Assembly: GCA_021613535.1 (NCBI GenBank)
Contig: CP075497.1
Span: forward strand, 2,294,001-2,358,000
DNA from: Adineta vaga
Taxonomy: Eukaryota > Animalia > Rotifera
Reading direction: 5' to 3'
DNA length: 64,000 bases
This document shows, piece after piece, positions 1 to 64,000 of this stretch. The position numbers and the translations under genes were made by a program. Position 1 is the first letter of the stretch, and every line of letters begins with the position of its first letter. The notes under the pieces are model-generated. The model did no database searches, was not told the DNA's origin, and worked only from the letters and a program-made list of their open reading frames with translations.

Positions 1-3000
1 TTTTGTGTGTTTTGTAGAAGGTATTAGTTATGACCCACGATTGAATCAAATCATTTCATGTTCGAATGATTCACAAACAGCTGTTGTCATTGGTTGTATT
101 CGAACAAGTCCAAGTGCAGAAATTCAACTAACTGAAAATGGTTTTTCTGAGCTCAAATCTCGTCCAATCAAATCAGCTGATCCAAAATCACGCAAACATC
201 GACAAACAGCATTGGCAGGTTAGTCATCATCATGTCTCTCTCTCTCTCACTCTGTTTCTATATTAATTGCATCGATGAATAGAAATCAGTGAAGAGAAGG
301 CTGCATCATTATCATCACGTGCTCGAACGAAACGAGATTCGATAGTATCTCATCAGACTCATTCATCTCAAGATACTCATTCACGAAAAGTACCTGGAAA
401 TGAAATGAGAACTGACTCGACGAACATGGCAACGACCACAGCAGCGGGTGGAGCAGACGGAAGAAAAAATGGATCGGTTCGTGGTCAATCAATCATTCGT
501 GCTGCTCAAACACGATGTGATGTTGATCAAACAGTGTTCAAAGTGCAGAAAGGTGTTCGAACATTTGATTTATGTATAGAAAAGAATGTTCTTGTGACTG
601 GTGGAATGGATCGTGTTGTGAGAATTTGGAATCCATATTTACCATCTCGACCAGTTGCTCGCCTTCGTGGTCATAGTGCACCTATATTTCTTGTGAAAAT
701 AGCCATGGAAGATAATCGATTATTTTCGATCTCCACTGACAAAGCTGTACTGGTAAGCTTAGTTTTACTTATTTTATTAACAAAACACAGTTTACTTTTC
801 GGCAACATGTGCTTTTTAAGTCAATATATAGAGAAAAACAAAGGACTTTTTTAAAAACTATTCATCATACAAAGCAAAACAAACAAAATAGATATTTTCT
901 TATATCCAATTTATCTTCCCTTCATTCTTACGTATTTTTCTATGCATTTTTTTCTTTTTCAACGGTGGACCATAAACAAGATTTTTCTTCAATGGAGGAA
1001 GCGTCACTGGGTCGCTTGGTATAACGTTAAGAAATGATGGAATTGACGCGAGACTGTAATTGAAATGTTTTGATATCCAATCGATAGCAAAGTTATCTTT
1101 TCGTAGTTTTCCTTGCCGTGTGTAGAGACGTACTGCATACATCCATGATATATCATTCCATATCGAATGATATTTCATATTGGTCCATGTGTAGTTCTTT
1201 TCAAGTGGAGTTTTCCATTTGTTTTTTCCATATTCTCGATCGAGATATTCAATAGGTGAACATGGAACTGAGAAACGATAACCAAATAGATCACATGAAC
1301 ATAATTTTTCTAATAACGGAAGAGTACGTCTAAAATATTTAAAAAAGACGAAGTTACATAATATTCAAAGATGAAAGGAAGTTGTTCTAAGAAAATCTAT
1401 CGTAATAATATATCGGAGATTTCAGTTTTTTAGAAATTAATGGTTATATATCCATTTGTATGTCTAATAGTGATGAATCACAGAAAATAACAGAGTGTGT
1501 AGCAAAAGAAAAGTTTAACTTATTATTACAGTGTTTATACTTCTTTCGCATTTACGTAGACCATGAATTAAAGAAGTAACAGGAAAGTAAAGGGACAAGA
1601 CAACGGAAATAAAACCGTTTCGATTTTGTTTTTTTTATTTAGTTTTCAATGACATGAAGCAACCGTTGAGTAAATCGACATTATTCATTGTAGAGTTTCA
1701 TGATTAGAACAAATACTATTCACTCAATTACTATTTGTATAAAAGAGACACTTGACTCTCTATAATTGACTTGAGAGTTTCCTGTTCTTTCCATTTCATG
1801 TTTCTAATTTCATTCGCTCTATGCTTTCTTTATATTGAATCTATATTAAAAACGACATAATTCTTCCACTATGTCTATTCGTATTAAATCTCATTATCAA
1901 GACATGTGGTTCTATCATAGAGTAACTTCATCTAATCTGTATATAATTATAAGCAAAATCGTACCTAAATTTGACTCGATTTATTTGATAACCACACCAA
2001 CGATGATCACCATTGCGATATGCCCAAAATAGATCCAAGGTAAATCGTCCTGTATAGAGACGAAATTCTAATGAATCATTTACCTATTAGTAAACTTCCA
2101 AATTAATTTGCATAAAAATTATAAGAATTAAAATCAACTACATACAAGTCCTAGTGCACCCCAAAGATACGTGATAGGATTTCCTAGGAAATAACGTCGT
2201 ATATTTTCTTCATATTCTTCAGCATACAAACCAAAATCAGCATCGAGAGTAAATGGTATCAAACCACAATGACGATACCAACCTTTTTTCAATAAATATT
2301 CATTTATAATCGAGGATAAATATCCGACTTACCAAGTAAAGTACCCCCAGCAAGCCAATATCGTTTTTCTAATTTATCTAAGGCAAATGCAATATTTCTC
2401 ATAGGTATCACACTGATATTCAATTGACTAGCATTTTGATAGATATGAAGTTCATTTTCCATTTGATCAGCTAAATGACGATTACAATGAAGAAATTCAG
2501 ATGTTTCATACAACCAAATGAAATGTGAAACATTCCTTGGATAATAAAATAAATATTCATCTAATTCACTTTCAATACTAACATAGAAAATAAACAAACA
2601 AACAAACAAACATTTCTTTCATCATTTCGAAGAGATCTTACTGTTCAACAGCACGTAGTTTATCACCATAGGAGAGATGAATCTGATCAGAGAGGAGAAA
2701 ATGATTTTGATGAACAAGATAAAATGAATGATATCGATGTAGAACAGCTAAATGAAGAATTTTGTGTTCATAGTTAATAAAAATATGATCGATAGAAGTT
2801 TTATGATTTGTTAGAATAGTGGTTGATGTTTGAATAGAAAAAGGAGTATTTTGAAGTGTTTGTAATAAGAGTTGAACTGATTCATCGATAATAGCAAATG
2901 TTATTAATTGTTTGTCTAATTCATCGAAGGGTAATTGATAAATATAAAGAGATTCGAGAACAAATGGATCGATTAAGAGTATTTTAAAGTTGGATTGATA

Positions 3001-6000
3001 TAAATGATTGATTATAAAGAAAAATGATGAGTTTGAAGAACGTTTTGGTCGATTTAACTTCTACACAAAGAAAAAGAAAATCATTTCGATTTATCATTAG
3101 TTACGTTTATTTACTTGATTGTTTTGTAAATCTATCGATTGTTTAAAAGTTTGAATAGCAAACCAGAGACAAATATAAAGAAAAAATAAGAATAAAATCA
3201 CCGATTTATGATGATATAAAAAACGAAGTAAACCCATCGACTTTAAGTTAACATGATGAATAAAAGAAATGATGATCGTACCAATGCATATAATTCTATT
3301 TCTTTCTACTAATCTAATCAAATACAATTACCATGACAGGAAAAAGTCTAGCTATTACGATTGAATTCATTAATATGATAGATTAGATTGCATTGAATAA
3401 TGTATAAGTAAAAATTTCAACTAAAAGAAAAAACGAGTAACATATCATTTATATGCTTTATTAAATCTTATCTCAATGTCTTATCATTGTCGAATAAAAC
3501 GAGTATCTCTTTACGCGTATCAATGTCGAATTTTTGAAAAGAGAATCACCTTTGTTATAATGATAGTTGAGTACATTTATTAACTGAGTTTCCTGTTGAA
3601 ACTAATGAATTAATCTGTATACTTACTGAACTTTTTCTTTTGCTCTTTACATGCTGAATTGAACTGAGTCAGCATGTCGTGTATTTAAGAAGGAAATATG
3701 AGAGAATAGAGTGAACGGAACTAAAGAACAATAATCTGAAAAATGCGTCTTGTCATCGATTCTCAAGAGACTGGATTGAACGTTTCTCCTTTCTGTCTAA
3801 TTTTTTTAGCTTTTTGTATTCTCGAAGTACTTAATGATATAGATTTACACATACATTTTCATTGAATAGACGAAAACGCGATAAAACATAGAATGTCAAT
3901 TATCGAAATTTTATTCGTTTGGTCCAAGGTGAACATGTCAGTAGGCATACTCTTTGATGAAAAATGAATATAAAACAACTCACAAGCTGGTGTTGTAAAT
4001 CAATGAAGGAGAGAAGAAAAGACGAATAAATGTGCGTCCCTCTTCTCATAATCAAAAGAACGAATATAAATATACACATCTACTCACCCTCTAGCAATGT
4101 GATATTGTTGTATAGGTGGAGAATCAGAACGCCGTGACTTGTCACTTGATATAGTATTATTCTGAAGAGAAAAAAGACAAGTTTAGTCTTAGTCTCATTG
4201 ATTTACTTTTGATTTTGTCAATAGACGAAATAAACAAAACGATTTCTACTTAATTGGATCAACTCGCGGTGAACAAATTTTATTAAATAAAGACTATGTC
4301 TCGTTTATATAAACAAATACTTTCTCTCACGTTTCTTCTTCGTTCTTCATATATTTGATTTACCTGTATCAATAAACATACCCAAAGGAGAGAAAGAAAT
4401 AACAAAAAAAAAGAAATTAGTGATAAAACTTGCCATATGAGACAGTTAAGTGTAGTGAACGAATTACTGCTTTAAACGAAATATATGTGAGAGAAGAAGA
4501 AAAAGAAAGAGACAATAGAAATAAATATTGAACTTTATCAAAAGAAAAAAAAGTCTATCAAAACTAATCAATTTTGTTTTTTATTTAGGTATGGGATCTA
4601 ATTGAACATACACTTCTCGCTTGTATTCGACCAAAAGTTCACAAAATACGTGGAGATCTACAAGCTGTTTCTTATAATCATCACACACGTTCTCTTCTCT
4701 TTGCAAGTGAACAAATTACATTTCTTAATCTCAAATTACGGTTACTTGCAATCTCTTCTTTTTCTCCATTCACTCATTTCTTCTTTCATTCTTCATAGAC
4801 CTTATCTTCATGCTGATGTTGTTGTTTCACATTATGAATCCATTCTTGGTCTTCTATTCATCAAAGAATTTAAACAAGTCATTTCATGTACTGAACATGG
4901 TGTTGTTCGCTTATGGGATTTTCTAACAGGAAGAAAAGTTCATGAATTTCAAGCACATCAAGGTCAAGCGATCACATCGATGGCATTAGACACAACTGAA
5001 CGAAGACTTGTCACTGGTAGTCGAGATGGATCATGTGCCATTTGGAATGTTCACAATGGACAACTACTCAAAATATTCAAAAAACCTCATGGTTTCAACA
5101 CTTCTTCCTCTCACATTCTCATACACACCTTCTCTTCTTTCTCCTTTAGATTCACTCGAAATCACTGCTGTGGCATTTGTTGTTGTCAACAATAATTGTT
5201 CAATCTTAGCTGTTGGATGGGATAAGCATGTCAATGTTTTCAATGATGATCGAGAACAAATCAAACAAGTGTGTTATCCAGATGATCGATTTTGTAAAGG
5301 TGATGATGTTCATCATGGTCATCGTGATGATATTCTATGTATCGATAAATCTCAAGGTGATTTGATTGCAACTGGTGATTATGGTGGAACAATTATTGTT
5401 TCGAATCTGTCAAGTAAAAAGATCTTTGCTACTCTCAAATATACAAAACAACAACATCAAGATTCTCACGGAGATGAAGACAAAGATGAAGGTGAAGGTG
5501 AAAAAGAATTCTTTGAGATGAATGAACTTTCCATATGTTGTAGAGAATCCAAATGATCGAGTTGTGAGTCGTGTGATATTTATTGATTCGAGATTTGGTC
5601 GACATGATTCAGCTAATCTGATTAGCAGTGGTCCATATGGTGAAATTCATTTTTGGAATATTTATAAGAATGGAGTTTTGATGGCCAAGTTTCGACCAGT
5701 AAATCTCTTTTCTTTTCTTTTCTTTTCTCATGTAATCGAATGGAATGGAATGGAATGAAATGAATGAATGATTGTTTAGAATCGAGAAAGAAAAACTATA
5801 GTCACTCAAATCAAACTTGATCACACATGTCGATTGTTATTTGCTGCTGATTCGTTAGGTAATTCACTCACTTCTGTCATTACGACCATGTCACTTCTTC
5901 TATGTCTGTGTAGGATTTTTGTTTATCTATGAAGTGGAAAGATATGCACTTCATCATGAATCAAGTCCACCTCATCGTAAGTTTCATGTTGATCAATAAT

Positions 6001-6824
6001 TGTTACCATGCATTGTTTCATTCTCAGGTATTCGAAGTTGGCGAGGTCATGTCGATAGTGTCACTGGTCTCGAATACATTGAACAAGGTAATCACCCATT
6101 CTTCACAAGTTCCAGTCTCATCGATTCATTCTCATAGCTCAAGTGATCATCACTTCTTCACTCGATTGGACTCTTCGATTGTGGAATCTACATGGCAATT
6201 TCATCGGTAAATCACTTTTGATCTCTTCTTCACTAATCCATATATATATATGTATATATCGAATGATACTATGAAAAGGTACCTTTGGTCAATCTCTTCC
6301 ATGGAATCTGTATGATCCTGCAACATATCAGCATCCATCAGTACCTCTCGATGTTCTCACTGATCCAAGAAGTTTACCCACGAAGATAGTTCCAAATGAA
6401 CAAGACGAAGAAGAAGAAGAAGAAGACAAAGACAAAACAACAATAACAGCGACAGTAGTAGGATTTGAATTTTTGCGAAGAAGATAACTATTGAATGATG
6501 ACATAGGTACCAAGTACAGTTGTACATAAACATACTGTGATTGATGATGAGACAATTGCAAATAATGTTCATGATACATTGAGTAGAGTTCGAGAAGTTC
6601 AATCAGCTGGATTAGCTGGTAAAAGGTGAGTTATGAAAATACTATTTGAAAATGATCCTAAAATCTGTGAATATATGAATGTATGTGATAGACTTCGATA
6701 TTTTCATGATAAACCAAATGTTGCAATTCGTCGTGATGGTTCGAGTCATTATCAACATTTGCGTTGTTATGCTATTGATGACAATCCTCCAACGATGTCA
6801 ACATTAAACAATGCAACAGTTTAA
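1..6824 (+). CDS. EF-hand/WD40 protein of the WDR49/WDR64/WDY family, copy 1 (5'-partial, multi-exon)
   Basis: WD40 exons: LVTGGMDRVVRIWNPY..LRGHSAPIF, VRLWDF..FQAHQG, LVTGSRDGSCAIWN, HGHRDDILC. Short GT-AG introns and one large intron ~753-4588. Stop at 6824. Near-identical to 16711-22421. Confidence 0.85.
900..3237 (-). CDS. Fukutin/LicD-family phosphotransferase, nested antisense in the WD40 copy-1 intron (6 exons)
   Basis: N-terminal type II TM segment (SVILFLFFLYICLWFAI). Spliced core reads YWLAGGTLLG|WYRHCGLIPFTLDADFG ... DSLEFRL ... LDLF ... VPCSPIEYLDREYG, which matches the LicD/fukutin motif pattern including DxD. Confidence 0.85.
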
Positions 6825-7979
6825 TTTAGTAATTCAGTGAAATGAGAGTATGATAAAAAAAAACAATTGTTAATACATTTTTCATCTTTTTTTTGTATAA
6901 ATATTGACAAACTGATGATGATTTTGTAAGAGAGGCGATTACGAAAAGAACTTATTCAAGTAGGTCAGTTAAATGATGTAATTAAACAGAATCTTACCTT
7001 TATAATTTAATCGACTGAGCAGTATTTTCAGAGATGAAGAATGCACTCGTTGGTGTTGATTGATAATCAGAAGAGCGCTTGGTCTATCATTTCATTATTC
7101 TGATTACATAGAAACGTTCTAATTTAATTCATACAAAAAACGGTGAATGCGTAGACGCTGTTGCGTTCGTAATAAATGGTTACGAACGAAATGAAAACGA
7201 TATTTTCTTTTACAATAATATTTGAAGAACTGTATATGTTGGCTTTCGATATGATTTCACTTGACAACCATTGATGCAACTAATACTGATTCTTTCCGCA
7301 TTGAATCAGAAAGCAACATATGAGCAAAATTATTCAAATAGTATGCTGAATCGATGGCATGTAACAAAATAAAAGTAACAATCCAAGGGTTATGAAGATG
7401 CATTGTTCATTCTGAAGAATTTGTTCTTTGAATTCTAATGATGCACATTTTTTCTTATTCCGTCTATCAAAAAGTAAAGAATGTATGAGCATCCATTGTT
7501 TACTATCGTTACTAACTCATATTGACTTGGTTTTTTTTTATACAAATAATGTTCGAAAAACAAATGTTGACTTAAATGAATTGAATTTGTCGTCGTTGGT
7601 AATTCATCAAGTCTTCTTCTGACCGATGGATTAAATCAAATGAAGTGGTAACTGAAAATGGAGGGTAACAATAAAAAAACAACATTTGATATAGAATTAA
7701 AGAGAGAAAATACGTTCAAGGTAAAAGTTACTCAGCTTGGAGATAAATAGTTTCACTTACGTTCTCACATGGGAACTATACTTGATGAAAAGAAAAGCAA
7801 GAATATGAATCCATAGATACATATTTTATTCTGCTTAACTTCGAATCATGGATATAGATACTATAAGAAACTTCGAAGCTATAAGAGATCGAATGAATCA
7901 AGTACATTAGATTTCATATTAAAGAACGACATACAACAAATAAAAGGAGATGATAGAATTGTTCTTTTTCTCGTCTGGT

Positions 7980-9026
7980 CTAGTGAATTTCGGTTCCACG
8001 ACCGACTGTTAGTGTAGTTGCAATTTTAGTTTGTACATTTGAAAACAATCGACGAATTATTTTAGTTCGAATGATATTTAAAAGTTCTCGTCGAAATATT
8101 TGTGATGATATAGTAAAATTAACAAATGTCAATGAAAATCCTAGATAAACCAGAACATATGTCATATTACTAAGAAATGTTTCCGTAGTCGAACGTAATA
8201 ATGATTTGGAGCTATGCATCGTAAATGATTGATAAAGAAGGTAACATGGATTTGGTACATTAAGAACTATGAAAAGGACAATTTGATTTATTAACATTTT
8301 ATGAAGTTGACCATCTGTTTTCGAGATTTTAGTATTGTGAACAAGTCGACCATCATTTTGTGCCATGATTGGACAAATACGTTGAGTACTTTTATGGATA
8401 TTTCGAACAGTTAACAATCCGAAAATTAGCATTAGGATAATCGGAAGAATTCCACTGTCTAATGCAATATAAATACTAAAAAATGTTCCATAAGTTCCAC
8501 CTTGATATTGACAAGATTGGTTTCGAAGTTGATAGAAAACAAGAACTTGAATATACATAATACACCAGAAAATAATCATGCCAATAATAACACGTACGGC
8601 AATCTTTGATGAACTCCATTGACGTTGAACAACATCTCGACTACTAGCGAAATATCGATCAATTGAAGCTATGATAATATTATAACGAGAATTGGCAATA
8701 CAAAGATAAAATAAATAATATCGAACTTTACAAAACCAAAGATCAGTATTGACTATCTGAATATCGAAACCATATTGAAGCATTCGAGTAAATAGAGCAA
8801 AATTGTAGGTGAAAAATTGTGCAAAACTAGACGCAAGAAAATACATAGCACATGGACTCTTACGAAATATTGGTTGATAAAAAACTAAGCATGTTAAAAC
8901 CGCGCCGATATTACCCATAAGCCAAATAAGACCTAAACCATATTGTGAGATAGTCTTATTTAAAAATTTAATAAGATTTATTAAATTTGTCTGATCATCA
9001 ATTGTCGCGATAGTTGTAGCGTTCAT
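7980..9026 (-). CDS. Rhodopsin-like (class A) GPCR, single exon
   Basis: 348-aa ORF with 7 hydrophobic segments, GN in TM1, C before TM3, SIDRY motif and a helix-8-like FRRE. Confidence 0.88.
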   Translation of the reverse strand: MNATTIATIDDQTNLINLIKFLNKTISQYGLGLIWLMGNIGAVLTCLVFYQPIFRKSPCAMYFLASSFAQFFTYNFALFTRMLQYGFDIQIVNTDLWFCKVRYYLFYLCIANSRYNIIIASIDRYFASSRDVVQRQWSSSKIAVRVIIGMIIFWCIMYIQVLVFYQLRNQSCQYQGGTYGTFFSIYIALDSGILPIILMLIFGLLTVRNIHKSTQRICPIMAQNDGRLVHNTKISKTDGQLHKMLINQIVLFIVLNVPNPCYLLYQSFTMHSSKSLLRSTTETFLSNMTYVLVYLGFSLTFVNFTISSQIFRRELLNIIRTKIIRRLFSNVQTKIATTLTVGRGTEIH

Positions 9027-10084
9027 TGTTATATTATTCGTTAATTTAAAAATCTAAATTAGAAAATACTTGATAGTCGTGTAATTTATCAGTTCCACTT
9101 TCTTTAGCTTATCTCTCGATGATGGACTGTTGCAGAAACATCGTTGTGTAATGCTTTTATACTAGATACATATCAATGTAGTCTTTCAATAGAGATTTTT
9201 CTTTGATAAATTCACGTATCGGAAGATTAAACAATTTACAACTCTTGATAATATAATGATGACATACTCAATAGGATTTTTCTCTGCTGAAAGACTTGTA
9301 CAGCAAGATTATTATTCATAAAGCATCATTAAAAGCAATCATGCCGAGATTAAAATACCCAGAAAACAATAATAAGTATGCATCTTATATTAATCCGACG
9401 AGTACCTTAGTGAAAGCTCGGTCAATTTATGTTTTATTGATCTTTTAGTAAATTGATTACAAAAGAATAAATTATGAATTTTTAATCAGACTACATTGTT
9501 GATATTTATTTGTTCATACAGATGAAATCTTGGAAATATCTTAACATATGGTTTGAAATAAGATGATATTCATATATTTAGATTATTAACTTCATTTATT
9601 TAGCCAAATTTTTCCATCTATTCTACAGGAAATAATTTATTCTTGTAATTTGAGTGCGAAATACACTCAGAGGTACATCTCTGGCCTCTGCATAGTCTTT
9701 ATTCGTTCAATTAAAAAAACATCCGATAGTATTTATTGACATATATGAATTTTCATATTCGAATCGAATAATTTCCAATTTAGTTTATTCAAAACGAAAG
9801 CTAACTGCATGATGTCATTGAACATACATGTTTTAACCGTTGTTTATTGATTCTAGAGAAGGACATGTTACATCACTCGTCATATGCAGTTTTATTTTAT
9901 TAACAATGAAGTTTTAATTAAATTTTCTGATTAATTATGGTTGAAAATTCTTTAGTTTAGAAATGTGTAATCGACTTGTTGACTAAGTAAAACTGTTTCT
10001 TATATCTTTTGGTGTTCTACTTATAACGATTCTTCGTTTTATATTTTTCGAAGTGTTGAGATTTTAGATTAAAATTGTAACATC

Positions 10085-11030
10085 ATGAACGATAAAACTG
10101 ATTCTTTCACAAAATTCTTGAAAACATTAGAAAAACAACGAAATGGAGATCATGAATTATATATTCCATTACCCTCAAACGAACACTTCTTCTTACGGGA
10201 TCGACGCGAGCTGGCAAATCAACTATTATTCAAACTCTTCAAAATAGTCTTTACATACCCGAAGAACCTACTCTCTATTCAGCTACACGAATAGCTGAAC
10301 TTCGAGATATTGCTGGTCTTCATATTATCGATATGCCCGGTTTCAATGATACTCAATCAACACATACACAACTAAGCAATCCTTCAATTTTGAATATGAT
10401 AAAAAAACCAAATTAAAATCAATGGTCCGATTGATCTCTTTGTCTTCGTTTTTAATCTCTACGGTGGAATCAATAAACAGGATATTGATACACTTCATAT
10501 TGTACAATCATTTAAAAGACTTTTTTCAAGAAGAGATTCTTTTCGTTGGTTGCCTTCGATACGAATCAATTCAACAAAGAGATGAAATCACCATTCGAAA
10601 TCAACATCAAACTATTCTTGAAATGCGCAAAAGATTCATTGAAAAATGTTTTGAACATATACCAACATTTCATTCATGATCTACAAACAAGTTCTTCTCG
10701 AAATCATTCATTATTTCAGCTATTCTAAATGTTAATTTCAATGCAATTAATACTTTACTCAATCAAACATCTGTCGATTCACACAATAATACTAATAATT
10801 CAATATTCTATCAGATAAATTCAACTGATACCGAAGAATATTCTCTAAGAAATGAAACGTTATATAATAATCTCACAGAATTAATTCTGCAGTTTCCATC
10901 TGATATTATTGAATTGAAAAGAAAGGAAATCACTAATGAAGATTTGTATAATTTGTTACAAGAAATCTGATTCGAAATGCGTATGTGGATGGCTGAAATG
11001 AACAAAATATTAGAGAAAATCGAGAGAGAT
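10085..11030 (+). pseudogene. Decayed P-loop GTPase-like gene (AIG1/GIMAP-like)
   Basis: Frameshifted pieces give TLYSATRIAELRDIAGLHIIDMPGFNDT (G2/G3-like) and GGINKQDID. No G1 motif is visible and the frame shifts several times. Confidence 0.5.
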
Positions 11031-11379
11031 GGTTGAATTAATCGACAGCGTAAGAATATGCGATATACTTCTGAAAAGAATTCAAATTTTGATTAAATGA
11101 CAAATAAAATACATATATTAGATCTTTTTTCTATCGATGCTTTTACAAAATATTCTCTTCTAGATTTACTTTTCATCAAATGGCTTCTCGTGATACAACA
11201 CAACGACGAGTAGATCATTCTTTAAATGTCTCAACATCATTTTCCTTTTCTTTCCTCCTAGAATCCAGCATCAGGTACTACGAACGACCATCAAAACAGT
11301 AAGCCCACATTCCAATAAGTCTCTTCATAAAAATCATCAATATTCCAGATCAGAATGTTCGATCAAACTTCATTCAGAT

Positions 11380-11600
11380 GATGACTACACTTAATACCAA
11401 TATCGGTAGTACTATGGCATATAAATTCCGTCGATGTGAACAACGAACGATGATAGTTCTTGAAAGAGCACGTGTAGGAAAAACTACTCTAATTAGAATG
11501 CTTTTCGAACCTGTTTTTGTATGAAATATGCCAAATCTTTTTTCTCATATCACGTCAAGAAACATTCCATATTCAATATTCATCATCAACTCGGAAGGTT
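11380..11600 (+). pseudogene. 5' fragment of a P-loop GTPase
   Basis: Reads MAYKFRRCEQRTMIVLERARVGKTTLIRMLFEP, a degenerate Walker A, after which the frame is lost. Confidence 0.4.
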
Positions 11601-11822
11601 TACTTTTAAAATATCAAGTACTGTACATAGTCTTCACGAACGATATCAAATAACGTTCATTCTGAAGGTTTTTGCACTTCTAGTGATTCTCGTTTTATTT
11701 CTATGTTTACTCGCTGTAATAGTGCGTCCGAAGAGAACTTGACTAATATTTTGGAAAACACGATTGTTATTTAGATGATAATATAGTTTTGTATTCTTGA
11801 AGTGACAAAACATTGACATATT

Positions 11823-12869
11823 TTATTCAAAATTATTATCATCATCAGAAAACACTGTAGATTCTGGATGAATTTGATTTGGTGTTGAAGAACACCAACG
11901 TTTCATTTGTTGCCAACATTTCTTTGTTAGATAGTATTTGACTTGACGGCGATACCGTAATGATGAGAACAAATATACATAGAAATCAATCTAAATAAGA
12001 ATGGAAGATAAATCGAAAATATGAAGAAACGAAATTACCGAAAAATTAAAATTGTATAACGAATAAACAAATGCTCGGATCAATTTTTGATTGGCGAATC
12101 GTAAAAGATTAGTTTGATCGACATAATCATTGATTTCATAAATACGAAAACAATTAAAAGGAAGTGCCAGAATAACGAAAAAGATGACACGAATCAAAAT
12201 CATAGCCGTTATTTGTTGATCAATTCGTCGACGTGCAATCGGTATTTGTCTTCGAACAATACGGCGAACATTTTTAAAGGCAATTAAACTAGATAGCGAA
12301 GCGATCGTAATCGGAAGAAAACCTACTAAAACTGGATAATAGAAGTAGGTGGAATATCGAATCCATACTGAATTCCATAAAATACATCCCGATAAGGGAT
12401 TTATATAAAAAAATATTGAAAATAAAATACTATGTGAAAGGGAAAGACAAACACATATGAAGATAGTAAATTGAGCTGTTTTATGTGTAAGCATTTGTTT
12501 TAAATATAAACGGTAATTTGTAGAGCAAAATTGATCGAAAGCTGAGAAAGATATGATATAGAATGTGATCAAAGATGTTGTTTGAAATGTCAAATATCTT
12601 AATCGACACCAGGTTATTGAAAATGTAATGAAATTCTCACTGTAGATTGATATGACAACAGATGATATGAGACTTAAAATTTGATTACAAGAATTCGAGA
12701 TTGATAAGGTTGTTAAATATAAACTATATCGATTCGTTCGAAATGCTTTCAGATTCTTTAAAACTAATATATTCAAAGTATTACCAATAAGACCCAAAGT
12801 AAGTGCAATACAATTGGTATAAAACGTATATCGCGCAATAAAGTCGAGGATTGTTTTTGATGCATCCAT
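11823..12869 (-). CDS. Rhodopsin-like GPCR, 2 exons
   Basis: 7TM ORF (GN, WCRLR, AFDQF). Intron ~12038-11991. The last exon reads IDFYVYLFSSLRYRRQV...NFE* with the stop at 11823-11825. Confidence 0.85.
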
Positions 12870-14639
12870 CAGTGATAAACTCGAGAGAAAAATGATTAAA
12901 CGAAGTTTGCTTCTTCGCTGTTTAGCTTTTTCTTAATATTTCATTGCCCCCAGATTAAAGAAAGTTGGACCGGCATGTCATCAACGGCAGTAAGCATCAT
13001 AATTCCAATCTTCTTAGTAATAATCATTCGACTGACAAAGCCAACTCCGAGCTAATTACTTTCCAGATTTTTACCTTTGCAATTATTAAATGCCATGTGA
13101 AATTAATAATATTTCTTAAACAAGACATGGTTATGTTAGACAATATGAATTCAATCCTTTGCTTTGTCATGTATTTCTTTGACAATATGGGAAAAGTCCG
13201 AATTCTTCCACATTCACGGCCTAGATGATGGAGTTATATCTCATTTCAACAATAATCTAATCTTTTGATGAAATATGAGTTATAAAACTTCACATAAATC
13301 CACACATTCAAGATGATGGACATGTTTTTAATAAAGTTGAAGTCCTCATTAATATACTAATTCAAAAACAGAAAAAAAAAGTTACTTACACTATGCGTGA
13401 TCGTCTTATTAAACCTGAAGCGTGGATTTGGGTTATGACGACTTTTATTTGTGTATCTGCAGCTGTTCTGTGCAAAACCAGAATATATAATAGATTGGAT
13501 AAATACTTGTTACACATGAATACAAATTGATGTCGCAATTGTTTTGAAACGAGAAATGATAATTATTAATTGAAAGTGACCAAGTTAATGTCAGTTAAGA
13601 ATTTAGTGAATTTGTGCGATGTACGTTATACATTCGTTTCATTGCATAGAAATAGATGAGAACAGTCATGAGAAAACAAACTCTAATTATTTGATAATTA
13701 TTTAATTTTCTCTCGACAACTTGTTTTTGCTTGAAATAAAATACCTTGATAATGGTTGTCTATTTATGAAGATGGATTTATAAGCATGTATGAAAAACAA
13801 TTATACGAAGATCTTCCTTTGTTAAAGAATATTGAAAATATTTATGAAGTTCTAGTATAAGTATGTAATAAATCATATTTTCATAGTAAAAACACAGTGT
13901 ATATCGTAATCAATAGTTCATATGTATTTAGGCAATAAAACTATCGATATAGCTTTGTTTTTGATGAAGTTAATTCGATCAAATAACAACAAAAGATGAT
14001 GTTGTTGTAGTCTAACAAAAATAAACACAGATACACACACAAAAGATAACATCACATTATCATCCGTCACTCTAGTTTTACAAACATTCACTCATATTCT
14101 CATCAAAATACAACAATTCCATTCCATTTTGTCTCTCTCTATCTCCCACATCATATAAACGAAATCGCTAGTTCTCTGGCACACTTGGTGTCAACAACAT
14201 TCAAATCTCCTTCGACTCACCACTGGTATATTTCATACCAGCCTTTCCTTTTTTCTCTGTCTGAATTCATAATAAAAAGATTTAAGAATACCATAACATT
14301 TGTGATGTAAACAGTAATGTTTCTTAAACAAATAATCATCAACATACTTCGTCGTTCTTTCTTCTCTTTATTTTTTTTGCATGTTTATAAATCTTTTCAT
14401 TTTTCTTTTTTTCTCGTCTCAATGAAAAACTTCATTCGTTTGTTTATTCACTCTTCTTCTTCCATTTCTCACTCGTTTTCACTAACAACAGCAACAACAT
14501 AACTCGCCTTCTCAACCATCCATGTTGATATGTTGTTGTGTTGTCGATTGCACAAAAACACAACTATCCATCACTTTCATTCTCGAATTTTCTTTAATTT
14601 GACAGATCTCACATCTATTCCTTCTTCTTTCTTCTAGAC

Positions 14640-17600
14640 ATGCCTTACAGAAATGAAACCAGTGACTGGATTCAACGTCCATCATCTTCACAAGGCAATC
14701 TTCAGAGTCATCCATGCTTTCAATCAAGTTTACTCGATGATGGACATGCACCTGGTTCTGTTCAAGAATGGAAAAAGTCTTTGTCATCACATCGACCTCA
14801 ACTTCGAATGACAAATGTCGATCGAAATGCAGAAGACTATGATCAAAATCTCGAAGTCAAAGCTTATTTTCAATCAGTAAATCAACCTGATCTTGTTTCC
14901 TCTTCTTCACATTTATGTTTCTTGTTTTTAGTTTAAACATCTGAGACGTTTAACAATCTCAAATCCGAATAATATTCAACAATATGAAGTGATTCTGTTG
15001 AAACGAGCAAAGAGTTATGCATTAGTTGGTCTCAAAGGAGAAGTAAAATCACACTTTCTGTGTTGTTAGATGTGTGATTGTTATTCTTGTGTTGTTTTAG
15101 TTGAAATCTAATGAAGCAGAAGAATCGGAAGTAAGCACTTGTTTGTTTCTATTGTTCTAGTTCATGTTGATTGATGCTTTGTTTGATTGTCAAAGGGTAG
15201 TAGACATTCTCCAACAAAGAAAACTGACAAGGTAAAACATCATTTTGACAATCAACAAATCTCAATATCATAATGATTTGATTTAGAAGATGGACAATGG
15301 TGAACAGAATGATCGACAAGTAAACACCGACACTGCAGTGATGATGATGCAACATTACTTCTGATTTGATTTAGATCGAAGAAAGACTCGATATCAATAC
15401 ATTGGAAGCAATCAAGAATGCTTTCATACAAGACTCGTCATCTTCAACATCATCATCATCATCAATGCTAAAGAATGTTCATGTCGATGCATCTGGACAA
15501 ATGACTTTACATGATTTCACTCGAGTTCTCAAACGATATCTTGGACCACAACGAGGAGTATGATCGATCCTGTTCTTTCTCTCTCTCTCACTCTTTTTAT
15601 TTCTCACTTGTCGACTAGATCGATGAACAAATCGAAAATCTGTTCAATAAAATTGATTACAATGCAGAAGAACTGATCTCGTGGGATGAGTTATGTACAT
15701 TTCTTCAGTTGAACTTTGATGAAAAGTCTGATGCTGAACAACGTGACAAAGAAGTGTCATTCATCATTCCAGCAAAGATTCACAAAACACCACATCGATA
15801 TCCATGTTCAACTATTGCACTTTCTGCTGATCATCAATATTTGGCATTAGGAAGTGTAAGTATCAATCATCGAGAATCATCTGTATACATCTTCAAAGTG
15901 TACATGAATAATAGGATGGAACTATCTCAGTTTGGACAACAAATGGTGAACCAAAAACAACCAAGTCGATTGCAGTAAGTGAATTTTGATCGACAGAATG
16001 TCAGATGAAACTCGTGAATGGTTGTTGTAGTCAAGTGCAGGCATCACTCAAACATTAACAGCAAGAGAACGGTTAGAAAAAGTGAGATTGTCCTGTTGTT
16101 TTCATCGGATCATTCAGTGATTTTGTTGTAGAGAAAAGATGAACAAACTCGATCTCAACCAAAATGGATCACTGATTGTCAAATCATTGCTGAGTTCAAT
16201 AAAGTTGTTGTTAGTACTGGGTAAGAATGAAGAGAGAGATCTTGAGGGTGTCTATTGATTGTGTTGATCATAGTGATCGTGAACTTCAGTTTTGGGATCA
16301 AGCATATTGTTTGAGTACAATTCGTGAAGTAAAAGCCAATGAACTACCATGCACACAAATATCTTCACTTGATAGTGTACCCATCAAACTTAACTTTGGG
16401 TAATAACAAGTTCTTTCACATATCTCTTTTGTCTCTCGTAATCAAGATTATCTTCGTATAGAATTCCATCAGCAGATGAATTGATACTTCTGTATGGTGA
16501 CACAGAAGGATGTGTGAATATCTTGATCTTCTTTGCTGCTCGAGAAGTGTTTCGATTGTTAACCAATGTTGAACGTCGCAAAGGTATTCCAACAATCACA
16601 TTAGATCGTTTTCTTGAAACATTCAAATGTGATTATATTCGATGGCAAGTTCATCGAGAATGGATCGGTATGATGAAGAGAGAGAGAGAGTGTGTGAGTT
16701 TGTAATGGTATTTCGTGTGTTTTGTAGAAGGTATTAGTTATGATCCACGATTGAATCAAATCATTTCATGTTCGAATGATTCACAAACAGCTGTTGTCAT
16801 TGGTTGTATTCGAACAAGTCCAAGTGCAGAAATTCAACTGACTGAAAATGGTTTTTCTGAGCTCAAATCGCGTCCAATCAAATCAGCTGATCCAAAATCA
16901 CGCAAACATCGACAAACAGCATTGACAGGTTAGTCATCATCATATCTCTCTTTCTCGCTCTGTTTCTATATTAACTGCATCGATGAATAGAAATCAGTGA
17001 AGAGAAGGCTGCATCATTATCATCACGTGCTCGAACGAAACGAGATTCGATAGTATCTCATCAGACTCATTCATCTCAAGATACTCATTCACGAAAAGTA
17101 CCAGGAAATGAAATGAGAACTGACTCGATGAACATGGCAACGACCGCAGCAGCGGGTGGAGCAGACGGAAGAAAAAATGGATCTGTTCGTGGTCAACCAA
17201 TCATTCGTGCAGCTCAAACGCGATGTGATGTTGATCAAACAGTGTTCAAAGTGCAGAAAGGTGTTCGAACATTTGATTTATGTATAGAAAAGAATGTTCT
17301 TGTGACTGGTGGAATGGATCGTGTTGCGAGAATTTGGAATCCATATTTACCATCTCGACCAGTTGCTCGACTTCGTGGTCATAGTGCACCTATATTTCTT
17401 GTGAAAATAGCGATGGAAGATAATCGATTATTTTCGATCTCCACTGACAAAGCTGTACTGGTAAGCTTAGTTTTGATTAATTTTTATTTTAACAAATCAT
17501 GTTGTTTAAGTTATTGACAATAATTCCTTGGTTATAAGGGGCAAAAATATAGAAATCAGTTAGATTTATTCCGAGTATTCTTGTGTTGACCGATGATTTT

Positions 17601-20600
17601 TGACTTGTTAGCCGAGTTTTATTTTGTAACGTACTCTGTAATGATGAAGTGTGTGTAGTTTGATAAACTTTAAGTGGAGGAAGTGTTACCGTACCATTTG
17701 GTATAACGTTAAGAAACGATGGAATATCTGTGAGAGTATAATTAAATTGATCTAATATCCAATTGATTGCAAACTTATCTTTTCGTAGTTTTCCCTGTGG
17801 TGTGTAGAGACGCACTGCATACATCCATGATATATCATCCCACATTGAATGATATTTCATATTGGTCCATGTGTAGTTCTTTTCAAGTGGTGTTTTCCAT
17901 AAATCTTTTCCATATTCTCCATCGAGATATTCGATAGGTGAACATGGAACTGAGAAACGATAACCAAATAGATCACATGAACATAATTTTTCTAATAACG
18001 GATGAGTACGTCTAAAATATAATAGTTTATTATGTCAATTTTGATCTAATCTGTGAAATAACGCATGTAACTATCAGTCTAGTGAATTTTTAAAGTTCGA
18101 TGTCTTCTAAAACTATTCTGTTTCAATATGTTTAAATTCGTTCTGACTTCTTTATTTGTTATCATAAGGATTAGTATACCTGTATTTTCTTCGATATAAC
18201 TGAAACCCAGACCATCGATGGACACCATCAGGGTACGTCCAAAATAAATCTAATGTATAACGTCCCGTATACAAACGAAACTCTAGTGAATCGTTGATCT
18301 AATACAAGTGAATGCGTAACTAAACTAAGTTTTTTAACAAACTACTCACAAATCCTAATGCGCTCCATAGATACACGATAGGATTTCCCAAAAAATGATT
18401 TCGTATACTTTCATCATATTCTTCAGCAAACAAACCAAAATCTGAATCTTCTGTGTAAGGTATTAAACCACAATGACGATACCATCCTTTCATATGAATA
18501 TATTTCATCGAAGTCAAAAATAAAAATAAACATTTAACATACCTAATAGAGCTCCACCAGCAAGCCAATAATGTTTTTCTAATTTATCAAGTATCTCAAT
18601 TACATGTAGCATTGGTAGAACAGTTGAGTTAAATTTACTGGCATTTTGATATAAATGATAAACATTTTCCATTTGATCAGCTAAATGACGATTACAATGA
18701 AGAAATTCAGATGTTTCATACAACCAAATGAAATGTGAAACATTTCTTGGATAATAAAATAAATATTCATCTAATTCACTTTCAATACTAACATAGAAAA
18801 TAAGCAAACAAGCATTTCTTTCATCATTTCGAAGAGATCTTACTGTTCAACAGCACGTAGTTTATCACCATAGGAGAGATGAATCTGATCAGAGAGGAGA
18901 AAATGATTTTGATGAACAAGATAAAATGAATGATATCGATGTAGAACAGCTAAATGAAGAATTTTGTGTTCATAGTTAATAAAAATATGATCGATAGAAG
19001 TTTTATGATTTGTTAGAATAGTGGTTGATGTTTGAATAGAAAAAGGAGTATTTTGAAGTGTTTGTAATAAGAGTTGAACTGATTCATCGATAATAGCAAA
19101 TGTTATTAATTGTTTGTCTAATTCATCGAAGGGTAATTGATAAATATAAAGAGATTCGAGAACAAATGGATCGATTAAAATCATATTGATTCTCATTTGA
19201 TATAGTTGATTGATAATGTAATAGAAAGTAGAATTTGATCGGTATTTATACCGACTGGCTTTCTATTGAAAACTCTTTTGCTATTATCGTAGTTTTAAAA
19301 TTGTTCTACTTACCTGAACTTCACGAAAATCTGAAGATTGTTTTAAATTTTGCATAGCCAACCATAGAACAAGATAAACAAGAAACAATAGTAAAATAAA
19401 TGCTTTATTGCGATGTAACAAACGAATCAAACCCATTGACTACAAGTAAATGTACTAATATAATCAAATAGAATTGCTATGGACAGAAAAACAACAGGTA
19501 TTCAGATTGTAATTGTTGATAAAAGTTATTCTATTAATTTACATCGTTTATATGAATAAATAGTCCAGTAGAATAATCTAATTTTCACAGATGTCGAGTT
19601 TGTAGAACGAATACAAGATATATAATAAAAATGCTTTAATAAAATTTAACGATGTCTGTGAAAAGACGTTTTTTACGTGTTAAAATTTGAGTTTCTCTGT
19701 GATTTAAAAGTGAAAGTAATTTTAATCGAATAACATCTGCAATTCTTTTTTCTTCTTATACGTAAAACGTTTTTTCTATCCATGAAAACATACATTGAAA
19801 GCCAACGAAAAAATTCTGTTTACAGATGAAGAAGAAACGATTAGTTCTGATGTTTTTTTCTACGCGTGTTCTTTCAAAGCGAAAAAAAACGTTTTCTTCG
19901 GATGCATTACGATTGCACATAATAACTTTCACAAGGTACGTTTTATTATTCAATGTTTCAATCAGCACACATTGGTGGATGAACTATAAATGCAGTGAAT
20001 AGGAAGAAATTTGTTTTCGTGCATCTCTAATATACGAAGTTCAGTAATTAGTGTAATGAAAAGTAATCTATGTTATGCAATCCCTCCGATCTGACTTGTA
20101 ATTTTTCTCTAAGATTAGTTTTTCTGTTTGAATCTACAAAAGAAAGATTTAAAATTTGAATCTAGCTTATAAACCTTTGAAATTGATATGACTCATTTTG
20201 TTTTTTATTTAGGTATGGGATCTAATTGAACATACACTTCTCGCTTGTATTCGACCAAAAGTTCACAAAATACGTGGAGATCTACAAGCTGTTTCTTATA
20301 ATCATCACACACGTTCTCTTCTCTTTGCAAGTGAACAAATTACATTTCTTAATCTCAAATTACGGTTACTTGCAATCTCTTCTTTTTCTCCATTCACTCA
20401 TTTCTTCTTTCATTCTTCATAGACCTTATCTTCATGCTGATGTTGTTGTTTCACATTATGAATCCATTCTTGGTCTTCTATTCATCAAAGAATTTAAACA
20501 AGTCATTTCATGTACTGAACATGGTGTTGTTCGCTTATGGGATTTTCTAACAGGAAGAAAAGTTCATGAATTTCAAGCACATCAAGGTCAAGCGATCACA

Positions 20601-22421
20601 TCGATGGCATTAGACACAACTGAACGAAGACTTGTCACTGGTAGTCGAGATGGATCATGTGCCATTTGGAATGTTCACAATGGACAACTACTCAAAATAT
20701 TCAAAAAACCTCATGGTTTCAACACTTCTTCCTTTCACATTCTCATACACACCCTCTCTTCTTTCTCCTTTAGATTCACTCGAAATCACTGCTGTGGCCT
20801 TTGTTGTTGTCAACAATAATTGTTCAATCTTAGCTGTTGGATGGGATAAACATGTCAATGTCTTCAATGATGATCGAGAACAAATCAAACAAGTGTGTTA
20901 TCCAGATGATCGATTTTGTAAAGGTGATGATGTTCATCATGGTCATCGTGATGATATTCTATGTATCGATAAATCTCAAGGTGATTTGATTGCAACTGGT
21001 GATTATGGTGGAACAATTATTGTTTCGAATCTATCAAGTAAAAAGATCTTTGCTACTCTCAGATATACAAAACAACAACATCAAGATTCTCACGGAGATG
21101 AAGACAAAGGTGAAGGTGAAAAAGAATCCTTTGAGATGAATGAACTTTCTGTATGTTGTAGAGAATCCAAATGATCGAGTTGTGAGTCGTGTGATATTTA
21201 TTGATTCGAGATTTGGTCGACATGATTCAGCTAATCTGATTAGTAGTGGTCCATATGGTGAAATCCATTTCTGGAATATTTATAAGAATGGAGTTTTGAT
21301 GGCCAAGTTTCGACCAGTAAATCCCTTTTCTTTTCTCATGAAATCGAATGGGATGGAATGAAATGAATGATTGTTTAGAATCGAGAAAGAAAAACTATAG
21401 TCACACAAATCAAACTTGATCACACATGTCGATTGTTATTTGCTGCTGATTCGTTAGGTAATTCACTCACTTCTGTCATTACGACGATGTCACTTCTTCT
21501 ATGTTTGTGTAGGATTTTTGTTTATCTATGAAGTGGAAAGATATGCACTTCATCATGAATCAAGTCCACCTCATCGTAAGTTTTATGTTGATCAATAGTT
21601 GTTACCATGCATTGTTTCATTCTCAGGTATTCGAAGTTGGCGAGGTCATGTCGATAGTGTCACTGGTCTCGAATACATTGAACAAGGTAATCACACAATC
21701 TTCACAAGTTCTAGTCTCATCGATTCATTCTCATAGCTCAAGTGATCATCACTTCTTCACTCGATTGGACTCTTCGATTGTGGAATCTACATGGCAATTT
21801 CATCGGTAAATCACATTTGATGTCTTCTTCACTAATCCATATATTTATATCGAATGATGATATGAAAAGGTACCTTTGGTCAATCGCTTCCATGGAATCT
21901 GTATGATCCTGCAACATATCAGCATCCATCAGTACCTCTCGATGTTCTCACTGATCCAAGAAGTTTACCCAAGAAGATAGTTCCAAATGAACAAGACGAA
22001 GAAGAAGACAGAGACAAAACAACAACAACAACAACAACTACAACAACGACAGTAGTAGGCTTTGAATTTCTGCAAAGAAGATAACTATTGAATGATGACA
22101 TAGGTACCAAGTACAGTTGTACATAAACATACTGTGATTGATGATGAGACAATTGCAAATAATGTTCATGATACATTGAGTAGAGTTCGAGAAGTTCAAT
22201 CAGCTGGATTAGCTGGTAAAAGGTGAGTTATGAAAATACTATTTGAAAATGATCTTATAATCTGTGAATGTATGAATGTATGTGATAGACTTCGATATTT
22301 TCATGATAAACCAAATGTTGCAATTCGTCGTGATGGTTCGAGTCATTATCAACATTTGCGTTGTTATGCTATTGATGACAATCCTCCAACGATGTCAACA
22401 TTAAACAATGCAACAGTTTAA
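14640..22421 (+). CDS. EF-hand/WD40 protein of the WDR49/WDR64/WDY family, copy 2 (apparently complete, many exons)
   Basis: EF-hand-like EQIENLFNKIDYNAEELISWDELCTFLQL is followed by many WD40 exons. Large intron ~17461-20212. The start codon is tentative. Confidence 0.85.
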
Positions 22422-22479
22422 TTTAGTAATTCAGTGAAATGAGAATATGATAAAAAAAAACAATTGTTAATACATTTTT
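16711..22479 (+). repeat. Segmental direct repeat of 1-6881
   Basis: Exons and small introns are nearly identical to 1-770 and 4570-6881. Homology ends just after the stop/3'UTR. Confidence 0.92.
17489..19436 (-). CDS. Fukutin/LicD-family phosphotransferase, nested antisense in the WD40 copy-2 intron
   Basis: Same six-exon layout as 900-3237. Core reads YWLAGGALLG|WYRHCGLIPYTEDSDFG. The 3' end is uncertain. Confidence 0.82.
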
Positions 22480-22969
22480 TATTGATTTCTTAAATATATT
22501 TTGATCCTGTTTTGTATAAACAGATTGTATGTCTCTTCGTCGAACTATTTCGGTCATTCGTATTAGTATTTTCTCAATTTCCATAGTTGTGCTCTATACT
22601 CTTTAACTTTGATACAAAATATGAAAATTTTCTCTCAGAATTGATATCGGCTAATTCAGCATTACATATATGACGCATGCATTGACATTATAATTGGTAT
22701 CCGCCGAACAAAATATCAGTAAACAAACTCAAGCTATATTTCAAGTCATCATATGAACGATTATTATTTTATTTTGATCATAATTATATACGCACACAGG
22801 AATTAGAAAAGCAATAATAAAAAACAACTTGATTTTTCTTTTGATTCGGAATTAGAAAATTCACTTCACCTACTGCAAAAGTTAGAAAAAGATGATACAC
22901 ATACAATACTAAGTGATAGACAGAGTAAATGAAAATGAGGGAAGTTCATCTAATGATAATGTTCGCATT

Positions 22970-23767
22970 TTATTCAACAATACCCGATCGAGCAATGCTA
23001 ATTTTAGCTTTTGTTGAACCCGATTGTGAACCTAAGCTTTCAATCTTCTTGACAAGATCCATACCATCAACAACTTCACCAAAGACAACCTATTAAAAGA
23101 TAAGAAAGAGACTTTGAAACAAAAGATATCGAGCTTTCTGCAGCTATTTTACATGTTTGCCATCAAGCCATGGTGTAACAACTGTAGTAATAAAGAATTG
23201 AGAACCATTTGTATTTGGACCTGCATTAGCCATAGATAAAAGTCCAGGTTTTGTATGTTTCAGTTGAAAATTTTCATCAGCAAATTTTTCACCATAGATA
23301 CTAAATGAAATAAATCGTCAAGTAAGTTTTTTTTATTGAAATTAAAGATGCGATAACGAATTTACCTTCGACCGCCAGTACCATTACTATGAAAAGATAG
23401 GTAAATGATATTTTTACAATTTGACTCTGCTTGATGAACTTACTGTTTGGTAAAATCTCCACCTTGAAGCATAAATTGTGGAATAACACGATGAAATGAA
23501 CTACCTTGATAACCAAAACCTTTTTCACCTGTGCATAATGCTCGAAAATTAGCTAAAATATGACATTTCATAACACAAAGATAAGAAAATCTTTTTTGAT
23601 AATACCTGCGGTTTTCGGTACAATTTCATCAAAAAGCTAGAAACGAAAAAAAATGGAAGAATTAGTTTTTTGAAAGCCAAAACCCCGTTGCTTATTACTC
23701 TGAATGTGATGCGACCAATTGGATTGTTATCAACTGTAACATCAAAGAAAACTTTCTTGCCAGTCAT
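22970..23767 (-). CDS. Cyclophilin-type peptidyl-prolyl isomerase, cytosolic CypA-like (6 exons)
   Basis: Spliced: [89 protein letters not shown]. Confidence 0.95.
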
Positions 23768-24097
23768 TGTTTGAACGATTTGATAAAACAAGCAATTCAA
23801 TCTAGAATACTAATTGACATTAGCATTGTAGTGAAAATATTAGTTAACCAAAAATAAACAGAAGAAAATACTGACAGAATGTCCATTGCACAATATGTAT
23901 AAACGCATATCTATATATGGAAATAAGGATACATAAAGAGAAAAATAGATACACCCCACAACATCTGACAACAGACTAATTGATAAGAAAGTAGAGAGAG
24001 AAAAGAAAACAGATTGAGATCATTTTTAGAGAATATCAACTCAAAAACAAAAAAAGGCAAAAAAATTCGATGTTTCAAACACTGCAGAGAAGAATTT

Positions 24098-26150
24098 CTA
24101 TTCAACATTTAATTCCTGAAGTAAATTATTCGATGATTGTTGTAAGGAACACGTCGGTAATTGTGATAACTAAAACGAAACAAATATCAATTTGTATAAT
24201 GAAATTCAATCGAACTTACCCGCATTACAATTGATCTACAATTCATATCCTTAATAACCGTTCTGCACGTTGAATCTTTTGATAAACTCGTTAATGTTAT
24301 AATAATCGACTCCATTAACATATCATATCGATGATTTTCTTCGGAAAATTTCATTCGTTCTCGATCTAAATTCATGAGTAATTCAATTAATTTCTGAACT
24401 GCATTTTGTTCACATAAATATGGAATTATTGTTTGAGATAAAGATAAATTTCGAATTAAACTAACTGTTGCTTTGATGATTCCCCAATGTTCTTTGAAAT
24501 GTTTATCCCGAAATAATTTCACAATATTTCCAATTCCATAAGATTTTCGAATAATTTCTCGTGCTTCATTTTCCAACTCATGTCGAGCTGTTACATGTCG
24601 AAGTGTACATAACTAAACGAAATTCATTCGAAAATTTTTACTCAAAACAAATCCATAAGTTTTCAACATACTGCTGCTTCGATCAGATCATTATTTTCAT
24701 CCGAATTCATCATTAATTTCTGCATGACATTTTGTACACCGTGTAATTTAACAAATAAACTTTTATTTATTTGATTATCTGCCGTTAAATTACTGAGAAT
24801 TTCTAAGGAATTAATAACCGATTGACGATCATCACTTGATAACATTCCAGTCAATTGTTGAATTAATGAATCAATATCACGCTAAAATAGGACAACAATT
24901 GATGAAATACAAAAGTCTAATCGATTATATTTACCATTCGTGTTGCTTGATTGGAAATATTTCTCAATGTCGTAAGACAATTATGTCGAATTCGTATACT
25001 TTTCGTTGTACGTAAATGTTTTTCTAAGATACTCAATCCATTGAATTGTAAAATAATACGTTTATTCAATTCATTTCCTGATGAGACAATTGGAAGTAAT
25101 TTTGATATGGTTAATAATAATTTATCATATTTATTCGTATCAAAAATTGAGAGAAGACGTTGAACACATTCTTCATTATTTTGTATGCAATGTTTTGATT
25201 TAGTATTATAACTGGACATTTTTAGTAAACTATCAGTTACTAATGTTAATAATTTGTCATTCGGTCTATCTAACAGATGAATAAACTTGACTATACCATC
25301 GCATCGTTGAATTTCATCAGCTGCTTGATTTTGAAGAACAATTAAAAAATTATGTAATGTTGTTATCACATAATTGACAATATTATCTGCACAGCTGAAA
25401 ACAAAATGTTATGTAAGAAGAAAACGTTTATCGATTTAATTGTCTTACTCAAGAATTTGAAGTAATCGACCAATGCCTCCACAATCATAAATGACACGTA
25501 AACCTTCTTGTTGTTGAGAAAGTGAATGAAATAGATTAGCTAATGCATGTGTTATTTTACCATCACCAATATCTTTCGAAAATGTTTCCAATAAGCTGTT
25601 AATTAACTAAATGAAATAATTGACTTAAGAGAAAAGAGAAATAAAACAAAGATCTTACTTCTCGACTTTGAATGACTTCCGATCGACTTTCATTTCCTTC
25701 TTTTACTAATATATGTGTAAGTGAAACAGCCTCACGAACAATAACTGGATCATCTTCCATCAAGAGATTGAGTAATTCAGGTATAACTTGAGATGGTTCT
25801 GGTTTTCCTGGAACTGTTTGCATTTCTGTATATTGTGGATGTGTATTTTCAATATCATTAGGTAAACGAGAAGGCATTTGTTCATACATAGGTGCACCGG
25901 ATCCATGATGTGTCGGACCTGTACCTGTCGAATCAATGCTACGTAATGAAGCTGGACGAGAATTAAATCCTGAATCACGTTGTGATGTACAACCATTTGA
26001 CGTTGAATATGTATCATCAAGCCACATAGATGTATGACTATCAGAATTGATAGGTTGTAATTGATTTGAAAGGAGTGGATGTTGAGGATGATGTATATGA
26101 GGTTTACTAGGATGAGGAACTTGATGATGCATTGCTGGTGGATAATCCAT
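24098..26150 (-). CDS. Divergent, C-terminally short beta-catenin/armadillo paralog (degron-bearing)
   Basis: DSGFNS degron. ARM repeats with beta-catenin signatures (IPELLNLL, TTLHNFL, LRNISNQAT, LSNLT, LCTLRHVTARH, W.IIKATVSLIRNL). The last exon ends LQELNVE* at 24098. Confidence 0.85.
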
Positions 26151-26758
26151 GATAATTAACTAAGAAATAAAAGTGATATGAATTGTACAGTGTTCATTAT
26201 TCTTACCTAATCGTGTTTAATATGTATATATTCAATGAATGATGATGAACTCGAATGAGAAGGAGAGGAGAAGAGAAGAACGCTAGGCAACCGACACGGC
26301 GGCCGCTCTTTGTCCGTTTTTCAACGGATATTCATTTTTCGTTGTCTTTTATCAACCAATAAAAAACATTGCTTTGGTTACTTGTTACTATCGAATATCC
26401 TCTGTTCTACTTCTTACAAGTACATCTCTTACGTCTTCATACTATGATAGTTTTATTATATCCAGAACAAATAATCTCATATCTATGAACATTTACTCTT
26501 ACGAAGTAAACGAATGATTTGAATTTATGACGCCATCTATCAAAATTGAAATTTTGTACAATCATTGTTGAAGATAAAGAAAAAATTCCAATCGATAAAC
26601 AGTTCATTAAGCCACTTATAAGCTCTTTTTTATTGTTTATAGAAAAAGAAACAGTTTACTGTCTTTCAACTAGAAAAAAAGGACCGAACACGGTCACAGG
26701 GTTAGAAAACAGTACACTAGAATGAAAAGATGAGCTTTTTGGAAAACATTTTGGGTAA

Positions 26759-27885
26759 CTATTGTTTTGGCTTTTCACCATCTAATTCACCACAATCAGC
26801 AATTGTAATCTTCTTTTGAGTTTGACCGGATTGAGAACCTAACGCTTCAATTTTCTTCACTGTATCCATTCCATCGACAACTTCACCAAAGACAACCTTA
26901 ACAGAAAAAAAGAGATCAATGAAATGAACAAAACACAAAGATGTATTCGTACATGTTTGCCATCGAGCCAAGGTGTTGATTCTGTTGTAATAAAGAATTG
27001 AGAACCTAGAAAACCAACGATGAGAATTATCGAAGAGAATTCTGATCATTTTACCATTGGTATTCTTGCCCGAATTTGCCATTGAAAGTAAACCAGCTTT
27101 TTCATGTTTGATTTGAAAACTAGAATCGAATTTTAAAGTAAATATGATGTATATATTCAAATCAATTACTTTTCATCGGCAAATTTTTTTCCATAGATAC
27201 TAAAATAGATAAAATATAGATTTCGAAATATAAAAAGTTTACTCGTAGTGTTTGTTACCTATATCCACCTCTACCGTCACTAAAATACGAAAAGATTTTC
27301 TTTCGTGGGATTTTCAAATTGATTGATTTTACTTACTTTCGTTCGAAATCACCACCTTGTAGCATAAATTTAGGAATTACTCGATGAAAAGTTGAATTTT
27401 TATAACCAAATCCTTTATCTCCAGTACACAAAACTCGGAAATTCTCTAAAGAAACTCCATAGTCTTCATTTCCTTTGAACTTTCTTTCTCTTCATACCTG
27501 CAGTTTTTGGAACCACATCATTATAAAGCTAATATTTTTCAACGGAAAAAAAGTTTTTAAATCTAATCATTAAATTTTAATTCAACTAACTTGAAATGTA
27601 ATACGTCCAAGTGGCTTATTTTCCACATTTACATCACTAAATTTCCAAAAATAAAATAAAATATCATAGAAACAAAAAAGTAAATTACAAGAAACATTTT
27701 GATCGAGGAACATCTTTTTTCGATGATCCGCCACTGAATATTCCAAATGTTCGTTGTAAACCACATGATTTCTGTGTTAATAAAAAGAAAATCTCGTTTT
27801 CTTTTTCAATATAATAAATTCAATCAAATGATAAAACCTGAACATTTGATGTAAGAACAGTTCGAAGAAGTGTACGTGGAATCAT
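26759..27885 (-). CDS. Cyclophilin with predicted mitochondrial presequence (CypD/PPIF-like, multi-exon)
   Basis: Spliced N-terminus [16 protein letters not shown]|[15 protein letters not shown] is Arg/Ser/Thr-rich with no acidic residues. It is followed by [41 protein letters not shown]. Confidence 0.88.
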
Positions 27886-28207
27886 TCTTCTTATCAGTTT
27901 ACTTTTTTCAAAAAGATCTACAAAGACAATGGAAGCACAAAAAAAATTTTTTTATTCATTATCATTCGTCAAAATCATGCGAAAGGAGATTAAATAAAGA
28001 GACATTACACACGCGCACACGAAAAAAAAATTGACATATTCAGATCTCAAAAAAACAAACAAACAAAGAAACAGAAATGATAATAAATGGATTGATTAAA
28101 AGAGATATCTAATCTTCTGACATAAGTAGATCGATATATATGTATGTATAGATATGTATATATGCACACCAATCAAAGAAATTCTACAACTACATTTCAT
28201 TTCATTT

Positions 28208-31016
28208 TCACAAATCTGTATCGAACCAAGCAGCCATTTGAGGATTATTATGAGAAGGTGGAGGTGTTTGATGATGAATTGATGAACGAGGTGAACCTTG
28301 CATCATATCTCGATCGCCAACTAATACTTGATTATCCATTAAATTTCCAAGACCACTTCCACCAACACCTTCGGATGCATAATAATTCATTGTTGGAACA
28401 TCATGAAGTGGCGGTGGTGTTCCTCGATATGGATTCGAATACGAACCACCAGTTGAACCATTAGCCATGCTATAATGCTAAAAATAAACGTTTATTCTTA
28501 ACTAATGAAAACAAAACATTGAAAACTTACATTATTCGTCATATGTTCTTCACGATACAAAGCTGAGGTGACATCTTGTGACAAACGTTTTTTCATATCA
28601 TACGGTTTATCATCCGATAAACGAAATAAAATTGCTGCGGCATATGTAGCTTTAAACGAAAGATATAGTATTATAATTGATTTCGAAAGAGAATTTTGTT
28701 TAACTCACCAACACCTTCATCGTTCGATTTAAGTAATTCAGTTAATTTTGGTGTACAATTCTGTTTCTCAACAATTTCTGCACATAAACGATCATTCACA
28801 AGTTCACATAAAACACCAGTAGCTGCACGTTGAATTGGAACGCTCGATGGTGGATAGAGAAGCTAAACATATAATAATAATTAAACAGAAGAGAGAAAAA
28901 ACAAACGAATTCATACTCGAACAAATAATGGAATACAATCTAAATCACGTATAATCATTCGATTTTGTTGATCTTTTGCAATAATATGTAGAGCACTAAC
29001 ACATGCTTCAAGTATATCATCCATTCGAATATAATTATCAATTAATTCAACATTTGGTTGTTGTCTTTGTAATTCTTGATGACTTCGAACAAGTAATTGT
29101 GCTAATTTTTGTATTGAACCTGTTTCACGTAAAATTGGAAGATTATTTGGTGATAAAGCTAAATTTCGAATTAAACTTATTGTTGATTTAATAATTGGCC
29201 ATGAATATAATGATGGATTAAGTAATTCAATAATTGGTAAAAGACCATTGACATTTCGAACTGTATCTTGTGCTTCACCAGCATGAGAATGTCGAGATGT
29301 AATATGTCTTAATGCACAAATCGCTGGTTCTAAAATTTCTTCTTTATCATGACCTTGTACAATAGCATTGATCAAAGCATGAACACCATTCGATTGAACA
29401 ACAGCCATTTTATTATATTGATTATTACATGTTAAATTGGATATGATACCAACTGCACATGAGACAGTAATTAGATCATTTGTTTGTAATAATTCAATGA
29501 GTAAACGAAGTAATGAATCGAGATTTTCCTAGAAGGAAAATTCAAAAAAGAATTATTGAAATTCAGAAAAATTTGGTTTTCTACGAACTAATTTAACAGC
29601 TTGATCAGAAAGATTTCGAAGAATTTGTAAACAATTTTGTTGAATACGTAAACTTATCGGTTGATATAATTGTTTTTCAAGTATTTGAACCGCATTTTTC
29701 GATATCATCACTATTTTTATCGAAGGACTAACAGATAAAACTCGAAGAAGACGTGTTGTTGTCCATAAAAGTTTTTCATAATCAGTTAATTCTAATATAC
29801 GTAACAATTGTTGTGGACCATTGCTTGATTCAATAATAATCTAAATACAGAGTTGATTTTATTCAAAAATTTGTCTTCACAATAACATTTATTTTAGGGC
29901 GTCAAATGCGTCACCAAAAGAATATAACAAGAAGCTGTTTTTTCATTGTCTATGATGCAAAACTTACCAAAGAAATGAGAAAAATATCTTCTGAATGAAG
30001 GAAATGAAACAATCTCAAAATTAAAGATAGATCCGTTCTTATTTACCTTTACTTCTTCATTATTAAACGCTAACATATGAAGACAATCAGTAAGTATAGC
30101 TAAGAATTTCGGATTGGAACTATTCAATAATCCAACCATTTTTTGACAACCACCACAACGAAGAATTTCTAATTTCGCGTGTTCTAAATGTAATAATAGA
30201 TTGTGTAATGTTGATAGAGAATAATTAACAACTGATTCAATTGATGAACTAAAGAGAAAAAAAGGCATGAAATTTTGAGATAATGAACATGAAATACTTT
30301 ACTCTAAAAGTCGAACAAGAATTGGAATAACACCACCTTTGAAGAGAAGAAGAAGGCCTTGTTTTTGTTGAGATAAACAATGAAAAACTCCGGCAATTCC
30401 ACGACGTGTTTCATCATTAGCGCGTGGATTTGATATTGCTTGAATTAATGCTTGAATCATTTGTGGTGTTGTTAAAGCTAATCGACTTGCTTCTTTCTTA
30501 GCTAATGTATGTAATATTAATGCAGCTTGTCCTGAAACAATTGGATCATCATCATTCAATAAACGAATCAATTCCGGAAGAGCCTTTTCCGTTATATCAG
30601 CATCTTCTTTATAATTTATAATATCAATAACAGCATTTTTTAATAATTGAGATGGTTCAGAAAGTTTCTGAACTGCTGTAGGTTGACCATTGACAAATTG
30701 AGGTGAAGCCGTAGGCATTGATATACCACCAGATACGCCATCTTCGAGTGTTTCAGGAAAGATTGCTGCACGAATACGTTGAGCACGTGTTGAACTTAAT
30801 TGAACATTCATCGATTCGATATGTTCCTGTATCATATAATCATCCATATTACCATTACGAACATGAGAACGATGACCATGTCCATTCATTCCATTTGATA
30901 TTGGATAAGTTTCGTAATCCATAAGGCAAAACTAAGATCAGAGTAAAGTAAAATATCAATCGAGAATGTATGTATGTATGTATTGTACGAGTTTAAACTG
31001 TATGCTGATTCGCCAT
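28208..31016 (-). CDS. CTNNB1: Beta-catenin/armadillo (degron-less, full ARM array and C-terminal tail)
   Basis: [78 protein letters not shown] and C-terminal AAWFDTDL. A probable first exon MANQHT starts at 31016. Confidence 0.93.
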
Positions 31017-31186
31017 ATTGTTTATTTGATAGTACATTGAACAAGTTAAACAAATAAACAGAACAGAATGGACAAATAATTGTTACAAAGAATATTTCTA
31101 AAAATATTCAATTTTTAGTTATTAATTTAAAAAAAAATTAATAAAAAATACATTGTAGAACAATAGTATGAATATCAATTGTGACA

Positions 31187-31197
31187 ATAGATGGCGC
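31187..31197. promoter_or_regulatory. CGCCATCTAT motif (CTCF/YY1-like) upstream of the degron-less beta-catenin
   Basis: ATAGATGGCGC ~170 bp upstream of the start codon. The same 10-mer occurs at 26531-26540 and 40977-40986, also upstream of genes. Confidence 0.45.
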
Positions 31198-32293
31198 ACA
31201 TCGATACAATACCATCGAACTGACCTATTCATGAGAGAGAGAGAAGCTCATAAGAACGATCGATAATAGTGTTCATTATTTCTAGTTTAATGTTATAAAT
31301 GTAGAACATATTACAAAAGAATAGGACTTCATTTTTTCATGGTGATTCGAAGGACATTTTGTGTAAATACGAATGAACTATTCTTTGTAAATATGTCAAG
31401 AATAATTTCTTAATAAAAGCTTATTGATTGTCTTACGGTTGAAAAATCTTTGAATTTGATTATCATAATATCATCATGAATAACTGTCAATAAGTTATAT
31501 AATGCAAAAAGAAAAGAACGATCGATTTTTAACGAAAGTTTTCTTTTGTTTATCTTGTCAATTTTAAATCAAATATTGATTTCATTAATTTCATTTGGAA
31601 AGTATTTATTCTGATAGAATAGCCTTCATAAGTAAAGTAATCACAAAATGGTAATGAACAATACAGTAAATATATATACTTCTACTTCAAACAACCAGAT
31701 AGAATAGAGATGAAATCAAATGTTATTTTATGTCTTCTCCTTTTTTTTCCACACTAGTGGTATTGAATCGTCAAGAAATGAACCATTTTTTCGTCTAATA
31801 TAGAAATTTTATTATATAATTGCTAATCTATCATTAACCGAACAATAATGTAAAACAAATTGAATAAAAGATTTTTTAAAAAATCAAATAAGAAACAAAA
31901 AGGGACAAAAGACACATGTATATAACTTGTTTTTTCGAAGAAAATAAAAACAAAGAAACATCCGATTGACTTCAATTCATCATCTTTCATACAAACACTG
32001 TCAAATACTCGTTCAAATGTCGACTGTGAATGTTTCTCGCATTAGATTGTTGCTGTAATAAGGCTGATGCTGATGTTCCAAGATCGGTTCCAGCACCACT
32101 GATCGATGACTGCAATGAAAAAAGATTTTAGTATAAATGAAAATTCTAGCTTTTTGTTTCCGTTGTATTATTTTCATGCAATTGATTAATAAAATAATAA
32201 GCAAATAATTAAGAAACAGCAAATCTATTTATATATATATATTATATTAGTTATACAAGAAATAAAACGAGTAATGAAAAAAAAAAACTAAAT

Positions 32294-35200
32294 TTAGCAA
32301 CGAGTAGAAGCAATCGGACTGAATCGAGCATTATAATAGCAAAAGCTGTTGTCTCCTACTTCAACTGTTGCTGCTGCTGCTGTAGTTGTTGTTTGCTGTC
32401 GACAAGCATCAGCAATGGTTGTCGCACCTGAGGAGGAGGGAGAAGAGGAAGATAAGAATAAGTGAGTTGACGTGCTCGATAATAATGTATAACAATGAGA
32501 ACAAATATGATTAATAAAATGATTAGAATTAGAACAAGCAAGACAAGCATTAGTTAGTGGTTGAATTTTATTGTCTACCTCATGTGATTCTGATATAATA
32601 TCCATTGCATCTTCCGATATAACAGGACGTCGAAGATCAAGTGAACGTTTTTGTTGTTGATTATTCACCCATTGCTTATCTTCATTAATTGTATCCAAAT
32701 GTGGATGTTCAGTTGATTCACGAATAGTTGTACGAAATGAACCTGTATTCGTTGTTGCTGGTCGATCAGAAATATCGGATGAACTTGATGAACTACTTGT
32801 CGAACGATTATCATATGTTGATAATAATTCTTCAATTGTTGTATTTATTGGTGGTTCACTAACTTTATAATGTCCCGAAAGAAGACGATTATTAATTGGT
32901 GATGATGTTGTTTGTTCACTACTATTCGATGAATCATCATCACGAACACCCAAAGCATACGGTGATGATTCAATAATTGGAGTTTTAGATTTTAAAAATG
33001 ATATACCTTGTGCTGAAGAATTTTGATGGATCTTAAAAAATGGTGGAACACGATGTTTAGCACGTTGAATATTGTAATAAATAATAATAAATAATATTGC
33101 AATGATAATCAGTATAAATGCACTAACACTTGCAATAATCGCGTAAGTTGTACTATTATCCATTGATCGAGATGTAGCAATTGTGGATGTTGGATATATA
33201 TTCGATTGAAAATTGCGAATGGTTACAATAACATCAGTTGAAAGATTCATTTTTAATGTTGAACAAATTTGTTGAATAAGAATTTGAAATTGATAAGCTT
33301 CTTGAATAGATGATGTTGAGGTATTTAACCATGTTAAATTACCTGTTGAAGAGATAGAGAATAAAGAATTGAATGAACCAAGAATTGTATATTGCACTTG
33401 ACAACGATTATCTTTGATAACCTAAAGAAGAAACAAGAAATACTTGCGAGAAATGGATTCTTTTCTTACTTGAATTGTACCAATTGTTGATAAAGAATTA
33501 TTAAGTGGATAATCTGCTGAGAATAGATAAGAATTCATGAGAAATGATAAAGGTGTATAGAGATAAATATGAAGATCTGTTTGATCTGACTAAAATTTTG
33601 AAGAAAAAGAAAACACAAATCTATTTTCTAATTGTTTATCTATCAAAATTCACTTACATATTGACCATCAGATACATTCAAAACACAGACACAAGTTTGA
33701 CATACAGGAAGATTTTGAAAAGTCGTTAATTGTAATTGAAATAGACGAAGACTATTGAATAAAACGAAATATATTCGTAATTCTTCTCTCTCAAATGATT
33801 TTACCTAGTTTTTATAATTTGCAAATGAAGTAACGATGAATCACATGAATAACTAAACGCTAATCTCGGATTCTATCATAGAAAACACATAGTACAATTT
33901 ATCTAATTGATCATATTCTTCTTACCGCATCCATATCACTAACAGTTCCATTAATTGTTGGTATTTGATCGAGATTATTCATTGTATATCCAACCAAAAT
34001 ATACGGTGAAGAAAGAAATCGTGGTGGATAAAGATTCAATTCATAAATATTAACATGTAAGACAGCTGTTGTAAATTTAGTTGGATCATTTTCTTGTTCA
34101 GCCTAAATGATAAATGTCAATAACAATCAATCTTATTCATTTCATTTTACTTTAATCAAAAGATCAAATTGTCTTGTAGAATCTAAATTTGTTTGTAGAG
34201 TTATAACACCTGTATATTTATCAATTGTAAAATACATATCTAAAACAAAAACTATAGATTTTTAAAACATTTGATCTTCGTTCAGATTTACTTGATGTTG
34301 AAAATGAATAAATGATGGTTGTATTGATTCCAAGATCTTGATCATAAGCAAAGATACGTCCTTCTTTTGGTACGACTTCATATCCCTATTAGACAAAAAA
34401 GCAGAATAAATCGTTCTTCTCGTGTCAAATATGCAATTAAAATCAACTATACAATTGTCGTATCGATGGAAATATTCAAATGATATGATGTTGAAATTCG
34501 AAATTTTGGATCTAAATTATCTACATCAATTAAATGTATTGAGACAATCGTTTGTGAAGATAATGATGGATTTCCATTATCCTATTTAATAAAACAAAAA
34601 AAAATGTTTCTTCATAAAGAAATCTTCTTGGCAAATCGAATTCATTTACTTGGGCGACGATGATTAAATTAAAATTTGATATCATTGAATTATAATCAAG
34701 TGTTCGAACTAATACCAGACTTGCATTTGTAGAGCTTACCAATCGAAAATATGACTAACAACAAACAATCAATAAAATCATCAAGAAATTTTCTTAAGAA
34801 ATTCTCTTACAGCATAGGACGAGAGACTATTTTGTAAAGAATAGGAAAAGGTACCCGATGTACCTGAATCAGCATCTGATGCTGAAATTGCTGTTGATAC
34901 AATGATATTAGTTGGTGTGTTTTCAGTAAGATTTAAATGATAGATCGATTTAGAGAATACTGGAGGATTATCATTAACATCAATTAGATCAAGTTGAAAA
35001 TCGATATCATGAATCGATTTATCCGATAAAACTGTACATTCAACAATAAAACGAAAAGGATTGGGAAAACCATTCGATGTCCACCATTCATAATCCAAAG
35101 CTAAAAGAAAATCGATAGAAGATTTTCAAAAAAAAAGGAACATTTTACCAGAACGTAAATAAAGATCAGTAAAATTTAAAGTAAAATAATCCGTTCCATT

Positions 35201-35720
35201 TGTTTTAACATCTGAACTATTATAGATCAATCGAGTAGCGATTTCCGATGATGATCCAGTGATTTGTAAACGTGCAACAAGATTTCCTGTTTGAGTATTT
35301 TCGGGCATTGTTATAATTTGAAGTGCAGGTAGAAATTGTAGTGTACATGGTTGACCTAGAGGGAAAAAAACAAACGGAAAGATTTTCATTAACAATACTT
35401 TGACATTGATCATGTTTATCAATCTGATTAACGCATTAAAAGCGGCGTATTTGATTTTCTTCTGTTTCCATCCGTCATTCTATATTCTGTCGGTTTGTTG
35501 ATATACACTCAAAAGTTGTTCTCTTTTCGAACAATAATCAATGAATACTAATTAGTTGAATTCTTCTATCGACACATATGTTGACCGTTCAATCACCCTC
35601 ATTTTCAAGTTAGTTGAGCATATTGAAGTAGTAAAAAGACTTACCTTGTGCATACGTCGTTGTAACCATTAAGACAAATAGCAGCACGAGGCTGATTTCG
35701 TTGATGAGAAGAGTACTCAT
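32294..35720 (-). CDS. Non-classical cadherin (cadherin-related/protocadherin-like), multi-exon
   Basis: Signal peptide MSTLLINEISLVLLFVLMVTTTYA. Ca-binding motifs LDYE, DVNDNPPVF, ASDADSG, LDYN and DQDLG. TM segment YAIIASVSAFILIIIAILFIIIYY and a Ser/Thr-rich cytoplasmic tail. Confidence 0.85.
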
Positions 35721-38700
35721 CGACCAGATGATGGATGACCATCAATTATAATAGCAGTCAATCTGAATAGAACGAAGAAATCTTCATATTCTTTAGATAA
35801 AAATTCTTGACAAAAGAAAATGTTCTTGAATTATTCAAATCGAAGAATACTTCATGTTTTATTTTAGTAGGAGGCAATCTTTTCATTTTACTCTTAACTA
35901 TAATGGATGTAATGTTCTTATTCTATGAAAATGTTTCTTTTGACTATTTCCATTCGTCTTCTCCTTCATTCTATTGTTTCAAATCGAACGTGCTTAGTAG
36001 TTCAGTCTGCCTTTCTTTTGTTTCTGTTATGTTCAGGTGATTACGCACACACACGTACACAATACTCATAAGATGCGACTCTCGTCGTTCCCATCAACAA
36101 CTATGTGAAGGAGCAAAAAGAAAGAAAACGTTCTAATCATTCATTTTTCTTTGTCATCACCTCGAATATACCACATCATTTTTCAAGTGTGTCTACCTGT
36201 ATATGTACGAAATGTCAGATGAAAATTCCGAAGGGTAATTTATGTAAACATTAAGCATATGAATATGTATGTTACGGCTGAAATGGGACTTTCGTCAAAT
36301 TTATTCTAATGAACTATAAAAACTAAGAAATATCGAGAAATTTTCGTCGTATTTTTAACATATGTCATGAAATTCTCAAAGGGTTTTATAAACAAGATTA
36401 TCTCTAATCAAATCTTTAAACAGATTTATTGTTTAAGAAAAAAAACACGTCGTAGATATCACAATGACTTACTGTAATGTCCAGTCAACTTCGAATGACT
36501 GATCGATTAACGTTTAGATTCGTATTGTTATTTGTTTGACTAAGACAAACTTTTGTTCAATGCCAAATCTGTTTAACTTTTCCATACACATGCTCAATCA
36601 AATCTATAATAATCATCAAAAGATAGAACATGTCTATATACAATTGAAATATAATGTTTCGAAACGGAGAAAAAAAGAGAGTGAGAAAGAGAACTGTACA
36701 ATAAGTAAGAGAGGGAGAGAGAGCACACCTTTTTCTTCTCTTCTCACCCAATTACCATGAAAAAGAAAGAGAGAAAGAGAAAGAACAAACATGAACGTAA
36801 GTGCAATAGTACCATCCTCTTCAGAACGAGATTACCCTTGAAACCTTTTATTCATTTGATTTCTTCTTTTTTCTTTCTATTAAAAAAAGTAAATGGTACG
36901 ATTTTATTCACATCCTTTTCTTCTGTCCTCGATATGAATTATTGAAAAAAAAATGAATAAGAAGCAGATTTTTAATTACCATCTGCCTTAAGATTGGATA
37001 TTTTTGAGAAAAGAAAAGATTTCCGGAAATCAACTCAGTTGTTGATTATGAAAAGAGGTCGAAACTATACATATCAAGAAGTGTGAAACGGAAATTTTGT
37101 TTCCTATCTCGTCTTAAAATCTATTATAGCCGTTAGTCACGTATCGATTCCAAAAGAACATTGGTCAGTTAATGAGACAAAAATGTGTGGAAAATAACAG
37201 ATCGATGTAAAGAAATATTCGATCTGATGATCAAATAGTGATTAGACAGTGCAAGTGAAAACGATCAATATGACACGTAGTAACAATTGATCTCTTCAAC
37301 TTCGCTCATCTATCTTAAGAGTGTTTATATATGCAACGGCAACTGACGAAGAGACCTGACAAGTGTTATGCAAATATGGATATATATTCACGATCGAGGC
37401 GTGTTATTTGTCAACGAATAATAAATACGGATGATCATAGATTGAATTGATTCAAATGAAACATAGATCAGCAAGTGAAAGATATGTACTGTTGATTTTT
37501 TTTCTTCCATATTCAATTAATCTCAACTTGAATCTCATCTTCTAATTAGATTGCTATGTTTCACGGTTGGAGTAGTTTTATACTCATCATGTATCTTTCG
37601 AGATGATTGTAGACCGATAAAAAATCGAAACAATGACAACAACAACAATAATAATAACGATGATGATTACACCAATTGAGTAAAATGTTCAAAAGAAGAA
37701 AAGAAGCAAGTATAATTGGTTGTATATATACATTTTATAAACTCTCCCATCACTCACTCGAAGGTGAACGATTTGTCTCTCTCTTTTTTTTGTCTCGTTG
37801 TCATCATCATCATCATCGTATATCTACATACATCGATTATGATCAATCTTCTCTCTTCGCACGTACTTCAGTCGTCCTACACCTATCTTACAAATACATC
37901 GTTCACCGTTCGTTAATGTGTCTCGCATGAGCAATTCTCTTTCTCATTCTCTTCTATACATACTTTTAGTCATCTCTCTAAGAATCTCGTTCAAATGCAC
38001 AATAACTAGATTCAATTTGATCAATTGGTAACTATTTTAAAATTACATCACATTTCATATAAAAAAATAGCGTTCGTTATTTGTCTTAATTTGATATGAC
38101 TGTCTATCTAATGAGCCAATACAAGCTTGAGAATTTAAGTAGATAGATGTAAAAAGAAAAATCTGTTGCTCATTTTCAATATGTAATTAAATCGACGACA
38201 TTTTTCTTCCTTAGAGAATATAAATAATGATGAATCAATTTCTCGAAAAGATCAAACTTGCTAAGTATGTACCGCCAACAGGTGAACCAGCTTGGTCATC
38301 AGATTCGCTCTACTACCATTGATTAAAAGAAAGAAAGGCACAGGCAATTTAGAAGGAAAATGATATGCTATACCTGGAAGCAAAAGTTTACAATGATATA
38401 AATACATACTTGACGAAGAATGATAACAGGATCAATGATTATACAATGAACATTTCTTTTCAGTTCTATAAGTTTGCCTAGTAGTTATGTATGTTTGACG
38501 TTCACCTATTATATTCCTTGATGATTAGTGATGAAAAACCAGCGATTATGATGTGTATGTACGTGTATTAAAAAAAAGAAAGAGATTGTTTATGGTACTA
38601 AGAATGAGATCTTATTTCTCGAGGACGACTTTTGCCTGTTAGTAAAAAGAAAAAGTGGTGTAATTTGAACAAATATTGTACTTACGTATACAATAAAAGA

Positions 38701-39509
38701 CGACTTAAACATATGGTAAAATTTCCTATTTCTCGGCTAAGAATGAATAGTCAGTTATACCTGTATAGATCAATTTTTCTTTCGTTCGTTCGTTCGTTCA
38801 TTCTTCATCGAAGTGTCAATTGAGATTTAGGTCGGTGTCATTTTTTTCTTCTTCTCGTTGTTATCAAATTGCATCATCTTTGTCATCGTTGGCTTGTCGT
38901 CTAAGTCGATTTGAATTTGAAGGAAGTTCAAGACCTATTTATTTAAGCTTCTTTTCTGATTTGAGAAAGGAACAGAGACTAAGAGGAATATTAAAGAAGA
39001 AGAAAAAAGAAAGAAAGTAAGATGACCAGACAGAGCAACGAGCCATATCATATATCATTGAGCTGCTAGACGCTGATCAAATTTGTCAAGCATACTAACA
39101 AGCAAGTTACTTATTTTCCTATTACACCGTTTGATCACATCCGCTCTCGTTTGTATTCGATTGAAAATCGAAAAAGAAAGAGAGCGAAAAACACCACGAA
39201 ACGATGAACACGAGTAAATTATAGTGAAGATTCAATAGTAATTGTAAAATGTCTCATATACATGTCATGCTCATACCTTTTCATTTGTATTATGACATTC
39301 AATAGAGAAGAGAAAAAGATGAAGAACAAATCATAGATAGATATCAATGAAATTTTTTTTTCTTTTGTTTTGACTCGTTCACTAACGCATTTTATATGAT
39401 CAAAATGTTTATTTTCTTAGTTTTTTTTCAAACATGAATTACAGTAAAAGCGGTTTTTTTCCTCTATCATTTGACACGAAAAAAAAAGAAATATTGCAGC
39501 ATAAAAAGT

Positions 39510-40304
39510 TTAATCTTCACCAACGGGTAAAGCATCTTCTAATTTCTTTAAAAGTTTAATACGTAATTCCGTTGCATTATCGCCTTTCAATTGATCTTGC
39601 ACAAATCGACATTCAACTTCCAATTGAACCTTTGAAAATAAAGAAAATCAATAGAAAATCGAATAAAACACAACAGGATGTAAACAAACCATTTCCAGTG
39701 CACCTCGAATTGCTCCGCATATCATCTGATTGTAACTTAATTTTTGACCTTGTCCTTCGGGTAATTCAACGAATTCAGTTAAAGGATTACCATCGATCAA
39801 CAAAGAAAATTCATCACCAGCTGGTGACCAATTCGTAATCGATGGTGAGATACCTAAATAGGTTTTGAAACCTTGCTGAATAAAAAAAGGCACAAACAGA
39901 AAGATAATTTATTGTTTTTGAATTTGAAATAATCATTTACTTTGGCAAGTACATCAGCTGTCTCACGTAAATCATTACATCGACTAATATTCGGATTACG
40001 AGCAAGAAAATCATCTATTAATCGAACACCCATATTGTAACCACTACAATTATAAAATAAAAACTAATCTTTTATCTTTTCAAAAACTTACATTTTATCA
40101 AGTTGTTTATTAACTTCATCGACATGTTCATAATCATTCAATATCTGTGCCACAAATGCGCCATAAGTTAATGTAAATAATTCCTGTGTCTTTTTTTTTC
40201 GTATCAAAAGAGAAAAATCATTTTCTTCTGTTCATCAACAAATCAGACATACTACCTACAACACGTCGTGCGTCGAGATTTGGTTTTACATTTGTTCGAC
40301 TCAT
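39510..40304 (-). CDS. TRAPPC3: Trafficking protein particle complex subunit 3 (BET3)
   Basis: Spliced ELFTLTYGAFV..VNKQLDKMGYNMGVRLIDDFLAR..GFKTYLG..NPLTEFVELP..CGAIRGALEMV..LPVGED*. Confidence 0.95.
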
Positions 40305-40432
40305 AATTTCGTTTGTTCAAATTGAATAACTTTTCTATCTAAAAAAGAATCACACACATTTAGATTTCAATCGATATTCATAAATATTAAAAGAATGATT
40401 ATAATTTTGCAAAAAGAAAATTAAAAAAAATG

Positions 40433-40855
40433 TTAATCAGTTGTTGATGACATATCTTGTTCAATTTTCGTTAAAGTATTTGATGTAACAGCGGCGAGAT
40501 CATGTGCAACACCAGGCATCTGTTCCAATTGACGATGAACTTCTTTAAATTTACTTGACATATTTCGACGAATATCGGTGAATTCTCGAGTCATTTCGCG
40601 ATTAGATTCAAGTAAATCACGTAATCGAGTTTGAATAGTTGAATTTTGGGATTCAATTTTATCCATTGCTTTTTCAATATCATTCAAAGCCGTTTCTAAT
40701 TCAAGTAATTCTAAAGAAAGAAAAGAAAAACAAAGAAATGAAACATTTGATCTTATTTTTTTCATACCCGAATCAACTTCGACATCTTGATTTTGATTAT
40801 TATTGTTATTCGACTGACCATGATGATGGGAATGACGATGATCTGACGTAGTCAT
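40433..40855 (-). CDS. BBLN: Bublin/UPF0184 (C9orf16)-like coiled-coil protein, 2 exons
   Basis: Short coiled coil LNDIEKAMDKIESQN...RLRDLLESNRE resembles the UPF0184 family LLESNR motif. Intron ~40767-40711. Confidence 0.65.
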   Translation of the reverse strand: MTTSDHRHSHHHGQSNNNNNQNQDVEVDSGMKKIRSNVSFLCFSFLSLELLELETALNDIEKAMDKIESQNSTIQTRLRDLLESNREMTREFTDIRRNMSSKFKEVHRQLEQMPGVAHDLAAVTSNTLTKIEQDMSSTTD

Positions 40856-41351
40856 TTCACTATGTTATTCAAGAAAGCAGAGTTTTTTTTAATAAAATAA
40901 CTACAAGTAAATATAGATTAATGCAACATAACAACTACAAATAAAATGAGATGTGTGATGTCAAGAGAAGTAGTGGCGCCATCTATGTATCGAGATAAAC
41001 ATGAAATAATTGTGAATAACTCTAAATTTATCGCTGGAAAATAGTTTTATCTAATAATAAAAAAATTTTTAAATTATTTGTATGACGAATTGATTGGTTC
41101 AAATGTGTTCCTTTTCGTTGCTTCATAGATAGTATTATTATGAGTGAGTAAGAGTGATGATGAGATGAATACAATACGATAAAACTTATTCCTCTCTAAG
41201 TGAATCTTCATCAATAGTAATTATTATGAAATTAGTGTTATAGATCATCGACTTGTAATGATTCATAACATGTAAGAGAGTCTAGTTGTGCACTCAATAT
41301 ATACATAAGTATATTTTTGTTTGTCGAATCATTCAAAAACGTCAAAACAAA

Positions 41352-41606
41352 ATGAGTAGCGCACCTCGTAGTTGGCCTCATCTCGTGGGGAAAAGTACTG
41401 AAGAAGCAATCGAAGCAATTAAAAGAGACACAGGTACAATTATTGAGAGTACTTAATCATTATGATAAGATTGAATTTTAATAGGTTTTTCAAAAATTCA
41501 AGTTGTTGGACCAGGTATGATGGTTACGATGGATTATCGAACAGATCGAGTTCGAATTCATGCAGACAAACATGGTCGAGTTGCATCTACACCAACTGTT
41601 GGTTAA
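41352..41606 (+). CDS. Potato inhibitor I (I13) family serine protease inhibitor, 2 exons
   Basis: SWPHLVG..EEA..I and VTMDYRTDRVRI...P.VG*. One GT-AG intron. Confidence 0.92.
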
Positions 41607-42054
41607 ATAGAATACGAAGGCATTTTTTCTTTTCGAAAATATTAATAAATATCCTTTGAAATATATTTCTATCCATCTCGTATAAAACTTGGAAATCAAT
41701 TTGTTAATCTCTCCGTAGAAGATCTCATTTGATATTCAATGACGTTGACTTTATTTCGAAAGTCTGTAAAATACAATGTTATTTCTCAAGTATATCTGAT
41801 ATATTCTTCATATGATTTCAAGTAAATACAATTATAAATCTATTTACTTGCTTTGAAAATGTGAGTGTCTTTTGCAACTCTGTGCCGTATCAAAACGATT
41901 TTTATATACCGAGAAAATTTTCTTTTTCATCCTTACAAAGAATAAGTAAATATTATTCATCACAGTCGGAGCACATGTTTTCATTTTATATATAAGCAAC
42001 AGTATTTGCGCAAATATATAGTATTTTATCAACGACGAAATAGACGAAAAAAAC

Positions 42055-42309
42055 ATGTTTGATGAACCACGAAGCTGGCCTGATCTCGTCGGTAAAGATG
42101 GTAAAGAAGCTGTCGAAATAATCAAAAGAGATTCTGGTAAATTTATTGAGAATCATCAACATTTGACATCTTTTTGATCTTAATCAGGTTTTACGAATGT
42201 TCAAATCGTTGGACCAGATATGATGGTTACGATGGATTATCGAACAGATCGAGTTCGAGTTCATGTCAATGAGCAAGGCAAAGTCTCATCTCCACCAACG
42301 ACTGGTTAA
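42055..42309 (+). CDS. Potato inhibitor I (I13) family serine protease inhibitor, second copy
   Basis: SWPDLVGKDGKEA..VTMDYRTDRVRV..PTTG*. Same intron position as the first copy. Confidence 0.92.
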
Positions 42310-42589
42310 AGAAAATCAAAATATTTTTCAAATTTTCATATTTCATTTTACAACTCGTTTAATAAAATATTCTAATAAATTTCAAAATCAACATTGATAA
42401 TTTATCGGAAAACATAATTTTATATTTGCCAAAAAAACTTAATTCGATATTGATGAACAAAAAACAATTGATAAAATGACAAAAAAAACATAGAATGGAA
42501 CACACTGTAATAATAAACTTAAAATCCAGAGAGAGAAGAACGGAATGAGAAAGGAATAATAATGAAATTTTTCATGCTGTAAACCTTTA

Positions 42590-45500
42590 CTACATATATA
42601 TCTCTTCATATCGTCTAACTGCAGAATATCCTGGGTCTCCAGCTGCTTTTATAAGTACTTCTTTTGTTATCAAGTCAGTCAATAGTTTAGCACCCATAGG
42701 TGAACAAACATTTAGCTGTTCACAATGTCCTCTAGTCATTTTTGCCATTTCTTCAAAACTTTCTCTAGCATTATCATTTAAATAAAACGCATGAACGGGA
42801 ATATTCTTAGATCCTAACCTTTTCAATTCAGATGCACAATCAGTTGCTTTTCGAAACTTTGTTTCCTTCCAATATACTTCACCATAATATTCTCGTTTTT
42901 GTCTAACTTGTTCTTTACTATTCGCAAGAGTATCTCCTATCAAAATGACTTGAGAAACTGAGTATAGTGATTCACTTTCCTTGACTGCATGTTGTAATCC
43001 AATTTCAATCGCTTCATCAGATTGTCGACCTGTTACATTGATAGTATCTACAAATGCTCTTAAATCATTAGCTTTTGAATGCCAAGAAGACACTTGTAAA
43101 ATCTGATTTTCTCTATAGTTATAATTTCGATAGAGAGCAAATTGCATTTGAATATTATTACTAGGTAATCTTTGTCCTTGTAAAATAACTGAAGCACGTT
43201 CATATATCGTACAAATCGTGTCTTTAAGAATCGATAATACAAGTGACATTGAACTTGTTGTACTTATAAGTAATATTGTACGAGAAGGATTTTCAATCTT
43301 ATATTCTCCTATATTTTGTTCGGTCAAATATTCTTTGATAAATACTATTTCTCCTCCGCATAAATCAACCATAAATTTTTTAGAAACTTGATGAAAACGT
43401 TTACATGGTTCTATTCGAAGTGTTTTTGCACTACATTGACTTTCGTAAAAGTCAGAACGAGTTTTATTAATTTTGTGATACGAGATTGCACCTGAAATAG
43501 AACCCGATATCCATTCTAAATCTTTATTCAACAAAACCATGCTATATGAACCTCGATCACCTTGTCGTGCTCCTCTTCCCATTATTTGGTATTCTTCTGC
43601 TAATTCTTTCGAAAAGAATGTTTGAAACACATGAACACCTCCATTAGCTAATACTGTTGCATTAATACATATGAAGTCAGTTCCTCGTCCAAATATACGT
43701 GTTAAAAACGTCACTTTGCTCTCTCCTGTTGAACGTTTAATATATAATTCTCTATCTTTAGCAACAACCCTTTCGCTGATAATTAGTACTTCATTTTCAA
43801 TCGAAGACAATATGGATGAATTGTAAAATGCCATTAATTTCTCTTCCGATTCAAAAAATACAAGAATTGGACGTTCAGCATTACGTACTTTATCAATAGT
43901 TTCACGAATTTTGTTAAAATATTTATATTCATCTACTATATGTACATCAGTATGTGAGTTATAAGTGCGATTACTTTCTCCAAAAACAGATGGCATAATT
44001 GTGTCTTGTTGCACTGAATATACATTCTTTAATATATCTTTTTCTGACTGAGCAAGAGTTCTTAGAGTTCCTGTAACACCTGCAATATACGCGAACTCAT
44101 GAGGCATTTCTGCATAAGAAAATTCTCCACAGTTTATCATAAGCCCCACATTAGTTCGTAAACTATCCGAAGTAATATTACCCTTCTCATTTTCATAATA
44201 ATATGCCCACACAGTATGGTAGCCATATATTGCATTATTAACTACAGATTTACCTTGAATATATGCAATCTTATTCTCTCTTACGATATGATTTAAGTGC
44301 GGAAACGTTTGTAAAGCAGATAGCATCTGATTAATAGCTTCGTCAAAGAGAAACATCCAGTTGCTATATTGAGTTGTACAAGTTTTATATTCTGATAAAG
44401 TCTTCACAATCGTTAATGTAATTGATATTCTCTTTTTCCAAACTGCATCTAACAATGCTTTTATCGGAGGATCATTTAAAATCAATAATGGTTTATATGT
44501 TTCTCCGTAGTATTCTGTACTCAAGAAAACATCAACTTCATCAATTAATAATACCTTTGGAGATAAACGTATAGTTATATCGATTGCACTTAACGTATTC
44601 TGATTGGTTAAAATCATCTGTTGTACTTTATCTCGTACATCGCATTGTTCATTTAAAAATTCTTCACATAATTTATTGAAAGTACCATATTTAATACGTT
44701 CTCTTATTCCGAGTATTTGAAAAAGAGAAGTAAATTCATTCCTGTCTCGACTACTTAGAACTTCACTATAACACGAACAATTCACATCAATATTCATCAG
44801 AGCAAAAACACAAGCAGCTATTGCCATTACAACTGATTTTCCTTCGCCTGTACCTATTTCGACTAAATTATTAATCAAACTATTTGAAATTTTTCCTGTA
44901 GACACTGATTCATGTCTTTCCGTCATTGCTCTAGGATAATGTCCAACTCCAAGAAGACGAAAAACAGCAATTACCTGTCCAATATGTGGCATCAATAGAT
45001 ATGATTGTGCTACTTCAATTTCGCGCATCTCGTTATAATATTGTGTATTTTTCAAAGTCCATACAGCGAAAATATACGCTAATAGTATAGGAACCTGCTT
45101 CATAAAATCACAGTCCCATGTTTTAATGTTTGATGTAACAGTTTCTGATCGAACAAGATCTTTGATTTGTCTCACAAGCAATTCAAGATCTGGTTCGTGA
45201 TTCGCGCTTGAATTTATCAATTTAAGATTACAAGAAACTAGTTCATCGTACTTTCTTCGAAAGATTTCGTAATATTGACGTAACATTGGTGTAGAAATAT
45301 CATCTCCGCTTACTCTCGCTAGTACATATTCGAGATCATCTTGTTTTTGCATTTTATTTCGTCGTCTTCGCCAATCTTCTCCAGTTAAACACGAATGTTC
45401 ACTAATGATTCTTATCCCTATATCAGATTTTTGTAATTCTACAACTAATTGCATAATACCTAATATACCGTGCCTTTGTTTATAATCATTCAATGTTTCA

Positions 45501-48500
45501 TCTATGTCTTTATTAATTTTCTTATCAAACATTGATAGATTTTCTGCAAGAAATTTCATTTTAATCAATATATGACATGCATTTTCCGTGGATAGATTCG
45601 TTACTATCATTTGACTACGAAAATCCCTAACCTTCTCATAAATTTGTTGTTCGGAATATTCTAAAACTTGTCGAACTTGAACCCATGGAAGTTTAAGATA
45701 CTCTTCGATCGATTTAAGATGATAATAATACGTACGAAAATCATCTGAGTCTTGTATTGAAAGTTCTTCTTGCGATGCTTTGTTAACTAATTGAAGCGAA
45801 ATATTTTCAACTATTTTTTCTAAATCTTTTTCTAATCGAGAAACATTAACCATCGATGGCAGAATATCTCTAAAATTTTGTTCTATTTCTTGCAATATTT
45901 TCATTGATGTATTAATATTTCTAAGAAGTTCATCACGTTCTCTCTCGAATTTGATTGTATCAGCATTAATAAGTTCGATATTCAATTGAGTTTGAAGATT
46001 ATTCATCAGTTGGGCTACTTCAAAAATCATATCTCTATAAAGAGTAATATTTCTCGTTTCTGTCAACACATTTTGTATCAAATTATGTCTTGATCGGCAA
46101 TGTCGAATGATTTCTAAAAATGTACTCCATTTTTGTGAGATTATTACACTCTCATACAAATCGAGAATGTTTCTTTGACCTAGCGCAGTTCGATATGTTT
46201 CGAAATTTTTTGACAAAAACTGAATCATTCTCTGAAAATCTTCTATTGTATGTTGAAAGATATTATCTGGAAACAGTACTTCGATGTTTCCGCTGATTGA
46301 TTCAAAAAATTCGAGATAAGTAACAATATCAGAAAATGCTTCTTCAACTATTTGTGCTTGTTCAATCGTCGCTATTTCAGCAATAGTTTGACAACATTTT
46401 TGAAATTCTGTTCGAATTAAATAGCAAACAGTTTCGAAAATTTCTTTTACTTCAGGAAGAAAATCACTTAGACGTTCTTTATATTTCAATATTATCTTGA
46501 CACTATCAATAACAGAATCTATCTCGTGTCTTTTCAAACAATTACGAACGAGTAATCGATATGTATTTAGTCTTTTCAAGCTTTGTTCGTGTAGCTGATT
46601 TCGTAATTCAAGTAGCTCCTGTTTTCTATATTGTTTAGCTAATGTTCTGACATTTTCAACGATTTGTTCATCTCTCTCTGTTTCTTCAAAACAGATTTCT
46701 AATGCTTCTCGATATGCCGTCTCTTCGCGGATTGTACATTGTCTCACTGTTTCAATTTCCGATCTGAATAAATTTTGTATTTCTTTGGGTAAAAACTGTA
46801 GTGTATTATTTAATGAACGTATCTTTGTTATTTGTTCATTTAATGGAGCACTATTTAATTTCTCGATAGCTAAATTCATATTTTCTGCGATAATTCCTGA
46901 TATTTTTTTTATGTATTTGGAGATATTTTATGTCGCCATTTGACGCAGCTATGTTTAATTGAATTAATATATTTACGGGTGGATTAAATGCATACTTATA
47001 AACATCTTGAAAATTATGACGTTGTAAAATTTCATTTTCAATGTTTTTAAATTTTTCATCTAACCATTGATATTTTCGGATAACTTCTTCTTCTAAGAGA
47101 AATTCATGTTTTAATTCACGTTGGATACCGTTTAAAATTCTCATGCCTTGTTCAGCTTCAAGAAAATTATTCGTCTCGAGTAAATTTTGAATAGAAATGA
47201 GACCAGAGAAAATAGTCCCAGATAAAGTTTTCCTACTATTGTTGACAAAGTTTTCAAGATGAGTTTTGGTTTGATCATCGAGTATTTCCGAAATCTTGGG
47301 TCTTTTGAGCAGAAGTCGAATTCTCTCGATATTTTCTTTCATTCTTTTTACTTGCATTTTACTCTGTTCTTCTTTCTCAATCTTCCGATCTAGATAATTT
47401 ACACTTTGTTCAATATCATTCAATAATCTATCTAAAGAACTCTGTAAATCATGCTTTACACGATTCATAGCTCCAGCTTCTAAAAGTTCCACATTAATAT
47501 TCGGTAAATGTAAATCAACATTCACATAATCATATTTTTCTATATAATCGAAGATTAATTGATATTCTTCTACAGATTCTTCGATTAATTGTGTTTTATA
47601 CCTTTTATATAAACCTTCGTATCCGTTACTAGGAAAGTCGGCTACACAAGAACGATCAATTCTGCCCATAGCTTCTGCAATGAGTAATTGATTTTGTAGT
47701 TCTTTAACTCTTTGGTGACGGGATAAATATTCCAGAACAGAATCATGAAATGAGAAACTAGTGCATATTAATCGACTTAATTTCGGTCTCTACTCTAAAC
47801 GTTTTCGAGATAAATAACCTATATATGTATCACCCATCTCGACAATTAGGTCGATGTCGGTTGCACTTTATAAATAAAAAAAAGTATATATCTAGGAGTT
47901 TCGATGAATTCATTACAAGTGGTATATATGGTGTACCACCCGTCCTGAAAGGGTTAATTCTACCTAACATTTTATATTCTTCAAGTTTACGACTTAAAAT
48001 TTGATAATAAATAAGAAAATTTTGTTGCCAATGTTCGATTTTCTTCTCTCCATCAATACATTTGAAAACATGTGGAAGCTCCTTGAGAGAAAATAATTGT
48101 TTTAAATTTTTCTCTAATTTTCTTGAATCTTCAGAAGGATCTGTGTTATGATAATTCTCGATACGACTACTCTTGTCAAACGTTGTTTTTAGTTTTTCTG
48201 CAAAAGAATTAATATATTCATCTAAATAACTTTTTAAGATTTCTTCTATAAAATGAATCGTATTTGTTATACGACCATCCTTAGTTTTTTCGCAGTTTTT
48301 CATATAGATCAATGCGTCATTTGCGATAGATAAACGTGATTTATCAGTAAGTTCATGTGGTAATTTCTTTCTTTTACGTTCAGTACTGCGATTGATACTT
48401 TTGTGAACAGGTTCTATACTTGGTTGATGACAAGTTTGAGAATTACGTAGGATTCTTTCGCGCTCTTCGACTTCTCTTAATAAATCTTGACTCGCTCGAA

Positions 48501-51500
48501 TTGTCTGCTTTAACGCTTGAATCTCTGTAGATATCTGTTTATTCATATCATTTACTGCTGAATTATCTTTCTCGTGAGATATTTTTCTGAACAAACTCGA
48601 GAAAAATTTACCTATTGGGCTTCCGCGATTTTGCTTTAAAATTTCTTCCAATTCTTTAAGACAATTTTCCCATTTCTCTATGGACTCTTTCAACTGTTTT
48701 TTCTCGTATAAGATTTTCTCGAGCTCTGATTCGTGTCTAACGATTAAAGAATCGGAAGCATCTGTCTGTAGATGATTATATGCAGATGAATTATATAGGC
48801 TTGTTGTTATTGTCGTCATTTGATTTCCTTGATCAGTTCTTTTCAAAATGTTCTGCAATGTTTTGAAAAACTGACTGTATACGCTGACAAACATGCTCTA
48901 CTATTCTGTTTCTATTCATTGTAATTTCAGGAAAATCATATTCTAACTCACACAGATTTTATTCCATCGATTGATTCTTGTGCTATACAAACATTATCCG
49001 GATATTTCAATGATAAATCAAGATTTCTCACACGATTTTCTAAATCTTGAGCGTGTTGTATTAAATCTATTCGTAATCGATCCATTAATCTCTCATATGT
49101 TTTTGGACTATCTCTATTAATCCACTGTGTAGCAGTTAAACGTGATAATGATCGTACAAGTCGACTATAATCGATACTTCCTGATTGCTCATTTGATGTA
49201 TAAAGCGTCTGATGTGCATTTTCTTGTAACTGATACATATATCTATGAATGTTTCCAATGGTATTATTATACACTACTGCAGTTTTCGACTCAATTTCTG
49301 GTATGTTACGAATAATCTTCATATCATTTACTAATTTACGAACATCGTCCAAAACATTATCTCCATCGTTTTCAAAAAGTCTTTCAATACGTTGATCTAT
49401 TTCATCAAAATATTTCATAATTTTTCCGATGTATTCATCGTAGATCTTATCTAAATCTTTCGTATCATCTAAAAGTTCATGTTTTCTCTTCATCATTTCG
49501 ATATATTTATACACATGTTCTCGCAGTATATAATTCTCTTTGACAGCTTTTAATACATCTAAATTCTTCTTAAGAATCGATATATCATCATTTTGTAATT
49601 GAATCTTAGCTAAGATGGGATCTATTTGATTAAGAAACGTTCTGAGATGTTGTAACAGTGATTTGATCGTGTAAATGACCTTGTAGATGATCGGTAGATT
49701 TAGATATTTTAACAACAATTTCTGCAATATATGTGAAATCATTTTTTAAAAGGAATTCATGTACCAAATGAACAAGTTTATCAAAACGCCTTTCCAACAT
49801 GTTACAGATGGTATTATAAGGTGTTTCAAGTTCGTTAAATAGAGTTTTTAACATATAAAAATTGCCCAAATATATTCCAATATGAGGATTATCTAAATCT
49901 TCACCGTTCAAAACAGATTCTCTCTTCTCAAGCTGCTCATTAACGTTTTGTATCAAATCGTTAGGTGACGGTAACGATGAACCTATATGTTCTTTTATTA
50001 TGTGAATCTGTTGAAAATATTTTACAGCAATTTCATAATCTTTAATATCATTTTCTTTCAATCCATCTTGACTCACCATCGCACGATTAAATCTTTCTAT
50101 AACTTCTCGACGGTATTTATCTATACTATTACTTATCGAACGTTTATACTTTGTATAATCTTCTTCAATATCGTCTTGTTGTAATAAATCGATTAACTTT
50201 TTCCAATCATTCAAATAATATAATACAAGTTCTATGTTTTTCTGCTTCATCATACAATCAATATTATCTTTATTTCGTTGTACATGTTTGTAAATATTAC
50301 TTTTTGTTTCGTCACTCATAGGAAAATGAAATACGTCTGTTGGAGATTGAATACCATCGATTGTTTTCAATTTGTTCATTGATTCTTTCGGATGATCATG
50401 AATAGGATCAATTATAACTGTTTTCTCTTTAGCTTTTTTAATCATATCATCTAATACTGCTACACATGCACGATCTGAGTTTGATGTCGTATCTTGATTT
50501 TCTCTCCATCTTCTAATATCCATTAGAATAGCACTGACATCTGTTTTCTTCGGAAATTTTGTAAATGCATACAATATAGAAGAGAATTTATCTTCTATGG
50601 TTTCACCAAACATGTTTACTAATACTTGTGCGAGTGCCTGAATACCCGCTCCTCTTCGACCTAAATTGTCATAACTTGATAGAACAAGTAACTTAACACT
50701 CTTTGTCTGCTTGAGAGCTTCGATAACTCCGAGAGAATTCGCAATATCAACTTCTATACCAGCTGTATCACCAAAACCTGGCGTATCACATAGAATAATA
50801 ACACTTTCCTCATGTTTACCAAGAATATTTTTCAATTTCACAGTAACAGGTGCAATGCAACGTGTTTCTGGTCTATTAAATGGAGATGAATTAACATTAG
50901 CTAATTGACGACTTTCTATCGATCCATCGGTTGAAATATGATCCAGAAACATTCCTGGACTAGATTCTACTTTAGTCCCGATCATTCTACAACCTGCAAG
51001 TAATTGAATTGTTGTTGATTTTCCGCATCCGGTATTACCAATCAAGAAAACAACATCTTTATTACGAATTAATTCAGCAGTCTCCTTTGCTTTCAAGACA
51101 AGTCTCTCTACTTCTCGGACGTTCAGTGGTCTAATTATCTTCAAGAATACGTTCAAACGAAACACTATTGATAAATAATCGTCTTCTGCTACGAACTTCT
51201 TTAAATCAGTAAAAATATTTTGAATCTTTTCTGATAGTAACTGTTCTTTTTCAACTTGATCTCGTAAGCGTTCTAACCATTAGATCTCTACATTTTCTTG
51301 TTGTGCAGATGAAGTATATCCTAATAATCTTTCTTTGAAGTATATGAGAAGTTCTAAGATAGTTTTTTCAGTACAGGATGGCATAGAAGCTGAATCTTTA
51401 CGTAGATCGTTAAGAAAAAATTGCTTTTTACTCTGCTTATCTATAATGAATCTTTCGTTTGCTGATGGCGATATTAACTGAGTACCTTGCTTGTCTGTTG

Positions 51501-52164
51501 AATTAGTAGATAAAGTATCTGTTACAATGGGTACTCTTTCTGAAATTCGTTCCTGATCTCTTTCCGTTCCTCTCTGCTTCTGACCGTTCTGGATGTCTTT
51601 TGGTAACTCACCTACTGTATCACAATTTAATGTATGTTTTAGTTCTCGAATTTGATTTCCATCACATGCCATGGCAGTACATGTACTCGAGGGTGGTACA
51701 TTCTCGGATCGTGATGGTTTGACGTTGGTCGTTCTTAACAGATTCTCAACCGTCATCGTTAATGTTGCACTATTGTTGAAACTATCTTGTTTTTGCAAAG
51801 TTCTGGCTCGTAATTCATCAGATGGATAAACGTTTGTAAATTGTTTCTGTAATTTCTCTGGAACAATATCAATTCCATTCACTGGATCAATATATTCGGC
51901 CTTTTTAATCGATTCAGTGGCATCAAAATCTAATGAAATTACAGCCCAATGAGAATTTTCTACATCATATGGAATAAGTACAATCCGTTCTCCTGTAAGT
52001 GCTTTGCTTTCCTGTTGTAAGCATACTTCGAATTGATCTTGAACATTAGCATGAACAGTATCTAGAACGTGAATTGGTTTTGAATACTGTTCAGGACACT
52101 GTATACGTGATTTTTCTATTGTTGTTAATAGAACTTTTTGAATATCATCGGATGGAGATTGCAT
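42590..52164 (-). pseudogene. Disrupted giant intronless multidomain gene: CE-clan/Ulp1-like protease, P-loop GTPase, helical region, SecA-like SF2 ATPase, vWA
   Basis: Six colinear ORFs. Motifs: LIPY..HWAVI..EYIDP; GNTGCGKST and DTPGFGDT; EIGTGEGKS, DEVD, GRGTDF and QIMGRGARQGDRG; vWA-like C-terminus (EAIEIGL, VILIGD, IPVHAFY). In-frame TAA at 51280, frameshifts near 49650, 48950, 48840 and 46905, and a MITE insertion. Confidence 0.8.
47708..47953. mobile_element. piggyBac-type MITE (246 bp) with TTAA target-site duplication
   Basis: TTAA at 47704-47707 and 47954-47957. Imperfect TIRs CTCTTTGGTGACGGG / CCCTTTCAGGACGGG. Removing it restores the host frame (GRI-KELQNQLLIAEAMGRID). Confidence 0.9.
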
Positions 52165-52449
52165 GTTTATTGATAACTTTAATGGATCAATAGTTGGAAA
52201 ATGAATGATTTACGTTTTGATCTACAAATACAAACAGTTTGCATCATACTAAATATTGAACTGTAAATAAGAATGGAGAAAACTCTTATTCAAATTTATC
52301 GTTGAAAATACTCGAAAAAGCTATTACTTAAATAATGTTAACTGTTTCTGATTTATGGTTTTCCATTGACTAAAAAAATGAAAAGGATCCAACACGTATG
52401 TCTCGTTGTCTATTAAAAATGTATCTTTTTTTAATTCGAAAAATCTAAT

Positions 52450-52552
52450 CTTGAGGGTGTGGGTGTGAATGTATCCTCCTTATCTTAGAAAATATTTGCA
52501 TCGACTTACACCCTCACCCTCAAGATGGGTGGGGTGGGTGCGGGTGAGGGTG
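52450..52552. repeat. Inverted repeat built from TGAGGG/TGTGGG-like units plus a G-rich tract
   Basis: cttgagggtgtgggtgtga (52450) pairs with ttacaccctcaccctcaag (52506-52524), followed by gggtggggtgggtgcgggtgagggtg. Confidence 0.6.
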
Positions 52553-54143
52553 TTGCAAGGTAAGGAGGAAAGTGTGGAGGTTGAAAAGTTTAAAACTCGA
52601 AGCTTCGACTTCTAGATATATAAGTTTAATAGTCGAAGAAGAAGTTTAATACTCGAATCGAGTTAACGATTTCTACTCTACTTTAGCGGAGGTACCCGAT
52701 GATGGTCAAGAACCTTCCAGACTGAAAACTTCATATGTGAAAAAACGACGGTAGACGTACATAGGGTTGTCCTTGAAGTTCTTTAATTATACCACAACAT
52801 ATCCTGCTGCGCATATCTAAGAGAGAACAACTTATACTATGTAGCATTCCAAATTTACTCGTTTCCTAACAGTTCCCGCTCCAACTCCATCTCAACCTCA
52901 GTTCATATCTATAAAGACTTAGACCTCTGTTTAAAGTTTCATCTATCGTGGATACACCCGCACTCACAAAACACTATAATTTAACGAATGTTATGTGGAG
53001 GGTGAGTGTCTTAGTTCTCAATGGTCCTCACTTCCGTGTAATACAACCAGATTAGGGCGAAAGTAGAATAATAGATGAACAAAGAGAAAAGAAAAGTTGT
53101 AAGAAAATCAAATTGAAAATCACTCATCTTCTTCTTTTCGTTTGATCGTTATAATGAAAAATTTCGTCGAATGAAATAATCTTCTAATATTGAAATCAGA
53201 GGAGCAAAAAGTAATACGAAGGAACACTAAAATGACCAATATAATAATCGTTGTCACGTGAAAATGCCAATCATGTTGCTTAATGCACCTTTAAGCCTAG
53301 TTATTCTTCTGAGTGTGATTGACTCCTAACACAAATATTTCCTATTAATTTTCAAAATTGTTTTTCTAAATAGATATTGTGATATTAATTCAAGAACAAT
53401 GCATAATCTATATTTTTATTTAAAAACTTGTTGATGAATTGCCATAACAACTTTTCCAGAATATCGTAAAAAATTTGTTGAATATAAAGACAAAAAATTT
53501 CTATGAAGTAATTATTGAAGAAGAAAAATGTACACGCTTTTCACTTCTCCTTCATCATTTTATGTTTCCCTTTTACAAAATGAATCGAAACAATAAGAAG
53601 TTGCTCGCTGTTAAACTAATGATGAAAGGAAAATGTTCATCTTTTTAATTTATTTTCATTAAATATTTCTCATTCTCCTGAATAAACTATATGGAAACAA
53701 AAAAAGTGAAACATTTCTTTCTTTATTTCTCTCTTCGTGTGCAGATAGTTTCTGCTCTATTCTTTTTTTTATAAATTAGATGGAAATCTTTTAGTAAAAT
53801 GAAATATATGTTTGTTATTTCACTTCATTCCGATTCTCTTCATTCGCATATCATTTGAGAGAGAACACTGAAATTATCTAAATAAAACGATTTTGCTGAA
53901 TAAACTAAAATCATCTTTCTATTTTCTTTCCGATTGTCAATTAAAATTATATAAATTTGAAAGTTTACAACAACTCACTTCAATGAGAACGCATAGTCTT
54001 CAACATTTTCAGTACAACAACCTCATACATACTTTTAATTAATCGAAAAATTTCATATTATTTGATTATGTTTCTTTCAATTAGAGAATTTTTGTTTATT
54101 TTGAAAAAGCACAATATCACAATTAACAGCAGCGTTATTGTTT

Positions 54144-54262
54144 CCCAGGTGAAACAAGCCCGGTCGTAAACGGCCGTTTTATATCGTATACGGTCCGTTT
54201 CATATGCGCCGTATTACGACCGTTTACGACCCAGGCACGGTCAACGTATTGTTAGACCTGGG
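54144..54262. mobile_element. MITE with CCCAGG...CCTGGG termini
   Basis: TIR CCCAGGTGAAACAA / CCCAGGTCTAACAA and an internal inverted gtcgtaaacgg/ccgtttacgac. GC-rich island; no clean TSD. Confidence 0.7.
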
Positions 54263-56027
54263 CTGTTTTAGTTATATCCATAGTCACATATTCTCTATTT
54301 TAATGTTTTACCGTAAAATATTTTAGGGGAATATTTCTTTAATCACACCGACCTTGCCCTATAGCGCAATGAAAATACATCTAAATCGACAGAAGGTTTC
54401 ACATGAATTGTTCAAGATCTCAAAATTCGAATAGATGACTCGAAATAATCTTTAAAAAACAAATTCTCTCAAGCCTCTTTGGAAAGACCAATAAAAGTTA
54501 TTTGAGAGACTTTTATTTAATTTACACGAATGTTATCTGATACTTTTATAGTCATCAATAGATTCTAATATGATCAATTGCTCTTTTTTCTATAGGATTC
54601 ACTTTCTACGAACATTTCTTTTCCATATGTTATCTTATATAAAATGAGAAATTGAAATATTTCAATTATATAAATGGTAAATATGGAAATGAATACGAGA
54701 AAAATAAATTCAAAAGATTATTTTGAATTAGTAATTGTCTTCTCTTTTTTCTAATATCTTAAATTTAGTTTTTTTCCATTCCTCTAATATTCATTATGAA
54801 AATGTAATTGTTTCAAAACAATTTTTTTGTATTGTCAGGATTTAAAAGACATTTTTTTATTGAAACTCGGTGATTTTCATTATTATAATTGACAACAGCT
54901 ACGCTCACAAACTATATGCTATCAGAGTTTTTTTTCCAAATAATTTCTTTTGTTTCGTGGGTGCTTAGCAATGATTGAAGTACACTAATCATCATAGTGG
55001 AATACATGGTTAACGATCTGGAAAAGGAGGGCTGAGAGGGGCTAGCCTCAAGCATAATTTATGAAATAATGTTTGTTTCTGTGTAATTTTCGAAAATTTC
55101 TTGCTAAACCTTGCCATAAATCGAGATATCAAGTTCTTCTCTTATTTTTCTGACAGAAACAGAAAGAAAAACAGTTTCTGATTACCGAATGTTGCAGAAA
55201 TACTTTAATTTCAGCATTTTGCGTTTAGTGCTATAGAAAAAGGCGTCTGTTGGCTATTCCTAGCAATATTTCTAGACTTTCTGCCAAATTCTAGCGTCTT
55301 TACTCTAAAAAAAAACAATCGAAAACCATGGTGAAATGAAAAGATCTGAGTTAAAAAAATTGATATTTACCCAAAATTTTCCTTGACAAATCTATAAGTA
55401 TAGAATGTACATTCGATTGATTTTTCATTTCGAATTGGTTATTTTCTAAACTAAATTATTTCATAAGATCTTCGTTTCTCTTTCTATTTGAATAAATACA
55501 ATGAAAATTATGAACGTATATAGTTTCTTATTCAACTAATCGAATAAATATAGAAAATAGAGAGTGGGAGTAAGAGTGGTAGGGAATGAGAGAAAATATT
55601 CTACTTTTGTTTATTGTAGAATCTTTTCTTTTCAGTTTCATTCATTTCATGAATTTATACTTTGACGATGACTTCAAGAAATATTTGTCTACTATTTTTA
55701 CTAATATTTATTATACAAACAATGGCAGATGATATTCGATCTGTTCAAATGACAATAATCAATGATAACATATTTCAATGTGCTCAGTCAACTTGTTTAC
55801 CATTTAATAATCTGACAACATCAAATATTCTTGAATGTCAAATAAATTGTTTAAATCGAAATGAATGTATAGCTGTTACGTTTTATAAATCAAATTCATA
55901 ATGTCAATTATTTAATAATTCAATCAATCAAAATGCGAACATGTCATATGAAATGAATGTTGTGACAATGATTACGATTTTTGAAACACGATATCCACCA
56001 GGTTCGTATGAAATAGAAATCATACTA

Positions 56028-56300
56028 CCCGAGTAGTCGACAAGAACTGCCAGACACGCATGAAAACGCGTAAAATAAAGACAAAAAGTGACCGAATTTT
56101 TCATTGGTGAGAATTATGCCTATCATCATGGTTACGTCTCTCATCTATAAAAAATGCGGTCACTTTTTGTCTTTATTTTACGTGTTCACTCACAATTGGG
56201 AACCGCGATTAAAGGCGAAACACATCCGCTGTTTTCCATTTTCTCACGTATTTTCGGGCGTTTACATGCGTGTTTGGTAATTCTTGTCTTCTTGAATAGG
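56028..56300. mobile_element. Palindromic MITE in intron 1 of the PAN-Kelch gene
   Basis: Inverted pairs gacaagaactgccagacacgcatg / catgcgtgtttggtaattcttgtc and cgtaaaataaagacaaaaagtgaccg / cggtcactttttgtctttattttacg. Confidence 0.72.
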
Positions 56301-57382
56301 AGGACTAGACAACTAAACTCTCTTCTGAATGTTAAAAAATGCCAGCTCTTCGGGTGTAATTCTACGGAAGTGGTTTTTTGCAGCTGTAAAAAAACTGTTA
56401 CTAGAGACCCAAAAAGAATAAGTTAACTATAAATAAAACATTTTCTAATTTTTTTGATTTATGTAAAACTAATTCTTTTCAAAATAGATCTAACCACGGC
56501 TTCAACATCATCATCAACAACATCAACTTCATCGTCATCATCATCAACGTCATCATCAACAACAACATCATCATCATCCACGACATCAACTTCGTCGTCA
56601 TCATCATCAACTTCATCGTCAACAACATCAGCATCAACAACAGCATCAACAGAAGCACCACGTGGTTAGTAATATAATGAGATAATTATCAGTTCGTTTA
56701 GTAGGTTCTTGAAACCGATTGCTAAGACCAAGTTCTTATTTTATTTAGCAACAGTTATTCACATTGAAAAAATGGTAAAAACTATAGCGAGAAAATCATA
56801 ATACAACTGATTAATCTCTTTTTCAACGGAAATCACACTGTCAGAGGTTATTGACTATAATAATTTCGCATATGAATATAAGAAACACTGCTAGGTCTGT
56901 AACATGTGATTGTCTGTAAGATTGATTTTTCACCTCACTAAAATTTTAGCAAATTTATTCTAGAGCATATTGAACTGACTATAAAGCAAGACTTGTTTCT
57001 ATTTCATATCGATTTTTCCTGAGATATATATCTAATTGAATTTATATGAGGGATACATCCCATAACAGTTTTGCATGGAAACAAAATTTCACAAGACACT
57101 GATATTATTTAGAAAAAGTAGTTTTATAGATGACCACGTTCGAATAATCTATGAGCAATTTTATATTCGCATTCGAAAATAACATATTCAAAAGCTTTTG
57201 ACTCTGTGCCTTCCGTTGAGAAAGTGATCAATTAGTTGCATCGGTTCCTTCTTTAGTTCTATTTGATTTGATTTTCAAAATCTTCGTAAATAATATTGAT
57301 ATTACATAACGAAATGAGATTAGTTTATTTTAATCTTTTTGAGTAAATCTTAATTTCGAAGTCATGTGTGTATTTAATTCCA

Positions 57383-57570
57383 TAGTGATTTATCTACAAG
57401 GTGAGCAGGATGGGCGTCGCCCACCCAATATTTTGATTCATCCATTCGGACACTTAAAGCCAAGCCTGTAAAACTAGATCATTCGTCCACCTACTATGAG
57501 TTACGGAGGGCATAGGCGAGCCTAAACTTCGATTTCCCCACCCGGGAAATAAAACATAGATGAAACACTG
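57383..57570. mobile_element. Possible degenerate MITE
   Basis: Imperfect TIR TAGTGATTTATCTA / CAGTGTTTCATCTA around a GC-richer core. No TSD found. Confidence 0.35.
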
Positions 57571-58144
57571 TTCACTTTTATGATGAATTAACAAAACTAT
57601 ACATTCTTTTCATCAATCTTTTAACAATTAAGAATTTTCAAATTTAAGATTAGAACAGATTTTGAAAAACAAACTATCTTTTCGTATTATAACGATTGTA
57701 TTTAATTGAATGGATCTTTATTTGATCAATAATGGATCAAGATGAACTTACGAGAAATTTAGAGTAATAAATATCGGAAAAGTTGTCGAATGAAGTGTCA
57801 TTGATTTTTTTCTGTTTCATCATTTCGTTTTCTGAATTCATTAACAAAATTGATTGAGATATCAAGTTTCGAAGAAGACATTGTAAGTTGTTAAGATTGA
57901 TAATAATGCGATTGAACAATGAAAGAAGAATAGATATGTCTTTCTCTTTTTACACTTTTATTATTGATAAACATTGTTAACATATCACTCATGTGAGATT
58001 AAAGATACTTTAAATTCAATAATGAACTCTTAATTTTTATCCCAAGATTTGAATAAACGATCTGGAGTAAAAATAAGTATTCTCGAATTAAATGCTTTGA
58101 AGATATTCAGAAACAACTTTTTTTAATGTATTTGCTCTATTTAG

Positions 58145-58989
58145 TATGGACAACAACAGGAAGTATGAGTGTGTTACGTCAATTTCACACAGTATCCGTT
58201 TTTGCAAATGGAAAAGTGTTAATTACAGGTGGATATAATGGTAGTAGTTATTTCAACAGTGCTGAATTATATAATCCGGTAACAGGTACTTGGACAACAA
58301 CAGGAAGTATGAGTATATTACGGGCATATCACACAGCATCCGTTTTAGAAAATGGAACAGTGTTAGTTACAGGTGGATATAATGGTAATTATGTGATGAG
58401 TGCTGAATTATATAATCCGTTAACAGGTACTTGGACAGCAACAGGAAATATGAGTATATTACGAGCATATCACACAGCATCCGTTTTAGCAAATGGAATA
58501 GTGTTAGTTGCGGGTGGACATAATGGTGCTGCTCCTGTGAACAGTGCTGAATTATATAATCCGTTAACAGGTACTTGGGCAGCAACAGGAAGTATGGGTA
58601 TGTCACGAATACATCATACAACAACCGTTTTAGCAAACGAAACAGTGTTAGTTGCGGGTGGACATAATGGTAATTATTTGAATGGTCCTGAATTATATAA
58701 TCCGTTAACAGGTACTTGGACAACAACAGGAAATATGAGTATGTTACGAGCATATCACACGGCATCCGTTTTAGCAAATGAAACAGTGCTAGTTGTAGGT
58801 GGAAATAATGGTGCTGTTTACGTTTACAGTGCCGAATTATATAACCCGGTAACAGGTACTTAGACAACAACAGGAAGTATGAATGTGTCACGAGGACATC
58901 ACACAACATCCGTTTTAGCAAATGGAACCGTGTTAGTTGCAGGTGGACATAATGGTAGTAGTTCTTTGAATAGTGTTGAATATTACTAA
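58145..58989 (+). repeat. Six tandem ~141-144 bp Kelch-coding repeats
   Basis: Recurring gctgaattatataatccgttaacaggtacttggacaacaacagga. Confidence 0.9.
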
Positions 58990-59779
58990 TGGAATTTTAT
59001 TATAGAACACTCTCATTTTATAAATTGACGCATACAATTGAATGTTTTAAATTATATATGTATTTATTATTTTTTCTGCTTATTTAATTTTGAATTGCAT
59101 TATCATATCATACGTTTCTTTTTTCGAACTGTTAATGACACATTATTCATTACTTATTTTGTCATTATTTGCTTTTATTAACAATAAATTTACTTCTCCT
59201 ATATGAATTAATATTCAATATCGGTTTCAAATTTTGTTGATGAGTATGATTTATCTACAAATCGAATATGATCTACTATTCATATTCAAAAACGGTTTTC
59301 TTAGAACTCTTCGTTGACAACATCGCCAACTGATAAAGTGAAAAAATTCCTATCAAAAGAAACAAATTGTTTTTGTACTCAAAGTGAGTACACTTTAGAA
59401 TCGGTCAGTGTCTCCGGTCGGCCGGCCGTTTACATGATAACCCTTAACTATCACATTCGAATAAGCTGAAATTTGTGGACAGAGTTGTTTCATCAATGTC
59501 TCGGTCGAGTTTGAAGATGAGAAGAATCCATCAAGAAATAGGTAAGTTATCAAAAAAGTTGTCATTAGGAAACAGAGCATTCGTTAGGGTCGGTACAGGG
59601 ATTTTTCTCCAAATTATTCAAAACATATAAATCGACTCAGTTTTTAACGCTGATTCCGAGTCTAAAATTAGTTGTGAACAAAATAGTAGTTTTCTAATGG
59701 AACATTGTGTGAATAAAGTCTTAACATGCTCAAAAGCTGCATCAAGAAGCCAAACTGCGTAGATATGTCTCAGATGCTA

Positions 59780-60150
59780 CACTGTAAAAAAAGCGCAGAA
59801 TAATAAACCCTTTTTAGGGGTTTATTAAGCTTATAAGTTATAGGAAGGGTATTTTATACGTTGCACTTTTGTATACCCTTAAAGGATTCATTAACTTCAT
59901 AAACCCTCGAAAACCGCTTTTTTTTCTACAGTTCTTCTAAAGTGTACATGAACGAACCTTTTAAGAGTACATGAATGCCCATCTACCTTAAAGGGTTTAC
60001 GAAAGTGCAACGTATAAAAAATCCTTACCAACATTTATGAAAACAAAGGTTTATGAAAGAGTACCTTACGTTCATAAACCTAAAAAGGGTTCATGTCGCG
60101 ACGATCAATCCTCTTCGAGGGTTTGTAATTCGACGCTTTTTTTTACAGCG
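59780..60150. mobile_element. MITE with CACTG-type TIRs and TA flanks (CMC/CACTA-like)
   Basis: TA|CACTGTAAAAAAAGCG ... CGCTTTTTTTTACAGCG|TA, with an internal inverted tatacgttgcacttt / aaagtgcaacgtata. Confidence 0.78.
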
Positions 60151-61650
60151 TAGTAGTTTTGGGGTTACCCAAATGCCTGATTTTGTAAAAAGCCAAAAGC
60201 ACTATCGGAAGGTAAATATCCAAACTCGATAGCTATTCATATTTGTGGTTTATCATAAAAAAACAAAGTGAATATGCATTTTCAGTTTTTGAAGTACACA
60301 TAACACTCAGATTTCAATCCAATGTTTTCGCATATATTTTACACAAATCTTGATCTGATGATTTCTTTAGGTTACAATTTATAATACAGATCAGTGAATC
60401 TAAATGGATGTGCATTTTTATTTTTTATTTCAAAGTTAATTGAACGTTCATTTTTCTTCTCAGAGCGACACATAATGACTTCTATATTTTCTATGTGATC
60501 GATCTGAAAAAAGAAGCAAAAAAACAATAACGATCATTGATTTTAAAAAATCTTCGTTTTTCAAGATTCTAATTAATTAATTAGCTAATTATCAATTATT
60601 ATGCTATCATATAAGGGTTGACCGAAGGGTAATCGAAATCGGGGAATTGGAACCCTTCATAGTCATACAAATTCAGTGCCTTTTGAATAGGAGATCAAAG
60701 GAAATTCACTTATTCGTTTGGAAATGAATCAAAAGTAGACGAAACAATGAAGACGTTCATATAAACGGCTAGCCGTGAGTGGTCGATCGGAGGAAGGCCG
60801 ACGAACGACTATACGTTGATTTAGAGAGTGATACTTCAGAATATGGATTTGAATGGCTTTCACGTGCTTTGAACGTTTCTTCGGAGACACTTAATTGACG
60901 ATCTACGAGAACGAGTCCGACAAAGTTCTGTTTCCTAAAATGCAACGGAGAATGAAGCCTATACTGGAAACGACGCGATCATGGAAACTTTTTAAGTCTT
61001 CGGTTATAAATTGATCTACTATGATGGGCGAATATCTCACATTACACTCATATGATTGAAAAGAAAATAAATATGGGTATTGCATTTTTGAGAAGTATCA
61101 AGCGATGAGATGCATGAATATCTACAAATAGTACTTATTTTTGCTTTTCACTTTCAAGAAATGATTCAGTGATACTTTGAAATGGTGAAAAGATGAGAAA
61201 CACTCTTAAAAAGGTTATGTGTATAGAGTTTGCTTGGACCGAGATTCGTTTAAGTCTAGGTCCAGCTTTTGGGTGTTACTGAGCACTCTTATCATTCTTT
61301 CAGAAAAGGGTCAGCGAACCCAGAGGACGAGCGTTACTTGTTTCTTATTACATCGTGTGTCCAGTAGAATCCATTTTTTTATTTATTACTTGTCCTTAAA
61401 ATTTACCACTTCGAATATAATCAATAATGGTCATTCAAGTTCGTATTTTGTTTATTATGAATTTATGTATTGTTTCTTTTTCAGTTTATCATTACATTAG
61501 GAAAATTTTGTAGTGAACTCCCATATGGCTACTTATAGAATTATTAAAACTTAATCGGAAATTTATCGTTTTTTTCATAAAATTTGCTTCTGCATTCTTT
61601 CTGGTCAATGTTCTTTATCGATATACTTTATCATATTATACATATAGGCG

Positions 61651-61828
61651 CCCAGGACGAACATCCCGGCCTCCGAATTCTGCAGGAAAGCTCCAGAAAT
61701 CGCTGGAACATGGAAGCAGTATTTCGACTGGAACCAACTGGAAAAATTCCCAGCCGGAATACTACTTCTATGAAATTACCAGAATTGTACGGAACCCACC
61801 GCTTCTGGAGCGTACGAGTCGATCTGGG
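61651..61828. mobile_element. MITE with CCCAG...CTGGG termini and 2-bp CG duplication
   Basis: cg|CCCAGGACGA ... TCGATCTGGG|cg, and an internal inverted gaagcagtatttcgactgg / ccagccggaatactacttc. Confidence 0.75.
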
Positions 61829-63391
61829 CGTGCTATAGCAGAACGACATAGAAGACTTATTGAAGCACGTACCATGTATTATCGAACACATCCTGCACTT
61901 AATAGTGGTGATCATAATGATGATAATGATCATCAATAATAACAAATTTGATTTTAACAGTAATGGATAACTTTTTATTCCTATGTCTTTTTCTCTTTTC
62001 CTTGAATTTGTTATTGTTCTATCCAACTAGCTATCCTATTTTCATTTCTTTAGTTGTTCATGTAGCATAAAAGATGTAACAGTCAATAAAACATCTTTAA
62101 TTATTGAATATACTTTATCAATAACTGGAATATCAACAAAAACAGTTATATGACGTGTGAAATAGACTTTTGTTCTAGTGAATAGCATATATGTTAAACA
62201 TATTAAAGGAAAATAAATAACGCAAAGAAGGTGTTCGACTACTTGATTCACATCGGGAGAAGCAGAGAGAGTCTATATGTCTTTACACAAAAAAAAGCGT
62301 TGCATTATTTACGAACACTATGAGCTTATATAGCTTTACGAAAAGATCAGAAGACTAGAGAACACACATGACACATAGACAAGACATGACGTAAGGGTGA
62401 GATGAATAGTAATGTCAAACTCAAAAGTTGAATTCAACTTTCGCGTATTACATACATGGTTCTTTGTATAATATTTATCATCCTACGTCTCAGACGAAAA
62501 GGATCTATAGTTAATAAATAAACACAAAAATAAAAATGAAGACTATACCTAATCGAAAATTCGTTATAATCTTTTTACCTTTGTTTCAGTTATGCAAAGT
62601 AAAAAATGTCTGTGTCATTAAATTAACTTTTCTTTTTTGTGTTTATTCAGGAAAGATTCATCAACTCTCGTTCCAGCAGATTCTTAGGAATAAAAGTGTT
62701 GCCTATTTTTCTTGATGAATCCATCGTGAAAAAAAGGAAAATGTTTTTGATAAAGTAGATAAAAGATTGTCAGACATTTATTAAAGAGAACATTTCCATA
62801 TACACTGATTTCAAACATTCCTTTTTCTTTATTTCTCCATTTCCTCTTCAAAAATGAATCAAATTGAACTTACATAATCATAATTCTTTCTTAAAAATAT
62901 TTCTTTATCCTGGTATAATCATTTACGAATAAGTTGACGATCAAATTTGTCAATTACCTGTTGCACTTTCTTGGTTTACAGTACATGGACTCATTGTTGG
63001 CTTTTCAATTCCAGTTTTATTAATTATGTATTTGTAGGTTTATAGGTGCTTTCAATAGAGCACCGAAATATGTTCATTGAATTGTTTATGTATTTTTCGA
63101 TAGTGCAGTTTTATCAGTTATGATTGCGTCATTTTATGTTACTAATCCACTTAAAGAATCTATAATGAAAAGAATAAATATGGTAGGGCCAAGTATGACT
63201 TAAACAGTAGGTTGTATTCGTTTGTAAAATGGAATCAAAAATAAACAAGTAACGTTCGTTGTTTCGACTGACTCAATTCCCAGGTCCATATCTCATCGTT
63301 CATTAATGTTTTTTACCTTTGACCCTGACACAAACAGACAAGCTATTTTTCCATATGATCCTCGCTACAGTCGGGGGATGATTTATTTTGG

Positions 63392-63898
63392 ATGGATTTA
63401 CTTAATAATTCATCAACGAAATGGAACTTAATTCTATATGAACAAGATTGGATGAATCATGAAACAATAGATTTTATTTCTTTACGTGAAAATTTCAATC
63501 TCGGTCGACAATACTTAATCGAAATGGGCCATGCAGCGAATATATTTGATGTAAATATTCAATATTGTATGAGTTTACCACCCTTTAAAGGTATTTTTTG
63601 GTCAACTGAAATTCAAAATGATGCTCCGTATAAATCGAAAGTCATAGAACCTTTGCCTGATAGAGAAATTCTAATAGCAACACTTTCAAAGGGTCCAATA
63701 GCAGCAACAGGTGATGGAATAAATTATATTAATCGAGAACGTATTATGAGATGTTGTCGTGAAGATGGTCTTATTTTGAAACCTTCACGTCCTTTAACAA
63801 TGATTGATTTATTAATTTCTGACTGGGCTAAAAACAAAGGAATTAATCAATCTTCTCTTCTTGATTTATCTCATGAAATTTACTATCTCGTCTTTTAG
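63392..63898 (+). pseudogene. Fragment of an uncharacterised glycoside-hydrolase-like gene (YEQDW...QYCM family)
   Basis: YEQDWM, QYCMSLP, PFKGIFWS, TLSKGPI..GD and CCREDGLILKPSRP. No clear 5' part, and QYCMSLP directly abuts PFK, suggesting an internal deletion. Confidence 0.5.
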
Positions 63899-64000
63899 AA
63901 ATGATCAAATTTTTTCGATAATATGTGCATCATCAATGCGAGGTAGTTATTCCATAATTTCTTCAATAATTGCATCATCAAATGGTATCATCTGGTTATT

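Follow-up and report, generated by a model that had tools for sequence, protein, structure and literature searches.

Two neighboring beta-catenin genes with complementary modules in Adineta vaga, a bdelloid rotifer

Textbooks present beta-catenin as the classic protein with two jobs, adhesion and Wnt signaling. In canonical bilaterian beta-catenin/Armadillo (for example, Xenopus P0269 and Chaetopterus P0236), the phosphodegron, the alpha-catenin-binding helix, 12 ARM repeats, helix C, and the C-terminal tail are found on one protein. In bdelloid rotifers, in contrast, the degron is on one gene (paralog A) and the helix, ARM12, helix C, and tail are on another (paralog B), while the ARM ligand-groove residues of the canonical proteins are shared by both. 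The two genes are neighbors in a 64,000-nt stretch of Adineta vaga chromosome 6 that was analyzed here and is referred to as the window. Architectures of both types were found in Adineta, Rotaria, and Didymodactylos; the split arrangement is common to all sampled bdelloids. Our literature search found no papers on rotifer beta-catenin paralogs.

Two genes and their modules

The coding region of paralog A (24098 to 26150, minus strand) specifies 594 amino acids in six exons (26150-25659, 25606-25449, 25394-24935, 24881-24672, 24612-24220, and 24169-24098), with introns of 50 to 59 nt that are GT..AG throughout. The joined translation is the same as database protein P0157 (NCBI I4U23_027976, Adineta vaga), with no differences. 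RNA evidence for the gene came from contigs rather than raw reads and extended down to 25400. The contigs covered 25659-26171, and a loose end at 25449 ran on into exon 3, demonstrating that A is expressed. Modules were assigned by reference to Xenopus beta-catenin P0269 (781 amino acids), the numbering of which was taken as that of the human protein.

The phosphodegron block of A, DSGFNSRPASLRS (residues 59-71; 25938 to 25976, minus strand), aligned with D32-S45 of Xenopus and human beta-catenin. Within it DSGFNS (residues 59-64) is the counterpart of D32-S37 and a predicted phosphodegron, in agreement with the DSGxxS motif that an initial annotation had attributed to A. The degron is an island of conservation, with a mean identity of 0.82 among 25 bdelloid A-type proteins versus 0.45 to 0.5 in the N-terminal flanks. 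The serines that follow DSGFNS are spaced otherwise than in vertebrates, and there is no residue at the canonical distance of S45, so the priming logic of the A degron is at most putative.

The initial annotation had also described A as running from EPSQ straight into VIPELL and as lacking the RAAMFPE block, and alignment to Xenopus beta-catenin bore out both statements. At the EPSQ-V(IPELL) junction (25785 to 25799, minus strand), 21 residues of the alpha-catenin helix are missing (about Xenopus 131-152, with the register ambiguous by one residue). The junction is within one uninterrupted exon that RNA contigs cross with no joint and no gap, and the identical helix deletion was present in all A-type proteins. 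The last exon and stop of A (24098 to 24169, minus strand) fall at the ARM11/ARM12 boundary. The last residue corresponds to Xenopus position 624, the end of ARM11, which fits the earlier statement that A stops in the last ARM repeats. The Armadillo core, which matched Pfam Arm, consists of ARM1-11 only, and ARM12, helix C, and the C-terminal tail are absent. The stop is at the same position or shortly after in the chromosome 3 ohnolog and in mRNA-length contigs of other bdelloids.

Paralog B (28208 to 30922, minus strand; 742 amino acids) has seven exons (30922-30303, 30248-30047, 29840-29589, 29528-28917, 28862-28709, 28649-28531, and 28477-28208), and all six introns were present as joints in RNA contigs from four runs. 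Its protein was 48% identical to Xenopus beta-catenin over 729 columns, nearly the full length, and 92% identical to A. steineri P0160. The exons of its Armadillo core matched Pfam Arm, and the ligand-groove residues were all conserved. K312, K435, H260, K292, R386, N426, R469, H470, and K508 are retained in both A and B.

Alignment and a motif scan confirmed that B has a RAAIFPE block, a helix, and a WFDTDL tail but no DSGxxS, as initially described. The RAAIFPE block (residues 51-57; 30752 to 30772, minus strand) aligned with RAAMFPE at Xenopus 95-101. The predicted alpha-catenin-binding helix (residues 93-114; 30581 to 30646, minus strand) comes after EPSQ, aligned with Xenopus 131-152, and includes the equivalent of Y142. 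Exons 6 and 7 (28208 to 28649, minus strand), the flanking introns of which were confirmed by RNA joints 28477/28531 and 28649/28709, aligned with Xenopus 640-781 and encode the end of ARM12, helix C, and the tail with its WFDTDL terminus (28211-28228, minus strand) and stop. The N-terminus (residues 1-50; 30773 to 30922, minus strand) is without DSGxxS, and neither the motif scan nor the alignment found [DES]SGxx[ST] before ARM1. The degron is also absent from the B orthologs of Adineta and Rotaria; Didymodactylos B holds a degron relic, DSDIHS, and would represent an intermediate stage.

One cyclophilin gene is located between B and A (26685 to 27876, ends approximate, minus strand; nine RNA joints and high contig depth) and another downstream of A (22975 to 23767, ends approximate, minus strand; tblastx collinearity with 26789-27641). 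The two are collinear exon by exon, with 50 to 86% identity per exon in tblastx, and therefore beta-catenin plus cyclophilin constitutes a tandemly duplicated two-gene unit. The block of B, cyclophilin, A, and cyclophilin is found again on ohnologous chromosome 3, with equal architectures and flanking genes. A third beta-catenin paralog, which is ARM-only, is on chromosome 2. This paralog and the second A/B pair go beyond what had been annotated initially.

The census of the A. vaga genome, in which single exons or database proteins served as queries, found ARM regions at five loci only. The initial annotation had called for a search for a further copy uniting all modules; the census revealed no single copy with every module and no locus with the degron and the C-terminal tail together. 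In whole-genome searches the degron-type N-terminus was confined to A and its chromosome 3 ohnolog A', and RAAMFPE and the alpha-catenin helix were confined to B and its chromosome 3 ohnolog B', the only genome-wide matches to the helix region of B.

Functional reading of the split

The reading that we favor, and consider somewhat better than an even bet, is that a tandem duplication on the bdelloid stem, followed by complementary module loss, yielded a junctional B and a Wnt-controlled A. On that stem, earlier than the genome duplication of the bdelloids, the beta-catenin and cyclophilin unit would have gained a tandem copy, and complementary modules would thereafter have been lost from the two beta-catenins. 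The slow-evolving B would have retained the set for cadherin/alpha-catenin linkage (RAAIFPE, the helix, 12 ARM repeats, helix C, and a PDZ-type tail) and lost the GSK3/CK1/beta-TrCP phosphodegron, so that its destruction by that route would no longer be possible. The fast-evolving A would have retained the degron and the ARM3-10 ligand groove and lost the helix, ARM12, helix C, and the tail. With those modules lost, A would not bridge to alpha-catenin, and because it retains the degron, it would be the sole form with a level that the destruction complex could set. From these features we infer that B is the junctional form and A the Wnt-controlled TCF partner, and a functional split between the two is plausible.

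Genome searches identified candidate partners: the beta-TrCP D-domain at four loci, the cadherin cytoplasmic domain at three loci, and alpha-catenin, the N-terminal domain of which is spread across several short exons. Six-frame Pfam genome searches for the TCF N-terminal domain, the Axin beta-catenin-binding motif, and BCL9 gave no matches in A. vaga, nor did they in control genomes.

The complementary modules proposed in the initial annotation are real and conserved in three genera, but its reading of A as the Wnt-regulated form is weakened in one respect: without ARM12, helix C, and the C-terminal transactivation region, the role of a classical Wnt transducer is not to be assumed for A. Full transactivation depends on helix C and the tail. 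With the transactivation tail missing, A may act either as an activator or as a repressor, and it is closer to planarian beta-catenin-3 than to a classical transducer. Planarian tail-less forms inhibit signaling in vitro (PMC5643146). B, which retains all TCF-contact residues and the tail, could also signal.

It is possible, although on the unlikely side, that A is instead a Wnt-stabilized competitive inhibitor and that B serves at junctions and is also the sole transactivator. A, stabilized while the destruction complex is inactive, would then vie with B for TCF but bring no activation, in the manner of planarian beta-catenin-3/4. A has the architecture of Smed-beta-catenin-3, which possesses the degron but neither the alpha-catenin site nor the C-terminal transactivation domain, and which associates with TCF and beta-TrCP and, in reporter assays, acts as an inhibitor of beta-catenin-1 (PMC5643146). 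Conservation of the TCF-contact residues in A, and of helix C and the tail in B, would be expected under such competition. However, planarians retain a degron-plus-tail target in beta-catenin-1, and bdelloids have none, so Wnt would only repress if A were an inhibitor, and B has no known route of regulation. Furthermore, tail-less Armadillo in Drosophila has some signaling left at high levels, which also counts against A as an inhibitor.

Close parallels are the four planarian proteins, Smed-beta-catenin-1 to -4 (PMC5643146), duplicates that likewise part adhesion from Wnt functions. The planarian adhesion form, in which an alpha-catenin site is combined with a PDZ tail and beta-TrCP binding is absent, is matched in module content by bdelloid B and B'. 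Planarians also have tail-less, degron-bearing forms, of which beta-catenin-3 lacks the alpha-catenin site as well, like A. Planarian beta-catenin-1, with the degron and a transactivation tail but no alpha-catenin site, has no bdelloid counterpart. TCF binding is reportedly absent in planarian beta-catenin-2, but all TCF-contact residues and helix C are conserved in bdelloid B. In C. elegans, lineage-specific paralogs (HMP-2, BAR-1, WRM-1, and SYS-1) share out adhesion and signaling. That known system differs in having four very divergent proteins, no tandem pair, and another partition of modules.

Origin and integrity of the gene pair

For alignments and trees, exons were joined from the window sequence. 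Bdelloid A, B, and C formed a clade (100/97) that was sister to an acanthocephalan protein, Pomphorhynchus laevis P0017, the nearest outgroup (98/95). P0017 shares the LPEL..LLNDDD signature with B. It differs from the bdelloid proteins in that a single polypeptide still carries both a degron (DSGINS) and the alpha-catenin helix; its tail is shortened. In this tree the duplication falls on the stem of the bdelloids. An AU test rejected the grouping of B with the acanthocephalan protein without A (p = 0.017), for a clade chosen with the tree already in view and with A as a long branch (stem length 0.93). In a quick tree with long branches, bdelloid A grouped with bdelloid B, and flatworm beta-catenin-1-like proteins stood apart. 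Planarian and bdelloid duplications thus have separate origins in the tree, which supports the view in the initial annotation that the split arose independently, apart from those of flatworms and nematodes.

A duplication that predates bdelloids, with A orthologous to degron-bearing, helix-less forms elsewhere, such as flatworm beta-catenin-1 or monogonont copies yet to be found, and the tree misled by long branches or gene conversion between the neighboring genes, appears improbable. Degron-bearing, helix-less paralogs do occur in flatworms, one centipede, and mites. Monogonont beta-catenins are without the degron, so a partner copy there would fit, and the long stem of A is the kind of branch that could mislead. 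A Brachionus calyciflorus protein served to identify the clade of assembly GCA_041443065.1. However, A grouped with bdelloid B and not with the flatworm, centipede, or mite forms; the AU result and the degron relic in Didymodactylos B are further evidence against an older duplication; and a profile search run exhaustively with one A exon turned up no A-like proteins beyond bdelloids that rose above the level of ordinary beta-catenins.

Two degron-bearing proteins, P0049 and P0019, were considered as monogonont A-like proteins and rejected. They did not group with rotifers, and their best named relatives were chelicerates (a mite, a scorpion, and a horseshoe crab), so they are probably from mites. 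Sample records likewise gave no connection to rotifers. P0049 is C-terminally truncated; P0019 is not.

The chance that an annotation or assembly artifact conceals exons restoring the degron to B, or the helix and tail to A, is very small. The RNA evidence consists of contigs, which on A have the limited reach noted above. However, B contigs in four runs from three studies end at 30966-30976, about 45 to 55 nt upstream of the ATG (30922), which is itself preceded by an in-frame TAG at a distance of 12 nt. The start of B at 31016 in the initial annotation is not supported, with the finding unaffected. None of the four runs had a joint upstream of these ends, and an upstream exon giving B a DSGxxS, looked for in the RNA contigs, was not joined to B in any of them. 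RNA depth over 31000-31399 was 0 in three of the four runs, and in the fourth (X5) it was 0.84 in bin 31000-31199. For A, the contiguous exon at the junction, the only about 330 nt between its stop and the next gene, and the uninterrupted open reading frames that share its end on mRNA-length contigs of other bdelloids all argue against missing exons. The chromosome 3 ohnologs are concordant.

Two candidate exons near B were also rejected. An open reading frame at 31987-32115 (...SISGAGTDLGT...), evaluated as a hidden degron exon, is not joined to B by any RNA contig. Conservation at this site is in a different frame, which belongs to the final exon of the gene upstream and ends in ...TFTVDI on chromosome 6 and in ...MFSVEI on chromosome 3. 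A loose end at 30966, common to the four runs, maps to chromosome 1 beside a (CATA)n run. The contig that carries it also touches cyclophilin, and the loose end is read as a repeat or paralog join.

That A is a functionless, decaying duplicate is scarcely credible: it is truncated and evolves fast (80% identity between Adineta vaga and A. steineri, versus 92% for B), but both ohnologs and over 20 sequences across three genera have an unbroken reading frame, its ends and its degron island are conserved, it is expressed, and strain variants in exon 1 are mostly synonymous (7 synonymous versus 3 nonsynonymous).

Implications for Wnt signaling in rotifers

Bdelloids may have no beta-catenin in which the phosphodegron and the C-terminal transactivation region are united. 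Because Wnt-controlled stability (A) and the activation tail (B) would then reside on separate polypeptides, we tentatively suggest, without rating it as the likelier outcome, that canonical Wnt output is wired differently in these animals. It might be tail-independent via A, or else inverted, with Wnt-stabilized A competing with constitutive B at TCF. Monogonont beta-catenins are also without the degron, and therefore unconventional control of beta-catenin may be a wider rotifer trait.

The A/B split is a further variant of the division of labor known in flatworms and nematodes. Nematode and planarian splits served to assign jobs to modules. The bdelloid cut differs from these in that not only the alpha-catenin site but also the transactivation tail is set apart from the degron, and the split has persisted in two copies from a time before the genome duplication of bdelloids. 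Adineta vaga grows in laboratory culture, and its genome is assembled to chromosome level. If the functional reading is true, the pair would provide a test of the need for the C-terminal tail in Wnt output and of how a beta-catenin without a degron stays out of the nucleus.

Gene models and modules of the two neighboring paralogs

This piece of chromosome 6 (the assembly comprises six contigs, 100.8 Mb) carries four consecutive genes on the minus strand. Beta-catenin B (CDS, 30922-28208) comes first, followed by a cyclophilin at about 27876-26685; next come beta-catenin A (CDS, 26150-24098) and another cyclophilin, at about 23767-22975. The cyclophilin genes are collinear with each other in every exon, with 50-86% identity per exon, and therefore the duplicated unit is beta-catenin plus cyclophilin. 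The gene upstream of B (32013-33397, minus; last exon end near 32013) codes for a protein that is rich in serine, probably spans the membrane once, and matches no Pfam family; the gene is syntenic on chromosome 3 (L009:2131-3459). An Adineta steineri protein (P0164, 853 aa) combines a B-type beta-catenin and a peptidyl-prolyl isomerase in one annotated fusion. The gene model has most likely read through the conserved beta-catenin/cyclophilin neighbors, in which case the synteny also holds in A. steineri.

Paralog A has six exons separated by GT..AG introns of 50-59 nt, and its 594-aa joined translation is identical to NCBI I4U23_027976 of Adineta vaga (P0157). Modules were aligned to Xenopus beta-catenin (781 aa), whose numbering was taken as that of the human protein. 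The initial annotation had described A as carrying a DSGxxS phosphodegron, running from EPSQ into VIPELL, lacking RAAMFPE, and stopping in the last ARM repeats, and the alignment bore this out. DSGFNS (residues 59-64) aligned with D32-S37, the RAAMFPE block was absent, EPSQ was joined directly to V-IPELL across a 21-residue gap (about 131-152), and the final residue aligned with position 624. From crystal-structure repeat limits we take this position to be the ARM11/ARM12 boundary, and therefore ARM12, helix C (669-684 in Xenopus), and the entire tail are absent; Y654 is also missing. No beta-catenin-like frame was found in the stretch of only about 330 nt between the A stop codon and the ATG of the next gene. 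The serines from DSGFNS onward are S60, S64, S68, and then S71. This spacing falls one step short of the vertebrate one, so the kinase relay at the A degron is only putative.

Paralog B has seven exons and a 742-aa product; its last acceptor was shifted to 28477 to keep the frame, and the RNA joints confirmed this position. Alignment and a motif scan upheld the earlier description of B as having RAAIFPE (residues 51-57), the alpha-catenin helix, and a WFDTDL tail without DSGxxS. The helix, after EPSQ (residues 93-114), includes the tyrosine equivalent to Y142, and there are 12 ARM repeats and a conserved helix C. The scan found no [DES]SGxx[ST] in the 50 residues N-terminal to RAAIFPE.

RNA contigs from four runs (three studies) were placed on 25400-31399. 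All four runs were cDNA-like, with introns skipped and intergenic bins at depth 0-1.6, and joints for all six B introns were present in every run. The start of B had been put at 31016. However, B contigs ended at 30966-30976, depth over 31000-31399 was 0 in three of the four runs (run X5 had 0.84 in bin 31000-31199), and an in-frame TAG lies 12 nt 5' of the ATG at 30922. Therefore, a start at 31016 is unsupported and an upstream degron exon is absent; none of the RNA contigs of the four runs contained an upstream exon with DSGxxS. A loose end at 30966 joins to a chromosome 1 locus via a (CATA)n run and was rejected as a B exon. In run X3, six extra bases (CGAGAA) stand at 30960 in the B 5' untranslated region and probably reflect a difference between alleles or strains. 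A and B share a layout 5' of the ATG, cttag plus about 10 bases (26151-26165 and 30923-30935), which puts an in-frame TAG 12 nt ahead of each start codon; the arrangement may be a relic common to both genes or a trans-splice acceptor. A contigs were gapless over 25659-26171, including the EPSQ-V junction, and ran on from 25449 into exon 3. This RNA support covers the part of A above 25400, and contig depth is no measure for ranking expression.

Genome complement and predicted roles

Searches of the genome for the ARM region, with a B exon and a canonical beta-catenin as queries, gave matches at five loci only: A and B, a pair on chromosome 3, and one locus on chromosome 2. The chromosome 3 block (upstream gene, B', cyclophilin, A', cyclophilin) has the chromosome 6 order. 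B' (P0014, 703 aa) has RAAIFPE and the helix, lacks the degron, and ends in WLDSDL; A' has a degron block identical to that of A, shares its deletion, and stops shortly past the ARM11 position. The degron-type N-terminus matched only A and A', and the RAAMFPE-plus-helix region only B and B'. As the proposed split would have it, the ARM, degron, and helix-region searches of the Adineta vaga genome recovered no copy with all modules, and none of the five ARM loci is one. The third paralog (L011:4554-6462, that is, G000 chromosome 2, about 13337554-13339462; model of 520 aa, seven exons) is very divergent and consists of the ARM core alone, without degron, alpha-catenin helix, or tail. No chromosome 5 ohnolog of it was found.

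Both A and B keep K312, K435, H260, K292, R386, N387, N426, R469, H470, and K508, as well as L156, L159, D164, and L178 of ARM1. K312 and K435 are the charged buttons contacted by TCF, cadherin, and APC, and the ARM1 residues bind BCL9 in other animals. F253 is replaced by N in both paralogs, and W383 is lost from both. Roles of ligand residues were taken in part from PMC5643146. The genome encodes beta-TrCP (D-domain, four loci), cadherin cytoplasmic domains (three loci), and alpha-catenin. From its sequence, B is predicted to be able to bridge cadherin and alpha-catenin and not to be markable via the classical degron. A would be markable via its degron and able to occupy TCF-type ligands, and would be unable to recruit alpha-catenin. 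We consider it somewhat probable that duplication was followed by complementary loss, with B acting at junctions and A under the control of the destruction complex.

In C. elegans and planarians, paralogs are known to share out the roles of beta-catenin. A less likely possibility is that A is a Wnt-stabilized competitor of B. Planarian beta-catenin-3, which has the same three-way architecture as A, binds TCF and beta-TrCP, yet it inhibits signaling in vitro (PMC5643146). However, planarians retain the degron and tail together on one form, and bdelloids have no such form.

Conservation and origin of the split

A-type proteins of 552-648 aa are present in Adineta steineri, A. ricciae, several Rotaria species, and Didymodactylos carnosus, and further A-types are uninterrupted ORFs on mRNA-length contigs. 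Every complete A-type sequence has DSGFNS (DSGIHS in Didymodactylos); P0134, an N-terminally shorter Didymodactylos entry, has no degron motif. The helix is missing from all A-types and none has the tail, and those of Adineta and Rotaria come in two length classes, corresponding to the two ohnologs. Across 25 A-type sequences, the block around the degron is conserved like the ARM core and the remaining N-terminus is variable. None of the 10 variants between strains or alleles in exon 1 of A (7 synonymous, 3 nonsynonymous) falls inside the degron. An annotation artefact behind the A and B architectures carries little weight beside these A-types, and so does A as a decaying gene, with an evolutionary rate about 2.5 times that of B on one side and the conserved degron on the other. 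B-types of Adineta and Rotaria share 90-92% identity with B and likewise lack the degron. A partial Didymodactylos carnosus B-type (P0182) has DSDIHSTATS where the canonical sequence is DSGIHSGATT, a relic of the degron in which D stands in place of the glycine, and an apparent intermediate toward the loss in Adineta and Rotaria.

In a maximum-likelihood tree (LG+C20 PMSF, 37 proteins, 646 columns), the B-types and the A-types, the latter with the very long-branched chromosome 2 gene among them, formed one bdelloid clade (support, 100/97). This clade stood apart from the flatworm forms, in line with the independent origin first suggested. Its sister was a protein of the acanthocephalan Pomphorhynchus laevis (98/95), with DSGINS and the alpha-catenin helix on one chain; the next clade out was monogonont, recognized via Brachionus calyciflorus P0297. 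Grouping the B-types with Pomphorhynchus to the exclusion of A was rejected by the AU test (log-likelihood difference, 11.1; p = 0.017), for a clade chosen after the tree was seen and with long branches involved. Intron positions agree with the tree: the chromosome 2 gene has two in common with A and not B, and one in common with B and not A. Didymodactylos has both A and B, and the two ohnologous chromosomes each carry the four-gene block; the tandem duplication is thus older than crown bdelloids and than the genome duplication common to Adineta and Rotaria. Beside the tree, a duplication older than bdelloids is accorded small weight.

P0297 and about 15 monogonont relatives (P0166, P0167, P0294-P0310) have no DSGxxS before RAAMFPE and retain the alpha-catenin helix and the WFDTDL end; no degron-bearing partner for them was found. 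Second beta-catenins with the degron and without RAAMFPE and the helix were seen in Strigamia maritima (P0042), Panonychus citri (P0059), and P0049/P0019/P0089, which are probably mite proteins. Such copies in a centipede and mites imply that arthropods lost the same modules several times. In a broader quick tree that added degron-bearing, helix-less forms from other animals, the flatworm forms clustered together, the centipede form clustered with its own species' canonical gene, and the mite forms lay apart from rotifers, unplaced among protostomes; none grouped with bdelloid A.

No publication on a bdelloid beta-catenin split was found in the searched literature, whose scope did not extend to subscription journals. 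What is new is the lineage, a different cut that leaves degron and tail together on no single protein, the relic intermediate in Didymodactylos, and a split arrangement that bdelloids have kept in duplicate.

Follow-up and report, generated by a model that had tools for sequence, protein, structure and literature searches.

Gene A and its neighbours

We analysed a 64,000-nucleotide stretch of contig CP075497.1 from the bdelloid rotifer Adineta vaga (the window). Its minus strand carries a beta-catenin gene, here called A, together with a second paralog, B, and two cyclophilin genes (Table 1). The introns between the coding exons of A are all GT..AG introns of 50–59 nt. A flatworm origin of the DNA, at first suggested by 30% GC and introns of about 50 nt, was rejected, the relatives recovered being A. 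vaga and other bdelloids. Transcript contigs of four public runs from four studies were aligned to positions 22600-28500 of the window (5,901 letters), and every junction of gene A was reproduced by a spliced contig in each of the four runs. Contigs of three runs continue from exon 6 through the stop codon down to 23825, 23869 or 23881 with no further junction. The predicted product is identical, residue for residue, to the NCBI entry I4U23_027976 (P0164), a 594 aa "hypothetical protein [Adineta vaga]". This entry was found by a word search with a full-length relative and served as the reference for the whole protein; homology searches with the gene were run exon by exon, the representative search using exon 3.

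A preliminary description of this locus had proposed a reading frame that stays intact over the spliced exons and ends LQELNVE*, and had named a longer C-terminus recovered by 3' RACE as a result that would speak against it. The exon model, the transcripts and P0164 all agree with that frame, and no longer C-terminus occurs in the transcripts of the four studies. Because the transcripts run through the stop and no coding sequence for ARM12 or a C-terminal domain lies downstream, both the gene model and its truncated end are correct. We give almost no credence to the explanation that A is an artefact, whether through mis-splicing of the model, as a pseudogene or because further exons extend its true product at the C-terminus. 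Its sole foothold is the 3'UTR, where neither AATAAA nor ATTAAA was found, an absence to which we attach no weight. Standing against it are identical junctions in four transcript assemblies that continue through the stop, a cyclophilin gene that begins ~300 bp past the stop with no ARM12- or C-terminal-domain-like coding sequence downstream, a stop position shared with the aligned A-type proteins of Adineta steineri and Rotaria socialis, and purifying selection on the gene (see below). An artefact is effectively refuted already, and gene A is a real, expressed and conserved gene of A. vaga. We also rejected a rearrangement as the source of a transcript joint that "goes back 4041" and of loose ends at 24481, 24892 and 25350; these are contigs of paralogs lying on short conserved stretches, and such stray alignments arose because the aligned stretch ended at 28500.

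Table 1. Features of gene A and of the adjoining genes (positions in the window)
Feature	Positions	Strand	Details and evidence
Gene A CDS, beta-catenin paralog	26150-24098	minus	ATG 26150; TAG 24100-24098; 6 coding exons; 594 codons ending LQELNVE*
Coding segments, gene A	26150-25659, 25606-25449, 25394-24935, 24881-24672, 24612-24220, 24169-24098	minus	exon model and transcripts
5'UTR exon, gene A	26207..26369	minus	one transcript contig covers 26369-26207, then 26159 onward
Exon 1, gene A	25659..26159	minus	CDS from ATG 26150; residues 1-164, disordered N-terminus and ARM1
Exon 2, gene A	25449..25606	minus	ARM2; exon model and transcripts
Exon 3, gene A	24935..25394	minus	ARM3-6; K284 (K312-equivalent) at 25195-25193
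Exon 4, gene A	24672..24881	minus	ARM7-8; N401 (N426-equivalent); K410 (K435-equivalent) at 24764-24762
Exon 5, gene A	24220..24612	minus	ARM8-11; R445/H446 (R469/H470-equivalents); K487 (K508-equivalent)
Exon 6, gene A	23825..24169	minus	final 23 codons (ARM11 helix 3); TAG 24100-24098; 3'UTR ~220-270 nt
His/Pro/Gln-rich N-terminal 45 residues, with conserved island HPLLSNQLQPIN	26016..26150	minus	44% H+P+Q; island conserved in at least 80% of 20 A/A' sequences
SQRDSGFNSRPASLRS, residues 56-71, beta-TrCP-type DSGxxS motif	25938..25985	minus	Ser at +4 and +8; aligns with canonical DSGIHSG...APSLS
Paralog B, 12-ARM beta-catenin	28208..30922	minus	alpha-catenin-binding helix, helix C, tail ending AWFDTDL; no DSGxxS; 31-41% identical to A
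Cyclophilin gene 1, between B and A	26750..27840	minus	ORFs, spliced contigs, paralogy to cyclophilin 2
Cyclophilin gene 2, directly downstream of A	22800..23780	minus	bounds the 3' end of A; ORFs, transcripts, paralogy to cyclophilin 1

Beta-catenin and Wnt pathway loci in the A. vaga genome

Searching the A. vaga genome (100.8 Mb, 6 contigs) yielded only five beta-catenin loci. The window lies on contig C6; A' and B' (P0014), the ohnologs of A and B, are on C3, and C, a short divergent gene, is on C2. Both B and B' possess an alpha-catenin helix, 12 ARM repeats, helix C and a tail ending in W(F/L)D(T/S)DL, with the DSG motif present only as a decayed remnant; B also retains the TCF and cadherin contact residues along with helix C and the C-terminal domain. 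The preliminary description had called B the stable paralog, and B indeed has no destruction motif; no D[ST]G..[ST] pattern was found in or upstream of B, nor of B' or C. No hidden C-terminal-domain exons were found, and none of the five loci encodes a beta-catenin in which motif and tail occur together. Sampling the proteomes of other bdelloids likewise gave only A-type and B-type proteins, and none that joins the motif to a C-terminal domain.

Because C6 and C3 share the gene order B-cyclophilin-A-cyclophilin, and because A and B have three intron positions in common, gene A probably arose by local tandem duplication of a block containing a beta-catenin and a cyclophilin gene. This event would predate the bdelloid genome duplication.

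Wnt pathway components are also present in the genome, with at least seven Wnt loci, six DIX loci and four for TCF/LEF; the TCFs have an HMG box closest to that of LEF-1, and a C-clamp. The TCF N-terminal domain and BCL9 HD2 were not detected by Pfam searches of the genome, which were equally silent on control genomes; nor were there matches when the TCF N-terminal ORFs were scanned against Pfam and PDB, and we do not read either result as absence.

Gene A encodes eleven ARM repeats and no C-terminal domain

When exons 3, 4 and 5 were compared with PDB sequences by phmmer, the top matches were beta-catenin and plakoglobin (E 1e-19 to 1e-21 for exon 3), and the protein matched the Pfam Arm family with an E of 2.6e-13. 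In an AlphaFold (AF2) model built on a 45-sequence alignment, residues 1-114 are disordered (pLDDT <50), helices start at residue 119, and residues 119-591 form a solenoid of 11 ARM repeats (pLDDT >90) whose last helix spans residues 579-591. Foldseek matched this model to the ARM domains of beta-catenin crystal structures (TM 0.84-0.86, rmsd 2.4-2.8 Å, 34% identity). By sequence and by fold, the product of gene A belongs to the beta-catenin/Armadillo/plakoglobin family.

The two charged buttons for TCF and cadherin that the preliminary description had reported as retained are indeed present. Alignment to PDB beta-catenins equates human K312 with K284 of A (the second K of NTKSKHCI) and human K435 with K410 (the K of NQINKSLF), and both columns are invariant among 45 beta-catenins. 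The TCF/cadherin groove of A also keeps N401, R445, H446, K487, R361 and N362, the equivalents of N426, R469, H470, K508, R386 and N387, and all eight residues are kept across the whole A clade. The positions of human F253, W338, K345 and W383, which we take to be Axin/APC hot spots, are replaced in A (F253N, W338L, K345P, W383T/I); F253N and the loss of W383 are common to A and B.

The C-terminus of A aligns with helix 3 of ARM11, and A does not carry the set of 12 ARM repeats, helix C and acidic C-terminal domain with PDZ ligand. Both the end of the alignment and the AF2 model agree with the original observation that the final ARM/helix C region and the C-terminal domain are lacking. A tblastn search with pieces running from ARM11 to the C-terminal domain (taken from B', from a canonical beta-catenin and from Didymodactylos) had no match in the sequence downstream of either gene, A or A'. 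Together with transcripts that end before the cyclophilin gene, this search rules out hidden exons or a longer C-terminus for A. At the other end of the solenoid, the segment LKxAVxxLINYxDDAEL of the alpha-catenin-binding helix before ARM1 is present in B and has been precisely deleted in the whole A clade.

The N-terminus of A carries a conserved DSGxxS motif

The N-terminus had been described as rich in His, Pro and Gln, and these residues do make up 44% of residues 1-45 versus 10% of the ARM part. Its layout is MWLDD.Y...SQRDSGFNSRPASLRS, in which DSGFNS (residues 59-64, positions 25976-25959) stands at the place of the canonical DSGIHS. RDSGFNSR and ASLRS are identical in all 12 Adineta and Rotaria sequences compared, with one P-to-A change in Rotaria A', and most columns of the motif are invariant among 20 A/A' sequences. 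The DSGxxS core is present in each of the 14 A-clade proteins checked; it is retained in Didymodactylos, but the spacing of the +8 serine is broken there. Additional conserved islands, HPLLSNQLQPIN and HPQY.EMQ, lie in the N-terminus beyond the motif. Despite being disordered, this region reaches a conservation of 0.68 versus 0.74 in the ARM part.

Other parts of the canonical degron are missing. The GSK3/CK1 relay of A has Ser at +4 and +8 and Ile at +12, and the step equivalent to T41 is deleted. In most of the full-length beta-catenins checked, the DSG serine is flanked by two lysines, one K19-like and 11-18 residues upstream, the other K49-like and 16 residues downstream; in 11 of the 12 other beta-catenins checked, the upstream lysine lies 11-23 residues from the motif. 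A has no K19-like acceptor lysine ~10-18 residues upstream. In no member of the A clade does a lysine come closer than 35 residues on the upstream side (the usual distance is 44-45, or there is none) or closer than 56 on the downstream side; A-type proteins have their nearest upstream lysine 44-45 residues from the motif, and A'-type proteins and Dcar1 have none. Since the canonical ubiquitin-acceptor lysines are absent, control of A by the destruction complex and Wnt is something that we infer from the almost unchanged motif. Of the earlier proposal that A is a degron-bearing, Wnt-stabilised protein, the motif has stood, and stabilisation has become less secure because the acceptor lysines and the T41-equivalent are missing.

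The A clade: truncation throughout the bdelloid genera sampled, and purifying selection

Proteins of the A clade, predicted at 552-648 aa, occur in Adineta (three species), Rotaria (four species) and Didymodactylos. The family is present in every bdelloid genus sampled and always truncated, with each aligned C-terminus falling in ARM11 or early ARM12. Aligned A-type proteins end at ELNV(E/D), A'-type proteins have an extra conserved, non-homologous tail of ~33 aa, and the Didymodactylos protein keeps two ARM12 helices; gene A is the shortest member of its clade.

In our trees the A clade is fully supported and its position is not fixed, since a very long stem prevents it from being placed. In the full tree a single node joins A, B and every other beta-catenin; with B removed A sits on an unresolved base, and with A removed B falls among other long branches. 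The tree was not used as evidence of a sister relationship between A and B.

A dN/dS near 1 was another outcome that the preliminary description had set against its proposal. Between A and A' we obtained 0.24 at a dS of 0.77, with similar values in every exon. Coding variants among the four transcript sets are mostly synonymous (19 of 25, the other 6 being non-synonymous; pN/pS 0.085). Gene A is under purifying selection.

Comparison of A with tail-less and split beta-catenins of other animals

The precedent invoked for A, beta-catenin-3 and -4 of the planarian Schmidtea mediterranea (KY196224, KY196225), is real. Su et al. 2017 (PMC5643146) reported that both proteins bind TCF and beta-TrCP, give no activation in TOPflash, fail in Xenopus axis assays and are dose-dependent inhibitors of beta-cat1, and that beta-cat4 is required for planarian photoreceptors. 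The phylogeny in that paper contains a single beta-catenin in all non-flatworm lophotrochozoans sampled, with no rotifer in the sample; our literature search on rotifer beta-catenins found nothing. Like A, the planarian proteins are products of gene duplication that keep the N-terminal GSK3/beta-TrCP motif, K312, K435 and the TCF residues, and that have lost terminal ARM repeats, helix C and the C-terminal domain. A tail-less beta-catenin of this architecture is therefore a kind already known.

A also differs from them. It has lost only ARM12, whereas planarian beta-cat3/4 are without the last two repeats; beta-cat4 retains the alpha-catenin helix that A has lost; and A, unlike the planarian proteins, has no acceptor lysines near the motif. 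Planarians also retain the full signalling beta-cat1, and the rotifer case differs above all in that no such gene coexists with A in A. vaga. A belongs to another phylum (Rotifera, Bdelloidea), and synteny suggests an independent tandem origin beside an adhesion-type paralog. The conserved B-cyclophilin-A-cyclophilin block and the residues that A has in common with B speak for a local origin within rotifers, and A is probably a local tandem duplicate and not an ortholog of planarian beta-cat3/4. The one flatworm sequence in the tree (P0043, beta-cat1 class) does not join the A clade. A word search with P0043 returned only flatworm proteins of the beta-cat1 class, P0342 and P0344 being fragmentary models of that class, and other short representatives were unrelated.

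Paralogs that divide the work of beta-catenin are also found in planarians (beta-cat1/beta-cat2) and in C. elegans (BAR-1/HMP-2). As in bdelloids, the adhesion paralog there combines an alpha-catenin site with a PDZ-ligand tail and has no destruction motif, and the other paralog is dedicated to the axis of destruction complex and TCF. In contrast to bdelloids, where the C-terminal domain is found only on the adhesion-type copy, the signalling paralog of those systems keeps the C-terminal activating region (PMC5643146). The neural isoform of Drosophila Armadillo, vertebrate plakoglobin and sponge BcatB have been proposed as dampers of beta-catenin/TCF output (PMC5643146). These proteins share a shortened or weak C-terminus with A, but they come from alternative splicing or unrelated duplications and each exists beside a fully active beta-catenin. 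BcatB of the sponge Amphimedon (P0208) was itself among our sequence matches.

A putative split beta-catenin system in bdelloid rotifers

Beta-catenin normally carries its two jobs, adhesion and Wnt transcription, on one protein, and the two transcriptional modules, regulated stability and a C-terminal co-activator platform, are normally on the same protein as well. In bdelloids the copies with a destruction motif all appear to be tail-less and those with a tail all motif-less. Of the two copies, B has retained the alpha-catenin site, all 12 ARM repeats and helix C as well as the DTDL tail, and what it has lost is the DSGxxS motif; A retains the DSGxxS phospho-motif and the residues that contact TCF, and has lost the alpha-catenin helix and everything beyond ARM11. 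We tentatively favour, at somewhat less than even confidence, a reading of A as the signalling-side half of a split beta-catenin system specific to bdelloid rotifers. With the same reserve we take A and A' to be the Wnt-responsive TCF partners, or transducers, of that system and not accessory dampers. We lean this way because no beta-catenin with both the motif and a C-terminal domain was found among the A. vaga loci or in the bdelloid proteomes sampled.

With Wnt off, phosphorylation of its DSGFNS motif would deliver A to beta-TrCP. With Wnt on, it would accumulate and occupy TCF through the groove of ARM3-9. Having no C-terminal co-activator platform, A would then act by occupancy and could displace Groucho or other TCF partners; alternatively, it could work through ARM1 or the unusually conserved N-terminal islands. 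A, as the shortest form, may be the weaker partner of A'.

The same architecture would also suit a protein that works in the opposite direction. A might be a Wnt-stabilised dominant-negative that binds TCF, recruits no C-terminal co-activators and competes with stable B (or A'), an explanation that we regard as possible though rather unlikely. Wnt would then lower TCF output, as planarian beta-catenin-4 does to beta-catenin-1, and this consequence is to our minds just as doubtful. The match in architecture to TCF- and beta-TrCP-binding, TOPflash-negative and beta-cat1-inhibiting Smed-beta-cat3/4 (PMC5643146) argues for such a role, as do the TCF/cadherin contacts, helix C and C-terminal domain retained by B and the fact that A is the shortest of its clade whereas A' has its conserved tail. 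The planarian proteins, however, act on a full signalling beta-cat1, which bdelloids are without. With no beta-catenin combining motif and tail to inhibit, a simple planarian-style inhibitor becomes a weaker explanation. B, moreover, is without a destruction motif, which would call for an inverted pathway or for some other control of B, and the additional conserved N-terminal islands are not obviously needed by an inhibitor. The planarian comparison bears on transduction too: because proteins of the same architecture are inactive in TOPflash and inhibit beta-cat1 (PMC5643146), tail-less A may be inert.

The missing parts of the degron raise a further alternative, that DSGFNS no longer works as a degron and that A is stable, its level not set by Wnt. 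A could then be a constitutive scaffold through its TCF-, cadherin- or APC-binding groove, or a phospho-dependent binder of beta-TrCP that is itself not ubiquitinated. A-type proteins do have an N-terminal lysine desert (none in the 44 residues before the motif or the 56 after it), A'-type proteins and Dcar1 are without any upstream lysine, the T41-equivalent is gone and the Axin/APC hot-spot residues are replaced. Yet RDSGFNSR...ASLRS and its flanking serines are constant over Adineta and Rotaria, which argues for a phospho-dependent function; DSGxxS is also kept in Didymodactylos, and ubiquitin could be placed on lysines of the ARM domain or on the N-terminal amine. We consider a dead degron improbable. 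The altered Axin/APC hot spots count against A as a transducer as well, as do the distant or absent acceptor lysines, the deleted T41-equivalent and the broken +8 spacing in Didymodactylos.

It is conceivable, although we would not expect it, that the motif and the activating tail are permanently on different genes and that activation has been re-routed, reduced to nothing more than displacement of TCF co-repressors, or inverted. Re-routing might be to the conserved N-terminal islands or to partners of ARM1, and inversion would mean Wnt-driven repression of B/TCF; we hold these particulars to be similarly speculative. Planarians show that a tail-less copy can be a tissue-specific damper beside a full signalling copy, and bdelloids appear to go further. 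If so, they constitute a natural experiment on whether the C-terminal domain is dispensable for Wnt output, and would show what an N-terminal or ARM-only beta-catenin can do. The analysis also supplies names for proteins that are annotated as "hypothetical" or "unnamed" in seven rotifer genomes.

Organization and divergence of the beta-catenin loci

The four-gene block has the same order on both ohnologous chromosomes, C6 and C3, with a cyclophilin gene after each of its beta-catenin genes. In Adineta steineri, B (the tail-bearing paralog) and its cyclophilin are fused in a single NCBI model of 853 amino acids (P0215), which contains both PF00160 and Arm by Pfam and is probably an annotation merge.

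The A' proteins, encoded by the C3 ohnolog of the tail-less gene A, carry an added C-terminal tail after ELNID, with the conserved pattern DRDR.Q.SD.SSHQQ.NNNNN..IDSRH.RQ. This extra tail is present in the A' proteins of Adineta and Rotaria and absent from the A type, making it a candidate functional difference between the ohnologs.

Gene C, the third beta-catenin-like gene, is highly divergent and shares 32–42% identity with the A-clade exons. Its product consists of the ARM core alone behind a very short N-terminus (MNCSIETK...); the locus has no DSG motif and no recognizable ARM12 or C-terminal domain, and no ohnolog of it was found.

Locations of the features described
Feature	Location	Strand	Remark
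A' last exon	L010 4378-4539		encodes extra C-terminal tail
Gene C, beta-catenin-like	L011 ~3549-5324 (G000:C2:13337548-13339323)	+	
Cyclophilin genes, C6 copy	window 26750-27840 and 22800-23780		
Cyclophilin genes, C3 copy	L010 466-1416 and 4882-5759		
TCF/LEF, L012	G000:C6:11052309		
TCF/LEF, L013	C6:10997294		
TCF/LEF, L014	C3:5844951		
TCF/LEF, L015	C3:5817251		

TCF/LEF genes

All four TCF/LEF genes encode an HMG box and a C-clamp, and they lie two per chromosome on opposite strands, 28–55 kb apart. Genes of the L012/L015 type additionally carry a DE(V/I)KVFSAS stretch, which we take to resemble DELISFKDE, the beta-catenin-binding motif of TCFs; Pfam and PDB searches gave no confirmation of this assignment.

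Transcript variation at A

Around gene A (window 23825-26369), transcript contigs from the various studies depart from the window at approximately 1% of sites. One run bears the label of a different organism (organism B), and its match to the same interval is still at least 95%. Together, these observations suggest variation among strains or cryptic species that share a label or carry neighbouring ones.
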